DNA from: Leptospiraceae bacterium
Lineage (GTDB): Bacteria; Spirochaetota; Leptospiria; Leptospirales; Leptonemataceae
Direction of reading: 5' to 3'
Assembly (NCBI GenBank): GCA_040217195.1
Contig: JAVJNR010000003.1
Coordinates: 32,001-96,000 of the forward strand
Length of the DNA: 64,000 nucleotides
A program made the position numbers and the translations under genes. Shown here piece after piece: positions 1 through 64,000 of the stretch (within the stretch, counting starts at the first letter, position 1; the number at the start of each line of letters is the position of its first letter). The notes beneath the pieces are model-generated. The model did no database searches. It was not told where the DNA came from and saw only the letters and a program-made list of their open reading frames with translations.

Positions 1-2202
1 ACAGACATTCTGTTTCGCACAATTACAGCACCAATTCCGGCGCAAACTATTTTCCAGAATATGCCACCGGAGATTCAGGCTGCGCTGGTTGCCTTTAGCG
101 AAGGTATAAATCTAGCAATGGAAGAAGAATCCCTCCCGGTGGAATTTCTTTTACTGGGCTATGAGCCGGAGCCCTGGAATCCCTCGGATTCCCTGTCTGC
201 ACTGTATATCATGTCCTGGGATTTAAGCCCGGCATTCAACCAGGAGATTCTTTACTTCCTTCTTGAGCAGAGACTGGGCTCGGAGATAGCCGGATATCTA
301 TTCACTGCTTATCCGGACGGAGCGGCGGAAATTCTAACAGGCATGCAGGCCGGCGCCACTCCTGCTGAAGCCATAGCTGAAAATCTTGCTTCCGGTCCAT
401 GGAGCTTCAAACCGCAACCGATGGCCACGAATAACTCCCTTTTGCTGGCACTGCAGGCCCATTCCGCATACGAAGAATTACTGGGCAGTCCAGGGGCTGG
501 AGCTTCGAACAACTGGGTCATCGCTCCCGAAAAGTCAGCCACAGGTACAGCCATCGTTGCAAACGATATGCACCTGGGTCATGGAATACCGGGAATCTGG
601 TATCAGGCTCATATTATCAGCCCGGAGTTGAACGTCACCGGTGTTCTCTTACCTGGAGTGCCATTCGTAATTGCAGGAGGAAATGAAAATACAGCCAGAG
701 GTTTTACAAATGTAATGCTGGACGATATAGATTTCTACCGCGAAAGACTGGACCCGGACGATTCCAGTCGTGTAATGTATCGAAATCGCTACGTTGACAT
801 CAAAGAGATTGATACTACATTCAATGTAAAAGGTCAGGATCCAGTTAAGCATACGATTCGAATTACACCTCATGGTCCCATAGTTACCGATCTGCACCCT
901 CTTCTATCTTCGGATTCCGAACCTTCGCCCAATGCCAGGTCACTACTGGAAGGCGACCCGATTTCTATTCGATGGACTCTTTACGACAATACCGATGCAG
1001 CCATTGCACTATATGAGGCGAACCGGGCTCGCACCGTAGATGATCTGGAAAAGGCCCTGGAACACTTTAAGATGCCTGCACAGAACTGGGTATTCGCCGA
1101 TTCCCGGGGAAACATTGGATACAGAGCGGCCGCCGGTATACCTATTCGCCGGGGATTCAATGGAATGGGTTTACTTCGGGGCTGGGATGGTACGCAGGAA
1201 TGGTCCGGCTACGTACCCACCCGAGCGCAACCCGGTATTCGCAATCCGAAAGAAGGCTGGATTGCCTCTGCAAACAACAGGCACTCCAGAACCTATCCCT
1301 ATACCATCAGTAACTACTATGCAACCCCGGACCGATATCAAAGAATACAACAACTTCTCAGTAGCACCGATGGACTGGACCTGAAGGATCATCAACGTTT
1401 ACAGCTGGACGTTTTTAATTTTCAGGCCCGCACTTTAATGCCCTATATCCGAAGAGCTTTGAATCGACCCATGGAAGCTACTGATAATCGTCCCATGGAT
1501 CGTCACCTGGAAGAAGCTAGAAACCTGCTACTTGACTGGAATCTGCAGAATGATCGAACCTCTTCAGGTGCTGTAATCTATCATTATTTCATCCTGGCCC
1601 TGGTTCATGATCTTTTTGAGCCTGTAATTGGAACGGAACTCTTCCCTTATTACGCCAGGAATCGTTACACACTTTTCAATACATTGCAGGTTACGTTACG
1701 AAATGCTTTTCATCCATTTTATACGGTAGATGGAAAAGACCTGAACCGGGATGCATTCATACGCCGTTCCTTTCGCAATGGCATGGAAGCTCTTATGGAA
1801 GCGCATGGGGGTACCGGTGTGCAATGGAAAGATGTGCAATCCCTGGTATACAAACATCCGTTTGGACGTAAATCGGGTCTTCTGGGCTATTTCTTCAATC
1901 GCGGCCCTTATTCCGTAAATGGAAGCTGGACTACCGTGGCACCTGCAGGATTTGACATTCAGACCTGGCCTCAGAATACCTACAGTGTAACTCATGGTGC
2001 CTCCCAGCGTATGATCTATGATACAGGTAATCCGGATGCTTCTGTAACCACATTGCCTTCTGGAATAAGCGGTCAATTCCTGAGCCCTCATTATGATGAT
2101 CAGATCGAAAACTACATTAATGGCCGGTACCGTCCGTCCCCTCTGAGCGAAGAAGGCGCCATCCAGTCCTCCAATTATCGTTTAACCCTGGAGCCAGAGT
2201 AG
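1..2202 (+). CDS. Penicillin acylase family protein (Ntn-hydrolase, S45), 5'-truncated by the window edge
   Basis: Frame is open from base 1. Contains the beta-subunit nucleophile motif GASNNW followed by ANDMHL, plus GFTN, TPHGP, ASANN and PSGISG motifs. Confidence 0.9.
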   Translation, partial: TDILFRTITAPIPAQTIFQNMPPEIQAALVAFSEGINLAMEEESLPVEFLLLGYEPEPWNPSDSLSALYIMSWDLSPAFNQEILYFLLEQRLGSEIAGYLFTAYPDGAAEILTGMQAGATPAEAIAENLASGPWSFKPQPMATNNSLLLALQAHSAYEELLGSPGAGASNNWVIAPEKSATGTAIVANDMHLGHGIPGIWYQAHIISPELNVTGVLLPGVPFVIAGGNENTARGFTNVMLDDIDFYRERLDPDDSSRVMYRNRYVDIKEIDTTFNVKGQDPVKHTIRITPHGPIVTDLHPLLSSDSEPSPNARSLLEGDPISIRWTLYDNTDAAIALYEANRARTVDDLEKALEHFKMPAQNWVFADSRGNIGYRAAAGIPIRRGFNGMGLLRGWDGTQEWSGYVPTRAQPGIRNPKEGWIASANNRHSRTYPYTISNYYATPDRYQRIQQLLSSTDGLDLKDHQRLQLDVFNFQARTLMPYIRRALNRPMEATDNRPMDRHLEEARNLLLDWNLQNDRTSSGAVIYHYFILALVHDLFEPVIGTELFPYYARNRYTLFNTLQVTLRNAFHPFYTVDGKDLNRDAFIRRSFRNGMEALMEAHGGTGVQWKDVQSLVYKHPFGRKSGLLGYFFNRGPYSVNGSWTTVAPAGFDIQTWPQNTYSVTHGASQRMIYDTGNPDASVTTLPSGISGQFLSPHYDDQIENYINGRYRPSPLSEEGAIQSSNYRLTLEPE

Positions 2203-2307
2203 AATCCAGCCCATTGGGCCAAAAATCCGGAAAATGAAGCTACGCAGATTCTGCTGTAAAAATCTCCATCTGTTTGACACCCATCATCGCAACTGCATTT
2301 TGCGAAT

Positions 2308-3054
2308 GTGAGATTGGCTGGATTTTCTGAACCAGGCTTCGTAAGAAATCGAAACGAAGATGCGGCTTTACTAGGAGACAGGATTATCCAGGACGATGCT
2401 CCCAGGCAGATACTGGAACTTGAAGGAGAATTCCCCTGGGTGGCCGTGGCCGATGGTCTGGGTGGACATCCGGCGGGCAATCTTGCAAGCGCAACTTTGC
2501 TTCAGAGCCTCACTTCTTCCGGCCAGCCCTTTCATGAAAAATCCAACCTGAACGAGCTTTCTATATTCTTATCCGAAGCGTTGAGGGTGAAGGCCAGGGA
2601 AAAATGGGGAGCCGATGGAATGGCCTCCACTCTCACCGCCTTTTATTGCACGGAAAGCCAGGTGTTTCTGATTCATTGCGGAGATTGCCGGGCCTATAGA
2701 ATATCTGATGCCGGAAAATCGCTTATAAGTACAGATCATACCCTGGTTTTTCAAAATTTTCTACGCGGAGAACTGGACCTGGAACAGGTGCGCGCACATC
2801 CTATGAAAAACCGATTGCTACAATGCATCCAGGCAAAAGAAGAAATAGCAGATCTGGAACTTCATACCGTGGAGAGAAAGCCGGGCATGCGATTGCTACT
2901 GGCCACCGATGGGATCTGGGAATCCATGCCCAACCATCAACTACTGGATCTGGTGCAGAATGGGGAACTAAAACAGTGCTGCGAAAATGTTCGCCAGTTG
3001 TATTATGATTCCGGAGCCAGAGACAATGGATCTATGATATTGCTGGAATTTTGA
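2308..3054 (+). CDS. PP2C-family (Stp1/PrpC-like) Ser/Thr protein phosphatase
   Basis: Motifs RNRNEDA, VADGLGGH, HCGDCRAY, ATDG and RDN. GTG start is uncertain. Confidence 0.88.
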   Translation: MRLAGFSEPGFVRNRNEDAALLGDRIIQDDAPRQILELEGEFPWVAVADGLGGHPAGNLASATLLQSLTSSGQPFHEKSNLNELSIFLSEALRVKAREKWGADGMASTLTAFYCTESQVFLIHCGDCRAYRISDAGKSLISTDHTLVFQNFLRGELDLEQVRAHPMKNRLLQCIQAKEEIADLELHTVERKPGMRLLLATDGIWESMPNHQLLDLVQNGELKQCCENVRQLYYDSGARDNGSMILLEF

Positions 3055-3620
3055 AACAATGCATTCCAGACTGTAACAGAAACCTTTTCCATCCCGGCCG
3101 CATTGGGATGCACTCCATCGGCCAAACAATATTCAGGTTGAAGCATCACTCCCTGGAGAAAAAAGGGTAGTAGTTCTATTTCCATTTCCTTTACCAGTCG
3201 AGGAAAAATGGATTCAAAATCCGTAGCCAGCTTTGCACCCATGCCCGGAATAGAGGGAAACTCCACCACAAAGATTCTCATAGAGGAATTAGTGCTGCGA
3301 GCCTCTTCAATAATCTTCTTAAAGTAGCTATACGCAAATTCCGGACTGATTTGATTGAATAGATCGTTTGCTCCCAGAAAAACAACCAGAACCTCTACAT
3401 TCGAATGTCTCTTTAGCAGGGGAGCCAGCCTGTAAAATGCATCCATGGTAGTATCGCCGCTGATGCCACCATTGATAATCTGCCAGGGAGAATTCTGGCC
3501 CAGCTTAGCTTCAATCAAAGATGGATAGGACTGTTCTGGTAGTAAGCCAAACCCCTCAGTGAAGCTATCTCCCAGAAAGAGTATGCCTCGTTTCCTTAAT
3601 TCTTTATCTGATGGGCGCAA
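3003..3620 (-). CDS. GDSL/SGNH arylesterase (TesA-like)
   Basis: Blocks FLGDSFTEG, GISGDTT, LGAND and DGVHPN. Confidence 0.9.
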   Translation of the reverse strand: MRPSDKELRKRGILFLGDSFTEGFGLLPEQSYPSLIEAKLGQNSPWQIINGGISGDTTMDAFYRLAPLLKRHSNVEVLVVFLGANDLFNQISPEFAYSYFKKIIEEARSTNSSMRIFVVEFPSIPGMGAKLATDFESIFPRLVKEMEIELLPFFLQGVMLQPEYCLADGVHPNAAGMEKVSVTVWNALFQNSSNIIDPLSLAPES

Positions 3621-3653
3621 AACTTACGATTTAAATCCGCCAGGATCCCACTA

Positions 3654-3896
3654 TCAGGAAGCTTCCAGAATGGCCAGTGTATCTCCAACCTTCACCGACT
3701 CCCCGGACTTCTTAAGGATGCTTTTAAGGGTTCCGGACTCCGGACACTCCAGGGGAAAAGCTGCTTTATCCGTTACCAGTTCGCACAACTCCTGGTTTTC
3801 ACTGACGCTGGCCCCTTCCTCTACATTCCAGGAGACCACTTCAATTTTTTCTGCATCGCCAATATCTGGCACCATCAGGGGAATTTCACGAGCCAT
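3654..3896 (-). CDS. Stand-alone biotin/lipoyl attachment domain protein
   Basis: 80 aa. MVPDIG...ELVTDKA lipoyl-Lys motif and GESVKVG; no other domains. Confidence 0.85.
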   Translation of the reverse strand: MAREIPLMVPDIGDAEKIEVVSWNVEEGASVSENQELCELVTDKAAFPLECPESGTLKSILKKSGESVKVGDTLAILEAS

Positions 3897-3985
3897 AGAA
3901 CGATCCCGTCGAAACCAGATTCATTTGCAACAGCAAAAATCCGATTCCCATTGATTTCTTTCTCAATACTGATTATTTTGGTACC

Positions 3986-4969
3986 ATGGATCGACTCCCA
4001 GTGCCCACCGATGAAGAATTGAGAAATACCCTTTCGGCCACCATGATGCCTCATGATCTGGAACAGGCCTTGCCTTTGATTCATGAAATCAATGATCTGA
4101 AAAAGCAAAAGAATGCAGTCATCCTGGGGCATAACTATATGACCCCTGATGTCTACCATGGAGTCAGCGATTACGTGGGCGATTCTCTGGGTCTGGCAAG
4201 GTTGTCTGCAGAAACTACGGCGGAGATTATCCTGTTTAACGGTGTCCACTTCATGGCGGAGACTGCCAAAGTTCTGAACCCGCAACGCAAAGTACTGATC
4301 GCAGACCTGGAAGCCGGTTGCTCTCTGGCAGAAAGCATTACTAGAAAGGACGTACAGGAGCTAAAAAAGAAGTTTCCTGGTGTTCCTGTGGTTACCTACG
4401 TTAACTGCTCTGCAGAAGTTAAGGCAGAAACGGACATCTGTTGCACCAGCGCCAATGCATTGAAGGTAATCGAAAGCCTGCCAGATGATACAATCATATT
4501 CTTACCGGATGCATACCTGGCGAAGAACATGCAGCTAAAAACCAAGAAGCGACTTATCGCCTGGGAAAATGGAAAATGCATGGTTCATGAGTTGTATTCT
4601 GGCGACGATGTTCGAGATATGCGCCGTCAGTTTCCAGACCTGGTGGTTATCAGCCATCCGGAATGCGATACAGATGTAACTGAAGCATCGGACTTTGCAG
4701 GATCCACATCTCAAATGGAGGACTTTATTCGAAACAGCAAAGAACAAAACATTATGCTATTAACCGAATGCTCCATGGGCGATAACCTGAGACATAAGTT
4801 TCCAGACCGACATTTCATTTCCACGTGTCATACCTGTCCGCATATGAAGAAGATTACTCTTACCAAAGTGCGGGATGCGCTGCTAAAAGAACAATTTCAG
4901 ATTGAACTGAGTCAGGAAATCATTGATAAGGCCCGCAAATCCGTGGAACGGATGATTGAGATCGGATAA
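3986..4969 (+). CDS. nadA: Quinolinate synthase A
   Basis: Motifs [47 protein letters not shown] and CPHMK. Confidence 0.96.
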
Positions 4970-5192
4970 TCATCCGGCCGCCGTGCCCGACAACTGGCAA
5001 ATCCCTGGAAATGGCCTGGCCACTTATTTCTTCAGTCAGAGACGTAGTAAGGGTACTGAAGTAGAAAAGGGTATTGCAGAAAGATATTGCATCAGCCCGG
5101 CATTCATTTGAGATTGCCCGCACCCGCCGCAACAGTATCCTCCGGACCTTTAAGCCGGAATACAGCGGTAGCCATCGGATCAGGAAGACCAA

Positions 5193-7940
5193 ATGGAACA
5201 AATCAAAAAATACACCGTACCAATTGCTATCGGGATTGGTCTGCTGATATTACTATCTTTTAGCACTATCAGTAACTACTACCTGGATTTACAGTGGTTC
5301 AAGTCACAAAACCAGGGTGGACTCTTCTTCACCTATTTCTGGCTAAACCTGCTTCCATTCATTTGCGGGTTTTTGCTTGCTCTACTGTTCTATCTACCGG
5401 TTTACAAGTTCAATACAAAGAGCCTTCGCTTACTATTCTCCGAAGGGCTTTTTACAAAGGGATGGAATTATCTATTCGCCGCCATTCCCTTTGCAGCTGC
5501 CTTTCTGTTCCATGGTCCATCTGCAGTCACCCTTTCCGATTCCATTCCTCTTTTCTTCTATGGCGCGGAAGCAGGCATAAGCGATCCAGTGCTTGGAGTA
5601 GATGTTAGCTTTTACATGTTCGACCTTCCTTTCTACAAAGGAATCATTCATTATTTTCAGATACTGTTTATCGCACTGTTTATATATAGCGCGGCCATGT
5701 TCTATCTTCCAGTGCAGGCAGCCGGGATTTCAGGAAAGCTGAACTACAAAGATGCCTTGATTTTTCGCATTACTGTTCTGGGCTCCATCCTGGGTACTCT
5801 ATTTCTTGGTGTGCTTGCCATTGATTTCTGGCTGGATAGCTATGAACTAATCACTTCCGGGACTTCCAGTACTGTTGCCGGCGCAGCCTACACGGATGCA
5901 AACTTTACTCTTTATGGTTACCGGGTATTGTCCGTCATATCCGGCCTGGCGGCACTTGTTACTCTGTTTGCATTATTTCGCAAATCCTATAAAACCGCGG
6001 GCATTGCCGTTGCTTCTGTATTTGTACTCTATCTGGTAGGCGTCCGATTGGTTCCCTTCCTGATTCAATCTCTCCAGGTGAATCCAAATGAATTAACCAT
6101 GGAGGAGGAGTACATCAAGCACAGTATTGCATTCACCAGAAAAGGCTACGGACTGGACAAAGTTCAACGAAGTAACTTTGAGCCAGGTCAGGGCATTGAT
6201 CCTCAAACCGTTCAGAGAAATCAGGAGCTAATTTCAAATATTCGCCTCTGGGATTACCGTCCGCTGAAAGCTACTTTCAAACAACTGCAAGAAATTCGAC
6301 CCTATTATGAGTTTGCAGATGTGGATGTGGATCGCTATCGGATCAACGGACAACTGCGACAGGTAATGCTCAGCGCGCGAGAACTGAATGCTTCGGAACT
6401 TTCTCCTCACGTTCAGAAAAACTGGATTCCAATGAAATTACAGTACACCCATGGATATGGTGTGGTAATGAGCCCTACCAATCGTGTAACGGAAGATGGC
6501 TTGCCAGAACTCTGGATTAAGAATTTTCCACCGGAAATCAAACAGGAAGGATTGCCGGAATTCAAAGAACCAAGAATTTACTACGGAGAAATCCAGGAAA
6601 GCTACGTAGTAGTCAATACCGGGATGAATGAAATCGATTATCCAGCAGGTCAGGAGTTTGCTGAAACCAGGTACGCAGGAAAGGGCGGAATCCCTCTTGG
6701 ATCCGGATTACACCGACTTTTGATTTCCTGGCCATTCGATACTTACAAGCTACTCACTGCGGACGCTGTAAAGAGCGACAGTCGGCTACTGATCCGTCGA
6801 AACATTCATGAGGCTGTGCGAAGACTGGCTCCATTTCTGGAGTTCGATGAAGATGCCTATCCGGTGATTGGAAAGGATGGAAAGCTGTACTGGATTCTCG
6901 ATGCGTATACCGTTTCCAGCAGGTATCCTTACAGTGCACGTATTAATCCGGAATTCCTGGCCTCTCTCTCCAACCGACTAAACCTACGAAAGTTTGGTGG
7001 AATAAATTACATTCGCAATTCTGTAAAGGTGATCATCGATGCCTATTCCGGTGAAGTAAAGATGTATGCCATTGATGGTGAGGACCCGGTGCTGGCTGCC
7101 TATAAAAAGTTCCTTCCCGAGTTGATACAACCGATGGCAGAGTTTCCCGAGTTTCTAAAAGCTCACCTTCGTTATCCGGAAGCCATCTTCATGATCCAGG
7201 CCTCTATTTATACGGATTATCACATGGAAGACCCCCAGGTTTTCTATAACCGGGAAGACCGCTGGGAAATTTCCCAGGAACTGTATGACTCGAACAAGCA
7301 ATTGGTGGAACCGTACTACGCAATCATCAAACTTCCAGGCGAAAAAGAACCGGAAACTGTGATCATGCTTCCATTCATACCAAAGAACAAACAAAACCTG
7401 GTTTCCTGGATGGGAGTCCGATGCGATGTAGATCGAGGTCTGGGAGAAATCCTGGTGTTCGATTTTCCAAGGTCCCGCCAGATCTATGGCCCAATGCAGA
7501 TTGAAGCCAGGATTGATCAGGATGCAGAAATATCGCCTCAGATATCTCTCTGGGATCAACAGGGCTCTTCCGTGATTCGAGGTAACCTGCTGGTATTGCC
7601 CATAGAAAACGAACTGGTATATGTGGAACCGCTGTATCTTCAATCGAATGAAAGCCCTTTTCCAGAACTAAAACGAGTGATCGTGGCCAGCGGTACAAAC
7701 ATTGCCATGCGAAACACTCTGCAAGAGGCCATTGAAGCAGTGGCCCGAAATAGGACTGGCACAACAAAGCCAGGAGCAGAAAATGCGCCGTCCACCGCTG
7801 TGGATCCCAAACAACTGGTTCGTCAGGCCCGGGAAGCATTGAGACAGGCCAAATCGGCTGCAGGCAAAGGCGATTGGAAAATGTTTGGTCAATTCATGGA
7901 TGAGCTGGAAAGCACCCTGGATCGAATTCCAACCAATTAA
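5193..7940 (+). CDS. UPF0182 family membrane protein
   Basis: N-terminal TM helices. Motifs [42 protein letters not shown] and GNLLVLP...YVEPLY. Confidence 0.93.
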
Positions 7941-7946
7941 GCACAG

Positions 7947-7978
7947 AAACTCCCGAATGGAATTTCATTCGGGAGTTT
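7947..7978 (+). terminator. Probable intrinsic terminator hairpin after the UPF0182 gene
   Basis: Perfect 13-bp inverted repeat AAACTCCCGAATG-gaattt-CATTCGGGAGTTT, 7 bp after the stop codon. The U-tract is short. Confidence 0.65.
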
Positions 7979-8014
7979 GTCGACACAATCCGCCGGTGCC
8001 GGAATTACAGTACC

Positions 8015-8503
8015 ATGGATTTTCGCATTGGTCAGGGCATAGATTTCCATCGATTAATTGAAGATCAGAATCGGCCATTGATGCTGGGAGGAGTGGAAAT
8101 TCAAGGCCAGCTAGCCTTGAAAGGTCACAGTGATGCAGACGTAATCCTGCATGCAATTACAGATGCCATTCTGGGTGCCCTGGCTCTGGGAGATCTGGGA
8201 GAATTCTTTCCGGATACAGACCCGGCTCTAAAAGATGCCGATTCCAGCGTCCTTCTGGCCACAGTGCTCAAGGAAATGAACAGCCGTGGCTACAGAGTTA
8301 ACAATGTGGACCTTACTGTGATGGGAGAAAGACCAAAACTGGCCCCGCATCGATCCATGATCAAAAAAAAAGTGGCGTCCTTGCTTGCAATTGCGGAAGA
8401 AAGCACAGGAATCAAAGCTACAACTACGGAAAAAATGGGTTTCCTGGGTCGTGCGGAAGGACTGGGTTGTATGGCAGTGATTCTACTGGCAAAGCAAGAT
8501 TAG
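8015..8503 (+). CDS. ispF: 2-C-methyl-D-erythritol 2,4-cyclodiphosphate synthase
   Basis: Motifs [26 protein letters not shown] and KATTTEKMG. Confidence 0.97.
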
Positions 8504-8531
8504 ATATAAGGGCCTTGCCGGCACCGGGCTA

Positions 8532-10739
8532 ATGCGAAATAAATCTGCGAACCTGAATCTAGCACTATTGGCGCTTCTGAGCCTGGTCCACTGCAGTCCC
8601 GGTCAGTCTTTCCCAGAAGTGGACCTTAATCAATATGAGGCCCGGGTAACTCTGGGCCTGGTCTCTCCGGGTTCACGGGAGACTCAGCATACCTGGTTCA
8701 CTGTCCCCCCTGCTTCTGGCACTCAGCGAGCCCTGCGAATGCATTCTCTCCACCTTCCAGGAATGCCTGAACGATCATCGGTACAGCTCCGGGATTTACC
8801 CATGGAAGATTTTTCCATGGAAATCTGTTTTCCTCTAAACAAGAACCAATTGGAGCACTTTACCTCCCCCGCCCTGCGTCTGGCCCACATTGGGGAGAAA
8901 TGGGCCATCTATCTAAATGGAAACAAAGTATTTAGCAACCTGAATGTGGCGGAATCCAGAAGCCGCCGGGCCCTGGTGTACCCGCTGGACATCAGGCACC
9001 TTCTACCAGGTGAGAATTGTCTTTTGTTTCACTTTCGCGGCGATCCGGTTAACCTGGAAACCGGTCTTTATTATGGCGGCCCCTACAAGGTGGTGGAGTA
9101 CCAGACCATACTGGCCAACAAGTCCCAGTCCCTGGAACTGGCTTTGATCAGCATCTATCTGGCAATCGGACTCTTCCATACCCTTTTCTTCCTCCAGAAG
9201 AAAAGGGATCGGTACAATGTGTATTTCGGTCTCTTTTCAATTTTTATGGCTGCGTGGCTTTATTCAAGCTCACCGCTAATCTATGAATTGCTTCCACAGT
9301 ATGCCATTACTCTTCGCATTGAGCTACTATCTCTATTCCTGCTGTTGCCATCTTTCGGTTCTTTCATTCAGGCAGCCCAGGGTGGATTACATTCCTGGTT
9401 TCTACGTGCTCTGTGGATCAGTCATGGAATCTTCATAGCTGCTCTATTGTGGCCTTCGGTAAACTTTATCCAGGATCTAATCACATTCTGGAGAATCCTG
9501 GCTATTTTGATACTGATCTACTTTCTGATCGCTATTCCGGCTCGTTTCTGGCGCTACGTTCGGCTATTTCGAATACGATATGGCATGCCAGAATCTTTCA
9601 AGAAAGCAATATTAAATACGGTGCCCGGTAACCTTCTTGTAGGAACCATTCTAGTGGCCATCGCCGGCATTCTGGACATTGTCAATGCATCCCAGGGAAG
9701 AGGAAATCAGGGAATCATAGGGTACGTATTTCTGATTTTTGTGGGTGGATCAGCACTGCGAATTGCCAACCGGTTATTCTTTCTCAATGAAATGGTGGAG
9801 AACCTGAACCGAAAGCTCAGGAATAATCTGGCTGCATTAAATCGAACCAACTCCAGACTTCGCATTTCTGAACGCAGATATCGCCACCTGATCGATGGCT
9901 CCAGGGATGTAATACTATCCCTTAATTCCGACGGAGTAATCCTTCTGGCCAGCCGGGCTTCTCGACTTGAGCTGGGAATTGGTCCGGAGGATCTGGAAGG
10001 CCGACCCATCGAATCACTGATTCATAGTGATCCATCCGATCAGTACAGGACTCTGGAATTCTTTCGGGAGCGATTCGAGGTGTTTCGCAAAGAAAAAGAA
10101 AGCCTGCAGATGAAAATTCCGGTTCGCAGCAGGAATGAATCACAGCCGGCTCTCTTTCAGCTAACCCTTCAGAAAATGCAGGGAGATGAGGACTGGGAAA
10201 TCCTGGGGCGGCTCATGCCGCTGAAAGAAGACTATCTACTCCAATTTCTGCAAAAAGAGCAGCTCACATTTAATCTTGGAAATGAACTAATTGCTGTGGA
10301 AGAGCTCTCTCAGAGATTGGTGCGAAATCTGCCCAGGTATATTGATATTTCGCAAACCGCAATGATTCGCATTGGTTTGCGGGAAATTCTAATTAATGCA
10401 ATTGAGCATGGAAATCTGGCGATTACGTTCGAAGAAAAGAGCCAGGAACTCACAGCAGGAAATTACAGCGAATTCATTGCGTTGCGACAGGGCGATCCAC
10501 GCTACAGGGAGCGAACCGTCACCGTGGATTACAATCTTGATGCCAATGGCGTCATTTACAGGATTCAAGACCAGGGAGTGGGCTTCGACCATGCAAGCCT
10601 GGGCAAAAAATTATCAGTTTCCGAAAGCGAGGCATTGCCGCTTCATGGTCGAGGAATCCTCATTACCCGGAACGCATTTGACCTTGTGGAGTACAATGAT
10701 AGGGGCAATGAGGTGAGGCTACTGAAATACTTTCGGTAA
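8532..10739 (+). CDS. Membrane sensor: 7TM-DISM-like + PAS + RsbW-like HATPase domain
   Basis: Signal/lipobox-like N-terminus, about 7 TM segments, coiled coil, SERRYRHL-PAS, N-box EILINAIEHGN, DQGVGF and HGRG. No H-box seen. Confidence 0.75.
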   Translation: MRNKSANLNLALLALLSLVHCSPGQSFPEVDLNQYEARVTLGLVSPGSRETQHTWFTVPPASGTQRALRMHSLHLPGMPERSSVQLRDLPMEDFSMEICFPLNKNQLEHFTSPALRLAHIGEKWAIYLNGNKVFSNLNVAESRSRRALVYPLDIRHLLPGENCLLFHFRGDPVNLETGLYYGGPYKVVEYQTILANKSQSLELALISIYLAIGLFHTLFFLQKKRDRYNVYFGLFSIFMAAWLYSSSPLIYELLPQYAITLRIELLSLFLLLPSFGSFIQAAQGGLHSWFLRALWISHGIFIAALLWPSVNFIQDLITFWRILAILILIYFLIAIPARFWRYVRLFRIRYGMPESFKKAILNTVPGNLLVGTILVAIAGILDIVNASQGRGNQGIIGYVFLIFVGGSALRIANRLFFLNEMVENLNRKLRNNLAALNRTNSRLRISERRYRHLIDGSRDVILSLNSDGVILLASRASRLELGIGPEDLEGRPIESLIHSDPSDQYRTLEFFRERFEVFRKEKESLQMKIPVRSRNESQPALFQLTLQKMQGDEDWEILGRLMPLKEDYLLQFLQKEQLTFNLGNELIAVEELSQRLVRNLPRYIDISQTAMIRIGLREILINAIEHGNLAITFEEKSQELTAGNYSEFIALRQGDPRYRERTVTVDYNLDANGVIYRIQDQGVGFDHASLGKKLSVSESEALPLHGRGILITRNAFDLVEYNDRGNEVRLLKYFR

Positions 10740-10742
10740 TCG

Positions 10743-11111
10743 ATGGCAGCCCCAAAAACGGCCCATAGGTATCAGGGCCACATGGAGAGTATCATCATGG
10801 AAATGAGACAGAAAAATACGCTTAAGAGCCCACAAACCCAGAGCCATGAATGGACCTTTTTGAGTAATCACTTACACGTACTACTCTGTCTCTACAGAGA
10901 TCCAGACATGAGACTGCGAGATGTGGCGCAGAGAGTCAATATCACTGAAAGGGCCGTACAGGGAATTGTTCTGGATCTGGAAGAAGCTGGAGTACTACGG
11001 CGAATCAAGCAGGGTCGCAGAAATCGCTACGAGATCTACCTGGACCGTAAGCTGCGACATTCTCTGGAGGAGCATGTGGCCGTCGGTAAACTCCTGGAAC
11101 TCTTGAAGTAA
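10743..11111 (+). CDS. Winged helix-turn-helix transcriptional regulator (MarR/AsnC-like)
   Basis: WTFLSNHLHVL...RDVAQRVNITERAVQGIVLDLEEAG...GRRNRY. The real start may be a later ATG (about 10797). Confidence 0.85.
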   Translation: MAAPKTAHRYQGHMESIIMEMRQKNTLKSPQTQSHEWTFLSNHLHVLLCLYRDPDMRLRDVAQRVNITERAVQGIVLDLEEAGVLRRIKQGRRNRYEIYLDRKLRHSLEEHVAVGKLLELLK

Positions 11112-11176
11112 GGAAAAGCAATTCCCGGCAATAGAAAAGGCCGTGCCCACTGGCTTCCTAAATCGTCTATTGAAGT

Positions 11177-11728
11177 ATGCGAATTCTAAGCATCTGTTCG
11201 TTGATTCCTTTAGTTTTGATTCTTCAGTGCCAGGGCCCGGAGATCCAAAAGAAAAGGGTTTCTGTGGATCCGGAAACAGGCGAAACCCATCATTCCGAAA
11301 TTGAAATAGACAATAATTCAGATTCCCAGGAAAATAATCAGCCCACGCTAACCAGCCAGGAGAAGGAATTCGTACGACTGGTAAACGAGCACAGAAAAAA
11401 GGTGGGATGCCAGGCGTTAATACTCAATCCGGTACTACAACGCATAGCAGTCGAACACTCCAGGGATATGGCTGCCCGAGATTTCTTTTCCCATACCAAC
11501 CCGGATGGCGAATCTCCCTTTGATCGTATGAAGGCCGCCGGGTTGCGCTACTCCTGGGCTGCAGAAAACATTGCATTCGGTCAGAGATCCGCCTCTGAAG
11601 TATTCAAGAGCTGGTTGGATAGCAGCGGCCATAGAAAGAATATCGAAAACTGTAGACTAAGTGAACATGGCATTGGCCATTACTCGGTGACCAATCACTG
11701 GACCCATGTTTTCGCAACTTTCCGATAA
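11177..11728 (+). CDS. CAP (SCP) domain lipoprotein
   Basis: Lipobox-like ILQC. Motifs LVNEHR, HSRDMA..FFSH, AENIA and WLDSSGHRKNI. Confidence 0.9.
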   Translation: MRILSICSLIPLVLILQCQGPEIQKKRVSVDPETGETHHSEIEIDNNSDSQENNQPTLTSQEKEFVRLVNEHRKKVGCQALILNPVLQRIAVEHSRDMAARDFFSHTNPDGESPFDRMKAAGLRYSWAAENIAFGQRSASEVFKSWLDSSGHRKNIENCRLSEHGIGHYSVTNHWTHVFATFR

Positions 11729-11825
11729 CAATTTCCTGAACCAGAATACACCAACCGTCTCTTACCGGGGATCTTAGCCATTGCTTTTCACTTGAGTGAG
11801 AGCCCCCCTGCCCATATCTGAGGCC

Positions 11826-12875
11826 ATGGAAAAGAGAAAGCTGGGAAATACCGACCTGGAAGTAAGCATTGCTTGCCTGGGAACCATGACCTTTGGCAAA
11901 CAGAATTCGGAGCCGGAAGCCCATGAACAGTTGGACCGAGCTTTGGATGCTGGAATAAACTTCATAGACACGGCTGAGATGTACGCGGTGCCTCCATCCC
12001 CGGAGACGTATGGCAAAACAGAAACTATGATCGGGAACTGGCTGGCTGCACGCCCCGGTACTCGCGAAAAGATAGTGCTGGCGAGCAAGGTAGCCGGTAG
12101 AGGACTACGATGGGTACGCGATGGAAATGCAATTATAGATAGAAAGAACATTCAGTTAGCCATCGATGATTCCTTAAAAAGACTACAGACAGATTACCTG
12201 GATTTATACCAGCTGCATTGGCCCAATCGGCCCTTCTATCATTTTGGACAGTTCTGGAGATTCGCGCCCAGGGGAAAAGATACAGAACAAATTACAGAAA
12301 ATCTGCATGAGGTGCTGGAAACCCTGGGAGAATTAATCAAAGCCGGAAAAATACGACATGCCGGTATTTCCAATGAAAGCGCCTGGGGTACAATGAAGTA
12401 TCTGGAACTGGCCAAACGATTCGAACTACCGGCAATGGTAAGCATTCAAAACGAGTACAGCCTGCTCTATCGTTTATTCGAACCGGACCTGGCCGAGGTT
12501 GCCAGGTATGAAAACATTTCCCTGCTGGCCTATTCTCCGCTGGCCACCGGCCTGCTTACCGGTAAATACCGAAAGGGAAAAATTCCAGAGGGAAGCCGAT
12601 GGAAGATTCAATCCAGTCGCCATAATCAAAGGGATACACCCCAGGCCCATGCAGCGGTGGAAGCTTACACCGAACTGGCCAAAAAACATGGAATAGCATT
12701 GAATCATATGGCTCTGGCGTTTTGCCATCAACAGAGTTTCATGACTTCTGTAATCATTGGTGCAACTACTATGGAACAATTGAATTCCAACCTGGAGGCT
12801 TTCCAGATGGAGCTTTCCACTGAACTGCGAAAGGAAATTGAACAGATCCGTCGAGATTTTCCCATACCCTATTAG
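11826..12875 (+). CDS. NADP-dependent aldo/keto reductase (Tas-like)
   Basis: Motifs LGTMTFG, FIDTAEMY, LQTDYLDLYQLHWP, SIQNEYSLL and AYSPLA. ATG at 11826 is preferred as the start. Confidence 0.93.
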   Translation: MEKRKLGNTDLEVSIACLGTMTFGKQNSEPEAHEQLDRALDAGINFIDTAEMYAVPPSPETYGKTETMIGNWLAARPGTREKIVLASKVAGRGLRWVRDGNAIIDRKNIQLAIDDSLKRLQTDYLDLYQLHWPNRPFYHFGQFWRFAPRGKDTEQITENLHEVLETLGELIKAGKIRHAGISNESAWGTMKYLELAKRFELPAMVSIQNEYSLLYRLFEPDLAEVARYENISLLAYSPLATGLLTGKYRKGKIPEGSRWKIQSSRHNQRDTPQAHAAVEAYTELAKKHGIALNHMALAFCHQQSFMTSVIIGATTMEQLNSNLEAFQMELSTELRKEIEQIRRDFPIPY

Positions 12876-12900
12876 GAGTGATTCTGTGAGCATTCGCAAC

Positions 12901-13752
12901 ATGGACAGCAAAGACTTCAATGGACGATTTCGCTATTTTCATCGAGATAACGGCAAGGCAGAAACGATTCTACTACTGAGCGGTTTTCAGGATACAGGCA
13001 GGGGATTTTATTTCATTGAGGAATACCTTTCCCGATACTTCAATTTAATTGCTCCGGACTGGAGAGGACATGGGGACTCGCCGAATCTTCCCCCGGGTTG
13101 GTTCTACTCTTCAGGAATGCTTCTGGCTGACTTCATTCAGTTTACCGGCTCGGTAGCTCCCCAGGGATATCATATCCTGGCACACAGTATGGGTGCAGCT
13201 CTGGGGGCTCGTCATGCGGGTCTGGTGCCATCCGAGGTTCGGTCCCTGGTATTGCTGGAAGGATTTTCCGGCAGATGGCCGGTAGAAAAAGAAGCGGATC
13301 GGATGAGCGAATGGGTTGCTAAACTGCGAAAGGAAAGACCAGCTAAAGACAACCCGATGTCATCTTTGAAGGCTGCGGAGGAATTGCTTGCCAGGGCTCA
13401 TCCTCGCACCCCGGAAGAAAATCGAAAGATCCTGGCCCGGCTCTGGACTTCCCAGGACGGAACTAAATACCGATGGAAGCATGATCCAGCGTTGCGAAAT
13501 CGCATGCTTCCCATCCCATTCCCTCCTGATTTGAGCCGAGAGCTATGGCATAGAGTTCAATGCCCTACACTGTTTGTGTACGGAAAGCATAGTCCCCTGA
13601 AACCTCCAGAGGATCAGATCGATGAAATACTTTCTCATTTTTCGAATCTTACCAGGGTAGAACTGGATAGCGGACACAATCCTCATCAAGAAATGCCAGA
13701 TACTCTACAGGATGTACTGGAAGACTTTTATAAGGATGAAGTACTACCGTAG
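12901..13752 (+). CDS. Alpha/beta fold hydrolase
   Basis: APDWRGHGDS, nucleophile AHSMG and His motif SGHNPH. ATG at 12901. Confidence 0.88.
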   Translation: MDSKDFNGRFRYFHRDNGKAETILLLSGFQDTGRGFYFIEEYLSRYFNLIAPDWRGHGDSPNLPPGWFYSSGMLLADFIQFTGSVAPQGYHILAHSMGAALGARHAGLVPSEVRSLVLLEGFSGRWPVEKEADRMSEWVAKLRKERPAKDNPMSSLKAAEELLARAHPRTPEENRKILARLWTSQDGTKYRWKHDPALRNRMLPIPFPPDLSRELWHRVQCPTLFVYGKHSPLKPPEDQIDEILSHFSNLTRVELDSGHNPHQEMPDTLQDVLEDFYKDEVLP

Positions 13753-13883
13753 AGAGATTACACCGAACCTGCTTGCGGATCGGGTTCATTTTTTATCAAG
13801 TATCTGCCAGGATAAAAGCTCCAAACCAGACGAATTTTGCATTATCCAAATCGAACGCTGGCGTCTAATTTTTATATACGGCT

Positions 13884-14939
13884 ATGAAGGTTATAACGAT
13901 TCCCGATGCAGGTTCTGAAATGATAGTGCGGAAGCATTCAATTTACGAATACTCAGGCAGTGGCCTCAAATGCAGTGCCCCGAGCAAAGACCATCGGTCC
14001 GGAAGGGGAGTACTTCGCCGAAGTGCCGGTCTTGCTATTCAGATCTTATTTCTGGTTTTGTTTCTATCTGCCTGTAAAGGAGCTCCATCTGTGCAATCCG
14101 GACTGCCTGGAGAAATTCAGGAATTCTCGATTAAGATAGATGGTGTCAAAAGAACGGCCAGAATCTATGTTCCGGCTGGATTTCAGAATCGCAAGCTACC
14201 GGTTGTATTTGTTCTTCATGGTTCAGGTAGCGACGGACAGTCGGTTGCCATCCAGTCAGGGATGTCTGAAGCAGCGCAGCAACGGGGATTTGTGGCTGTG
14301 TATCCAGATGCTTTACCACTGGATTTAGAGCTAAAGGTCAGTACAGAAAATCCAAGAGTCTGGGCCGATGGCTCCGGTCGCGGCTACGCAGGAATGCATC
14401 CGCAGAACGATCTGGAATTCATTCGGGCATTGCTGTCCTATATTCAACGAAAGCTTCCAGTAGACTCAAAGGAGAATCATATAGTCGGATTTTCCAACGG
14501 TGGTTCCATGACATTCAGACTGGCCCGGGAAATGCCCGAACTATTCAATCGAGTGGCTGTGGTCGCTGGTGTATCCTGGATTCAACCCTCGGATTGGAAA
14601 CGACAAGACCTCCTCTATATTACTGGAAGGCAGGACCCGGTTATTCCGCCGAATCGCACTATCGAAAGATTACCTCATTCCACTATCGAAAGAAGTACAT
14701 CGGTTAGTCTAACATTGCTTCAATGGATTGAACAATGCGATTCAGGAAAACAGACGATGCGCAATCTGCCCCGGGAACTGCAAAATAAATCCCAGGTGTT
14801 TCGCTGCAGTAATCACTCCGTGCAGTATCTGGAATTACCACGAACCGGCCATGTATGGCCCGGCGGATCCGATGACCCGGTTTCTGAGCTAAATGCCACC
14901 AACTACATAGTTCGATTTCTGCTGGATCGTAGAGGCTGA
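13884..14939 (+). CDS. PHB depolymerase / LpqC-like esterase, probable lipoprotein
   Basis: Motifs VLHGSG, GFVAVYP, GFSNGG, DPVIP and GHVWPG. Lipobox LSAC suggests a later true start. Confidence 0.8.
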   Translation: MKVITIPDAGSEMIVRKHSIYEYSGSGLKCSAPSKDHRSGRGVLRRSAGLAIQILFLVLFLSACKGAPSVQSGLPGEIQEFSIKIDGVKRTARIYVPAGFQNRKLPVVFVLHGSGSDGQSVAIQSGMSEAAQQRGFVAVYPDALPLDLELKVSTENPRVWADGSGRGYAGMHPQNDLEFIRALLSYIQRKLPVDSKENHIVGFSNGGSMTFRLAREMPELFNRVAVVAGVSWIQPSDWKRQDLLYITGRQDPVIPPNRTIERLPHSTIERSTSVSLTLLQWIEQCDSGKQTMRNLPRELQNKSQVFRCSNHSVQYLELPRTGHVWPGGSDDPVSELNATNYIVRFLLDRRG

Positions 14940-14956
14940 AGCCATGACCTGGGACC

Positions 14957-15799
14957 ATGAAGTCTATTCTTGGTCCTGGCGCCCTTTTTCTGATCGTTCT
15001 GGCTGGCGGTCTATTCTATCACTTCCATTCTCTAAATAAACAGCAAGAGGACCTGAGTCTGCGTCTGGAAGAGTTCAAAGAAGAGCTCTATAATACTGAA
15101 CGATTCTATATTGAGAATCTACCCATTTACGAAGACTGGAGTGATACACAAAAAGAGTCCAATCTCCGGCGCTTTCTGCTGAAAGACCATTTAAGAGTTG
15201 TGGAAGAAGCGGGGCTTCAGCCTGTAAGTAGTGCTGAGATGATTCAATCTATGGATCAAAATGGCCAGCTAGTATCTCTGGAGCAGGACCAGTCCACACC
15301 CTACTATTTTTACAATGTTAAGAAGGAACATCGATACCTGCATCCGGATGCGCAGAAGGGTCTATTACTCCTGGCTGAGAGATTCCAGAAGGTACTACAC
15401 CGAAACCTGGATGGAAAAGATCAGTTCAAGCCACTGGTAGTTAAGTTTGCCATTTCCTCGGCTCTTCGCCCGGTAGCCTATCAAAGGGATCTAAGAAAGA
15501 GCAATGCCAATGCCTCCTTCGTATCTTCGCATAGCTATGGTCTTAGCTTTGATCTGTTCTATGACAGTTTCTATGTGAATTTAAGGGAGCCTGAGACCGT
15601 GGAAGGATCTATACCGGCCGCGCTGGACAACCTGCGACTTAGATCTGGATTCCTGCTGGGGGCTTCCCTGCGAAGACAATTCCGGGCCGCCCTGGCCGAA
15701 ACTCTATTACAGCTTCAGGAGGAAGGATTGTTATATGCGATATATGAAAGAAATCAAAGATGCTATCATGTAACGATTCGACCGGACGCCATAAAGTAG
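14957..15799 (+). CDS. DUF5715-like protein (peptidase M15-like fold), membrane-anchored
   Basis: N-terminal TM helix. Motifs SALR..YQ..L...NANA, SSHSYG.SFDL and YERNQRCYHVT. Confidence 0.7.
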   Translation: MKSILGPGALFLIVLAGGLFYHFHSLNKQQEDLSLRLEEFKEELYNTERFYIENLPIYEDWSDTQKESNLRRFLLKDHLRVVEEAGLQPVSSAEMIQSMDQNGQLVSLEQDQSTPYYFYNVKKEHRYLHPDAQKGLLLLAERFQKVLHRNLDGKDQFKPLVVKFAISSALRPVAYQRDLRKSNANASFVSSHSYGLSFDLFYDSFYVNLREPETVEGSIPAALDNLRLRSGFLLGASLRRQFRAALAETLLQLQEEGLLYAIYERNQRCYHVTIRPDAIK

Positions 15800-15853
15800 A
15801 CGATCCGAGACATTGAGAGGCTGCCTGTTTCCTTTCCCACTTGATGCATCTGA

Positions 15854-16780
15854 CTAAGATTCCGAATCTGAATTTTTGGCCGAGCGATCCTTGAGTTTCT
15901 TTGCCTGGACCAGAAACTGCATGGCTTTTTCCGATTCTCCAGAGAAAAGATACATCAAACTTAAATCCATCATATCCCGGGCATCGTCTTTTAACTCTGT
16001 TGTATCCGGTTCTTTGCCGGCCTGCCGGGCCCGTTTTCTTTCTTCAATTCTGGAACGCAAACTTCGGGACCTGTCCTGAATTCTCTCCCTGACTCCGTCA
16101 AAGAATACCCTGGACTCTTCTTCGCTGGACTGCCGGGCTTTCTGTATATGATCGCCAAAGCTTCTATAACCGCTGGATTCCTTGCTCAACCGCTGTAGTT
16201 CTTCTGTAGAAGCCTGGTAATCGCCTACCTCCATCAAGAGGCCTGCACGCAGGCCCAGTACGGTTTCATCCCCTGGATTGGTTTGCAGGTAGGCTTCGCA
16301 AACCTTCAGTCCATCCCTGTACATCTGCCTCTGGGACAAATTCAAGAGCAGCCCCAAAACTGCAATTCTACTGCCTGGCTGGATTTTTAATGCATTGCGA
16401 AAATAAATCTCTGCTTTATCAGGTAAATCACGAGCCTCATATACATAAGCAAGTAGAACATGCGCTCGCAGGAATCTAGCATTGATCTTAAGACAGGCGA
16501 TTAGATGGGCCGCCGCAACATCGTATTTCTTGCTCTGATAGTATTCGCTACCCAGGTTGAAGTGCACGGCTTCATCCGCCTGAATCTTCAACGCAGCTTC
16601 GTAATACTGTATGGACTGTGCAGGCCTTCGAAGTTTTCCATGAATGGCACCTAGATTCATGAGCGCCGGACGAAAGGCAGGATTTTGCTGAATTGATTTA
16701 AGATATAGCTTAACCGCTGCATCCAATTTTCCAGCCTTCTCTTGCTTTAAAGCCTCATTGTAGAGCTGTTTTTCATTCAT
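15854..16780 (-). CDS. Tetratricopeptide repeat protein
   Basis: Repeated TPR patterns (ALMNLG, VHFNLG, AHVLLA..Y). Confidence 0.85.
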   Translation of the reverse strand: MNEKQLYNEALKQEKAGKLDAAVKLYLKSIQQNPAFRPALMNLGAIHGKLRRPAQSIQYYEAALKIQADEAVHFNLGSEYYQSKKYDVAAAHLIACLKINARFLRAHVLLAYVYEARDLPDKAEIYFRNALKIQPGSRIAVLGLLLNLSQRQMYRDGLKVCEAYLQTNPGDETVLGLRAGLLMEVGDYQASTEELQRLSKESSGYRSFGDHIQKARQSSEEESRVFFDGVRERIQDRSRSLRSRIEERKRARQAGKEPDTTELKDDARDMMDLSLMYLFSGESEKAMQFLVQAKKLKDRSAKNSDSES

Positions 16781-16806
16781 GGCCTTCCTCTATGGCAGCT
16801 GTCTGT

Positions 16807-17685
16807 TTATTGCATTTCCAGACTAAGATCCAGGAATCGAGTTGTATGTGTAATATATCCCATACTTACGCCCAGAGGGCCGGCATCGCCGATCTCCTGA
16901 AGCATTTCGGGCGTCCAGCCACCGGAAACCTCTATACGAATAGCACTGGAATGGCTTCGTATTCGCCTGGTAGCCTCGCGAATCTGTTTCCCATCCATAT
17001 TATCCAGTAGTATCACATCCGGTGATTGTTCCAGAGCTTCATCCAGCTGAGCGAGCTCATCTATCTCGAGATCTACGGGAAGATCAGGAAACTCTTCCCT
17101 GATACGGCTGATCGCAGAAGAAATGGAACCGGCGGCCAGGATATGATTGTCTTTGATCATTGCCATATCCGAAAGATTAATTCTATGGTTGGTTCCCCCG
17201 CCACAGTACACTGCATACTTGGCCAACCTACGATAACCCGGCAATGTCTTACGGGTATCCAGAATTTCGATACCGGTGCCTGCTTTTTGAACCGCAGCCT
17301 GCACGGTTGTTGCTATGCCCGAAAGATACTGTATAAAGTTAAGAAAAGGTCTTTCCAGGCGAAGAATGCCTCGAAGAGAGCCAGAAAGCCGCATGAGCTC
17401 CTGCCCCTTTTCGAATGAATGGCCATCTTCAATGTCACTGTGTATCGCAATTGAGTACCCGGTCAGTGCTTCGTATCGAAGGCATAGATGCTCTGCCAGA
17501 GATTTACCGCAGAATATTCCGGGCTCTCGCGGCACAAGCAGGGCCACAGCGTCCCGATTCTTCTCAAAGATGGCTTCACTTGTAGGATCGCCACCGGGTG
17601 CATCTTCCTGGATAGCAAGATCTATGATAGTCTGACAATCGGCCAGCTCCAGAGTATCTACCGGCTTAGTATAATGATTTCTCAA
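16807..17685 (-). CDS. nadC: Nicotinate-nucleotide diphosphorylase (carboxylating)
   Basis: Motifs ERPFLN, SGIAT, DTRKTLPG, NHR.NLSD, IKDNH, LLDNM and EVSGG. Confidence 0.96.
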   Translation of the reverse strand: MRNHYTKPVDTLELADCQTIIDLAIQEDAPGGDPTSEAIFEKNRDAVALLVPREPGIFCGKSLAEHLCLRYEALTGYSIAIHSDIEDGHSFEKGQELMRLSGSLRGILRLERPFLNFIQYLSGIATTVQAAVQKAGTGIEILDTRKTLPGYRRLAKYAVYCGGGTNHRINLSDMAMIKDNHILAAGSISSAISRIREEFPDLPVDLEIDELAQLDEALEQSPDVILLDNMDGKQIREATRRIRSHSSAIRIEVSGGWTPEMLQEIGDAGPLGVSMGYITHTTRFLDLSLEMQ

Positions 17686-18101
17686 TGGGGATATCCCGCA
17701 GGATTGTTGTATTGTTCTTTGTAGCGATCCGGCAAAGGGGCCAGTATAGCTTTTTTCAGCTCTCTGTTTCCGTTACGTTTCATTACCTCTACGCTCACTT
17801 CATCCCCCGGGTCCAGAGAGAGAATTCTCTTATTCAGGGTATAGGTGCCCAGAACGGGATAACCATTGGCAGTGACAATTAGATCGCCTATCTCCAGACC
17901 AGCTTCTTCAGCAGGACTGCCGGGAAATACCTGCACAATCCGTACACCCATAGCATCTTCCTGATACATGATGCCCAGGTAGGCTCTACCGGTCTGCACG
18001 GGCTGTTCTTGAGTGGTTTCTGCGTTCTGGGTTTCAGGAGTTTGACAGGCTGCTGCCAGCAGTAGAATTACTGCCAGAACCAGTATTGGATTGCGGATCA
18101 T
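17682..18101 (-). CDS. PDZ domain lipoprotein
   Basis: Lipobox LAAAC. PDZ pattern YLGI...VFPGSPAEEAGLEIGDLI. 4-bp overlap with nadC. Confidence 0.87.
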   Translation of the reverse strand: MIRNPILVLAVILLLAAACQTPETQNAETTQEQPVQTGRAYLGIMYQEDAMGVRIVQVFPGSPAEEAGLEIGDLIVTANGYPVLGTYTLNKRILSLDPGDEVSVEVMKRNGNRELKKAILAPLPDRYKEQYNNPAGYPH

Positions 18102-18184
18102 AGTATAGTAAGAATCGACCTTTTCAGGCCCTTCCTTTACGATTGTCCCGGGCCAGGCAGCAAGGGAATGGATCTAAAACGAGA

Positions 18185-18217
18185 ATAAAAGAAGGGGGAA
18201 CCTCAGGTCCCCCCTTT
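18185..18217 (-). terminator. Intrinsic terminator of the Lys-rich protein gene
   Basis: GC-rich stem AAGGGGG-a-ACC-tca-GGT-c-CCCCCTT, followed on the minus strand by CTTTTAT. Confidence 0.75.
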
Positions 18218-18228
18218 CTATTGAAGAC

Positions 18229-18552
18229 TTAACGGCGCTTTTTAGTGGCCTTTTTCTTAGAAGTCTTCTTCTTCGCTGCCTTTTTCTTAGAAGTTTTCTT
18301 CTTTTTGGCTGCCTTCTTTTTTCCAGCTTTCTTCTTGGAAGCGGCTTTCTTTTTCTTTTTTACCGCGTTCTTAACAGTGGCTTTCTTACGAGCCATGCCA
18401 GGACGGGTCCACTTCTTTCGATAAGCCTGGTCAGAAATCTGCTTTGGCTTTAAGCCGTAAGCGGGAGCAATATCGCCTGGCTCTTTGCCTTGCGCGTACT
18501 GCTTCTCGATTTCTCTTTGTTCTTTTTCGCTCAGGTCTGACCAATGTCTCAT
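18229..18552 (-). CDS. Small basic protein: HTH-like N-terminal domain + histone H1-like Lys/Ala-rich tail
   Basis: 107-aa ORF with RBS GAGAGG, its own promoter and a terminator. The tail consists of KKKAA/KKKTS repeats. Confidence 0.82.
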   Translation of the reverse strand: MRHWSDLSEKEQREIEKQYAQGKEPGDIAPAYGLKPKQISDQAYRKKWTRPGMARKKATVKNAVKKKKKAASKKKAGKKKAAKKKKTSKKKAAKKKTSKKKATKKRR

Positions 18553-18583
18553 ATCGGGCTAACCTCTCTTTTAATTTTCTCGA

Positions 18584-18613
18584 AACATAGACGTTAAAAC
18601 CAGGCGAAGTCAA
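18584..18613 (-). promoter_or_regulatory. Sigma70-type promoter of the Lys-rich protein gene
   Basis: Minus strand TTGACT-N18-TATGTT, with the -10 box about 30 bp upstream of the ATG. Confidence 0.55.
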
Positions 18614-19044
18614 TCAAATTTGCAATTCATCGCCTTTCATTGGAAAAAAAATTGCAAAAACACCCCTTTTTGCACCTGCGAAGGCGATATCGCATGCGAA
18701 ATTCGCCTTCGCGCGCTTGAATCAGCCTTAAAAACGTTAAAAACGGTACATCATGGATGTTTTTAAGTGATAAAGGCTACCATATCCCTCAAACGTTGCT
18801 TAAACTTCGACGTTTGATGCTAATCATCTCGACCATCGGTTAAACAATGCCAGTGTAACGAATAATCGAGTATGAACCCGGATTGAACCTTCAATGCCAT
18901 TACCTTCGCCAACAGAAGAGCAAAGCTACTGTGGCAAAGAAGACACAGTCATACAATGCCTCAATGAATGAATTTGTTGCTCTGGAAGCTGATAAATGCA
19001 AAGAAAAGCTGGATTTTACAGGCAATTTTGTCCATCTGGGACCA

Positions 19045-20556
19045 ATGAAAGCCATTCGACGCATTCTTATAGCTAATCGAGGGGAAATTGCGGTTAGAAT
19101 CATACAAACTATCCAGAAAATGGGTCTTACATCTATCATAGTCTATTCGGATGCAGACCGTAATAGTCCTGCCGTAAAAATGGCCGATGAATCAATTTAT
19201 CTGGGGGCATCCGAGCCTTCGCAATCCTATCTGAATATTCCGGCACTGATTGAGGCGTGTAAACGTACCGGTGCAGATGCAGTTCATCCTGGTTATGGAT
19301 TCCTTTCGGAAAATGAATCCTTTGCCCGAGCACTCGAAGACAATGGGATCGCATTTATTGGACCTTCGCCAGAAACCATCGCTGCTATGGGCAATAAAGT
19401 GGAAGCGCGAAGGATCATGGAGGCTCACGGTGTTCCTGTAGTGCCCGGAAACGATGATTTGCCGGAGGATGATCAGGCTATTATCGCCATCGCCAATAAT
19501 ATTGGCTATCCGTTGCTGGTAAAAGCTCGCTCCGGCGGTGGAGGCCGGGGTATGCGCCTTATTACATCCGAAAAAGAGCTTCTTGAGGGCATCGATTCGG
19601 CCAAAAGAGAGGCTGCATCGGCTTTTGCAGACGATGGAGTGTTTCTGGAAAAGTTTGTGGAAACCCCCAGGCACATAGAGATTCAGATTTTTGGGGATGG
19701 CCAGGGCAATTGCATCCATTTATTCGAGCGAGAATGCTCTATACAGCGTCGACATCAGAAAATCATCGAAGAAAGCCCATCCCCGGCCCTGACAGAGGCG
19801 GATCGGGCCTCGATTACCGAGGCTGCACTAAAAGCAGCCCGAGCTGTGAACTACAGAGGGGCCGGAACAGTGGAGTTTGTGTACTCCGATACGACCAGAA
19901 GCTTCTATTTTCTGGAAATGAACACCCGATTGCAGGTAGAGCATCCTGTAACGGAAACGGTTACGGGCAGAGACCTGGTTCGAGATCAGATTCTGGTGGC
20001 CATGGACCCGTCTCACCTGCCAGATCAGTCTGAAATCCAGATGAATGGACATGCCATCGAGGTTCGGCTGTATGCAGAGGACCCGTCCGCCGGTTTCATA
20101 CCTTCAGCCGGAAAAGTGCACCGGTTCAGGACTCCATTGGATGTTCGAGTGGATTCTGGCGTGGAATCGGGAAGCACTGTATCGCTTTTCTACGATCCCA
20201 TGATTGCAAAGATCATTGCTCGAGGGGCACGACGGCAGGAGGCAATTGTGAATCTAAGAAATGCCCTGGATGATGTGGTACTCTTTGGGCCTAAAAGCAA
20301 CCTGGAATACCTGAAAGCTATTCTGGATAATCCACAATTCCGAAGCGGCGATTTCTCCACCGCCTTTGTTGAGAAGGAAATGGCAAACTGGATGCCATCA
20401 GTAGATGGGAATACCCTTGACAGGGCCCGGGCAGCACTTGCCGTTCTCTACTACGAAGGTGCCAGCAAAAAAAGTATCTCTACTATAGAAGAAATAGCTT
20501 CCCGGGGAGCCTGGAAAGCAGATGCATTCCAGCTCTGGATGGCCGGCCCAACGTAA
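19045..20556 (+). CDS. Biotin carboxylase subunit (acetyl/propionyl/methylcrotonyl-CoA carboxylase alpha type) without a biotinyl domain
   Basis: Motifs ILIANRGEIA, HPGYGFLSEN, GGGGRGMR, RECSIQRRHQK, EMNTRLQVEHPVTE and YDPMIAK. No AMKM motif. Confidence 0.93.
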   Translation: MKAIRRILIANRGEIAVRIIQTIQKMGLTSIIVYSDADRNSPAVKMADESIYLGASEPSQSYLNIPALIEACKRTGADAVHPGYGFLSENESFARALEDNGIAFIGPSPETIAAMGNKVEARRIMEAHGVPVVPGNDDLPEDDQAIIAIANNIGYPLLVKARSGGGGRGMRLITSEKELLEGIDSAKREAASAFADDGVFLEKFVETPRHIEIQIFGDGQGNCIHLFERECSIQRRHQKIIEESPSPALTEADRASITEAALKAARAVNYRGAGTVEFVYSDTTRSFYFLEMNTRLQVEHPVTETVTGRDLVRDQILVAMDPSHLPDQSEIQMNGHAIEVRLYAEDPSAGFIPSAGKVHRFRTPLDVRVDSGVESGSTVSLFYDPMIAKIIARGARRQEAIVNLRNALDDVVLFGPKSNLEYLKAILDNPQFRSGDFSTAFVEKEMANWMPSVDGNTLDRARAALAVLYYEGASKKSISTIEEIASRGAWKADAFQLWMAGPT

Positions 20557-20574
20557 ATGCAAGGATCCCAGCGT

Positions 20575-20940
20575 ACCGGGGCCTGCTGGACCAGGCAAAA
20601 CTCAAGGAGTTTTGCGCGATCTGGATGATCGCAAGCCACCTGGTGGCGCAACACTGGTTACGCCAGGCGGATTGCAGGAAGCAATGCGCCGAGCGGACCG
20701 GGGCCCGCTGGACCAGGCAAAACTCAAGGGGTTTTGCGCGATCTGGATGATCGCAAGCCACGTAGTGGCGCAACACTGGCGACGCCAGGCGGGTTGCAGG
20801 AAGCAATGCGCCGAGCGGACCGGGGCCTGCTGGACCGGGCAAAACTCAAGGAGTTTTGCGCGATCAGGATGATCGCAAGCCACGTAGTGGCGCAACATTG
20901 ATGACGCCAGGCGGATTACAGGAAGCAATGCGCCGAGCGT
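20575..20940. repeat. Tandem array of three 122-bp multi-hairpin units
   Basis: Units start at 20575, 20697 and 20819. Units 1 and 2 differ at 7 of 122 positions. The period is not a multiple of 3. Each unit contains several perfect inverted repeats. Confidence 0.97.
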
Positions 20941-20963
20941 AACTATAAGAAAGGAATAGATTT

Positions 20964-22532
20964 ATGCAGAATAAAGAACGCTGGGGATCCAGAATTGGAG
21001 TCATACTTGCCGTAATGGGTAGCGCCATCGGCCTGGGAAACTTTCTGCGATTTCCTGGTCTGGCCGCCAAGTACGAAGGGGGAGCATTCATGATCCCCTA
21101 CTTCATCGCCCTGTTATTGCTGGGATTACCCATCGCCTGGTTGGAATGGTCCATGGGTCGATATGGCGGTGACCGAGGCTATCATTCAAGTCCTGGTATT
21201 TTTCGTGCCCTCTGGAAATGGAAAGGCTCTCCTTATTTTGGTTTTCTGGGCCTGCTTGTGCCGGTGGGTATTTACATGTATTACGTTTTTATCGAAGCGC
21301 TATGCCTGTACTATGCGTATCTCTATCTGGTAGGCGGTCTTCCTGAATTCAATGCGTTGAGTGGAGGGACTCCTTTTAAGGATTTGTTCGCCGCAGCCAC
21401 CGGATCGGGCGCGGATGGAAGTCTTTTTACAGGTACGCATCCCATACTGCTCTTTGTTCTGATTTGCTTCGCTCTGAATACCGGTATCATCTATAGAGGA
21501 CTTTCCAAAGGTATTGAGATTGTAACCCGAGTAGCCATACCGGTGCTCTTTCTATGTGCGATTCTGGTTCTGATTCGAGTGCTTTCCCTGGGCACTCCTG
21601 ATCCAGTCAACTTTCCGGACCGAAATGTGCTGGAAGGCCTGGGGTATATGTGGAACCCGGAGCCCAGGAACAAGACCTTCATGGAATCACTGCTCAATGC
21701 AGAAATGTGGATGGAAGCTGCGGGTCAGGTATTCTTCTCCCTTTCCGTTGGATTCGGTGTAATAATTACATATTCTAGCTATGTACGTCGCAACGAAGAT
21801 GTGGTATTATCGGGCACCACTTCTGCCTCTGGAAATATCTTCGCCGAGGTAGCACTGGGTGGACTGATTACCATTCCAGCAGCCTTTATCTTCCTTGGGC
21901 CTGCCGGAATCAGTGATTCCACTTTCGCTCTGGGCTTTGAGACTCTGCCACAGGTATTCCAGGCAATGCCCGTGGGTAACTTCTTTGGTTTTCTCTGGTT
22001 CTTTCTATTATTTCTGGCAGCCATTACCAGTTCGCTTTCCATGTTGCAGCCAGCCATTGCATTCTTCGAAGAGGGTCTGGGACTGGAAAGAAAGACATCG
22101 GTAACCTTTCTTGGATTAATCACTTTGATAGGTACGGGATTCGTGGCCTTCTTCAGTATGGGCAATAAAGGCCTGGGCTATATGGATTTCTGGGTGGGCA
22201 CCTTTGCCATCTATCTTCTGGCTATGTTGCAGGTAGTGGTTGGAGGTTGGTTTTTTGGTGCAGAAAAAGCCATTGATGAAGCCAACCGTGGATCCTACAT
22301 GAAGTTACCTAAATGGATGGGGTTCATCTGGAAATACGTTTCCCCGGCTTTTCTGATTGGAATTTTTGTTCTGTGGATACAGCAGGAGTTGCCCAAAAAG
22401 ATGGAGGCAATGGGCAAGGATTTAACAATGCAGCTCACCGTAACCTTCCTGATCGTGCTTTCCATTTTCTTCTTAATTTTGATTTCAGCAGCGGTGCGGC
22501 GATGGCGCCGGCAGGAAAAGGAGGATCTATGA
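20964..22532 (+). CDS. Sodium-dependent transporter, NSS (SNF/LeuT-like) family
   Basis: Motifs ERWGSR, GSAIGLGNFLRFP, GGAFMIPY, AAGQVFFSLS and AAITSS. RBS AAAGGA. Confidence 0.95.
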   Translation: MQNKERWGSRIGVILAVMGSAIGLGNFLRFPGLAAKYEGGAFMIPYFIALLLLGLPIAWLEWSMGRYGGDRGYHSSPGIFRALWKWKGSPYFGFLGLLVPVGIYMYYVFIEALCLYYAYLYLVGGLPEFNALSGGTPFKDLFAAATGSGADGSLFTGTHPILLFVLICFALNTGIIYRGLSKGIEIVTRVAIPVLFLCAILVLIRVLSLGTPDPVNFPDRNVLEGLGYMWNPEPRNKTFMESLLNAEMWMEAAGQVFFSLSVGFGVIITYSSYVRRNEDVVLSGTTSASGNIFAEVALGGLITIPAAFIFLGPAGISDSTFALGFETLPQVFQAMPVGNFFGFLWFFLLFLAAITSSLSMLQPAIAFFEEGLGLERKTSVTFLGLITLIGTGFVAFFSMGNKGLGYMDFWVGTFAIYLLAMLQVVVGGWFFGAEKAIDEANRGSYMKLPKWMGFIWKYVSPAFLIGIFVLWIQQELPKKMEAMGKDLTMQLTVTFLIVLSIFFLILISAAVRRWRRQEKEDL

Positions 22533-22687
22533 CAATCGGCGGATGGATAGTAATGTCCCTATCAGTGGGATTTGTTACAGCATTATTTGGAACGACTCTG
22601 TTTATGATTCTGCGTAAAAAACCGGACCCCACAGAGCATATGCATTCCACAATGGACGAGACACCTGATATGAATCGAGATGAATGA
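22529..22687 (+). CDS. Small single-TM protein, probable NSS transporter small subunit (MetS-like)
   Basis: 52 aa, MTIGGWIVMSLSVGFVTALFG... Strong RBS AAGGAGG and ATGA overlap with the transporter stop. Confidence 0.75.
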   Translation: MTIGGWIVMSLSVGFVTALFGTTLFMILRKKPDPTEHMHSTMDETPDMNRDE

Positions 22688-23480
22688 CCATATGAGTGAT
22701 TCAATTTCCCTGGAAAAAATCGATAATGGCCAGATAGCCATTCTATATTTAAATAATCCAGAGTCCAAAAACTCAATGACCCTGGAAATGGGACTGAGTT
22801 TTCATCGAGAACTCCATAACCTGGCGGCAGCTGATCCGCAGCCCCGTGCACTGATTATTACAGGAAAGAATGGCCTATTCTCCAGCGGGGGTGACCTGGG
22901 CCTTTTGCGCTCTTTCATGGAAAAAACCCGTAAAGACAATGAAGAATTCATGGAATCCTTTTACCGGTTATTTCTGGAAGTGCGTAACATGCCATTTCCA
23001 GTTCTTGCTGCAGTGAATGGCCATGCGATCGGGGCCAGTCTTGCCCTGGCTCTGGCCTGCGACCTGCGATACTTCGTTCCAGACGGAAAATATGCCTTTA
23101 ATTTTGTAAGGATTGGCATTCATCCAGGTATGGGGTCTAGCTTTCTGGCTCGTTCAGTGGCCGGGCTGCACCAGGCTCAAGAATTGCTGCTCACAGGTCG
23201 CCAGATCTCCGGCGAAGAGGCCATGCAAAGGGGACTGTGTCATAATATATATCCAAAAGATTCCGTTTTAGATAAGACAATTGAAGTGGCCCGGGAGATC
23301 GCAAGCGCGGCGCCGCAGGCGGTTCGCGCTCTGAAATCAGGACTGTACAGAGATTCCAACCTGGAGAAAACACTGAAATACGAAGCGGCCAGTCAGGCGG
23401 AAAACTATCTCACGGCTGATTTCAAGGAAGCCATGGATTCAATTCAGGAAAAGAGAAGTCCAGAATACAAAGACAAATAG
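22680..23480 (+). CDS. Enoyl-CoA hydratase/isomerase family protein
   Basis: Motifs FSSGGDL, AAVNGHAIG, ACDLR, GIHPGMG and ELLLTG. Confidence 0.92.
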   Translation: MNDHMSDSISLEKIDNGQIAILYLNNPESKNSMTLEMGLSFHRELHNLAAADPQPRALIITGKNGLFSSGGDLGLLRSFMEKTRKDNEEFMESFYRLFLEVRNMPFPVLAAVNGHAIGASLALALACDLRYFVPDGKYAFNFVRIGIHPGMGSSFLARSVAGLHQAQELLLTGRQISGEEAMQRGLCHNIYPKDSVLDKTIEVAREIASAAPQAVRALKSGLYRDSNLEKTLKYEAASQAENYLTADFKEAMDSIQEKRSPEYKDK

Positions 23481-23564
23481 TAGGCCAGCCGCCCGGGGCC
23501 CGAACTCCCGCTGACTTGAAATTTGTCCGGGCGCCCTAACCCGGGCAAAAATCGGAAGAGCTCA

Positions 23565-24422
23565 ATGAAAAAACTCTCAGCTGCCATCATTACGTTCAAC
23601 GAAGAGAGCAATATTCGACATTGTATCGAATCCTGTCTGCCAGTGGCGGATGAAATTCTTATTCTGGATTCGCATAGCACCGACAAGACGGAATCCATTG
23701 CTCGAAGCTATGACAGAGTACGTTTCGAAACCCGGGATTTTGATGGTCACATAGAGCAAAAAAACGCAGCTATTGATCGCTGCAGCCATGAATGGATCCT
23801 TTCGCTGGATGCAGATGAAAGGGTTTCTCCGGAACTGCAGTCCAGTCTGAAAGCCTTTAAAGCGGAATCAGATGAGCATAGAAATGGATTTCGCCTGGCT
23901 CGATTGACCTTCCATATGGGTCGATTTATACGGCATTCTGGCTGGTATCCTCAAAGACGATACCGGCTATTTCGCAAAGGTAAGGCCCAGTGGGCTGGAG
24001 AGAATCCCCATGATTTTGTGGAAATCCAGGGCCAGGGCGGAGTTTTAAAAGGCGATATCATCCATTACAGCTTCAAAGACCTGTCCCACCAGGTAGATAC
24101 CGTAAATAAGTTTAGTTCCATTGTAGCCTTTACCAGGTTTCGCAAGGGCCGCCGGTTTCGTTGGCTACCGGTGCTCTACAAACCCTGGGGCAAATTCTGG
24201 GAAGTCTACTTATTTAAAAGGGGTTTCCTGGACGGATTTCCGGGCTTTGCCATTGCCGTGGCATCGGCTTTTTCTACCTTTCTTAAATTTGCGAAAATCT
24301 ACGAACTGGACCGTAAATTCATTGCTCGACCCTCCAATGTTCGTCTATCTTATGGAGAGAAAGAAACTCCGGAGAAGCCTGTGCATTTCCCTCAGAACTT
24401 TTCCGGAGGTGGTGAAGAATGA
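23565..24422 (+). CDS. Glycosyltransferase family 2 (LPS beta-1,4-glucosyltransferase-like)
   Basis: Motifs IITFNEE, DSHSTDKT, QKNAA, LDADE, SGWYP and GFLDG. Confidence 0.9.
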   Translation: MKKLSAAIITFNEESNIRHCIESCLPVADEILILDSHSTDKTESIARSYDRVRFETRDFDGHIEQKNAAIDRCSHEWILSLDADERVSPELQSSLKAFKAESDEHRNGFRLARLTFHMGRFIRHSGWYPQRRYRLFRKGKAQWAGENPHDFVEIQGQGGVLKGDIIHYSFKDLSHQVDTVNKFSSIVAFTRFRKGRRFRWLPVLYKPWGKFWEVYLFKRGFLDGFPGFAIAVASAFSTFLKFAKIYELDRKFIARPSNVRLSYGEKETPEKPVHFPQNFSGGGEE

Positions 24423-25420
24423 AGAAGGTAAAAGATATCCGTTACTGGGCCGGAGCCCTGATCTTTGTAGGACTGGGCCTTGTACTATATATGCAGTTTT
24501 TGAGCCCCGCCCGGCCTGCTGGCGATGGCAAGCATGAGCTGGTTTATGATCTCAAGCATGGCTCCGGGGCTTACAGTGTAGCCCGAGACTTGAGCGAAGC
24601 AGGAATCGTACGTTCCCCGGATTATTTTAAGCTATATATGCGTATCACCGGATTGCAGGATGAGCTAAAAGCCGGATCCTATGAACTGAATGATGGAATG
24701 TCCACCCATGAAGTGGCCAGTGTTCTCACCGAAGGGCGGGTCCGCATGGTACAATTCACCATTCCCGAGGGCTGGCATAACCGACAGATTGCAGAGCTGA
24801 TGGTGAAACGTGGCTTTGCCCAGAGCGAGGATGAATTTCTGGATCTGACCCGTGATCCAGAGATACTCAAAAAATACAAAATCCCTGCAAAAACTACAGA
24901 GGGTTATCTGTTTCCGGAAACCTATACAATCAGCCACGGTTATCCACTGGAAAAGATTCATGAAGCGATGATTCAAAGATTTTTCGCTCAGCTGGAGAAA
25001 GCCGATCCGCCAGAAAACCTATCTGCCAAAGATCTACATAAGAAACTGATACTTGCATCGATTATCGAACGAGAGGCCGCCAGAAAGGATGAACTTCCTC
25101 ATATGTCCCGGGTATTTCTCAATCGCATAGATAAAGGTATGCGACTGGAGTCTTGCGCCACCATTCAATATCTGCTGCCAGAACCCAGAGAAAAGTTATA
25201 CGAAAAGGATCTGCAGATAAAAAGCCCGTACAATACCTACGAGAATTCTGGAATGCCGCCCGGTCCAATATCCAATCCTGGCCTTGAAGCTTTGAAGGCT
25301 TCCTTTCATCCAGAAAAGGGAGATTTCCTTTTCTTTGTGCTCAAACCGGATGGCTCCCACCATTTTTCGAAAACCTTTCAGGAGCATGTGAAAGCAAAAC
25401 GAAAGTATCTGGGCTCCTGA
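24419..25420 (+). CDS. mltG: Endolytic transglycosylase MltG
   Basis: N-terminal TM. Motifs TIPEG, EGYLFPETY, LASIIERE, SPYNTY, GMPPGPISNPG and HHFSKT. Confidence 0.95.
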   Translation: MKKVKDIRYWAGALIFVGLGLVLYMQFLSPARPAGDGKHELVYDLKHGSGAYSVARDLSEAGIVRSPDYFKLYMRITGLQDELKAGSYELNDGMSTHEVASVLTEGRVRMVQFTIPEGWHNRQIAELMVKRGFAQSEDEFLDLTRDPEILKKYKIPAKTTEGYLFPETYTISHGYPLEKIHEAMIQRFFAQLEKADPPENLSAKDLHKKLILASIIEREAARKDELPHMSRVFLNRIDKGMRLESCATIQYLLPEPREKLYEKDLQIKSPYNTYENSGMPPGPISNPGLEALKASFHPEKGDFLFFVLKPDGSHHFSKTFQEHVKAKRKYLGS

Positions 25421-25562
25421 CAGAAACCGGTTAGCAGATGCAAGCTCCAGAATACCGGACCACTTTCTATATTCTGGATTTTTGCTCGAAAATGATATCT
25501 CCGGGAATCCACTGGAACGGTCAGGGAAATTCTTGCCTTAGAATCCAGATTCATCAGAGTGA

Positions 25563-26240
25563 GTGTACTTAACTTCCTTTGAGAAAGAGACACCCTTGGC
25601 AGACAAACAGAATCAGAAAAATCAAGCTCAGTCCGGGGACCTGAAGCGTATCCTGGACCAGCTGAAACAGCTTGAAGATGAAAATGGAAAGCTTCAGAAG
25701 GATTTGCAGGCTCGCCGGAAAGAAAGGGCTCGTCTGATCCAGGATCTCCGCAACCAGCACAAGCGGGCCGGCGAACGAGTAAAACTGCTGGACGCTCGTC
25801 TTCAGGCAGGCACCGAAAAGCTAAAGCAATTGCAGGGCCTGGTCGCTCGTCTGCGAGAATTGCAGCAGCAAAAGGAAGCCTTGATAGAGAAACTGGCCAT
25901 ACGACTTCAGATGGGGGTGGCCGATCCGACCAATGCAAAAACTCCGCCAGCGAAATCAGCTCCTTCTAGCAAGAAGTCCGCCCCAGCCGCGAATCAAGGT
26001 AGTTCTTCGGCCAAATCCGGTACCGGCAAAAAACCATCCAGTCCAACCAGTCCCGTTTCCACCGGCCAGAAGGAGAACACTGCCTCTCCTTCCTCCGCCG
26101 CAGGCACCGAAAATCCGGCTGCTTCTTCCGACCTGGGAGACTTGAAGCAACAGCTTGGTTCTCTGCTGAACGACGTGAAAAACATGAAGCGTACGCGAGT
26201 AAAACTGGAAAAGGAGATTGACCGCCTCAAAGGCGACTGA
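25563..26240 (+). CDS. Hypothetical coiled-coil protein with a Ser/Pro/Ala-rich linker
   Basis: Heptad-rich N- and C-terminal segments. Ends 17 bp before rplM. The true start may be TTG at 25596. Confidence 0.7.
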   Translation: MYLTSFEKETPLADKQNQKNQAQSGDLKRILDQLKQLEDENGKLQKDLQARRKERARLIQDLRNQHKRAGERVKLLDARLQAGTEKLKQLQGLVARLRELQQQKEALIEKLAIRLQMGVADPTNAKTPPAKSAPSSKKSAPAANQGSSSAKSGTGKKPSSPTSPVSTGQKENTASPSSAAGTENPAASSDLGDLKQQLGSLLNDVKNMKRTRVKLEKEIDRLKGD

Positions 26241-26257
26241 ATCCTGTCCAGATCAGT

Positions 26258-26719
26258 ATGAGCCATCTATTGCCTACACAGAGAACCCCGCTAATTGCGG
26301 AGAAGAACATCGAAAAAAAATGGATTCTGGTGGATGCAGATGGGCAGAACCTGGGCCGCCTGGCAGCTCAGATTGCCTACAGACTGCGTGGTAAACACCG
26401 TGTGGATTTCTCCACGCATCAGGATCTGGGAGATTTCGTTGTTGTTGTAAATGCAGAGAAGATTCAGGTAACCGGTAAGAAACTGGACCAGAAAATCTAC
26501 CACAAGCACTCCGGATACACTGGCGGCTTAACATCCATGACTCTGCGCGAAAAACTGGAAAAAAACCCTGTGTCCGCAATGGAACTGGCTGTGAGACGTA
26601 TGCTGCCCAAAGGCTCTCTGGGTAGAAAAATGTTTCGCAATCTGAAGGTTTATGCAGGGACAGATCATCCCCATCAATCCCAGAAACCAGAAAGCTGGAC
26701 ACCAGCGCATCGAACGTAA
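26258..26719 (+). CDS. rplM: 50S ribosomal protein L13
   Basis: Motifs WILVDA, LGRLA, LRGKH, GDFVVVVNAEKI, HSGYTGG and MLPK. Confidence 0.98.
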   Translation: MSHLLPTQRTPLIAEKNIEKKWILVDADGQNLGRLAAQIAYRLRGKHRVDFSTHQDLGDFVVVVNAEKIQVTGKKLDQKIYHKHSGYTGGLTSMTLREKLEKNPVSAMELAVRRMLPKGSLGRKMFRNLKVYAGTDHPHQSQKPESWTPAHRT

Positions 26720-26744
26720 GAATTAAATTTTAGAATAAGAGACT

Positions 26745-27137
26745 ATGGCAAGTACACAACCTACATACCTGGGCAGAAGAAAAACCTCCGTTGCGCGACT
26801 GCGAATGAGTAGCGGCGAAGGTCAGATTATCGTTAATGGTAAGCCCATTGAGCAATACTTCACTGTTCCCAGAATGATGCAGCATGCCACAGAAGGCCTG
26901 AAACTGGCTGGAAAAGAAGGCTCCCTGGATCTGAAAATCAATGTCAGAGGCGGAGGCATTAGCTCTCAATCAGGAGCTGTTCGACTGGCTCTGGCCAGGG
27001 CTCTTCAAACCGAGAATCCCCAGGTAAGGGAACCTCTGAAGAAAGCGGGGTTGCTGACCAGAGATCCTCGCATGGTGGAACGTAAAAAGTACGGACTGAG
27101 AAAAGCCCGAAGAGGAACTCAGTTCTCCAAACGTTGA
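26745..27137 (+). CDS. rpsI: 30S ribosomal protein S9
   Basis: Motifs GRRKTSVAR, VRGGG, LTRDPRMVERKKYG and QFSKR. Confidence 0.98.
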   Translation: MASTQPTYLGRRKTSVARLRMSSGEGQIIVNGKPIEQYFTVPRMMQHATEGLKLAGKEGSLDLKINVRGGGISSQSGAVRLALARALQTENPQVREPLKKAGLLTRDPRMVERKKYGLRKARRGTQFSKR

Positions 27138-27163
27138 TCTCAGATATGCAGGAGATCACTTTC

Positions 27164-27191
27164 AAAAGCCGCAGAAATCTGCGGCTTTTTT
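27164..27191 (+). terminator. Intrinsic terminator of rplM-rpsI
   Basis: AAAAGCCGCAGA-aa-TCTGCGGCTTTT inverted repeat running into a T-tract. Confidence 0.9.
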
Positions 27192-27204
27192 CATGCCTGC
27201 ACCA

Positions 27205-27219
27205 TGAGACTGATTCTCA
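27205..27219. promoter_or_regulatory. Fur-family-like operator upstream of the feo operon
   Basis: TGAGACT-G-ATTCTCA, a 7-1-7 inverted repeat with 6 of 7 positions symmetric, about 145 bp upstream of the first feo gene. Confidence 0.55.
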
Positions 27220-27362
27220 AAAAAATTTTGACGAACCAGGTCCTGTCCTCTTTCTTGAAAGCATACTGCAATGGAACACTCCAACTGTCAGTCTCCGTTT
27301 TCTGATCATTCGGAAATGGCTGAGAAAGAGGTGAAATCCAGTTTAGAAGCAATGAGGTAATC

Positions 27363-27512
27363 ATGACAATCTGGGAAATGGCAATCATAACTCTGGTAGT
27401 GTCCTCGGCGGGCACCTATCTAATTTTTCGAGCAATCAATCTCTTTCGTCTGGCTCGAAAGCCAGCCAGGAATTGTTCCTCTTCCTGCGGATGCAGCAAT
27501 GACTCTCGCTGA
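27363..27512 (+). CDS. FeoB-associated Cys-rich membrane protein (not in the ORF track)
   Basis: 49 aa: MTIWEMAIITLVVSSAGTYLIFRAINLFRLARKPARNCSSSCGCSNDSR. RBS GAGGT, one TM and CxxxCGC. Overlaps the feoA start. Confidence 0.78.
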   Translation: MTIWEMAIITLVVSSAGTYLIFRAINLFRLARKPARNCSSSCGCSNDSR

Positions 27513-27720
27513 TCTGAATCCGGGTCAAACCGGTATCATCCATTCTCTGGACGATTCAGATCCCTTTCTATTTCGACTTGCTGAGCTGGGATTTGTTCCC
27601 GGGGAAACAGTCCAGGTATTGAAAAGGGCCCCTCTGGGCGATCCGCTGGAAGTTAGAGTTATGGATTCCTCCATGTGTATTCGCATGGAGCAAGCGCGTC
27701 GTATTCAAATGAACAGCTAA
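27499..27720 (+). CDS. feoA: Ferrous iron transport protein A
   Basis: RLAELGFVPG and APLGDPL; directly upstream of feoB. Confidence 0.93.
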   Translation: MTLADLNPGQTGIIHSLDDSDPFLFRLAELGFVPGETVQVLKRAPLGDPLEVRVMDSSMCIRMEQARRIQMNS

Positions 27721-27738
27721 TCCAGAGCAGAAATATAG

Positions 27739-29988
27739 ATGTCAAAAACAACTACCGAGACCGTTCGAATAGCATTAGTAGGAAACCCGAATACAGGCAA
27801 GACAACTCTATTCAATGTTCTTTGCGGAGCCAGACAGAAGACGGGTAACTATCCCGGGGTAACAGTCGAGAAAAAGACCGGCCTGGTTCCACCTTCACAA
27901 TACAATGATCATAGTTTTTCCGTCATTGACCTGCCCGGGCTTTATAGCCTGAGACCTGCCTCTCCCGATGAACGGGTATCTGCCAGAGTACTTCTGGACC
28001 GTCTGGAGGGACTGGAACGGCCCGGCCACATTGTATTTGTGGCCGATGCCACCAATCTGCAGAGAAATCTATATCTGTTCAGTCAAATCCGCGAGCTGGG
28101 TGTGCCTGTGCTGGTTGCACTAACCATGACGGATCTGCTTGAGAAATCCGGCCAGAAACTGAATGTTGATTCTCTGGAAAAAGAACTGGGATGCCCGGTG
28201 GTTCCTGTGGTGGCCGGAGATTCGGATTCAGTTCAGAAATTTCGTAAAAGGCTGGATGATTTCGTAAAGGAATCCCCATTACCGGTTCAGCATTTAAAGT
28301 ATGAAGAACCTCTGGAATCAATTCTGGATAGCTTTCTGAGTCGTGCCAGACAACACCATGAATTGAGTCGGCAGGAAGCCATTCAGTTGCTATTCTTTCC
28401 CCGGGACGAGCGTCAATGGGAACCCAATGAAGCCGTTCTGGAGTTGTCCGAAGAAGCCTCGGAAGAGCTCAAAAAAGCAGATCAGCAAAGCCCATCCTTC
28501 CTAACTCGAAATCGATATTCCTGGTCTCGAAAAATATGCGATGCAACCATTGAACGGGTGGAAGCCGCGAAGCCCACTTTCCGGGATCGCATGGACCGAT
28601 TCCTTACCGGCCGTTTTACAGGATTTACATCCTTTCTGGTTATAATGGCACTGGTATTTCAATCCATCTATGCCTGGGCCGGACCTCTTATGGATGGAAT
28701 TGAGTGGATCTTTTCTGCACTGGGTGAATTGGCCGGATCCGGATTGGAAGGCTCCCCGGTGCTTCAGTCCTTACTTGTGGATGGCATTCTTGCAGGTGTT
28801 GGTTCTGTTCTGGTATTTCTGCCACAGATCATGATCCTATTCGCCTTTATTGCAGTTCTTGAGGACTCCGGCTACCTGGCACGAACCGCCTTTATGATGG
28901 ATCGATTGCTTGGATGGACCGGTCTAAATGGTCGTTCCTTTATTCCTCTGCTGTCCAGTTTTGCATGCGCCATTCCTGGAGTCATGTCTGCCAGAGTCAT
29001 CGGCGATGAAAGAGCCCGGAAGGCTACCATTCTGGTGGCTCCGCTTATGAGCTGCTCGGCCAGATTACCGGTTTATGTATTGTTTATAGGTGCATTCATA
29101 GAACCTACCTATGGTGCTCTGTGGGCCGGGGTAATGCTATTTGTAATGCATTTTCTGGGTCTTCTGGTTGCAATGCCCGTTGCATTTATTCTGAATCGAG
29201 GATTTCTAAAAACGCCTCCCTCCCCCTTTGTACTGGAAATGCCTCCCTATCGGCTTCCCATGATTAAAAACGTGGCCATTCGAGTCTACGAGGCCGCCAA
29301 GAAATTCACCGTAAGGGCCGGCACGGTGATTTTCGCATTGAGTATTGTGATATGGGCCTTAAGTTACTTTCCATCTAGCAACGAAAAGATGCAGAGCCTG
29401 GAACTGCAATTTGACCAGAAAATAGAAAATCTACAATCAGAGATAAATGCCGAATTGCCTGCCACAGAAATACACAACCCTGGATTGGATTCAGATTCCG
29501 ATGAAACCAGCCTTGAAGAAACAGAGGCTCTTTCGCCGGTGGAAGAAATGGAAGCAAAGAAAGAACGGGCTCTGGCCGGTGCCAGACTGGAGGGTTCCTA
29601 TCTGGGCCAGGCCGGCAAATGGATGCAGCCAGCTTTCGCTCCTCTAGGGTTTGACTGGAAACTGACTGTTGGTGTATTAAGTGCCTTTCCTGCCCGTGAA
29701 GTAATTGTATCTACCCTGGGTATCATCTATAATGCATCCGATGAAGAAGAAGGCCTGAAACTGAGTCTGAAGTCTGCAAAGGATGAACAGGGCAATACTA
29801 TGTACGGTCCTCTTCATGCGATCACCATGATGGTATTCTTTGCGCTGTGTGCTCAATGTATGAGTACTCTGGTAGTTGTTCAAAAAGAACTGGGCTCCTG
29901 GAAATATGCAGTGTACACTTTCATCTATATGACGGCACTGGCCTATGTAGCTGCATGGATCGTATTTCAGGTTGGTTCTCTATTATAG
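27739..29988 (+). CDS. feoB: Ferrous iron transport protein B
   Basis: Motifs GNPNTGKT, GNYPGVTVEKK, DLPGLYS, LEDSGY, MSCSARLPVY and EMPPYR. Confidence 0.97.
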   Translation: MSKTTTETVRIALVGNPNTGKTTLFNVLCGARQKTGNYPGVTVEKKTGLVPPSQYNDHSFSVIDLPGLYSLRPASPDERVSARVLLDRLEGLERPGHIVFVADATNLQRNLYLFSQIRELGVPVLVALTMTDLLEKSGQKLNVDSLEKELGCPVVPVVAGDSDSVQKFRKRLDDFVKESPLPVQHLKYEEPLESILDSFLSRARQHHELSRQEAIQLLFFPRDERQWEPNEAVLELSEEASEELKKADQQSPSFLTRNRYSWSRKICDATIERVEAAKPTFRDRMDRFLTGRFTGFTSFLVIMALVFQSIYAWAGPLMDGIEWIFSALGELAGSGLEGSPVLQSLLVDGILAGVGSVLVFLPQIMILFAFIAVLEDSGYLARTAFMMDRLLGWTGLNGRSFIPLLSSFACAIPGVMSARVIGDERARKATILVAPLMSCSARLPVYVLFIGAFIEPTYGALWAGVMLFVMHFLGLLVAMPVAFILNRGFLKTPPSPFVLEMPPYRLPMIKNVAIRVYEAAKKFTVRAGTVIFALSIVIWALSYFPSSNEKMQSLELQFDQKIENLQSEINAELPATEIHNPGLDSDSDETSLEETEALSPVEEMEAKKERALAGARLEGSYLGQAGKWMQPAFAPLGFDWKLTVGVLSAFPAREVIVSTLGIIYNASDEEEGLKLSLKSAKDEQGNTMYGPLHAITMMVFFALCAQCMSTLVVVQKELGSWKYAVYTFIYMTALAYVAAWIVFQVGSLL

Positions 29989-30298
29989 TACTGAAGCTTT
30001 GCGCATTCGTTTAGAAGGATCCATTCCATCGGTGCGAAATTCTTTCTACCGGAGGGGCAGTCTGGACGTGGGCCCTGATTCCACGAAGGTATAACGGCGC
30101 GTCCCTTCAGCCGGCAATCTCGATGCGAGTCTGATCCACAACCGAAAGTCTATCTAAAAACCGTTGTAGCCTGAAAGATAGTTCCCTTGAATTGCCAGGC
30201 AGAATTGCACATCCCATTCAGTTCCCGGTTATATTACTTACCTGAGGGTGAAAAGCAGCCAGGGCAATCCTTGCCAGTTCCGGGAGGCATCAAATCAG

Positions 30299-31588
30299 TC
30301 AGGCGCCGGAGGTTCCGTAAATTGCTTCTCCTTCGCTTCTTGCAATTACAGCAGCTCCACAGGAATCGCTCCAAACATTTACAGCTGTGCGAAACATGTC
30401 CAGAATTCGATCCACAGTAATGATTAAACCCACCGCCTCAGCAGGAAGCCCCACTGCAGACAGAATAATTGTAATAGTTACCAGGCCGGCCATAGGAATT
30501 CCCGCGGCCCCCACAGAAGCAAGTAATGCAGTGAAAACTACAATTAGCTGCTCCGCAACACCGAGCTCAATACCATAGGCCTGTGCAATAAATAGAGTGG
30601 CCACGCATTCATACAGAGCCGTGCCATCCATATTTACCGTTGCACCCAGTGGTAATACGAAACTGGTAGTGCGATTGGAAATGCCTCCCTGTTTTTCGCA
30701 GCAATCCATGGTCAATGGCAACGTTGCACTGGAACTGGAAGTGGAAAAAGCCATCAGTAGAGCTGAGCCCATGGCTTTCAAATGCCTGAGAGGATTGAAT
30801 CCACCGTAAAATCGTAATATGGCAAAGAGGCTGACAAAGGCATGGACGAATAGAGCAATGATTACCACCGCCATATAGGTGCCCACGCTCTGGATGGACT
30901 GCATTAGATTACCTTCCAGATACTTCTCAGAAACCACTCCGGCAACAATTCCAAGAATTCCAAGAGGAGCGAATCTTACAATCCAGTCGGTAATTCGCAT
31001 CATCAGTTCAAAAGCTGACTGAAAAAAGCGAATCAAAGTGTCTCCATTTTCCTTTTCCATACGAAGGATGGCTGCCCCGGCCAAAAAGGCAAAGAAGATG
31101 ATTCCAAGCATATCATCTTGCATTAATGCCTGGAATAGGTTTCTCGGAATAATCTCAAGCAAGGTCTGGCTCAATGGTTTCACTTCAATGGATGAGTCCA
31201 GAATTTCTGGAGGCTCCATACCATCCCCGGGACGAATTAGATTTACCAGAACCAGACCGGTAGTAATGGCCAGCAGACTGGTCAGACCATAATAGCCCAG
31301 GGTTTTCAGTCCAAGACGCCCCAGAACGCTCGTAGCTCCGGACGAGTGCTCACCTTTCTCGGAGTCCGCGCCCAGACTCTGTTTCAGACCTGCTACGCCG
31401 CTAATGATGGAACATAGAATCAGAGGTGCCACAATCATCCGCAGAGCTCGCAGGAATAGATCTCCGGCCCAGGTTATGTAGCCGGCTTCGCCAGGCAGAA
31501 GAAATCCGTACAGCCCGCCCAGGATCAGTGCAGCCAGGATTTGCCAGTGCAATGGGATGGATAGAATGGAACGAATGGCTTTAGTCAT
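30299..31588 (-). CDS. Dicarboxylate/amino acid:cation symporter (DAACS/GltP family)
   Basis: Motifs AFSTSSSSATLP, PLGATVNMDGTALY and DRILDMFRTAVNV. Confidence 0.95.
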   Translation of the reverse strand: MTKAIRSILSIPLHWQILAALILGGLYGFLLPGEAGYITWAGDLFLRALRMIVAPLILCSIISGVAGLKQSLGADSEKGEHSSGATSVLGRLGLKTLGYYGLTSLLAITTGLVLVNLIRPGDGMEPPEILDSSIEVKPLSQTLLEIIPRNLFQALMQDDMLGIIFFAFLAGAAILRMEKENGDTLIRFFQSAFELMMRITDWIVRFAPLGILGIVAGVVSEKYLEGNLMQSIQSVGTYMAVVIIALFVHAFVSLFAILRFYGGFNPLRHLKAMGSALLMAFSTSSSSATLPLTMDCCEKQGGISNRTTSFVLPLGATVNMDGTALYECVATLFIAQAYGIELGVAEQLIVVFTALLASVGAAGIPMAGLVTITIILSAVGLPAEAVGLIITVDRILDMFRTAVNVWSDSCGAAVIARSEGEAIYGTSGA

Positions 31589-31711
31589 TAGTAATACCGA
31601 AGTGGGATCCTTGAGTCCAGAGCTGCCCGGTTACATGGCAGGGGACAAAATCCAGAATTTCGGTCGATTTAATGAGTTGCCGTGCAGCGCACCATATAAT
31701 TTTGCTGCATT

Positions 31712-32917
31712 GTGAGTCGGATTGCTACAGATCTGCTCCGGATTTTTGCCGTGACCTGCATCGTGTTTAACCACGTGAGCTGGCCACTTTTTGTTTCTTC
31801 GGCCAGCGCCTCCGGTGGCATGCTGGCCCACATTTCAGCCATCTTCAATCAGCTGGGCAAACCTTCGGTACTATTCTTTCTATTTCTTTCCGGCCTGGCA
31901 TTTTCGGGGAAGCGGGAACACCTGACCATTGCTGGATTCTACCGCAGCCGATTGCTGCGAATTCTACCTCCTTTCCTATTATTCTCTTTGATATTTTTTC
32001 TGGCATCCGGTGATTCCTTTGAACTTCTGTCCCCGGTTGGCTGGCTCTTTGCAGGTACGGCTCATTATCATCTGTACTTCGTTGCAGTTTTGCTGTATCT
32101 TTATTTGTGCTATCCGTTGCTACGTGAAATTCCCTACAAGCCTTCGTATCTGTTCACCCTCATTGGAGTGGGCATAGTTCTACATTTGATCAATTCCTTT
32201 CGCTACGATGCACCTCTGCCAATTTTTTTGGGGCACCGGCTGGCCGAACTGGGTGACCTGACCATGGAACAACCTGGAGGCGCAGACAATCGAGCCAGCG
32301 TGGTCTGGCTGGAGTATTTTGCTTTCGCTGTTCCATTTTTCATGGCTGGACTCTGGATGCCACAGATCGTTCAACGTCATTCCTTTCTCAAGCTCAGCTT
32401 TCAAAGCCGCAATTTAGATCCTGAAGGAAATGGCCTCTGGACTCGTCTGGGAAATCTAAAAGCAGGAAGCCTGTTTCAATTGATTCTACGAGGAGGCCTG
32501 GTTGTTGGCGGCTTTCTTCTGGTTTTCAATGATTTTGTTCTGGGTTACAAAGCGGGTCTGCATCCAGATCCGGCCGGCAGAGTGTGGAGAATTTCGGTGG
32601 CTTTGTATGCTGTAGCATTGATCGTATTTCTGCTGGCACTACCGCAGAAGTCATCCCCGGACTGGGTAAAGAAGCTGTCCAGGGCCAGTTTTCTTGTCTA
32701 TCTGCTACATCCACTGTGGATTGAAGCCACTCGCTTTTTACATCCCTATTATCAAACCCAGGTGGTAATACCTCTATCCTGGCTAACAGCCCTGGCGCTT
32801 CATGAACTGGCACTGTCCTTTCCTGCCCTGGGATTTCTTCTCGGAGAAGGCGATCGACTGGGGATTTCCAGAGCTACAGAAAAGTCAGGGGTTTCTGACG
32901 AACCTTCGCGCAAATAG
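31712..32917 (+). CDS. Acyltransferase-3 family membrane protein
   Basis: Motifs DLLR..A...IVFNH, FLFLSG, RLLRILPP, YHLYF and SFLVYLLH. Confidence 0.85.
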   Translation: MSRIATDLLRIFAVTCIVFNHVSWPLFVSSASASGGMLAHISAIFNQLGKPSVLFFLFLSGLAFSGKREHLTIAGFYRSRLLRILPPFLLFSLIFFLASGDSFELLSPVGWLFAGTAHYHLYFVAVLLYLYLCYPLLREIPYKPSYLFTLIGVGIVLHLINSFRYDAPLPIFLGHRLAELGDLTMEQPGGADNRASVVWLEYFAFAVPFFMAGLWMPQIVQRHSFLKLSFQSRNLDPEGNGLWTRLGNLKAGSLFQLILRGGLVVGGFLLVFNDFVLGYKAGLHPDPAGRVWRISVALYAVALIVFLLALPQKSSPDWVKKLSRASFLVYLLHPLWIEATRFLHPYYQTQVVIPLSWLTALALHELALSFPALGFLLGEGDRLGISRATEKSGVSDEPSRK

Positions 32918-33149
32918 TGGTTTCGCTCTATGTAGATCTACTGAATCTACTGAACAAAGCAAAAATCTCACTGTCTGGAACAATTCTCGGCTGTAACTCA
33001 ACAGGGTTCCCGCTGGAAACTATGGAGTTCCGACGCTTCCATTATTCTCTGACGTTGACCGTCATAAATGGAACCGAAACCGTTTAGAAGCAATAGCTGT
33101 CCGGCTACTTTGCAATCACTCCTCCGCAGCCTTACGCCTGAAGGGCCGA

Positions 33150-34613
33150 TTACTTTTTTCGTGAGCTTCGAGTAGCCGATTTCTTTTTAGAAGATCCGGT
33201 GGATTTCTTTCCGGCAGTATTCTTTTTGGAGGCCCGGCCGGATTTCCCGGTGGCAGTCTTCTTACTCTTTTTGCTCTTTTTACTGACTCCGGCCAGGCCC
33301 ACTCGTTTCCGGGCATCTGTAGTATTGCCCCGGGCAATGGACATTTCCCATTCCCGTGTCTTCCAGATCTTGCTGGTAATTAACCTGGCACCCCGACGTA
33401 CAGTCATGTAAGACCAGGCCCATTGCACCAGAACCATCATACGATTTCTAAAACCAATCAAGTAGTATATATGCACGATGAGCCATGCAATCCAGGCCAG
33501 AAAGCCGCTCATTTTTAATTTGCCCACTTCCAGAACTGCAGAGGCCCGACCGATGGTTGCCATGATTCCTTTGTCTTTATAGAAAAACGGCTTTCTGGTT
33601 TTGCCAGCAATGGTTCGTAGTATATTGGTAGCTGCCTGACGGCCCTGCTGAATGGCCACTGGAGCCAGACCGGGCAAAGGTTTTCCATCTCGTGTATGGG
33701 AAAAAGAAGCCTGATCGCCTACCACAAAGACTTCGGGAAACTTTTCCAGACTTAGATCGCTTTGAACAACTACCCGGCCGCCCCGATCTAGCTCAGCACC
33801 CAGGGTATAGTTGATTTCGGTGGGACGCACACCGGCAGCCCATAGAACGGTCTGCGCGCGAATTACCTCTTCGCCTACTACCACCCCATGCTCATCCACA
33901 TCTGAAACCATACTGTTGGTCCAGATGGTAACTCCCAGTCTTTCCAGTTCCCGGCTTGCATGCTCGGACATTTCTTCGGAGAATTGATTTAGAATCCTGG
34001 AGGCACCTTCCACAAGTATGATCCTTGTTCTTCTAGGATCAATGTTCCTGAAATCTCTTTCCAGGGTATAGCGGCTAATCTCTCCCAGGGCCCCGGCCAG
34101 CTCTACTCCAGTGGGGCCTCCGCCAACAATTACGAATGTTAGTAATTCTTTTTGAACTGCAGGATTGGTTTCTCTCTCTGCCAGCTCATATGCAATGAGC
34201 ATTCTTTTTCTTATTTCTGTGGCCTCTTCCAGAGATTTCAATCCGGGTGCATGGTCCTCCCATTGATCATTTCCGAAGTAGCTATGCGTGGCTCCTGCAC
34301 AGGATATTAGATAATCATATTCCAGGTCACCGAAGTCGCAACGAACCTTACGATTCTTCAAATCCACTCCTGTAACCACTCCCAGAAGCACATCGATGTT
34401 ATCGTAGCCGGAGAGAATGGACCGAATGGGTACAGCAATGTCAGCAGGACTGATGGCGGCCATGGCAACCTGATAGAGCAGAGGCTGGAACAGATGATGG
34501 TTCCTGCGGTCGATGAGTGTTACGGTAACCTCATCTTCCTTGGCCAGACGCTTGGCTGCATTAATACCTGCAAATCCGCCGCCAATGATTACTACATGTT
34601 TCGCTTTATCCAT
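33150..34613 (-). CDS. ndh: Type II NADH dehydrogenase with a Lys-rich C-terminal tail
   Basis: Motifs GGGFAG, HHLFQPLLYQVA, VGGGPTGVELAG, WAAGV, APVAIQQG and DKGIMATIGR. Confidence 0.92.
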   Translation of the reverse strand: MDKAKHVVIIGGGFAGINAAKRLAKEDEVTVTLIDRRNHHLFQPLLYQVAMAAISPADIAVPIRSILSGYDNIDVLLGVVTGVDLKNRKVRCDFGDLEYDYLISCAGATHSYFGNDQWEDHAPGLKSLEEATEIRKRMLIAYELAERETNPAVQKELLTFVIVGGGPTGVELAGALGEISRYTLERDFRNIDPRRTRIILVEGASRILNQFSEEMSEHASRELERLGVTIWTNSMVSDVDEHGVVVGEEVIRAQTVLWAAGVRPTEINYTLGAELDRGGRVVVQSDLSLEKFPEVFVVGDQASFSHTRDGKPLPGLAPVAIQQGRQAATNILRTIAGKTRKPFFYKDKGIMATIGRASAVLEVGKLKMSGFLAWIAWLIVHIYYLIGFRNRMMVLVQWAWSYMTVRRGARLITSKIWKTREWEMSIARGNTTDARKRVGLAGVSKKSKKSKKTATGKSGRASKKNTAGKKSTGSSKKKSATRSSRKK

Positions 34614-36280
34614 TACTCAGACTCCCTTCGCCGAACAAAAAACCAGACCATTCCGATGGCAAGCATTACAAGGCCCAGCACTGAGAATCCTACAATGCCA
34701 CCGATGGAAAACATTACATTGATCTTATCATAGTACATTAAATCTGTCTGAAGGCCCGTTACTTCTCCGTCTTGATTGCGTTGCACCTGAACCAGCCACC
34801 CATCCATTCCGGCCTGCCCTCTTGCAAAGAATAGATCCGGGGCCAGAGGGATCAGATGGATGGAAGGCTCGGTTTCAAAGAATCCGGAAAATCGAACCTG
34901 GGTACCTTTTAACTCCAGCCGCGTATCGGCCAGAAAACGAAAGATATCAGCGGAGCCAGCCAGCAAATACCTGGGCCTGTAGTATCCTGTGAGTTCTTCC
35001 AGGGAGGCTGCAGTGACATTGTTCGGCAAGTAACCGGGTTGCATTTGTTCCAGAAAGGCGCCGCATTCAGGGTACAAATCTGGAATAATTCGATCTAAAA
35101 TCCTTTGAAGGGTCATCTGCTGCCTGGCATTCAGGAATACCACAGCTCCTCGGCCATCTTCGGTGAATATTGCACCGGCTGCAAATCCCGGGTACTGAGT
35201 TAGAATACGATAGAATCCCGGGCCCTCCGGACCACAGAGTTTATGATAGTAAAGTCCTGGACTGCGTCCACCTGGCACAGAGGTACTCCATCTGCGATCC
35301 AGCATATGTCGGGCCACCGGTTGTCCTGCCCTGGCCTGCCTGGTCAATTCCTGAAGGAAAGATCCGTAATCCTCTGCAGTGGTAAGAAGATCCAGATAGG
35401 AGGTAAAAGCAACCCGGGGTAGATCAATGGGAGCCGGCGTTTTTCCCCTGGGCTCATAGCCTCGGGCCAGTGTTTTACCATCTTTATCATCAAAGAAGAA
35501 TGTATCTTCCAGATTCATGGTTTTCAAAACATGTTGCCTTACAAGTTCATTGGAATTCAGTTCCCTGGAATGAAATAGCCATTCATACCCCTGGGGGGAG
35601 TAAATGTAATGACCTTCTGCCCCCAGGCTAGTTGTTACCGTTTCCGTTAAAAGTTCATTGCGAACCTCTTCGACCGGAGCTTCCACACCTGGAGAAAGTA
35701 ATCCTTCATGTGTATTTCGCAACCCTGCAGTCATCAGGAAGAGTTCATCGGAGCTAACAGTTTCTCCGGAAGGTAATTGCACGGACTGATTCAGGGGCAA
35801 TCCTCTGCTCTGAAGATCCTTCAGAAATGCAAATACAGAAAGCGGAGCCCTCAGAGCCCCCACAGCAAAGGCTGTACTATTTGTAAGCTTTTCGCCGGAT
35901 TCGGAGGAAGCAAGACCAAAGCTTTCGGCATAGCTTCTACCCGGTCGAAATACATAGATCTGAACTCCCTGGATGTTTTGATCCTCCATAAGAGATGGAA
36001 TGTAGGATTTCAAAGCGTCCGTAAGATCCCTGGCCTGAAGCGGGTTGGCTCCCAGAATCAGTGCTGCCAACATCAAGCCGATTACGCGGATAGTCTTTGC
36101 TGTTTTGCTCCGCTGGAATGGAAGAACTTTACAAACGTTCTGTAGTGATTTATGGAAATCGGACCTGCGCAAAGACCGGAGGAGCTGGACTGTTCCGTTC
36201 CGGGCAATCGTGGTGGGCCTCTCTCTGCTGCTGGTTGGCGATTTTTCAGGATCTGTGGACTGGCAAGGATCGTGGATCAC
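34613..36280 (-). CDS. Beta-lactamase/serine hydrolase-fold membrane-anchored protein with degenerate catalytic motifs
   Basis: Fold cues IQGVQI, FGLA, MTAGL, YSPQGY, MNLEDT and LLTTAEDY. C-terminal TM followed by RRR. Start is uncertain. Confidence 0.7.
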   Translation of the reverse strand: MIHDPCQSTDPEKSPTSSRERPTTIARNGTVQLLRSLRRSDFHKSLQNVCKVLPFQRSKTAKTIRVIGLMLAALILGANPLQARDLTDALKSYIPSLMEDQNIQGVQIYVFRPGRSYAESFGLASSESGEKLTNSTAFAVGALRAPLSVFAFLKDLQSRGLPLNQSVQLPSGETVSSDELFLMTAGLRNTHEGLLSPGVEAPVEEVRNELLTETVTTSLGAEGHYIYSPQGYEWLFHSRELNSNELVRQHVLKTMNLEDTFFFDDKDGKTLARGYEPRGKTPAPIDLPRVAFTSYLDLLTTAEDYGSFLQELTRQARAGQPVARHMLDRRWSTSVPGGRSPGLYYHKLCGPEGPGFYRILTQYPGFAAGAIFTEDGRGAVVFLNARQQMTLQRILDRIIPDLYPECGAFLEQMQPGYLPNNVTAASLEELTGYYRPRYLLAGSADIFRFLADTRLELKGTQVRFSGFFETEPSIHLIPLAPDLFFARGQAGMDGWLVQVQRNQDGEVTGLQTDLMYYDKINVMFSIGGIVGFSVLGLVMLAIGMVWFFVRRRESE

Positions 36281-37398
36281 GAGTCATTCTGGGATTCTCC
36301 CTCTGCGGGCAAAGAAAAATCAGAAAAATCCTCCGGCCGAGTGCTGGCATACTCAATCAATTCTGGAATCTTTTCAGACGGCACATTCTTCCAGTAAACG
36401 GTCCAGTAATCCAGTCGATGAAATCCATCGGCCAGCCTTTCGTACCATCGATGGATGGTATTGGTACGTCTGGACCTCCAGAACAAGGGACCGGGCCGGC
36501 AAAGAACGGATTCCCAGAGCTCCTGAGCCACACCCTCTCCTCGGGCCTGCAAACCTACAGCAAATTTAGAGAGATAACGCATACCCTGATGCTCCTCCAG
36601 AAGCACAGCGCCCCGATACCTGGAATCAATGTGAAATTCAATCATCCTGGAAAGGATGGATGGATCCTTCAATTCCCGGCCAAAGCTCTCCTGGAGCAAA
36701 TTCATGAGTCTTTGACGATCTATGGAATCCATCGAAACAAGAAAAAGAATTTCGCTTCCCTCTCTTACAATGGTTCCGGCCCCTTTAACTGTGAATATCT
36801 CCTTTAACAGATCAAAAGGTGTGGTAACCGAAAGATGCACTCCTGAGTCCCGACTCAGGATACTTCGACACATAGACAATAAGGCCCGATCTTCCCATCT
36901 AGATTGAACCCCGGGATGACAATGAAACAATGGTTCTCCAGAATCGGATCGAATGGCTCCACTCAATCGCACAAAGTGGACCCTTCGAGTCCAGGAGGGC
37001 ACCATCCGTGCAAGTGTTTCATCAAGATTTTTGGCACTGCGAAGAACAGAAATGCTTCTTCTTTCTTCACTGCTTTCAGAGTTACGCTGGTCCGAGTGCT
37101 CTGGCTTCAGTCTCAGATCCAGATCCTGAATATTAAAGGTGCGATCATCGGCGAAGTGATGGATCTGCTTTGAAGCCACCGGTTCGGTAAGCAATACAGA
37201 AGGAAAAAGTCCCAGACGGCTTAAGAAATACAGATGAGTTCGTAGAATTTCCGGCGCCTGGGCTACGCTTTCTGCATCTGGAACAATAAGAGCAAATAGT
37301 CCTGGAGCACCTTGCCTGAATTTCTTAAGATAAAAATCTATCTCTTCGCTTCGGCCAATACTCTGGAGAAAAAGACTGAATGCATCATCGAAAAACAT
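36277..37398 (-). CDS. N-acetylglutamate synthase/kinase-like protein (degenerate AAK + DUF619-type NAT domain)
   Basis: Motifs EIDFYLKKF, LLKEIFTVKGAGT, YLSKFAV, ARGEG and LFWRSR..N.IH.WY. Confidence 0.78.
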   Translation of the reverse strand: MFFDDAFSLFLQSIGRSEEIDFYLKKFRQGAPGLFALIVPDAESVAQAPEILRTHLYFLSRLGLFPSVLLTEPVASKQIHHFADDRTFNIQDLDLRLKPEHSDQRNSESSEERRSISVLRSAKNLDETLARMVPSWTRRVHFVRLSGAIRSDSGEPLFHCHPGVQSRWEDRALLSMCRSILSRDSGVHLSVTTPFDLLKEIFTVKGAGTIVREGSEILFLVSMDSIDRQRLMNLLQESFGRELKDPSILSRMIEFHIDSRYRGAVLLEEHQGMRYLSKFAVGLQARGEGVAQELWESVLCRPGPLFWRSRRTNTIHRWYERLADGFHRLDYWTVYWKNVPSEKIPELIEYASTRPEDFSDFSLPAEGESQNDS

Positions 37399-37444
37399 TG
37401 TTTCTAATTACGCTGCCCTACAATTCAATAGACTGGTGCCAACA

Positions 37445-38254
37445 TTATCGGTTCAAGAAATCCGGTCGAAAGAGTGAATCGGAAATCTCCAGTGTATCGT
37501 CGAAAGTATAAACTTCCAGACGAGTGATTGTTCCTGTTTCCAGGTCCAGAGCCTCCATACGCACCGGCCAGGCAGGTACAATGTCTTTCTTTTTTCCCAG
37601 GTGTAATACAGGTATATCGTAGCTTATCTCTATGGTCTTAAACAAAACTGTATTTCGATCATAGACATCCAGTCGCATAACTCGCAGACTTCCGGGCTCT
37701 TGAATCACAGAAATCCGGCCATAAGAAGACGGAAGCATGGGAATCAAAGAATAGTTAATTGCCTTTCCTCCACCTTCGATCTTCACCTCTCTGGCTGCAG
37801 TGGCCGGATGAAAGTTAGCCTCGAGACTGGAACCGGACAGATCTTTGAACGATAAACCCGAACGAATGATTGCATTATACTGGTCGGCGCCTCTCAATTG
37901 AAGTAAATCCCTTCGCCGGGCATCCCAGACCCAGATATCCTCACCCTGTCTCAAGTATAGAATTCGTAGAGTCACTCCACGCGCCGGAGACGTTAATTCC
38001 AGGAAGCGGCCTTTCTCCGAAACATGCATCTGAAAATCCTGCATGTTGGGCCGACCTTTTTCATCTATGATGGTAATTTTCCCGGAATAGACTCCAGGCG
38101 GATAATCAAGACTGGCATCCAGGGCAGTAACCAGCGACTGAACCGGTCTGTCTTTCCAGCTTTCGGCTGGCTCCTCTGCCTGGACAAGAGTAGCCCAAAC
38201 CAGAACCAGAGTGAGGCAGCTAAATAGCTGGTTTTTTTTACTTTTCCATGGCAT
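37445..38254 (-). CDS. Outer-membrane lipoprotein-sorting (LolA-like) protein
   Basis: Signal peptide ending VQA. Motifs SPARG..ILY, DIWVW, SGLSFKDL, YGRI and YDRN..LFKT. Confidence 0.7.
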   Translation of the reverse strand: MPWKSKKNQLFSCLTLVLVWATLVQAEEPAESWKDRPVQSLVTALDASLDYPPGVYSGKITIIDEKGRPNMQDFQMHVSEKGRFLELTSPARGVTLRILYLRQGEDIWVWDARRRDLLQLRGADQYNAIIRSGLSFKDLSGSSLEANFHPATAAREVKIEGGGKAINYSLIPMLPSSYGRISVIQEPGSLRVMRLDVYDRNTVLFKTIEISYDIPVLHLGKKKDIVPAWPVRMEALDLETGTITRLEVYTFDDTLEISDSLFRPDFLNR

Positions 38255-38331
38255 ACGAATTTTTGGTGGACCCGCCAGAGGCAGATCCAGAACATTCCGG
38301 TATCTTACCTCAAGAATCGGAGGATATCTTT

Positions 38332-39288
38332 ATGCAGGCAATACAACGAGCAAGAAATGTTGCTCTTTTACTAGCAGTAATGGCCGTCTCAACCGCATCG
38401 GCTGACCAATTACGTTTAAATGTCGGACTCTGGCCAGGCGAACTGGATCCAGAACTGGAAAGCCGGCTATTTCTGGACGACCTTGTAGAACCCACCAGCC
38501 GAATTGATCTGGCCTGGTCCAACAAGAATACCACCACTGTGTACCCTCTTGGACTGCAGTATTTCAAGCCCATGGGTTCCGGTCAACTGGTGCTCACCGC
38601 GAACTATATCCGGTATGCACCGGAATACTCTTTTAACGGAATCAGTACCGGCTCTGTTGCCCTGGTTTCCCTGGAAGATTTTTCCACTACAGACTGGGAA
38701 CTGGAAGCCGGGTATGAAATCCCTCTGGTAGGAAATAAGCTTTTTCTAACTCCTAGATTGGGCTTTCGCTGGCACACTCAGGAATTCAATTACGATGAAT
38801 TAACCATTGGTAGCCCATCTGCCATTAGCCTGGACAGTCCATTTTCAGGTAATGCACGAGGAAGCTATATTGCCCTGGGCGCTAAGTTCTATCTAATGCC
38901 TCAAGTTGCTCTGTACTTCGACCTGATGACAACGTCCATCTTCCCCAATTTTGGCGGTAGCATGGAGTTCGAACAGACTGTTCTACAGACCGACGGAGTC
39001 CTCCGATATGATCGCGCGGAATCCAGTTACCAGGTAGAATTCTCTCGCTATACACTGGGTATTCAGTACGATTTCAATAAAAATGCCTACATTCAGGTTG
39101 GTATTCGAGAGGAAGTTCAGAAAACCAGCTATCCTGGATACTTCAATCTGGCCATTCGCACCAATGCCAGCGGTGTAAATGCCACTGTAGATGAAATTAT
39201 TTCAGATATTGTATTCTGGGACTTTCAGGATCAGAATCAAACCAAAGGTTTTGCTTTCGTGGCATTTAGCTACGGAATCGATATCTAA
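38332..39288 (+). CDS. Outer-membrane beta-barrel protein (possibly Leptospiraceae LA_2444/LA_4059 type)
   Basis: RBS GGAGG, signal peptide ending ASA, alternating aromatic beta-strands and C-terminal FVAFSYGIDI. The family name is from recall only. Confidence 0.7.
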   Translation: MQAIQRARNVALLLAVMAVSTASADQLRLNVGLWPGELDPELESRLFLDDLVEPTSRIDLAWSNKNTTTVYPLGLQYFKPMGSGQLVLTANYIRYAPEYSFNGISTGSVALVSLEDFSTTDWELEAGYEIPLVGNKLFLTPRLGFRWHTQEFNYDELTIGSPSAISLDSPFSGNARGSYIALGAKFYLMPQVALYFDLMTTSIFPNFGGSMEFEQTVLQTDGVLRYDRAESSYQVEFSRYTLGIQYDFNKNAYIQVGIREEVQKTSYPGYFNLAIRTNASGVNATVDEIISDIVFWDFQDQNQTKGFAFVAFSYGIDI

Positions 39289-39328
39289 TACTCATTTAGA
39301 TCTAAATCGTAGCCATGAGCTGCGATAC

Positions 39329-39357
39329 AGGGGCTGCCAGTTGGCAGCCCTTTTTTA
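39329..39357 (+). terminator. Intrinsic terminator after the OMP gene
   Basis: GGGCTGCCA-gt-TGGCAGCCC inverted repeat followed by TTTTTT. Confidence 0.88.
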
Positions 39358-39431
39358 TGCCTATTGCCGGCTCGATCTGAATCCAAAACCTGGGCCAGTC
39401 TGAGCGAAATAAAGTTAGATCATGGGATAGA

Positions 39432-39779
39432 TCAACCATCCGTGCTTTGTTCTGATGATGGAGGGGAAAGTTTGAGGGAATCCAGGTATTCCTGCCATTC
39501 ATGGGGCAGATAATACTTCTTCTTACCATTACACTCTTTGCAACAGGCAACGATGTTGGACTTTTCTGAGGAACCTCCCCGGGACAGGGGAATAATATGA
39601 TCCATGGTCAATTCATTGGATTTAAAGGACTGCCCACAGTAGTAGCACTTGCCGGATGACTTTTTCTTTTTCCACCAGGCGCTATCCCGGAGCTTCCGGG
39701 CTTTGAGTTTTTCGCGATCTATCCAGCCAGGGTCAGGAGCAAAGTATGGATCAAATTTTTCCGGTTCGGACCTCATCAT
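39432..39779 (-). CDS. HNH endonuclease family protein
   Basis: CYYC...TMDHIIPLSRGG...NIVACCKECNGKK. Confidence 0.9.
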   Translation of the reverse strand: MMRSEPEKFDPYFAPDPGWIDREKLKARKLRDSAWWKKKKSSGKCYYCGQSFKSNELTMDHIIPLSRGGSSEKSNIVACCKECNGKKKYYLPHEWQEYLDSLKLSPPSSEQSTDG

Positions 39780-40242
39780 GCGTTCTTCGATACCATCGTA
39801 CCATATCTACGTAGGACAGAATACCCATTACCTTTCCCTCGTCAATCACGGGAAGGCTGCGAACTTTCTTTGCAATCATCAAGTTCAACGCTTCTCGCAG
39901 GTAAGCATCCGAAGTTACCGAAACCATCTCCTTTCCTTCGATGACCTGCTCAATCGTGACTTTAAGGTAATTTCTTTCAATATCCAGAGCTTCTTCATAG
40001 GATAGTCGAAGCAAATCGAACACTGTAATTGTGCCCAGGGGAGTGCCATCCCTCATGACGAGAACACCCAGAAATCCGTTTTCAAGACAGGTTCTGGCAG
40101 CGGCAGCAGCAGGATCCCTGGCATCGCAGGTAATCACTTCTCTGGTCATCACATCGTCTACTTTTGCTTCCAGCATCTTCTGCGTTCGGCGAAGTAGCTT
40201 TTCTTTCAGACCGTGGTCTTTGATTTCATCGATCATTGACAT
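39751..40242 (-). CDS. CBS domain-pair protein
   Basis: Motifs VDDVMTREVIT and SLPVIDEGKVMGILS. RBS GAGGAGG before the ATG at 40242. Confidence 0.88.
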   Translation of the reverse strand: MSMIDEIKDHGLKEKLLRRTQKMLEAKVDDVMTREVITCDARDPAAAAARTCLENGFLGVLVMRDGTPLGTITVFDLLRLSYEEALDIERNYLKVTIEQVIEGKEMVSVTSDAYLREALNLMIAKKVRSLPVIDEGKVMGILSYVDMVRWYRRTHDEVRTGKI

Positions 40243-40310
40243 AGCATTCCTCCTCTGCTCCTGCGGTACCCATCCGAACATTCGCTTCGAATGGTTTCAT
40301 ATTCCGGGAT

Positions 40311-41120
40311 CTAACCATCCAGAGTGAACTTGAAGATACCCCGATCCACCAGTTCACGGTTAATCCTGTGCTGAACCTTCATTCGCACAATTTCCGCTGC
40401 TTCTTCCAGAAATCGAATGCTTCTAGCATCCTTTTTGCCAAAGCCATGCAACGTAATTGGCTTGAGAAAACAGATCTTCCATTGCACCGGTAAAGGAATC
40501 AAATTAAGCGGAACCGGTATCTTGGCTCCAAAGTATTTCTCAGTCCAGTCCAGAGTACCCAGGTTCAAATGGGTTTCCTCGGCTCCCAGAATGGATACTG
40601 GAACAATAGTGGCGCCTGTCATAATAGCCAGAGAAATGAAGCCTGGATTAAATGGCTTCAATTGATACATTTCCACACTGGACTTGAAGTTTCCGGACTC
40701 AGCTTCGGGAAACAGGATTAATAGCTTACGTTTACGAAGAACTCGAATTGCAACCTTGAAATCCTGCGGAATATAGGCCAGTTTGGCACTGGCCATCTTT
40801 AGAAATCCATCTTTGTGCCAGTAGTTGTGGCTCATGGTCCTGGGCATTCGTTTGGCTTTCTTCAGAATCTCGTTTTGAAGAACCATTGCATCCCAGCCCA
40901 GAACTCCACTGTGGTTGGGAACAACGATGACCGGTCCGGTACGAGGTAGATTTTCCAGCCCCTCGGTTTGCAGATCCGTAAACTCCCGGATGGTATCCAG
41001 GAATCCATGTGTGATTCCGCGAAATAAGAAATAGTCCAGGTCTTTGCCCAGAAATTCCCGCCAATCGGGACTTTGAAAGAAACGCCTTTGTGCCATGGCT
41101 GGACTCGCTATTCTACTCAA
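40311..41120 (-). CDS. Lysophospholipid acyltransferase (PlsC-like)
   Basis: Motifs GLENLP, NHSG...D, LFPE, GFISLA and IVPV. Confidence 0.88.
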   Translation of the reverse strand: MSRIASPAMAQRRFFQSPDWREFLGKDLDYFLFRGITHGFLDTIREFTDLQTEGLENLPRTGPVIVVPNHSGVLGWDAMVLQNEILKKAKRMPRTMSHNYWHKDGFLKMASAKLAYIPQDFKVAIRVLRKRKLLILFPEAESGNFKSSVEMYQLKPFNPGFISLAIMTGATIVPVSILGAEETHLNLGTLDWTEKYFGAKIPVPLNLIPLPVQWKICFLKPITLHGFGKKDARSIRFLEEAAEIVRMKVQHRINRELVDRGIFKFTLDG

Positions 41121-41132
41121 GATCCCTGAAAG

Positions 41133-42548
41133 TCAAGCAAGGAAAAATATTCGATCTTCCTGACCGAGAAAAGAAAGACAGGCCCGAACCGCAAACCCCT
41201 GCTTATCCACCAGAATGGGTAGATTTTCCCTGATCGGTGGAGGCAAAGATTCCTTCTGGAATAGAGTCTTAGTTTTACCGGTATGGATTTTATTCTCCTT
41301 TTGAAATCTGTAAGCGGTTACATCCCTTGCAGCCTTCACTTCCAGTTCCGACCGGTCGTAGATTCTTTCCCTACCCAGCCACAGCACCCTGAGCCTCTCA
41401 GTTCTGGAGTGATAATCTGTAGCTTGGGCCGCTCCATCCTGGAGCTGATTTTCGATCATAGATACAGGCTCATTCCAGATTTCTCCCTGCAACGGATAAA
41501 TCCATAAATCCGAGCCGGCCCACCATATCTCGCAGACCGGGTTTTGGACCCTGAGCCAATTTTCGCCTCTAATACCGGCCAGTCCTTCATGGATTTCATG
41601 AAGCATAGATCTAGATATCATATCCTGGCCCAGGTTCTTGAGCGCCAGCCTGATCAGTGTTGCCAGATCTGTTAATTCGAATCGTCCAAGTAATGTATTC
41701 GGTATACGGATAAATGGCTCCAGCTGAGAGCTCTTATTCCTGGGCTTCTTTTTTTTCGATTCAACAGTTCCCGGTGCACCATGATGCACGGACCACAGCG
41801 AAGCCGGGTTTAAACCCTGCTGTTTGAGCCCCGGGATAATTTCTGTCCGGATGAAATTTCGCTGAAACTGTGTGTCCAGATTCGTTTCGTCTGTTGCGAA
41901 AGGAATGGAGTGTTGTTCTAAAAGTTGCTCAATGTCCCATCGGTTCAATGGTAGTAGAGGTCGAATGACTTTCAGATATCCCAGGAAGCGTTTGCTCTTT
42001 CTCAAAGAAGACCAGATAGGAAGTTCGCTACTGGCTGGTAGAATATCCTTCAATTCCCTGCCAGAAGAGCGAATCCATCGCTGAAGGGCCGTTTCTGCAA
42101 AATCCACTCCATGATGACCGGTGCAGCATCCGCCGGATTGACTGAGTTTGCTGGCGCGAAAAAGATCTCTATAGCGAAGGAACCTTGCTGCAGCTTCCAG
42201 GTTCATTTTCATTCTTCGCGCAAAGCCGGCCACATCCTGGGCTTCCTGAAAAAAGCTCAAATCAAGCTGCCGGGCCGTCCGGGAAACCAGGTCTGCATCT
42301 TCATCTGCCTGCTGGCGCAGTCCATGATTGAAGTGAAACACAGACGGAGCAGGGAGACCCATTTGCCTGCACAGATCTGAAAGCAAATACAGGAGTAATT
42401 GCGAATCCGGCCCACCGGACGCGGCTACAACAAGACCATCCTTCATCTCCTGAATCAGCCAGGATTCCAGCGATTTCATAGATGAAGGGCTCCATTCGGT
42501 ATTGCTCCGAACCTGCCTCAGATATTCATTATAGAGCCCTTCGCTCAT
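41133..42548 (-). CDS. tilS: tRNA(Ile)-lysidine synthase
   Basis: Motifs SGGPDS, NHGLR, EAAARFLRY, GHH..D.AET, IRPLL, DETN and RNFIR. Confidence 0.92.
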   Translation of the reverse strand: MSEGLYNEYLRQVRSNTEWSPSSMKSLESWLIQEMKDGLVVAASGGPDSQLLLYLLSDLCRQMGLPAPSVFHFNHGLRQQADEDADLVSRTARQLDLSFFQEAQDVAGFARRMKMNLEAAARFLRYRDLFRASKLSQSGGCCTGHHGVDFAETALQRWIRSSGRELKDILPASSELPIWSSLRKSKRFLGYLKVIRPLLPLNRWDIEQLLEQHSIPFATDETNLDTQFQRNFIRTEIIPGLKQQGLNPASLWSVHHGAPGTVESKKKKPRNKSSQLEPFIRIPNTLLGRFELTDLATLIRLALKNLGQDMISRSMLHEIHEGLAGIRGENWLRVQNPVCEIWWAGSDLWIYPLQGEIWNEPVSMIENQLQDGAAQATDYHSRTERLRVLWLGRERIYDRSELEVKAARDVTAYRFQKENKIHTGKTKTLFQKESLPPPIRENLPILVDKQGFAVRACLSFLGQEDRIFFLA

Positions 42549-42602
42549 TAAAACCAGAGTAAATCTACTTTCCTATCTGGCAAGGCGGCCAAGAATGGTA
42601 TC

Positions 42603-42878
42603 GTGGCTTTTTTCCAGAAAATCGGTCGCATGCTGCAGGAGGATTTTTCCCCTCCCTTTGATGGCTTCTTTTTCCTGAAGCTGCTGCTATACCTGGCCTT
42701 CTTCACGTTTTGCCTCCGTCTATTTGGCGGTGGTAGCTGTATAGATCAGGCTCCGGAAGGCAGGATCATTCTGGGCCCCACCAATTCAATTCCTGCTGCA
42801 TCATTGCAAAATGGCGTTGCTCTGGCCGATTTGGACTTCCCTGCTCTCCTGGAGAATTCCGGAGCTGGCCGCGGATGA
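42603..42878 (+). CDS. Hypothetical small membrane protein
   Basis: One hydrophobic segment. Fills the gap between tilS and manA and overlaps the manA start (ATGA). Confidence 0.4.
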   Translation: MAFFQKIGRMLQEDFSPPFDGFFFLKLLLYLAFFTFCLRLFGGGSCIDQAPEGRIILGPTNSIPAASLQNGVALADLDFPALLENSGAGRG

Positions 42879-44083
42879 AGTCCGGTTCTACTTTCTATTC
42901 CATTTTCCCGGCCCTGAAGGATTACGCCTGGGGTTCGGTGGATCCGGAAGGAGCTATTGCCGACCTGCTGCGAAAGAATACCGGTGGTGAAATCCCGCCG
43001 GGGCCCTATGCAGAACTCTGGTACGGGGACCACCCTTCCGGTGCCTCCCTTCTTCCCGATGGCTCGCCATTGCCCGAGCAAATCCAGAAGGAGCCGCAGC
43101 ATATACTGGGACGCTTCGCAGCGGATGGTAAACTGCCTTTCCTGCTCAAAATTCTGGAGAGTCAGAGTCCTCTTTCGATACAGGCCCATCCGGACCGGGA
43201 GCTGGCCCGAACTTTACATGGAAAGGATCCGGATAATTACCCGGATGCAAATCATAAACCGGAAATAGCAATCTGCCTGCGACCTGGTTTTACTGCCATG
43301 GCCGGATTCAGGGATTTAAGCCAGATCCAGGAAAACATCAGAAGGCATCCGGAGTTAGAAGATGTGCTGCCGGGACTGCTGCAAAGCAATGGAAACGGAA
43401 GACAGGCTTTAAAGCAGGCTTTCGAACATCTGTACAGAATGCCTGCAGAGAAAATCGAAACCGTGGCCCGCAAACTGAATGAAAGGATCAAATCCGATGC
43501 CGGTCGTAATCCTTCTGATTCCTACTTTCTGAGATTCTGTCAGCTACATGGATTCCAGGATCCAGGATTGTTTTCTATTTTTCTGCTAAATCTGATGCAA
43601 TTCCAGCCCGGCCAATCGCTCTTTATGGGAGCCCGGGAGCCCCATGCCTATTTGCAGGGAGCTATTATAGAATGCATGGCCTGTTCGGACAATGTTGTGC
43701 GAGGCGGATTGACTCCCAAGTTTGTGGATGTGGATACTCTGGTGGATATGCTTCATTACAGAATGGGGCCGCCAGATACCATCCACCCGATCCAGAAGGA
43801 AAATGCTCGGATTTACCGGCCACCTGTGGAGGATTTTCAGGTATGGACCGTGGAAGCCTCGGATCAGAGTCTGGCGCTCAGCGATGATCTTTTCCCGGCC
43901 ATTGCACTATCTCTTTCGGGCACGGCCATCTTTCAAGCCAATGGTCAGGAATTTGAGCTATTACCCGGTCGAAGTGTGCTGCTGCCGGCCGGTCCCCTTT
44001 CCAGCGGAGTCAAATACTCCCTATCCTCTTCTCAGAAGGCCCAGGTGGTAATTGCAGGTCCCGGACAGCCAACAAATTTGTAG
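42875..44083 (+). CDS. manA: Mannose-6-phosphate isomerase, class I
   Basis: Motifs YAWG, AELWYGDHP, LPFLLKIL, LSIQAHP, YPDANHKPE, HAYLQG and SDNVVRGGLTPK. Confidence 0.95.
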   Translation: MKSGSTFYSIFPALKDYAWGSVDPEGAIADLLRKNTGGEIPPGPYAELWYGDHPSGASLLPDGSPLPEQIQKEPQHILGRFAADGKLPFLLKILESQSPLSIQAHPDRELARTLHGKDPDNYPDANHKPEIAICLRPGFTAMAGFRDLSQIQENIRRHPELEDVLPGLLQSNGNGRQALKQAFEHLYRMPAEKIETVARKLNERIKSDAGRNPSDSYFLRFCQLHGFQDPGLFSIFLLNLMQFQPGQSLFMGAREPHAYLQGAIIECMACSDNVVRGGLTPKFVDVDTLVDMLHYRMGPPDTIHPIQKENARIYRPPVEDFQVWTVEASDQSLALSDDLFPAIALSLSGTAIFQANGQEFELLPGRSVLLPAGPLSSGVKYSLSSSQKAQVVIAGPGQPTNL

Positions 44084-44204
44084 TACTTACGGGATTTTAT
44101 CTTGACACACCATGTGACATAATCCAGTTACAGGGGACAGAAAGAGGCTGTGCAAAGGCTCCAGAACTCACTACCCTTTGCCAATAACGCCCCAAAGGAA
44201 TGGT

Positions 44205-45353
44205 ATGGCTCTGGCAGGAATTTATAGAACAGAAAAGAAGCCTGGTCCCATAGAGGCCCAGCGCCCGGCATTAAGCAAGGAAGAATTGGAATCCGTGCTG
44301 GATTGTCTGATTCAGGATCGTCTTGGATCGGGTTCCATATGCGAACGATTTGAGAAATCTTTTGCTCAAGTTGCATCCTACAAACATACCCTGGCCGTTA
44401 ACTCATTAACCGCTGCCTATCACCTGGCATTTCTGGCTCTGGAAATTGGTCCGGACGATGAAGTATGGATGAGTGCGTTGTCCTCTATATCCGCCCTGGA
44501 TGCATGTCGCTATGTTGGAGCCACACCCAGACTGCTGGATCCTGCACGAAGCTCCTTTCATGTTGAGCAGGACAGTATTGAAAAATTACTTGGCTCGGAT
44601 CAAAAAGAGGCTCCGGTATCGGAAGATCCCGGCTTTCGCATAGACCAGGAAAAGAAGGACTTGAAGCGAGTCTATTTGCTGGATCATACCTATGGCAGTC
44701 GTAGTCCTCTGAATGTTGCCTGGCTGAAAGAACAGGGATTCCTGCTAGTCGAAGATTTCACTGGAATGCCCGGTGCCGATGCAGAAGGATCCTACACAGG
44801 TCAGACCGGAGATGTGGCCGTTTGCGGACTCTCCGAATATGACCTGGTGACCACCGGAAACGGTGCTATGGTTGTAACTTCTGAACCCAGAATCCAGAAG
44901 AAGATGCTTAGCTTGCGATACGGAAATAAAAGGGATCGTAAAGCTACTGCCTATGACTACCGTCTCGAGGATTTCCAGGCTGCCATGGGCTTAATTCAAT
45001 TGAATCGATTGGGACTAACTCTTTCCCGTCGAAGAAAGATTGGAGAGAAGTATCTGCAAACCCTTCGCCAGACCAAACATGAAAGTTATTTCAAAGAAAC
45101 TGGAGTGGATTGCTACCATATATTTCCGGTTGTTGTGGCTAAAACCCACGATGAAGTGGAACGTTACTACAATTCACTTCAGATTGGAATTACCCGAGTT
45201 CCGGAACCTCTTCATCATTTCCTGGATCTACCCAGACTGGAATTTCCCAACGCAGAACGAATCTACCAGAAAGCTATTTGCGTGCCAGTCTACCCGGCTC
45301 TAACAGCGAACAATGTTGAGAGAATTTCCAGTTCTTTGCGGGGTATGCTCTAG
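44205..45353 (+). CDS. DegT/DnrJ/EryC1/StrS-fold protein lacking the PLP-binding Lys
   Basis: Fold cues FEKSFA, VNS.TAA.HLA, VED, TTGNG, YDYRL, QAAMG and VPVYP. The SFxxxK motif reads GLSEYD. Confidence 0.82.
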   Translation: MALAGIYRTEKKPGPIEAQRPALSKEELESVLDCLIQDRLGSGSICERFEKSFAQVASYKHTLAVNSLTAAYHLAFLALEIGPDDEVWMSALSSISALDACRYVGATPRLLDPARSSFHVEQDSIEKLLGSDQKEAPVSEDPGFRIDQEKKDLKRVYLLDHTYGSRSPLNVAWLKEQGFLLVEDFTGMPGADAEGSYTGQTGDVAVCGLSEYDLVTTGNGAMVVTSEPRIQKKMLSLRYGNKRDRKATAYDYRLEDFQAAMGLIQLNRLGLTLSRRRKIGEKYLQTLRQTKHESYFKETGVDCYHIFPVVVAKTHDEVERYYNSLQIGITRVPEPLHHFLDLPRLEFPNAERIYQKAICVPVYPALTANNVERISSSLRGML

Positions 45354-45375
45354 ATTGAATTTCTCAAGATTCGGC

Positions 45376-45936
45376 ATGAAACGTCCAGGCATCATTCTAA
45401 TTGCTCTTGTGCTGGCCAGTTTTGCTGCCTATGCCGAACAACCATCCAGCAAAGACGGTCCGGAGATGCGCGAGTATGCAGCCCGGGCTGAAATCACTCT
45501 GGGCGATGACCGGGTGGTCTCTGGAAAAAGCAAATTCACAGCTCCTGAATCCTTTATTTTTCAACATAATCGGGAGGGTGTACAATACGAAAAGACCATC
45601 CATGCCCGGGATGTTCGAGCCCTTCATTTCCAGAAATGGGAACCTCAAAAAGTGGGCGAAAACAAACAGGGTGATGTATATCGATTCCAGGTAACCTCCT
45701 TTCGCATAGAACTCAAGGATGGGTACACATTGCAGGTGAATAATGGATTACCCAACTTCTGGGAGAGCTTCTATGTGGAAAATGACAATGGCCGGGTCAG
45801 ATTCTTCACCTACTGGATGGATCTATATAAAAAAGAAGATGGAAGCTGGTACACCGGAATGGAAGGTCCGCCCAGCGGAGTCAGATCCTTTCCACATAAA
45901 GATGTGATTCGAAAGATCGAATTTCACGTTGATTGA
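45376..45936 (+). CDS. Hypothetical secreted protein
   Basis: Signal peptide MKRPGIILIALVLASFAAYA followed by a beta-rich body. Confidence 0.7.
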   Translation: MKRPGIILIALVLASFAAYAEQPSSKDGPEMREYAARAEITLGDDRVVSGKSKFTAPESFIFQHNREGVQYEKTIHARDVRALHFQKWEPQKVGENKQGDVYRFQVTSFRIELKDGYTLQVNNGLPNFWESFYVENDNGRVRFFTYWMDLYKKEDGSWYTGMEGPPSGVRSFPHKDVIRKIEFHVD

Positions 45937-46071
45937 TTTTTTCCCTCCAGAATCCAGTTTATTGTACTTGTAAAACCCTGGAACTTGCCGTCCAAATAAT
46001 GGAGCACCGGCAGAATCCTAACTTCTACAGCTTTCTACGGCCCGGAGCCATATCCATCCCGAGGAACTACA

Positions 46072-46920
46072 ATGGATTTTCAATTATCTGAATGGATTCA
46101 GAGATTCGCAATTGTCTATGGCATTCTAACAATTCGATATACAATCATTGCCGGACTGGCCTTTTTAATTATCTGGAAATTACTGTCCGGACGGCTGGCC
46201 CACCGATATATCCAGCCAGACCGAAAACCTGACCGGGCCAATATCTGGCATGAAATCAAATATTCATTCCTGACATTCATTGTATTTGGGCTGGTTGGCA
46301 TCTTCATGTTCGAAGCCAGTCGAAATGGCTGGACCAGGATCTATCGTGACATTGGCGATTACGGCTGGGCCTATTTCCTATTTTCCATACTGGGTACAAT
46401 CATCCTGCACGATGCCTACTTCTACTGGACCCATCGATTCATGCACTGGAAGAGGATCTTCAAACATGTGCATCTGGTGCATCATCGATCCACCAACCCT
46501 ACTCCCTGGGCAGCCTTTAGCTTTCATCCGCTGGAAGCAGTCATTGAGGCGGGCATTGTACCTCTGGTGGCCTTTCTTTATCCCGTACACCCTCTTGCAT
46601 TGATGCTCTTTCTGCTTTACATGACCTTTTTAAACGTTCTGGGACACCTGGGATATGAACTATTCCCCTCTGGATTCACCAGAAGAAAGCTAACCTTCTG
46701 GCACAACACCTCCACGCATCATAATATGCATCATAAGTATTTCAGCTGTAACTACGGTCTTTACTTCAACTGGTGGGATCGCTGGATGAATACAAACCAT
46801 ATTCAATACGATGAACAATTTGAAGCCCGAGCTGGAGCTTCCGCTGCGACGTTACCGGTCAAACTGGAACCGGACATTACAGATGCTGGCCGGAGCGATC
46901 CTGAAACTCTTGCATCTTGA
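46072..46920 (+). CDS. Sterol desaturase / fatty acid hydroxylase family protein
   Basis: His boxes HRFMH, HLVHH and HHNMHH; also FHPLE and NYGLYF.WWDR. Confidence 0.93.
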   Translation: MDFQLSEWIQRFAIVYGILTIRYTIIAGLAFLIIWKLLSGRLAHRYIQPDRKPDRANIWHEIKYSFLTFIVFGLVGIFMFEASRNGWTRIYRDIGDYGWAYFLFSILGTIILHDAYFYWTHRFMHWKRIFKHVHLVHHRSTNPTPWAAFSFHPLEAVIEAGIVPLVAFLYPVHPLALMLFLLYMTFLNVLGHLGYELFPSGFTRRKLTFWHNTSTHHNMHHKYFSCNYGLYFNWWDRWMNTNHIQYDEQFEARAGASAATLPVKLEPDITDAGRSDPETLAS

Positions 46921-47014
46921 AATTGGGATTTCATTCGCTCATCGGATTTCGCCTGATTGTAGATGCGCGGCCCAAATACAGTATAGTTCCATTTGTGCAG
47001 AAAGCCCTGCTGAT

Positions 47015-47731
47015 TCAGACCTGTAAAAGGGGTGGATTTCGTCTGGCCTTACCAAAGGAGCCGCTGCGAATAAATTCCATGATTTGTGGGCTTAATCGGT
47101 GAAAGTTTGCATAAATGGAATCGTGATGATACGGCACGTAGATATGATCCTGAATCGATGTTTGCATGGACTCAGGCTGCCAGTGAATCGGTCCCATACG
47201 TCTGCACTGGCCGGCAAAGACTTTTAGAATCAAAGTACGCTTCTGCTCGATAACCAGTCCCGGCTTTATAGCTCCGTGAAGATCTTTTGATAGATCTGGA
47301 TAGCTTTCCTTTGCCAGCTGAAATACAAAGTCTCCCAGAAGTAGCCTTGCGATGAATGGAATTCGTGTAGTAACAATGGCCGGAGCTCTTTCCTGATATG
47401 GGCTTCTGTCCAGAATCACACTAGATGGTTTCAAATTCGAGGACCGCAACCATCTGCGAAGCACATAGGCGCCGGCGATAAAACAGAAAACATGTAATCG
47501 CTGATATTTGAAAAGTTCATTTCTGGCATAGTAGTCTTGCAGGAATTTCACTGAATCATCGAGGCCAGATTTCTGTATGTAGTCCGGAACAAATAGATCC
47601 ACCTCTGCAGTATGAAAAAAATGCTGCATGGCCTTGCGACCGGAAGGACCATAACCGATGCCAGGTAGCACGAGCAGCGCATCAGAGTTATTATTTCTTA
47701 ACTCCAGTGACTTTGCAGGAAAAAGACCCAT
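47015..47731 (-). CDS. Hypothetical protein (alpha/beta-hydrolase-like)
   Basis: LLVLPGIG, FVPDY and HVFCFIAG resemble the hydrolase core, but there is no GxSxG. Confidence 0.55.
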   Translation of the reverse strand: MGLFPAKSLELRNNNSDALLVLPGIGYGPSGRKAMQHFFHTAEVDLFVPDYIQKSGLDDSVKFLQDYYARNELFKYQRLHVFCFIAGAYVLRRWLRSSNLKPSSVILDRSPYQERAPAIVTTRIPFIARLLLGDFVFQLAKESYPDLSKDLHGAIKPGLVIEQKRTLILKVFAGQCRRMGPIHWQPESMQTSIQDHIYVPYHHDSIYANFHRLSPQIMEFIRSGSFGKARRNPPLLQV

Positions 47732-47769
47732 TTTTATATTGACCCATCCTTCATCTAAAGCAAAGTAAA

Positions 47770-48405
47770 GTGGTGGCAAGCATTTATCAGTTAAAGTCTC
47801 GTTTTCAAGATATACTTCGTCCGCTCTGCAGATTTCTGGCTCGCATAGGAATTACGGCCAACCAGATTACCGTTCTGGCATTGTTGCTTTCTCTTTTCTT
47901 TGGCGCCTACATGGCCTTTCGCTTTCTGTATTATCCAGAGCATAAATGGTTTCTGCTTGGCTTACCTGCACTGCTATTTATCAGAATGGCCCTTAATGCA
48001 ATCGATGGAATGCTTGCCAGAGAGCATAACATGAAAAGCCATCTGGGAGCCTTCCTGAATGAACTGGGAGATGTACTTTCCGATGCTTTCCTGTATTTAC
48101 CATTTGCGATCTACGGAATCCAGAATGGAATCCCGGAGCCATTCATTGTTCTAAGCGTCGTTGCCTTTGTTAAGTTTGCCATCATCACAGAATTCATGGG
48201 CGTTCTATCTCAGGCCACGGGAGCCAGCCGTCGCTACGATGGGCCGATGGGAAAATCCGATAGAGCTTTCTGGTGCAGTGTTCTGGCAATTTATCTGGCA
48301 TTCGGCGGCCCGGATAGGCCATATATTGAAATTTTCTTTGCACTTCTTGCAGCCCTGGCCCTTCTAACGGTTGTGGTTCGAGCCCGGAAGGCGTTGAAAG
48401 AATGA
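47770..48405 (+). CDS. CDP-alcohol phosphatidyltransferase family protein (YnbA-like)
   Basis: Motifs SIYQLK, TANQIT, RMALNAIDGMLARE, LNELGDVLSD and GPMGKSDRA. Confidence 0.92.
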   Translation: MVASIYQLKSRFQDILRPLCRFLARIGITANQITVLALLLSLFFGAYMAFRFLYYPEHKWFLLGLPALLFIRMALNAIDGMLAREHNMKSHLGAFLNELGDVLSDAFLYLPFAIYGIQNGIPEPFIVLSVVAFVKFAIITEFMGVLSQATGASRRYDGPMGKSDRAFWCSVLAIYLAFGGPDRPYIEIFFALLAALALLTVVVRARKALKE

Positions 48406-49349
48406 AATGGACATTTAACACTCTAACCCCAAACGTTCTGTATACCTTTGGAGGCATCCTGGCCGGACTGATTCTGGCCTCGATTATTGCATTTGCGCTT
48501 ACTCGAATAAAGAAGGAAAGCGACTTCACTGAGCTGAACCTTCGCATTCGCACCTGGTGGCTTCTGGTGGGCCTTATTGCAGCAGTATTACTGAGCACCG
48601 TTGAACTGAGTATTCTATTTTTCGCTTTGATAAGCGTGCTGGCCTTGTATGAGTTCCTTTCGCTCATAGAGCTGCGAAAGCCCGACAGAAAAATTCTCTG
48701 GGTACCATTTCTGGTAATTCCCATTCAGTATTTCTGGATCTACGAGCAATGGTATGGAATGTTCATAGTTTTTATACCGGTCTATGCATTCCTTTTCTTT
48801 CCTCTGGCCATGGTTAGCATTGGGGAGACCAGCGGATTCTTGAAAGCAGTGGGCACATTACAGTGGGGACTGATGACCTGTGTATTTTCCATCAGCCATG
48901 GAGCCTATTTGATGGTATTGCCCCAGGAAACGAATCCTGCAGGCGGTGGCCCCGGACTGGTGCTATTTCTGTTGCTTTTGACCCAGTCCAATGATGTGGC
49001 CCAGTATATCTGGGGAAAGCTACTCGGTCGTCATCCCATAACTCCAAAGGTAAGTCCCAAAAAGACCGTCGAAGGATTTATAGGTGGTCTGTTTACTACA
49101 ACAGTACTCTCCTATTTCCTGGCACCCTGGCTCACCCCACTGGATCTATACCAATCCCTGGGAGCTGGACTTTTAATTGGCTTTTCCGGTTTTGTAGGAG
49201 ATGTCACTCTTTCTGCAGTAAAAAGAGATATCAAAGTCAAAGATAGTGGCTCTATGCTACCCGGCCATGGAGGAATCCTGGACCGGATTGATTCTCTTAC
49301 CTTTACGGCCCCGCTGTTCTTCCATTTCATCTACTACTTTTGCTATTAG
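48402..49349 (+). CDS. Phosphatidate cytidylyltransferase (YnbB-like)
   Basis: Motifs RIRTWW, NDVAQY, SPKKTVEG and KRDIKVKDSG.MLPGHGGILDRIDSL. Confidence 0.93.
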   Translation: MKWTFNTLTPNVLYTFGGILAGLILASIIAFALTRIKKESDFTELNLRIRTWWLLVGLIAAVLLSTVELSILFFALISVLALYEFLSLIELRKPDRKILWVPFLVIPIQYFWIYEQWYGMFIVFIPVYAFLFFPLAMVSIGETSGFLKAVGTLQWGLMTCVFSISHGAYLMVLPQETNPAGGGPGLVLFLLLLTQSNDVAQYIWGKLLGRHPITPKVSPKKTVEGFIGGLFTTTVLSYFLAPWLTPLDLYQSLGAGLLIGFSGFVGDVTLSAVKRDIKVKDSGSMLPGHGGILDRIDSLTFTAPLFFHFIYYFCY

Positions 49350-49572
49350 ATGCCTGGCATACAGATGCGAATACAGAGCAAACAATTGAAAGCCGAGATT
49401 GAATCGGAATCGCAGACAACCTGGAAAAGATATGCCCGTGTTCGCAAGAATCTATGCGATCTCTGGGGATCGCAACATTTGTAAAACAGATCCAGCTTGA
49501 CTGGAAACAAGCCAGGGACAAAGCCAAATACGTTTTGAGTAATCTAAGGCCGCCTAAATTCACCGGGAAGTA

Positions 49573-50685
49573 TTAACTGAAGAAATCCTTAACCACAGTC
49601 ACTACTTCAGCCAGCTCTTCTTCTTTCATGTAAGGAAATAAGGGTAGATTCAAAACGCTCTTACAAAGCCTCTCCGCAGTTTCGCCCCCTACTCTGGCTT
49701 TTAAGAAACCTGGCGATGCTTCCTGTGCAGACATTGGGCCTGGATATACGATACCAAAGCCAATTCCTTTTTCCTTCAGTAGAGCTTCCAGAGTGGGTCT
49801 TTTTTCTTGATCTACGATCAGAACATTGAGGTAGCCATTCTCTACATACCCGGAAGGGGCTTCCACCACTCGAATGGGTAGATTGGCCAATTCTTTGCGA
49901 TAATATTCGGCCGATTTTCTTCGACTTTCCAGCCTGGCCTTCAAATGCGGATGGCTTACGTTCAGATAGGCCGCCTGCAAAGAGTCCATACGCGAGTTCC
50001 AGCCCACCAGTCCATAGGAGTAATGGGTGGTTCTTCCGTGGTTTTCCAGACTGCGGACTCGATGGGCCAGTTCATCATCGGAAGTTAGAACTGCTCCTGC
50101 ATCTCCTGCAGCACCAAAAACCTTCGCAGGATAAAAGCTAATGGTGGATAGCTGTGCCCCCTGGTAGATGGACTCACCATTATAAGTTACTCCGTAGGAT
50201 TGAGCTCCATCCTCAATAAGTGCAATTCCCTTTTCTCGGGCAAAGTTACGAAAATCCTGGATTCTGCCAGAGCCCCAGCCGTACAGATGCACCAGAATGG
50301 CAGCCCTGGGTTTATGCTCTTCGCAGGCCTTGCAGAATAGATCAAAGTCAAGCTGAAGATCTTCAGCAGACACATCTACCGTGATTGGATCACCGCCGAC
50401 GTTCACTACTGCTTCAAAGGTAGCCCAGAAAGTGAGGTCCGGCAAAAGGACCGAATCTCCCCGACCCACACCAGCAGCTCGAAGAGCCAGCTGCAATGCA
50501 TCGGTGCCATTGCCACAACCAATAGCATGCGAAACACCACATTCCTGTTTTAGAGTAGCTTCCAGGCTTTCGATCTCCGGACCTCCCATGAAGCGAGTAT
50601 TCACTGAGAGATCAGCCACTTTCGCATTCCAGGTATCCTGAAAACCATCTTCAAATCGTTTTAGTTCTATAAAAGGTACAGACAT
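49573..50685 (-). CDS. DegT/DnrJ/EryC1/StrS sugar aminotransferase
   Basis: Motifs NGTDAL, VHLYG, IEDGAQS, SFYPAK and NSRMDSLQAA. Confidence 0.93.
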   Translation of the reverse strand: MSVPFIELKRFEDGFQDTWNAKVADLSVNTRFMGGPEIESLEATLKQECGVSHAIGCGNGTDALQLALRAAGVGRGDSVLLPDLTFWATFEAVVNVGGDPITVDVSAEDLQLDFDLFCKACEEHKPRAAILVHLYGWGSGRIQDFRNFAREKGIALIEDGAQSYGVTYNGESIYQGAQLSTISFYPAKVFGAAGDAGAVLTSDDELAHRVRSLENHGRTTHYSYGLVGWNSRMDSLQAAYLNVSHPHLKARLESRRKSAEYYRKELANLPIRVVEAPSGYVENGYLNVLIVDQEKRPTLEALLKEKGIGFGIVYPGPMSAQEASPGFLKARVGGETAERLCKSVLNLPLFPYMKEEELAEVVTVVKDFFS

Positions 50686-50700
50686 GTACGCCGCCGCAGG

Positions 50701-51084
50701 TTAGTTAGAAAGGTCAGACTCGGTTGCTTCCAGAGCCTCTTCCAGAGTCGGGTAGAGCTTCAGTTCGGGGGGTAAATCCATCAAGCCAAAAACCTTTCGG
50801 AGAAAATTATGAAGTCCACCAATAACAAGTCGCCCGCCATTCTCGCGGGCCCGGTAATGAATCGAAAACAGGATGGCAACCCCGGTGGAATTGATATAGT
50901 CCAACTCGGAAAGATCAAAGATCATTATCTGGCTTGAGTTAGCCAGGAGCTTGTAGAACTTACGATTAAACTCCTGGGAATTGGAATTGGTAATACGTCC
51001 TTCAAGTTTCACCACGCGAATGGAAGATGAATTCAATTCTTTCTCTTCCACCCGTACTTTGAGTTCCGGGAACTCAAGCTCCAT
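50701..51084 (-). CDS. STAS domain anti-sigma factor antagonist
   Basis: DLSELDYINSTG motif. RBS AGGAG before the ATG at 51084. Confidence 0.88.
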   Translation of the reverse strand: MELEFPELKVRVEEKELNSSSIRVVKLEGRITNSNSQEFNRKFYKLLANSSQIMIFDLSELDYINSTGVAILFSIHYRARENGGRLVIGGLHNFLRKVFGLMDLPPELKLYPTLEEALEATESDLSN

Positions 51085-51199
51085 ACTGGACTCCTGTATC
51101 ATTTGACTGATTGGACGAAGAAATCATGGCGAATTACTCCCGAGGGTAAAAAAACCTGCCAATTCCAGGCAGAATATGCCATGCCGTAAGTCATAGGGT

Positions 51200-51580
51200 T
51201 TAGTCCAACACGGCATCGGTATGTACCTCGAACCACAGTTTTTCTGGTAACGGCTTCAGGGGGAAAGAAAAATTTGCATTACCCTTAAAAACGGACTTCA
51301 GGTATCCTCGGTCGCCGGAGATGGGTCCTTCATATTCCAGGTATTTTCGGCGATGATCTGCTTTGCGATGAACCGGCCATCCCAGGGCTCGAGCTTTTAC
51401 ATCCGCTGATAGTTCAAACCTGAAACTTTCTAATCCAGAAACCTTAGTCTGCAGTGCCTTCAAATCCTGCTCGCTTATTTCGTATGTGGGAAGACTCTGT
51501 TCACCGGTATCCAGAAAAAGATCCCCATGGGCCCCCGAACCAATTAGATGGTGCGCTAGATGGAAGCGCAGCACATTCAT
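51200..51580 (-). CDS. LigD 3'-phosphoesterase-like small protein
   Basis: H...HGDLFL and DHRRKYLEYEGPISGDRG. 1-bp overlap with the hom stop. Confidence 0.6.
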   Translation of the reverse strand: MNVLRFHLAHHLIGSGAHGDLFLDTGEQSLPTYEISEQDLKALQTKVSGLESFRFELSADVKARALGWPVHRKADHRRKYLEYEGPISGDRGYLKSVFKGNANFSFPLKPLPEKLWFEVHTDAVLD

Positions 51581-52860
51581 CAGCCCTGTCCTGGCTCCTC
51601 CAGGCGAAGAGCCACTGTAGGCGCTCGAACCATTTCCATCTCGTTAATGATCTTAAGTGCGCCAGACAATGCGCTTTCCCGGGCCTCATGAGTTACGATG
51701 ACTACATCCACAGGCTCCGGGCCTTCTTCCTGATGCATTGTAGCAATACTGATTTCATGGTCCGCCAGAACCCTGGAAATGCCAGCCAGTACTCCGGCCC
51801 GGTCCAGTGTTCTAAATCGAAGATAGAATCGATAGATTGCATCTTTTGCACATTCAAGGGTCCCTGTCCCGGACATCCAGATTTCCGGATCGCTATTCGG
51901 ATTCCGGGCAATGGCAGCAATGTCTCCCAGAACGGCACTGGCAGTGGGAAGTGCTCCGGCGCCTCGTCCAACAATCATGGTGGGTCCCGAATAGGAATCA
52001 TCCATAAACAATGCATTGTTTTCCTCTTCAACGGAGGAGAGCAGATGTTCCCTTGAAATTAGAGCTGGATGCACTCGCAGATGGTATCCATCGGATTTCT
52101 TTTTGGCCACAGCCAGCAGGCGTATAACCTTGCCCATTCGCATGGCCATTGCATGATCTAGAGGACTGAGTTCTGTAATTCCTTCTACCCGGATATCCGA
52201 TTCCTGAACCAGATGGTCGAAAGATAGAGTTGAAAGAATAGCCAGCTTCTGAGCAGCATCCCGGCCACTGACATCGAATGCAGGATCTGCCTCTGCGAAT
52301 CCTTTTTCCTGAGCGATTTTAAGCGCATCTTCGTAGGCCATGTCCTCTTTTTGCATTCTGGTGATTATAAAATTGCAGGTGCCGTTGAGGATTCCAAACA
52401 TTTCCCGGATTTCGCTACCGACCCATACCCGGCGAAGATTTCGGATAACAGGAAGTGCTCCGGCAACAGCCGCTTCAAAACCCACTTCCTTTCGGGCTTT
52501 CTGAGCCTGTTCGAATATTTCTTTTCCATGGTTGGCCAGCAATGCCTTGTTGGCCGTGACTACATGTTTTCCATTTTCGAGAGCCTTTAGCACCCATTGC
52601 CGGGCAGGATCCAGGCCACCGATCAGTTCTACTACTACATCCACATCCGGCCTGGACATTACAGCCAGGGCATCGTCGCTTACATCAAAATCCCGATTCT
52701 TTAAGAATGGTTTTCTGGCATGAGAACGATCTGCAACAGCGACTATTCTAATTTTCTTTCCGATTCGCTCGGAGAGGTTTCTGGCTCTACCTTCAATTAG
52801 CTCAATCAGGCCCTGACCAACGGTACCGGCACCCAGAAGAGCTATGCGAAGCTCATTCAT
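51580..52860 (-). CDS. hom: Homoserine dehydrogenase with ACT domain
   Basis: Motifs GAGTVG, VVTANKA, FEAAVAG, GILNGT, GFAEADP and GRGAG..PTASAV. C-terminal DRAGVLA. Confidence 0.96.
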   Translation of the reverse strand: MNELRIALLGAGTVGQGLIELIEGRARNLSERIGKKIRIVAVADRSHARKPFLKNRDFDVSDDALAVMSRPDVDVVVELIGGLDPARQWVLKALENGKHVVTANKALLANHGKEIFEQAQKARKEVGFEAAVAGALPVIRNLRRVWVGSEIREMFGILNGTCNFIITRMQKEDMAYEDALKIAQEKGFAEADPAFDVSGRDAAQKLAILSTLSFDHLVQESDIRVEGITELSPLDHAMAMRMGKVIRLLAVAKKKSDGYHLRVHPALISREHLLSSVEEENNALFMDDSYSGPTMIVGRGAGALPTASAVLGDIAAIARNPNSDPEIWMSGTGTLECAKDAIYRFYLRFRTLDRAGVLAGISRVLADHEISIATMHQEEGPEPVDVVIVTHEARESALSGALKIINEMEMVRAPTVALRLEEPGQG

Positions 52861-53147
52861 GATTTGCCCTCATCGCCTCGTCTAAAGAAATTCAGTCCTC
52901 TGGATTCATTGCTCGAATCTGACTGCATCTTTTCCAGAGCCTGTTCATCCACCTGGAATGCTGCTTCCGATCTTCTTCTCTTGCCTCTTTGTGGCATTTC
53001 TCGAAGTAATTCTTCCAATCGCTTCTGAGCCAGACGGTCATTTCTAACCTGATTCACCACTGATTTCGGATAGGACTCGGGATAATTATGAATATTCAAG
53101 AGCTCGATGTCATCCAGCGGTATGGATTCTTGTTTCTTACGCGCCAT
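52857..53147 (-). CDS. Hypothetical protein
   Basis: 96-aa ORF with a 4-bp overlap onto the hom start. Confidence 0.6.
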   Translation of the reverse strand: MARKKQESIPLDDIELLNIHNYPESYPKSVVNQVRNDRLAQKRLEELLREMPQRGKRRRSEAAFQVDEQALEKMQSDSSNESRGLNFFRRGDEGKS

Positions 53148-53243
53148 AGATCTCTGGGAAAACGCCTGGAGGGCATGACTCAGTCAAGTCAATTCACCTG
53201 GTTTTTCTTGACACATCAGGCTGAGCGGGCCTTTCAAGAGTCT

Positions 53244-54656
53244 GTGAACCCATTTAATGCCCTGGAGCGCTCCATAAAACGATTCTATGCTCCGGCACCC
53301 AGCACAACTCCCCTTTCCTCTGCTGAAGTTGAGAAAAAGTACCCCTGGATGAGATGGCAAATCCTGGAATCTACATTCCTGGGATACGCTACATTTTACC
53401 TGGTTCGAAATAACCTGGCTCCGGCCCAGGCAGCCTTCGGCGAAGCCATGGGCTATGATAAGACGATGCTGGGCACAATAATTACAGCCACTGCAATCTC
53501 CTATGGCATGGGTAAATTCATAATGGGAGGAATGTCAGACAGAAGCAATCCCCGGGTCTTTATGGCCACTGGTCTGATCCTTAGCGCTATATGTAATTTT
53601 CTCTTTGGAATGGCTCAGGACTATCAGGCACATTTATTTCTCTGGTCATTGAATGGATTCTTTCAGGGGATGGGCTGGGGGCCCTGTGGAAGAAGCCTGG
53701 GACACTGGTACGCATTGCGAGAAAGGGGAACCATTTTCGGAGTATGGAACATTGCTCATAATGTGGGTGGTGCTGTCATTGGTGCATTGTCCGGCTATCT
53801 GGCCAAGAACTACGGATGGGAAAATGCATTCATAGTACCAGGGATCATTGCTTTGATCGGAGCTGCCTATTTGATCTGGCGATTAAGAGATACTCCGCAG
53901 TCAGTGGGATTACCACCGGTAGAAAATTATATCAATCAACATCCGGATCGAGCGCTGGATTTTTCGGGTAAGCAGTACCCCGCTTCTGGCTCAAAGGAAA
54001 TAGGTTCTGAGATTCTACATCATCCTGAAGTGGATGATCCGGAACGGGAATTGAGTACAAAGGAATTATTCTTCAACTACATACTCAGTAATCCAGCGCT
54101 CTGGATTTTCGCATTTTGTAACTTCTTCGTTTACATTGGTCGCTACAGTCTTCTGGACTGGGGGCCCACATACCTGGCTGAAGAAAAAGGGGCTACACTG
54201 TTGCAAGGTGGAAATAGCAATACCATATTTGAAATAGCCGGCATTTTTTCCACGTTACTGGTAGGCTGGCTTTCCGACCGACTGGGCGGACGACGAGGAA
54301 TGGTATCATTGCTCTGCCTGATTCCCATACTGGGCTCTGTCATTGCCATCTGGATGATTCCGCCCGGTCATCTTTACCTTGATCTATTCTTCTTTGGAGT
54401 GATTGGATTTTTTATCTATCCTCCGGTTATGCTACTGGGCGTGGCAGGCCTGGACTTTACGTCTAAAAAAGCTGTGGGAGCCGCGGCCGGATTCATCGGT
54501 CTGTTCGGATATGCCGGTCGCGCAGTACAGGGCACAGGCCTGGGATGGATTGCAGAAAACTACGGTTGGAACGCCTCCCTTTCAGCGATTGCAATATGTA
54601 TGGTCCTGGCCATTATTCTACTTTCCTTTACCTGGAAATTGCGTCCTCAGAGCTGA
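53244..54656 (+). CDS. MFS organophosphate:phosphate antiporter (GlpT/PgtP/UhpC family)
   Basis: Motifs GYATFYLVRNN, SDRSNPR, FQGMGW.PC, WNIAHNVGG, RDTPQSVGLPP and KKAVG. Probable GTG start at 53244. Confidence 0.92.
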   Translation: MNPFNALERSIKRFYAPAPSTTPLSSAEVEKKYPWMRWQILESTFLGYATFYLVRNNLAPAQAAFGEAMGYDKTMLGTIITATAISYGMGKFIMGGMSDRSNPRVFMATGLILSAICNFLFGMAQDYQAHLFLWSLNGFFQGMGWGPCGRSLGHWYALRERGTIFGVWNIAHNVGGAVIGALSGYLAKNYGWENAFIVPGIIALIGAAYLIWRLRDTPQSVGLPPVENYINQHPDRALDFSGKQYPASGSKEIGSEILHHPEVDDPERELSTKELFFNYILSNPALWIFAFCNFFVYIGRYSLLDWGPTYLAEEKGATLLQGGNSNTIFEIAGIFSTLLVGWLSDRLGGRRGMVSLLCLIPILGSVIAIWMIPPGHLYLDLFFFGVIGFFIYPPVMLLGVAGLDFTSKKAVGAAAGFIGLFGYAGRAVQGTGLGWIAENYGWNASLSAIAICMVLAIILLSFTWKLRPQS

Positions 54657-54667
54657 TTCGATCTAGA

Positions 54668-55681
54668 ATGTTTAATGCAGAACATAGAAAGTTAAGACAG
54701 CCGGGCACAGCCGTGGCACCTGGAGAAGAAGAACTTACTTCGGTGTACCTGGCTGGCCCGGATGAATCCATTGAAGCGGAAATCTGTCCTGAGGTTGGAT
54801 GCACATGTTTTTCGCTTCGAATTAAGGGAGAGGAGCTTTTACATTTTCCCTTTAATCTCAATCATTATAGAGCCAGCAAGGACCTGGCAGGAATTCCAGT
54901 ATTATACCCCTGGGCCAATCGACTGGAAAAGGACTTAATCCCCTTTCGCGGAAAGGAGTTCCCGCTGAGTGGCGAAAGCATCTATCGAGATGGAAATGGT
55001 TTACCAATCCATGGACTTATCCTGAAATCCAGTTCCTGGACTTTGAAAGATCTGAATGCATCCCGAGATTTCGCAAGAGCTCTGTTTGAGTTTGACATTG
55101 AGTCAGATGCAGTGATGCGAAACAACTTTCCATTCGCACAGGCTATCCTGCTAACCTTTGAGCTCCAGGAAAACACTCTTAGAATTTTGCTGGAAGTGGA
55201 GAATCGAGATAGAAGCCCTTTTCCCGTAACTCCAGGATTTCATCCCTACTTTTCCCTGGGAAAATATGAACGAAATAACGTAAGACTTTCCATACCAGCG
55301 CGCAACTCTATGGGCCTGGATAGTCAATATCTTCCGGATGGTTCCAGTCTATCTGTCACCGAGAAATGGCCGGATCATGCAAATCTAATACTGGGAAGCC
55401 ATAAATTCGACACAGTATTTACGGACCTGGAGGGTGAGGACCCGGTTTTCAAACTGATTCGGCCGGACCTCAGCATAAATCTGCACTGTGGCAAAGATTT
55501 TCCTGTGGGGATCGTATATAGTCCTCCTGCGGAGAGATTCGTATGTCTGGAGCCAATGACTGCGCCCACCAATGCCATGTTCATGCATAGCAGAGGGCAA
55601 TGGGAAATACCGATTCTGGAACCAGGTCAGAAGCAAATGTTTGAGCACTGGATTGAAATCGGCCCAGGACATTCTAAGTGA
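54668..55681 (+). CDS. Aldose 1-epimerase family protein
   Basis: Motifs GIPVLYPWANR, IHGL, FPF, GFHPYF and VCLEPMT. Confidence 0.9.
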   Translation: MFNAEHRKLRQPGTAVAPGEEELTSVYLAGPDESIEAEICPEVGCTCFSLRIKGEELLHFPFNLNHYRASKDLAGIPVLYPWANRLEKDLIPFRGKEFPLSGESIYRDGNGLPIHGLILKSSSWTLKDLNASRDFARALFEFDIESDAVMRNNFPFAQAILLTFELQENTLRILLEVENRDRSPFPVTPGFHPYFSLGKYERNNVRLSIPARNSMGLDSQYLPDGSSLSVTEKWPDHANLILGSHKFDTVFTDLEGEDPVFKLIRPDLSINLHCGKDFPVGIVYSPPAERFVCLEPMTAPTNAMFMHSRGQWEIPILEPGQKQMFEHWIEIGPGHSK

Positions 55682-55820
55682 TATTCCGGTAATCCTGAAT
55701 AATCAGGCGCGCATCTTTAGAAGCTAGCATGGAGTTATACAACAAACGTTCGTATAGCAGCCGGGCAAAACATTCCTGTGTTCGCATGATGCAAAATGGC
55801 GCTGGAAGTCAGCGCCTGTG

Positions 55821-55862
55821 CGACTAAATCAGATCGACTAAATCAGATCGTTTCAATCAGAA
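55821..55862. repeat. Short 14-bp tandem repeat (two exact copies and one degenerate)
   Basis: CGACTAAATCAGAT twice, then CGTTTCAATCAGAA, between convergent genes. Confidence 0.8.
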
Positions 55863-55865
55863 CGG

Positions 55866-56666
55866 TCAATTCGCCAGGAAATCCACTGTAGTCCGGGAAA
55901 GGGATCCCAGCTCAAATCCGTCCAGAGGATACTGAATTCTATTATGAGCCGCCGTCCGGGCCGCCCCCGCCACAACGATTAAAGGCAGAAAGTGCTCTTG
56001 CGATGGATGATTGATTTGTGCATGTGGAGCAGTCCTTCTATAATTCAGCAACGCTTCATCGTCGCCGTCTTCCAGGGCTTTTTTAATGAAATCCTGGAAT
56101 TGCTGCATCGGAGCCGGCACCTCCATTCCACCGGAGAAATCTATAGCCCCCAGGTTATGCGTTAATCCTCCGCTTCCTATTAACCAGACTCCTTTTCTGC
56201 TGCCCATCCAATTGGCAATATGCTGGCCCAGGGCAAATAGCTCTGCCGGTGTATAGGAGGGCAAACTGATCTGTAGAATGGGTACATTTGCCTCGGGAAA
56301 AAGCCAGTACATAGGAGTCCAGACCCCATGATCCCATCCGCGTTCTTCCTGGTGCACAGTAAGTCCCTGTTTCTGAAGATACTGCTGCAAAGAACTTCGA
56401 TCTTCTGGTGCTCCAGGCGCAGGATACTGAATCTTATAAAGCTCTTCAGGAAATCCGTAGAAGTCATAAATCAAATCCAGACTTTCTGCAGTTCCCAGTA
56501 TCAATTCCCTGCTTTCCCAGTGAGCTGAAACTAGAATTATCAGTTCCGGCCCAGTCTGATCATGCGAACTCCAGAGCTGCTTTCGCCATTTCAGGTATTG
56601 CTCACCGCGATCACTGTCCATGACCATGGTTGGCGCTCCATGACTAATAAAAGAAAAACCGTTCAT
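55866..56666 (-). CDS. Class III extradiol dioxygenase (DODA/LigB/YgiD-like)
   Basis: Motifs FISHGAP, VSAHW, YDFYGFP, RGWDHG, GSGGLTHNL and HPSQEHFLPL. Confidence 0.92.
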   Translation of the reverse strand: MNGFSFISHGAPTMVMDSDRGEQYLKWRKQLWSSHDQTGPELIILVSAHWESRELILGTAESLDLIYDFYGFPEELYKIQYPAPGAPEDRSSLQQYLQKQGLTVHQEERGWDHGVWTPMYWLFPEANVPILQISLPSYTPAELFALGQHIANWMGSRKGVWLIGSGGLTHNLGAIDFSGGMEVPAPMQQFQDFIKKALEDGDDEALLNYRRTAPHAQINHPSQEHFLPLIVVAGAARTAAHNRIQYPLDGFELGSLSRTTVDFLAN

Positions 56667-56785
56667 CTTACTATTTGTGTGCTCAGAGCTCAAAGAGTTA
56701 CTCAAATTCCGGGTCATGGCAAATGGAAAGTAAATAAGATATGGGTCTTTTTTGCCCCTGCTGAGGCCCACCTGATGCAAATATC

Positions 56786-58864
56786 TTGATCTTCTCTTAC
56801 GTCAATCCAGGATCATCCCCGTTGCAAGATAGAGAATTCACCTTTCGAGCAGTCTTTCTGGGTCTGATTCTATCGGTGGTCCTGGGGGCCGCCAATACAT
56901 ACCTGGGGCTTTATGCAGGGCTTACCGTATCGGCTTCCATCCCGGCCGCTGTTATATCCATGTTTATACTGCGAAAGGTGCTTCGTTCCGGAAGCATTCT
57001 TGAGAACAACATTGTGCAATCCATGGCTTCTGCCGGAGAATCCCTGGCGGCAGGGGTAATCTTTACAATACCGGCTCTTATTATTTCCCGAAACTGGCAT
57101 GATTTTGCGTTCTGGCCCACAACTCTGGTGGCATTTTCAGGAGGGATGCTGGGTATTCTGTTTTTGATCCCATTTCGCAAGCCGTTCATTTCCACAGACC
57201 AACAAAGACCGGAGCTTAAACAGGATCTGATCTATCCGGAAGGCGAAGCCTGCGCTCTGGTTCTAAAAACCGGAGATCAGTCCGGTCAGGCTACGTCCAT
57301 TTTCTCAGGAATGACAGTTGGAATCCTATTCAAATTCATTACTTCCTTACTTGTTAAATCCAGCGCCTACTTCGTATTGCCTTTGAGCGGATCCGGTCGC
57401 CGGGTTGGATATATGGGTCTGGACTTTTCTGTAGCTCTTGCTGGCGTGGGCTTCATTGTTGGTCTTCGCATTGCAGCCATGGTATTTGCAGGGGGACTGA
57501 TTACCTGGATGTTCATTTTGCCGCTTTTTGGACCGATAAATCCGGCTACATCTCTGGAACCACAGGTATTCAGCTTCTGGTCGGCCCATGGCAGATTCGC
57601 AGGGGTGGGAGCTATGCTCATTGGCACCGTAGAATCTTTGCTACTTGCATCCTCCGTATTGCGAACCTTTTCTTTGAATTCCCTAAAGGATAAATTGAAA
57701 TCCTTATTCGATGGCTCCAGTCCGGCTGCAGAGGCTAAGACGGTTGCTCCAATGTCGGAAACGGAAAGAGATCTACCTCCCTGGCTGGTTGCAGGCCTTA
57801 TTCTGTTCACATCCATCGTGGCTGGCTCTCTAATAGTAAACATGAATGGTTGGCTGGCTCTTCCGCTCATTTTCTGGATCTTAATTCTATCATTTCCTGT
57901 GGTGGCCGTGGCGGCTTACCTGGTGGGCCTCGTGGGCTCCTCGAATTCACCTGTTTCTGGAATAACGCTTACAGTATTGCTACTCACCGGCATTTTGCTT
58001 CTACCATTCCTGGATGGAAAAGAAGGAGTACTGGCCATGCTTCTGGTTGCGGGAATGATTTGCTGTGCAGCTGCCACCTCGGGCGACATAGCCCAGGATT
58101 TGCGCACCGGTTCATTGGTAGGAGCCCGGCCCTACAGGCAGCAACTGGCAGAAATTCTAGGAGTAGCGGTTAGCGCTCCTTTCTTTGCTCTGGTTTTGCA
58201 GCTACTGCATGAAACCTATGGTATTGGAGACCAGGGGCTACTCAAAGCGCCCCAGGCCACTCTGTTTGCCTCTCTGGCAGAGAGCATGTTCTCTGATGCT
58301 CCCTTGCCTGTATTCATGATCTCTGTGGGAGCACTGCTTGGAGCTCTGCTTTTTTTCTGGAATCGCTATGGACTTTACCGAATACCCATCATGCCCGTGG
58401 CCGTAGGTATGTACCTACCTCTAAGTGTTTCCAGTCCGTTACTACTTGGAGGTATTCTATTCTATGCCCATCGACGATGGAGTTCCGGATCCAGAACCGA
58501 GGATTCAATTTCGCAAAGCAAGTCAGAGGCCACGGCAGCTCTGGATTCAATTGTTGCAAGTCCCCTGGAGTCAGAAAACAACGAGAATTCAGACCTGAAC
58601 CGGGCCAAAGCCGGGTCCGATTCGCCTGCATCCGAAACAGAAGGCGGATGGAAATCTACCTTGAATCGATGGGTGGGAGATCCGTTGCTTTACAGTTCCG
58701 GCCTAATAGCTGGTGAAGCCCTGGGCGGAATTATGCTGGCTCTGTGGATTCTGTATGCCGGGGGGAGCACCGGAGGAAGTTCTTATTTCATTGGCCTGGT
58801 CATATTTTTAATTGTGTTGTTGCCAATGTCTCCGGTCCTATCAAGATTCACCCGACGGTCCTAG
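56786..58864 (+). CDS. OPT family oligopeptide transporter
   Basis: Motifs NTYLGLYAGLTVSASIPAAV, ENNIVQ, YPEG.AC, QDLRTG and APQA. Start is uncertain. Confidence 0.92.
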   Translation: MIFSYVNPGSSPLQDREFTFRAVFLGLILSVVLGAANTYLGLYAGLTVSASIPAAVISMFILRKVLRSGSILENNIVQSMASAGESLAAGVIFTIPALIISRNWHDFAFWPTTLVAFSGGMLGILFLIPFRKPFISTDQQRPELKQDLIYPEGEACALVLKTGDQSGQATSIFSGMTVGILFKFITSLLVKSSAYFVLPLSGSGRRVGYMGLDFSVALAGVGFIVGLRIAAMVFAGGLITWMFILPLFGPINPATSLEPQVFSFWSAHGRFAGVGAMLIGTVESLLLASSVLRTFSLNSLKDKLKSLFDGSSPAAEAKTVAPMSETERDLPPWLVAGLILFTSIVAGSLIVNMNGWLALPLIFWILILSFPVVAVAAYLVGLVGSSNSPVSGITLTVLLLTGILLLPFLDGKEGVLAMLLVAGMICCAAATSGDIAQDLRTGSLVGARPYRQQLAEILGVAVSAPFFALVLQLLHETYGIGDQGLLKAPQATLFASLAESMFSDAPLPVFMISVGALLGALLFFWNRYGLYRIPIMPVAVGMYLPLSVSSPLLLGGILFYAHRRWSSGSRTEDSISQSKSEATAALDSIVASPLESENNENSDLNRAKAGSDSPASETEGGWKSTLNRWVGDPLLYSSGLIAGEALGGIMLALWILYAGGSTGGSSYFIGLVIFLIVLLPMSPVLSRFTRRS

Positions 58865-58909
58865 TACCTTTACTCCCGTTCCAGGGAGCCGACTGCACGC
58901 AAAAATTTT

Positions 58910-61693
58910 ATGAAACGAGATCTGAGAGGCATCTTCTATATTCCATTGATTTACTTCATCCTGGGAAGCCTCTGGATTCTTGTGTCCGACAAGATCGCAT
59001 TGTCGGAAGTTACGGATCCAGTAGCTATGAATCAGCTTCAGACTTTAAAAGGTCTGGCCTATGTAACCGCTTCATCACTGCTACTGTTTGCTCTGGTATA
59101 CTTCTATACCAGGAACCTGGATGCGAACCGAATGCGATTGCAGGATTCCAGAAACAAGCTCCGGAATATTATTGAAAGTCTTCCCAGTGGAATTGCAGAA
59201 ACAGATGCTGCGGGTCGCGTGGAGTATGTATCCGATCGATTTGCGGCCATTGCAGGACTGGAAAAAAAGAGAATCCTGAACCAGTATATTCAGGATTTCT
59301 TTCCCGAGGTTTCGCAGATCATCGATGCTGATTTCTCTGCACCCGGAACTCCGGAAGTGCTTTCTCTGTGGCAATCCTCCGGAATGAGTCCGGACCAGAA
59401 AGCATTTCGCATTAGATGTTTTCTGAGGTCTGCAGGGGAGTCCAAAGAGACTGTGTCCGGTCGTCGATTCGAGTTAACCGACATTACCCGATCCTATCGC
59501 AGAGATAAGATCCAGCGTACAATGCGAGACCTGGATCAAATGATTATCAATGAGCAGTCCCAGTATCAGATCTTTCATTTCCTCTGCCATCGATTTCAGG
59601 AAATTTATGGGCTTCCTCTTTGCTGGATTGGAGTGGCCGAGCCCGATTTTTCTGTTCGAATCGCAGCGCATGCTGGACCCAGAAAGGATTATCTTCGCAA
59701 TCTCTCAGTTCGCTGGGATGAAAGTACTGCCGGCGAAGGTCCGGCAGGGAGAGCCATTCGATTCCAGCAGGTATACAGATCCGATCAACCAGAAATGGAT
59801 ATGGGCCCCTGGGCTGTGGCCATGTTCACTCATAACCTGCGCACTGCTGTAGCCTTCCCTCTTGTGGTGGATCGTCGTTCTATTGGGGTGTTCTGCCTGT
59901 ACTCGGAAGATAATCAGGGATTCCGGGATGAAATTCTAGCAGAGCTGGATGAGGCAGCAGAAAGACTATCTCTTACTATTAGCTTTTCGCTGAAGAAAGA
60001 GCGATTGGAGCTTTTTTCCAGAGCCATGGATTCGGCTGCAAATGTAATCTTTGTAGTGGACCATCTACTACGAATGGTCTGGTCCAACCGTGCCTTTCAA
60101 GAAAGAAGTAATCTGAGACCGCCGGAACTATTTCAGAAATCAATATCGGAAATTCCGTATCTTGAAGGTAGGGACTACCAGGAAGCACTTGGCCGTACCT
60201 TGCTTAGCGGTCGAGTGTGGACCGGGGAAATCATAGAAGGTTCCATGGAAGGAGACCATAGAATTGCATTTCTCACCGTTACACCCATTGAAAACGATTC
60301 TGGACAGATCCGATATCTATCGGTGGTTCAAGAAGATATTACAGAAGTCAGGGAAGCAGAAAAACGAATTCGCAGCATTAGCATATTCGATAGTGTAACT
60401 GGCCTACCCAATCGAAAACGATTCGAACAGGTACTCAGTGCCACCATTCAAGCCGCCCGTCCGGACGAGCAATTGATCGGACTGTTTGTTTTCGACCTGG
60501 TCCGATTCAAAGAAATCAATGAGCAAATGGGGTTCCGGGGAGGTGATCGATACCTTCAAGAACTTGCCAATATGCTCAAATCAGAGTTACCTGAGAATGG
60601 CACTCTGTTTCGTCTGGATAGCGATGTATTTGCCGTCCTGCTAGAAGATCTCCCGGATACAGAAACAGCGGTCAAGCTTTCGTACGAGATTGCTCAAACC
60701 GCCGGCAGTAACGTTAGCATTGGCGACCATACCTGGGCCAGGGAAATCCATGGTGGGTTATCTTTCTTTCCGCTAGATGGAGGTTCCTTCGAGCAGCTAT
60801 TCAATTGCGCAGAAATTGCTCAGGACCAGGCCCGCCAGGAAGGACCGGGTAGAATACTACAGTTTTCCGAAGAGATGGTTCGCGAAAGTAGAAACACTCT
60901 GAAATTGCATCAGGAAATCTACAACGCCCTGAATGAGGGACAATTTAGATTGGTCTTCCAGCCTGAGTTTAACGTTCTAACCCAGGAGGTTTTTCGTTTC
61001 GAGGCTTTGATGCGATGGAATCATCCGGAAAAAGGCGAAGTATCGCCTGCAACGTTTATACCGGTTGCAGAGCACTTTGGAAGTATTCTAGATCTGGGCG
61101 ATTTTCTCTTTCAGGAACTTCTGAGACTGGAATCTGAATGGAAGTCCAGATTGGGCCGCACTCTACCCATCGCCATTAATCTTTCGCCGGCTCAATTCAG
61201 AGATCCTCATCTGGTGCAGAAGATTGGAGCCCTTCTGGAAGAGTTCTAGGATGACGAACCATTTCTGGAGCTGGAAGTGACTGAAACGGCTCTGTTTTCG
61301 GACCTACAAATCGCAGAAACGCAGATGACACGCTTAAGAGCCAGAAACCTTCGGATCAGCCTGGATGATTTTGGTACCGGCTACTCTTCGCTTTCTGCAA
61401 TTCGCACATTTCCGATTACTGGTATAAAAATCGATCGGAGCTTTGTTTCTGGTCTGCCAGAGAATCATAGAAATCAGGCTATAGTTAAATCCATGATAGA
61501 CCTGGCTAAAAATATGAAACTTACCGTTGTGGCAGAAGGCACGGAAACCAGATCCCAGATTGAAATCTTAAGGGACCTGGGTTGCATCCGCTGCCAGGGG
61601 TATCTATTCAGTCCTCCGGTGGAAGCCTCTGCAGTGACCAAAAAGATTCAGGAAGGTACGTTCAAGATGGCAAGGACTCATCAGCTATATTAG
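58910..61693 (+). pseudogene. TM-PAS-GAF-PAS-GGDEF-EAL c-di-GMP phosphodiesterase interrupted by an in-frame TAG at 61247-61249
   Basis: The frame continues after TAG (EEF*DDEPFLELEVTE) into DDFGTGYSSL, IKIDRSFV, VAEG and QGYLFS. The GGDEF motif is degenerate (RLDSDVF). Confidence 0.8.
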
Positions 61694-62029
61694 ATTGTCA
61701 GAATTGCACCATTCATCCAAAAAACCAGGCAAATCCGGCTTCGGACCTTTTTTACGGACAATTCGCCAATACAGCTCATCGAACGTTACTGAGTCCGGTG
61801 CCTGTCCTATTCTCCAACCTCTGCAGAACTGCTTATCGCCGGCGAATTACTCCAGTCCCGATCATCAGACTCATACGTCACGTTGCCCACGCATTGCAAT
61901 TTAATTGTGTCAGTTCCTGACATCGTCGGTTTCTGACATCTTAATCGAATCCTGTAAAACTCGAATACTATCGCTCAAATTGTTCTGTTCCTGCCGCTTC
62001 AGGTTTCAAAGTGCTTCTTTGTCTGACTT

Positions 62030-63907
62030 TCAGGAATCAGCAATATGCAGCCCGGTTTCTCGTATGAGATGGTTGCGCGAAGCATCTGCAATTTCACTTG
62101 CATTGCCGTAGAGAATGCATTTCTTTCGAGCTCGTGTGATTGCTGTATAGAGCAATTCTCGATTCAGACGCTGTCTGGACCCTTTCACCGAGTCCAGAAG
62201 GATCAGCACTGCATCGTATTCCGAGCCCTGGGATTTATGAATTGTATGGCAGAAAGCCGGTTCATGCTCCGGTAATGCATCCCTCTGAAAAGATCGAAAT
62301 GTGGTTTCCTGCCTGGATTCAGACGCCGAGGGAAAGTAGGCCCTGGGTTCTGCAGCTGCAGGAGCCACAATTCCAGTGTCTCCATTGTATAGCCGCCTGA
62401 TGTTGTCATTGCGATGAAGCATCACCGGCATTCCGGAAAACCAGCCCGGATTGCCGGAAAGACCAAACCGATCCATAACAATCTGACTGCAGGCTCGGTT
62501 CACTGCTTCCACTCCGGCCGGGCCCTTTCGCACCGGACTCAGAATTCGCATAGCATTGAGCCTGGCGAAAGCTTCCTCTAGATCCATTTCGGGTCCAAAC
62601 TGTGCTGCACTTGCATTTCCCATCCATCCCAGAAGAAGTTCTACAAGGCTTAGTTTCGAAGAATCAATGAACTGAACCCCGTCCTGATCCAGATCCACTC
62701 CATTTACCACATTACTTTCAATCTGCTCCAGGGAAGCTGCCGAAAGCTTACCTTCTCGAAGCTCAGAGGCAAAATCCATCAGGGCTCCGCCGAATCGATG
62801 GCTACCTTTTAAAAATACAGAAAAAGCAGGCTTCGCCTCCATGGATTCAGGCAAATCCGCAACTCTCTTTCTGAGCTGCGAATAGATGATCTCCATCCTC
62901 TTATGAGCATCTCCATCTTCTTTGATTCGCAAAAAGTCCTGCAATACAGCACCGGCCTCCACCGAAGGCAATTGGTCAGGATCTCCCAGAAGCACCAGGG
63001 TAGTTCGCGCCGGGTCCACAGCTTCCAGCAATCGGCCCATTAATGTTACATCTACCATGGACAATTCATCAATTACCAGCAGCCTGGCCGGCAACGGTAG
63101 GTCCGCATCATGGTAGTAGCCGGATGGACTGACTCCCAGCAATCTATGGATTGTACTGCTTCTTACCTGTAGTATTGAGTCTTGAATGGACGGATCGATT
63201 CGAGCCCTTTGCTCCAGGCTTTCCAGAACTCGACTGGCCGCTCTTCCGGTGGGAGCGGCAATGCGAATATCCTGGGGATCGATGCCGGATTCCATGGCCA
63301 CTTTCAAAATTGCATAGATCGTTGAGGTCTTACCTGATCCGGGGCCGCCGGTTACAAGAACCATGGGCAGAGTTCCAGCCAGTAGAACCGCATAGGCCTG
63401 CTCGGCCGTAAGATCCATCTTTTGCAACATTCTGAATAAGCCATCCAGAAGCTCTTCAGATGGTATCAAACCCTGGATACCCTGCCTGCTTTGCACCGAT
63501 TTCAGGAATTTCTGGCGGTAGTAGTAATGCGCCTGGAAGAAAAGAAAACCTCTATGATGAATCAGAGGCACATAGGGCACATCTTCAATCCCCGATGATG
63601 CAACTTCCTCCATGGAAGCCATTATCGCGCGAAAGGAATCTGGGTTGAATTTGCTTCGTTGCTCCATCCACCACTGAAGCGCTTCCTCGGAAAGTGCGGC
63701 TCCTAGAATAGCCTCAAGCCTGGAATCCGGGGAATGCACCGGAATACACAGACTGCCCGCCGAATTTGCAATCATCAAGGATAATAGCCAGAACATTGCG
63801 GAATCATCCAGGCCACCCATTTCTTTTAGATCATTACAAAGGTGAATCGAATGCAGATCCAGCCATCCTTCCTTGCGAAAGTATTGCAGATATGGATGGT
63901 CAGACAT
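62030..63907 (-). CDS. recD: Exodeoxyribonuclease V subunit alpha
   Basis: Motifs TGGPGSGKT, AAPTGRAA, TIHRLLG, IDELSM, GDPDQLPSVEAG, NGDTG, TIHKSQGSEY and YTAITRA. Confidence 0.95.
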   Translation of the reverse strand: MSDHPYLQYFRKEGWLDLHSIHLCNDLKEMGGLDDSAMFWLLSLMIANSAGSLCIPVHSPDSRLEAILGAALSEEALQWWMEQRSKFNPDSFRAIMASMEEVASSGIEDVPYVPLIHHRGFLFFQAHYYYRQKFLKSVQSRQGIQGLIPSEELLDGLFRMLQKMDLTAEQAYAVLLAGTLPMVLVTGGPGSGKTSTIYAILKVAMESGIDPQDIRIAAPTGRAASRVLESLEQRARIDPSIQDSILQVRSSTIHRLLGVSPSGYYHDADLPLPARLLVIDELSMVDVTLMGRLLEAVDPARTTLVLLGDPDQLPSVEAGAVLQDFLRIKEDGDAHKRMEIIYSQLRKRVADLPESMEAKPAFSVFLKGSHRFGGALMDFASELREGKLSAASLEQIESNVVNGVDLDQDGVQFIDSSKLSLVELLLGWMGNASAAQFGPEMDLEEAFARLNAMRILSPVRKGPAGVEAVNRACSQIVMDRFGLSGNPGWFSGMPVMLHRNDNIRRLYNGDTGIVAPAAAEPRAYFPSASESRQETTFRSFQRDALPEHEPAFCHTIHKSQGSEYDAVLILLDSVKGSRQRLNRELLYTAITRARKKCILYGNASEIADASRNHLIRETGLHIADS

Positions 63908-63998
63908 GCAACTGCTCCGGACTCAGATAATAGATACCCTCCTGGCTGCCATTTTTCATACCTCGAACGAATAAATAGTAGGCTCCCCCCAGGTGCAG
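63900..63998 (-). CDS. recB: Exodeoxyribonuclease V subunit beta, C-terminal end only
   Basis: LHLGGAYYLFVRGM...EGIY matches the RecB nuclease C-terminus. Overlaps the recD start and is cut by the window edge. Confidence 0.8.
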   Translation of the reverse strand: MHLGGAYYLFVRGMKNGSQEGIYYLSPEQLHV

Positions 63999-64000
63999 CT

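Follow-up and report, generated by a model that had tools for sequence, protein, structure and literature searches.

We have found that the three tandem units that separate the genes for biotin carboxylase and an NSS transporter are one site of a dispersed, genus-restricted family of hairpin-chain repeats, apparently undescribed so far. Family units stand at 12 loci of the source genome (G000), and each of the 7 genus genomes has some; thus the possibility of a single-locus structure, raised when the array was first annotated, can be discarded. The stems of these hairpins are rewritten between loci yet kept paired, while the loop letters, an internal loop and an end motif of 10 nt remain constant. 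For the family as a whole we consider a mobile repeat of folded DNA more plausible than an RNA, on an evidence base of genomes only, from one uncultured genus.

The window, that is the whole stretch of 64,000 nucleotides analysed, carries the array as head-to-tail 122-bp units that begin directly after the biotin carboxylase stop codon and occupy the gap up to the transporter ORF (Table 1). TRF returned a period of 122, 3.0 copies, 93% match and 0 indels at 20570-20939, in agreement, together with the ORF calls, with the initial annotation, which had described three such units between two co-directional genes, free of spacers and with a period that is not a multiple of three. The whole unit is repeated and no spacers intervene, which is not the layout of a CRISPR. 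A coding role for the overlapping minus-strand ORFs of 108-119 aa was rejected because of the period and because units differ between species. Elsewhere in the window, a short minus-strand ORF at 18229-18552 with a lysine/alanine-rich histone-like tail is the source of 15/33-bp tandem signals. The terminal motif GAGCGTAACT plus ATA forms a sharp 3' end of the array, just 5' of the ribosome-binding site, and the motif is found at both ends of the array, a layout also seen at loci L002, L172 and L247. These ends are direct copies; the terminal inverted repeats that characterize MITEs and long inverted arms are absent from the array, and a simple scan revealed no consensus promoter or terminator around it. 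Head-to-tail unit joints recur on contigs from three other marine studies, one of them with a 14-nt insertion, so that the tandem arrangement is not the assembly artefact that had been considered possible. The copy number of three is the assembly value, since no contig spans the whole array and read depth there does not translate into a number of copies.

Table 1. Features of the repeat array and of its neighbouring genes in the window
Feature	Position	Strand	Basis
Biotin carboxylase gene	18883..20556	+	ORF; Pfam Biotin_carb_N, CPSase_L_D2, Biotin_carb_C
5' remnant: short stub and first terminal-motif copy	20557..20578	+	sequence
Unit 1 (TRF phase)	20570..20691	+	TRF; model R1, 72 bits
Hairpin H1 of unit 1, 9 bp	20595..20615	+	RNA and DNA folding
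Hairpin H2 of unit 1, 6 bp; family loop A(G/C)GAN	20616..20632	+	alignment A1
Hairpin H3 of unit 1, 5 bp; family loop cGNAg	20635..20647	+	alignments
Hairpin H4 of unit 1: basal ACG/CG(T/G), 3x3 internal loop, 10-bp stem, AGGAA loop	20660..20696	+	alignments
Unit 2	20692..20813	+	TRF; model R1, 76 bits
Unit 3	20814..20935	+	TRF; model R1, 87 bits
Terminal motif GAGCGTAACT, then ATA	20935..20947	+	sequence
NSS (SNF-family) transporter gene, downstream	20964..22532	+	ORF; Pfam PF00209

Among the three window units there are 13 variable columns, 8 of them in stems as the initial annotation had drawn these, and all 8 are transitions. Its count of five changes giving G.T pairs on the plus strand was exact, the other three giving A.C. 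The argument built on the G.U pairs is weak; this split is not informative (p 0.73), and the family is G.U-poor. Transitions were concentrated in stems (Fisher p 0.007, with stems defined after the fact), and compensatory changes within the window array numbered 0. Compared with shuffled sequences, each unit is far more stably folded, whichever strand is taken, with z from -2.7 to -5.5 as RNA and from -3.4 to -5.1 as DNA. The six hairpins originally named are all in the sequence; those of GCCTG and CTGGC are local to the window array and, judging by alignment A1, not family features, and the multibranch closing pairs then proposed (TTGCGC/GCGCAA and GGCGCA/TGCGCC) found no support, with no pairing excess over shuffles in 46 units. 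The window array is a slightly degenerate, worn member of the family, in which CCA replaces the internal-loop GGA (CCA/GAG in unit 1 versus the family GGA/GAG) and two of the three H2 loops read TGGAT. In unit 1 both the H2 loop TGGAT and the H3 loop CTG are off the family consensus; the H3 loop is GTA in units 2 and 3, and the H2 loop AGGAT of unit 3 is that of the consensus. The place of H1 in the unit is a family feature and its sequence is locus-specific.

BLAST and nhmmer searches with the unit detected weaker relatives in other parts of G000 as well as in 5 of 40 relatives, and a pattern of the last hairpin had many matches in G000 and in five of six congeners, its single matches in six other genomes being at about the rate of a reversed control. 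From 124 profile matches 57 distinct units were parsed, and 46 units, including the three of the window, constitute alignment A1, on which model R1 was built. This model recovered 29, 24, 16, 36, 11, 2 and 5 units in the seven genus genomes, which are related to one another and 58-94% complete, with 29-32 units in G000 (32 in a laxer run), one unit in genome G024 and none in the 79 sister-family genomes. In a phylum scan of 150 genomes, three including G000 had matches, those of the other two being single and weak. Where named records contain the family, their titles are those of Leptonemataceae or Spirochaetaceae MAGs, and the sequencing runs richest in the array are marine metagenomes, with no RNA run listed; all 20 metagenome matches are duplicates or near-duplicates of known genus loci. 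Viral pattern matches (9 and 12) were judged by context to be due to chance, and two further viral scans as well as two plasmid searches gave no match. Wider sequence matches, in Acidobacteria and others, proved to be different repeats; at L055, L060, L062, L075 and other Acidobacteriaceae loci we observed a different multicopy hairpin element, on which R1 is silent and which has only an H3-like hairpin and GGGAG in common with our family. Rfam had no match over the window at gathering score, and relaxed E-values brought only chance matches for the array and eight other loci. The literature searched, mostly open-access, contained no description of the present family, although TwoAYGGAY variant figures in preprint supplements may bear on its novelty.

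The units share a fixed order, namely terminal motif, H1, H2, two bases, H3, a linker of 10-15 nt, H4 and ACCT or AACT, mostly followed by CTA or ATA. H1 has a variable stem, H2 has 6 bp and an A(G/C)GAN loop closed by C-G, H3 has 5 bp and a cGNAg triloop, and H4 combines an ACG/CGT base, a GGA/GAG internal loop, a 10-bp stem and an A(G/C)GAN loop, the consensus of the terminal motif being GAGCGTA(C/A)CT-CTA. The 3' end is sharp, at ACCT or AACT and then CTA or ATA, and the 5' end is ragged; accessory modules are found nested within H2 and H4 loops, and also on their own. The initial annotation had none of the dispersed family, its terminal motif, its GNA triloops or its A(G/C)GAN loops; the conserved single-stranded structure that it proposed is now strongly supported, the support coming from the homologues rather than from the three copies. 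The paired cells of A1 amount to 93.1%, dropping to 24-43% in slid controls, and two-sided changes affect 18 of 24 pairs, in 275 cells versus 87 in shuffles; the choice of A1 rows by a pattern biases its loop and pair counts in favour of the model. In alignment A2, which comprises the best 150 of 165 matches (127 distinct units) and, being fitted to the model, also has counts that lean towards it, 94.2% are paired and 23 of 24 pairs have two-sided changes, with 780 compensatory cells versus 239 in shuffles, counts that refer to cells and not to events, kin sharing changes. RNAalifold, unaided, gave the same three hairpins as separate structures, and no closing pairs were found around H2-H3. 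Among the 127 distinct A2 units from the best 150 of 165 matches, H3 loops were cGNAg in 105, cHNAg in 16 and other in 6, with no GNRA or UUCG tetraloop, and the GGA/GAG internal loop was present in 86; cGNAg is also the H1 loop of 25 out of 52 distinct hairpins. In G000 as a whole, C-A(G/C)GAN-G sits on a perfect stem of at least 6 pairs in 43 of 5321 occurrences (8.1 per 1000), compared with 1.5-2.8 per 1000 for six control loops. This almost free turnover of stems with fixed loops, internal loop and 10-nt end motif defines what a partner must read, and strong covariation in such repeats need not mean RNA.

GCGNAGC mini-hairpins are described as extraordinarily stable when made of DNA, the RNA counterpart tested, a tetraloop, melting far lower (PMC13037366, in part). 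Moreover, G.T pairs make up 22 of 1331 paired cells in H2 and H3 (1.7%) and 44 of 1064 in H4 (4.1%), the figure for 36 tRNAs of G000 being 61 of 791 (7.7%). Taken together with the antisense and intragenic copies, the empty orthologous sites and the GGA-less loops on equal stems considered below, the GNA triloops and the few G.T pairs lead us to favour DNA. Of the two readings originally offered, a REP/MITE-like DNA element or a multimeric RNA, a dispersed DNA element fits better, and the link to a HUH/RAYT enzyme that accompanied it was not found (PF01797 in 0 of 7 genus genomes).

In co-directional gene pairs the array is sense in eight cases and antisense in two (p 0.11, locus L170 being scored as sense), other arrays sit between convergent or divergent genes, and both orientations as well as intragenic copies occur; a replication-strand bias was not significant (9:4, p 0.27). 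The names of flanking genes across loci, including acyl-CoA dehydrogenase and excepting biotin carboxylase, NSS, PT-HINT and Rpn, are presumptive, as judged from the translations. Most loci are common to several species in the same orientation, and five genomes have units at the biotin carboxylase-NSS site, with different stems in each; shared loci are old and kept, not freshly hopped. Four sites filled in G004 lack a unit in G000 (L172, L170, L161/L263 and L163), and these empty sites could be losses. At L172 there is CTA on both sides versus a single CTAA in G000, and the other empty sites are too diverged for a target-site duplication to be read. At L156, L159, L217, L249, L260, L161 and L171 the facing gene ends in a stop codon immediately next to the terminal motif. 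A facing gene has its stop codon overlapping or closely following the motif, and a following gene its ribosome-binding site or start. At L269/L163 of G004 an Rpn gene is interrupted by the unit, which stands directly 5' of an internal ribosome-binding site and start, presumably those of a small Rpn protein, and four of the six genus copies of Rpn (PF04754) genes have family modules within or close to their 3' end (L269/L163, L268, L270 and L271). A lone inverted unit was observed at L044:1606-1693 (G003), within an otherwise head-to-tail array.

Our searches of genus genomes, which are 58-94% complete, brought up no transposase of the RAYT, IS91, IS110 or IS4/5 kinds. PF01797 (tnpA-REP/RAYT) and PF01609 had no match in seven genomes each, and PF01548 and PF04986 none in five, the last being no proof because the control was silent as well. 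Across 42 family genomes PF01797 produced one weak match, with no unit near. The reverse transcriptase domain PF00078 appeared in one of five genomes and not in G000, and no unit lies near it; L174:1054-2367 (G005) encodes a lone reverse transcriptase, of 437 aa, away from any family unit. None of the four tyrosine recombinases (PF00589) of G000 adjoins a unit. Rpn/PF04754 was rejected as a mobiliser, being present in 12 genomes outside the genus and absent from four of the seven inside it.

The family resembles REP/BIME (REPIN) elements in its dispersed, mainly intergenic hairpins, which are lineage-specific, clustered, in part intragenic and often at gene ends, and also in its tandem copies with flanking DNA, its conserved stem irregularity and the CT beside the hairpin. 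A REP trait is the tetranucleotide GTAG or GTGG 0-2 nt 5' of the hairpin foot (PMC6006769, in part). Neither this tag nor CGTC stands at the hairpin foot of our units; their sense strand has GGAG/TGAG inside H4, and GTAG appears on the other strand only in the minority of units with CTAC 3', 4 nt from the stem. The basic unit of REP/BIME is an inverted doublet, whereas our arrays are head-to-tail, with an inverted unit at L044 only; our units contain four ordered hairpins in 100-120 nt and number tens, not hundreds; and the cognate tnpA-REP gene is flanked by the repeat, whereas PF01797 is absent from the seven, incomplete, genus genomes. Since tag, inverted doublet and RAYT all fail, the family is not REP. 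TwoAYGGAY (RF01731) is likewise a dispersed multi-hairpin element with two CsrA-type loops, for which variable copy number, nearby repeats, suspected mobility and a spread whose mechanism is unresolved are reported (bioRxiv 10.64898/2026.09.22.753630 and PMC2864571, both in part). It differs in having AYGGAY loops instead of A(G/C)GAN pentaloops, a common basal stem instead of separate hairpins and divergent doublets instead of tandem units, and a GNA hairpin separates the two loops in our family. RF01731 had no match to the family even at relaxed E-values, and the hexaloop ANGGAN occurs in 1 of 127 H2 and 13 of 127 H4 loops among the best 150 of 165 matches, so that the units do not carry two AYGGAY loops. 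With the sRNAs CsrB, CsrC and RsmZ our units share, in part, repeated AGGAN/ANGGAN loops on short stems with C-G closure; those sRNAs are, in contrast, stand-alone genes with promoter and terminator, whereas the family occupies many loci and about a third of its simple loops lack GGA. Modular tandem build, concerted change at orthologous loci and in-frame gene insertion are features of streptococcal BOX, staphylococcal STAR and rickettsial RPE elements, which our family may resemble in these respects, their modules and host range being different. Ribozymes, K-turns and group II introns were rejected, the core motifs being absent, and Rfam agrees. The UG27 arrays, finally, also consist of structure-conserved, sequence-diverse units with internal-loop motifs (bioRxiv 10.64898/2026.09.22.753630, in part), but have an RT and two accessory genes adjacent; no such genes lie near our array, PF00078 had no match in G000, and the family is chromosomal and dispersed, with shorter units and metabolic-gene flanks.

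At the 3' end of the presumed acyl-CoA dehydrogenase gene (L157 in G004, L164 in G005 and L258 in G002), units alternate with extra copies of its last 18 codons, always joined at the identical point. One displaced tail is nearly identical to the functional tail. Two others differ from it by 12 nt and 0 aa (G005) and by 8 nt and 0 aa (G004), and two displaced end copies have amino-acid changes (15 nt and 3 aa in G005; 9 nt and 2 aa in G002). The purely synonymous divergence of the 12-nt and 8-nt tails implies that they would be formerly working foreign copies, once functional in other lineages and probably displaced by recombination. Arrays with such synonymous displaced tails would record exchange between lineages.

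We tentatively propose, as a reading that is quite possible, that this genus-restricted, one-directional modular repeat is non-autonomous mobile DNA operating as a folded single strand, REP/BIME-like in its working without being REP. By analogy with TnpA-REP, a strand-specific trans-acting enzyme would read H4 and the loop features and would join DNA at the CT just 3' of H4; such joining might place units beside CTA, which reads as a TAG stop on the opposite strand or forms C-TAA 5' of a ribosome-binding site. TnpA-REP cuts at CT beside the hairpin (PMC8266576, in part), and flanking DNA is carried within tandem REP clusters (PMC3733652, in part). Once seeded, arrays may gain, lose and exchange units through out-of-register recombination, in which DNA of other lineages could also take part. 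Template switching can keep palindrome stems perfect, and could re-perfect those of the units. The mobilising enzyme may have been lost from the genus or may only visit it. It seems rather unlikely that the units form a folded-DNA cassette whose enzyme lies outside the Y1, Y2, IS110 and RT classes, and which would dock at stops and 3' ends, stack, swap foreign tails and, when transcribed, become a mobile CsrA decoy; were this true, it would offer a clean covarying model for how TwoAYGGAY-like elements spread and for any Csr link.

The main rival to a folded-DNA repeat is that the units act as RNA, as a TwoAYGGAY- or CsrB-like multivalent CsrA decoy or leader in intercistronic transcripts that tunes the next gene or titrates CsrA, which is possible, if somewhat unlikely. 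CsrA-type targets follow A(N)GGAX, with irreplaceable core bases (PMC4005645, in part), and leptospiral CsrA requires GGA in vitro (PMC8668096, in part). G000 has csrA, beside fliW, and 141 of the 254 H2 and H4 loops of the 127 distinct units from the best 150 of 165 matches fit A(N)GGAX on a C-G closure (66 AGGAN and 1 ANGGAN in H2; 61 and 13 in H4) and would be predicted CsrA sites. The sense lean of 8:2, the many arrays that end just 5' of a ribosome-binding site and the retention of sites across species also speak for an RNA role. Against it, 59 loops of the same set from the best 150 of 165 matches are ACGAN (35 in H2 and 24 in H4), without the GGA core, on stems that are equally intact (H2 stem perfection of 0.976 with ACGAN versus 0.974 with AGGAN); 54 more are other or inserted (25 and 29). 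CsrA-type loops are thus about two thirds of the simple loops, about a third being without GGA, and the high-affinity hexaloops are a minority. The GNA triloops and scarce G.U pairs indicate DNA, antisense and intragenic copies occur, and in the window two of the three H2 loops are TGGAT. AGGAN and ACGAN loops on equal stems constitute a built-in control that separates CsrA binding from a DNA-level role. Both readings are compatible, as a repeat spread as DNA can hold CsrA sites that would be incidental or co-opted.

The absence of any transposase from our searches, the near-perfect Watson-Crick stems with hardly any wobble, strain-level variation inside the window array and the loss of the internal-loop GGA from the window copy would all suit a passive relic, an old palindrome kept by slippage, unequal crossing-over, gene conversion and template switching with neither dedicated enzyme nor function. 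We consider this quite unlikely, since loop letters, GGA/GAG (in 86 of 127 units from the best 150 of 165 matches) and terminal motif stay fixed while stems turn over, and new sites are occupied with the identical sharp end. Very unlikely, too, is that units are end scars of integrative elements that entered gene 3' ends, replaced the tail and later lost their cargo: most arrays show neither cargo nor tail duplication, no integrase adjoins them in G000, and Rpn, found in 12 genomes outside the genus, is missing from four of seven inside, even though the synonymous displaced tails, the pair of units that encloses PT-HINT and IS3-type ORFs as well as a contig gap at the G000 locus of acyl-CoA dehydrogenase, the sister modules behind tRNA and tmRNA 3' ends and the modules in or near the 3' ends of four of six Rpn genes point that way. 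That the array is RNA-templated and serves a reverse transcriptase, in the manner of UG27 ncRNA arrays, is extremely improbable; such a reading would accommodate the sharp 3' and ragged 5' ends, and the structure-conserved, sequence-diverse units with short internal-loop motifs resemble the UG27 description (bioRxiv 10.64898/2026.09.22.753630, in part), but PF00078 occurs in one of five genomes with no unit near, and the arrays lie between housekeeping genes, not beside a prophage RT.

Several further repeats and modules were observed in the course of this analysis. Two PT-HINT ORFs of G000, at C1:3190-3420 and C1:43660-44151 (both minus strand), contain an in-frame accessory module of about 15-20 extra residues, and each has a second module, reversed, upstream. 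From C4:615811 to the contig end and across a contig gap into C1:1-7120, two units of G000 flank an IS3-type transposase together with PT-HINT and small ORFs, where relatives have the array alone. Sister modular repeats with ANGGAN hexaloops stand directly behind tRNA 3' ends at C7:1000-1720, C2:499856-500260 and C10:532916-533200 of G000, and in G024 one unit with a perfect H4 is found directly behind tmRNA (L257:5070-5200). A second, unrelated family of tandem palindromic repeats, with GTTCG...CGAAC motifs, is present in G000, a genome without RAYT, at C4:241589-241837, C4:312027-312229, C4:552857-553099, C5:523941-524371, C5:605380-605899 and C6:25675-25867, as well as upstream of Rpn genes.
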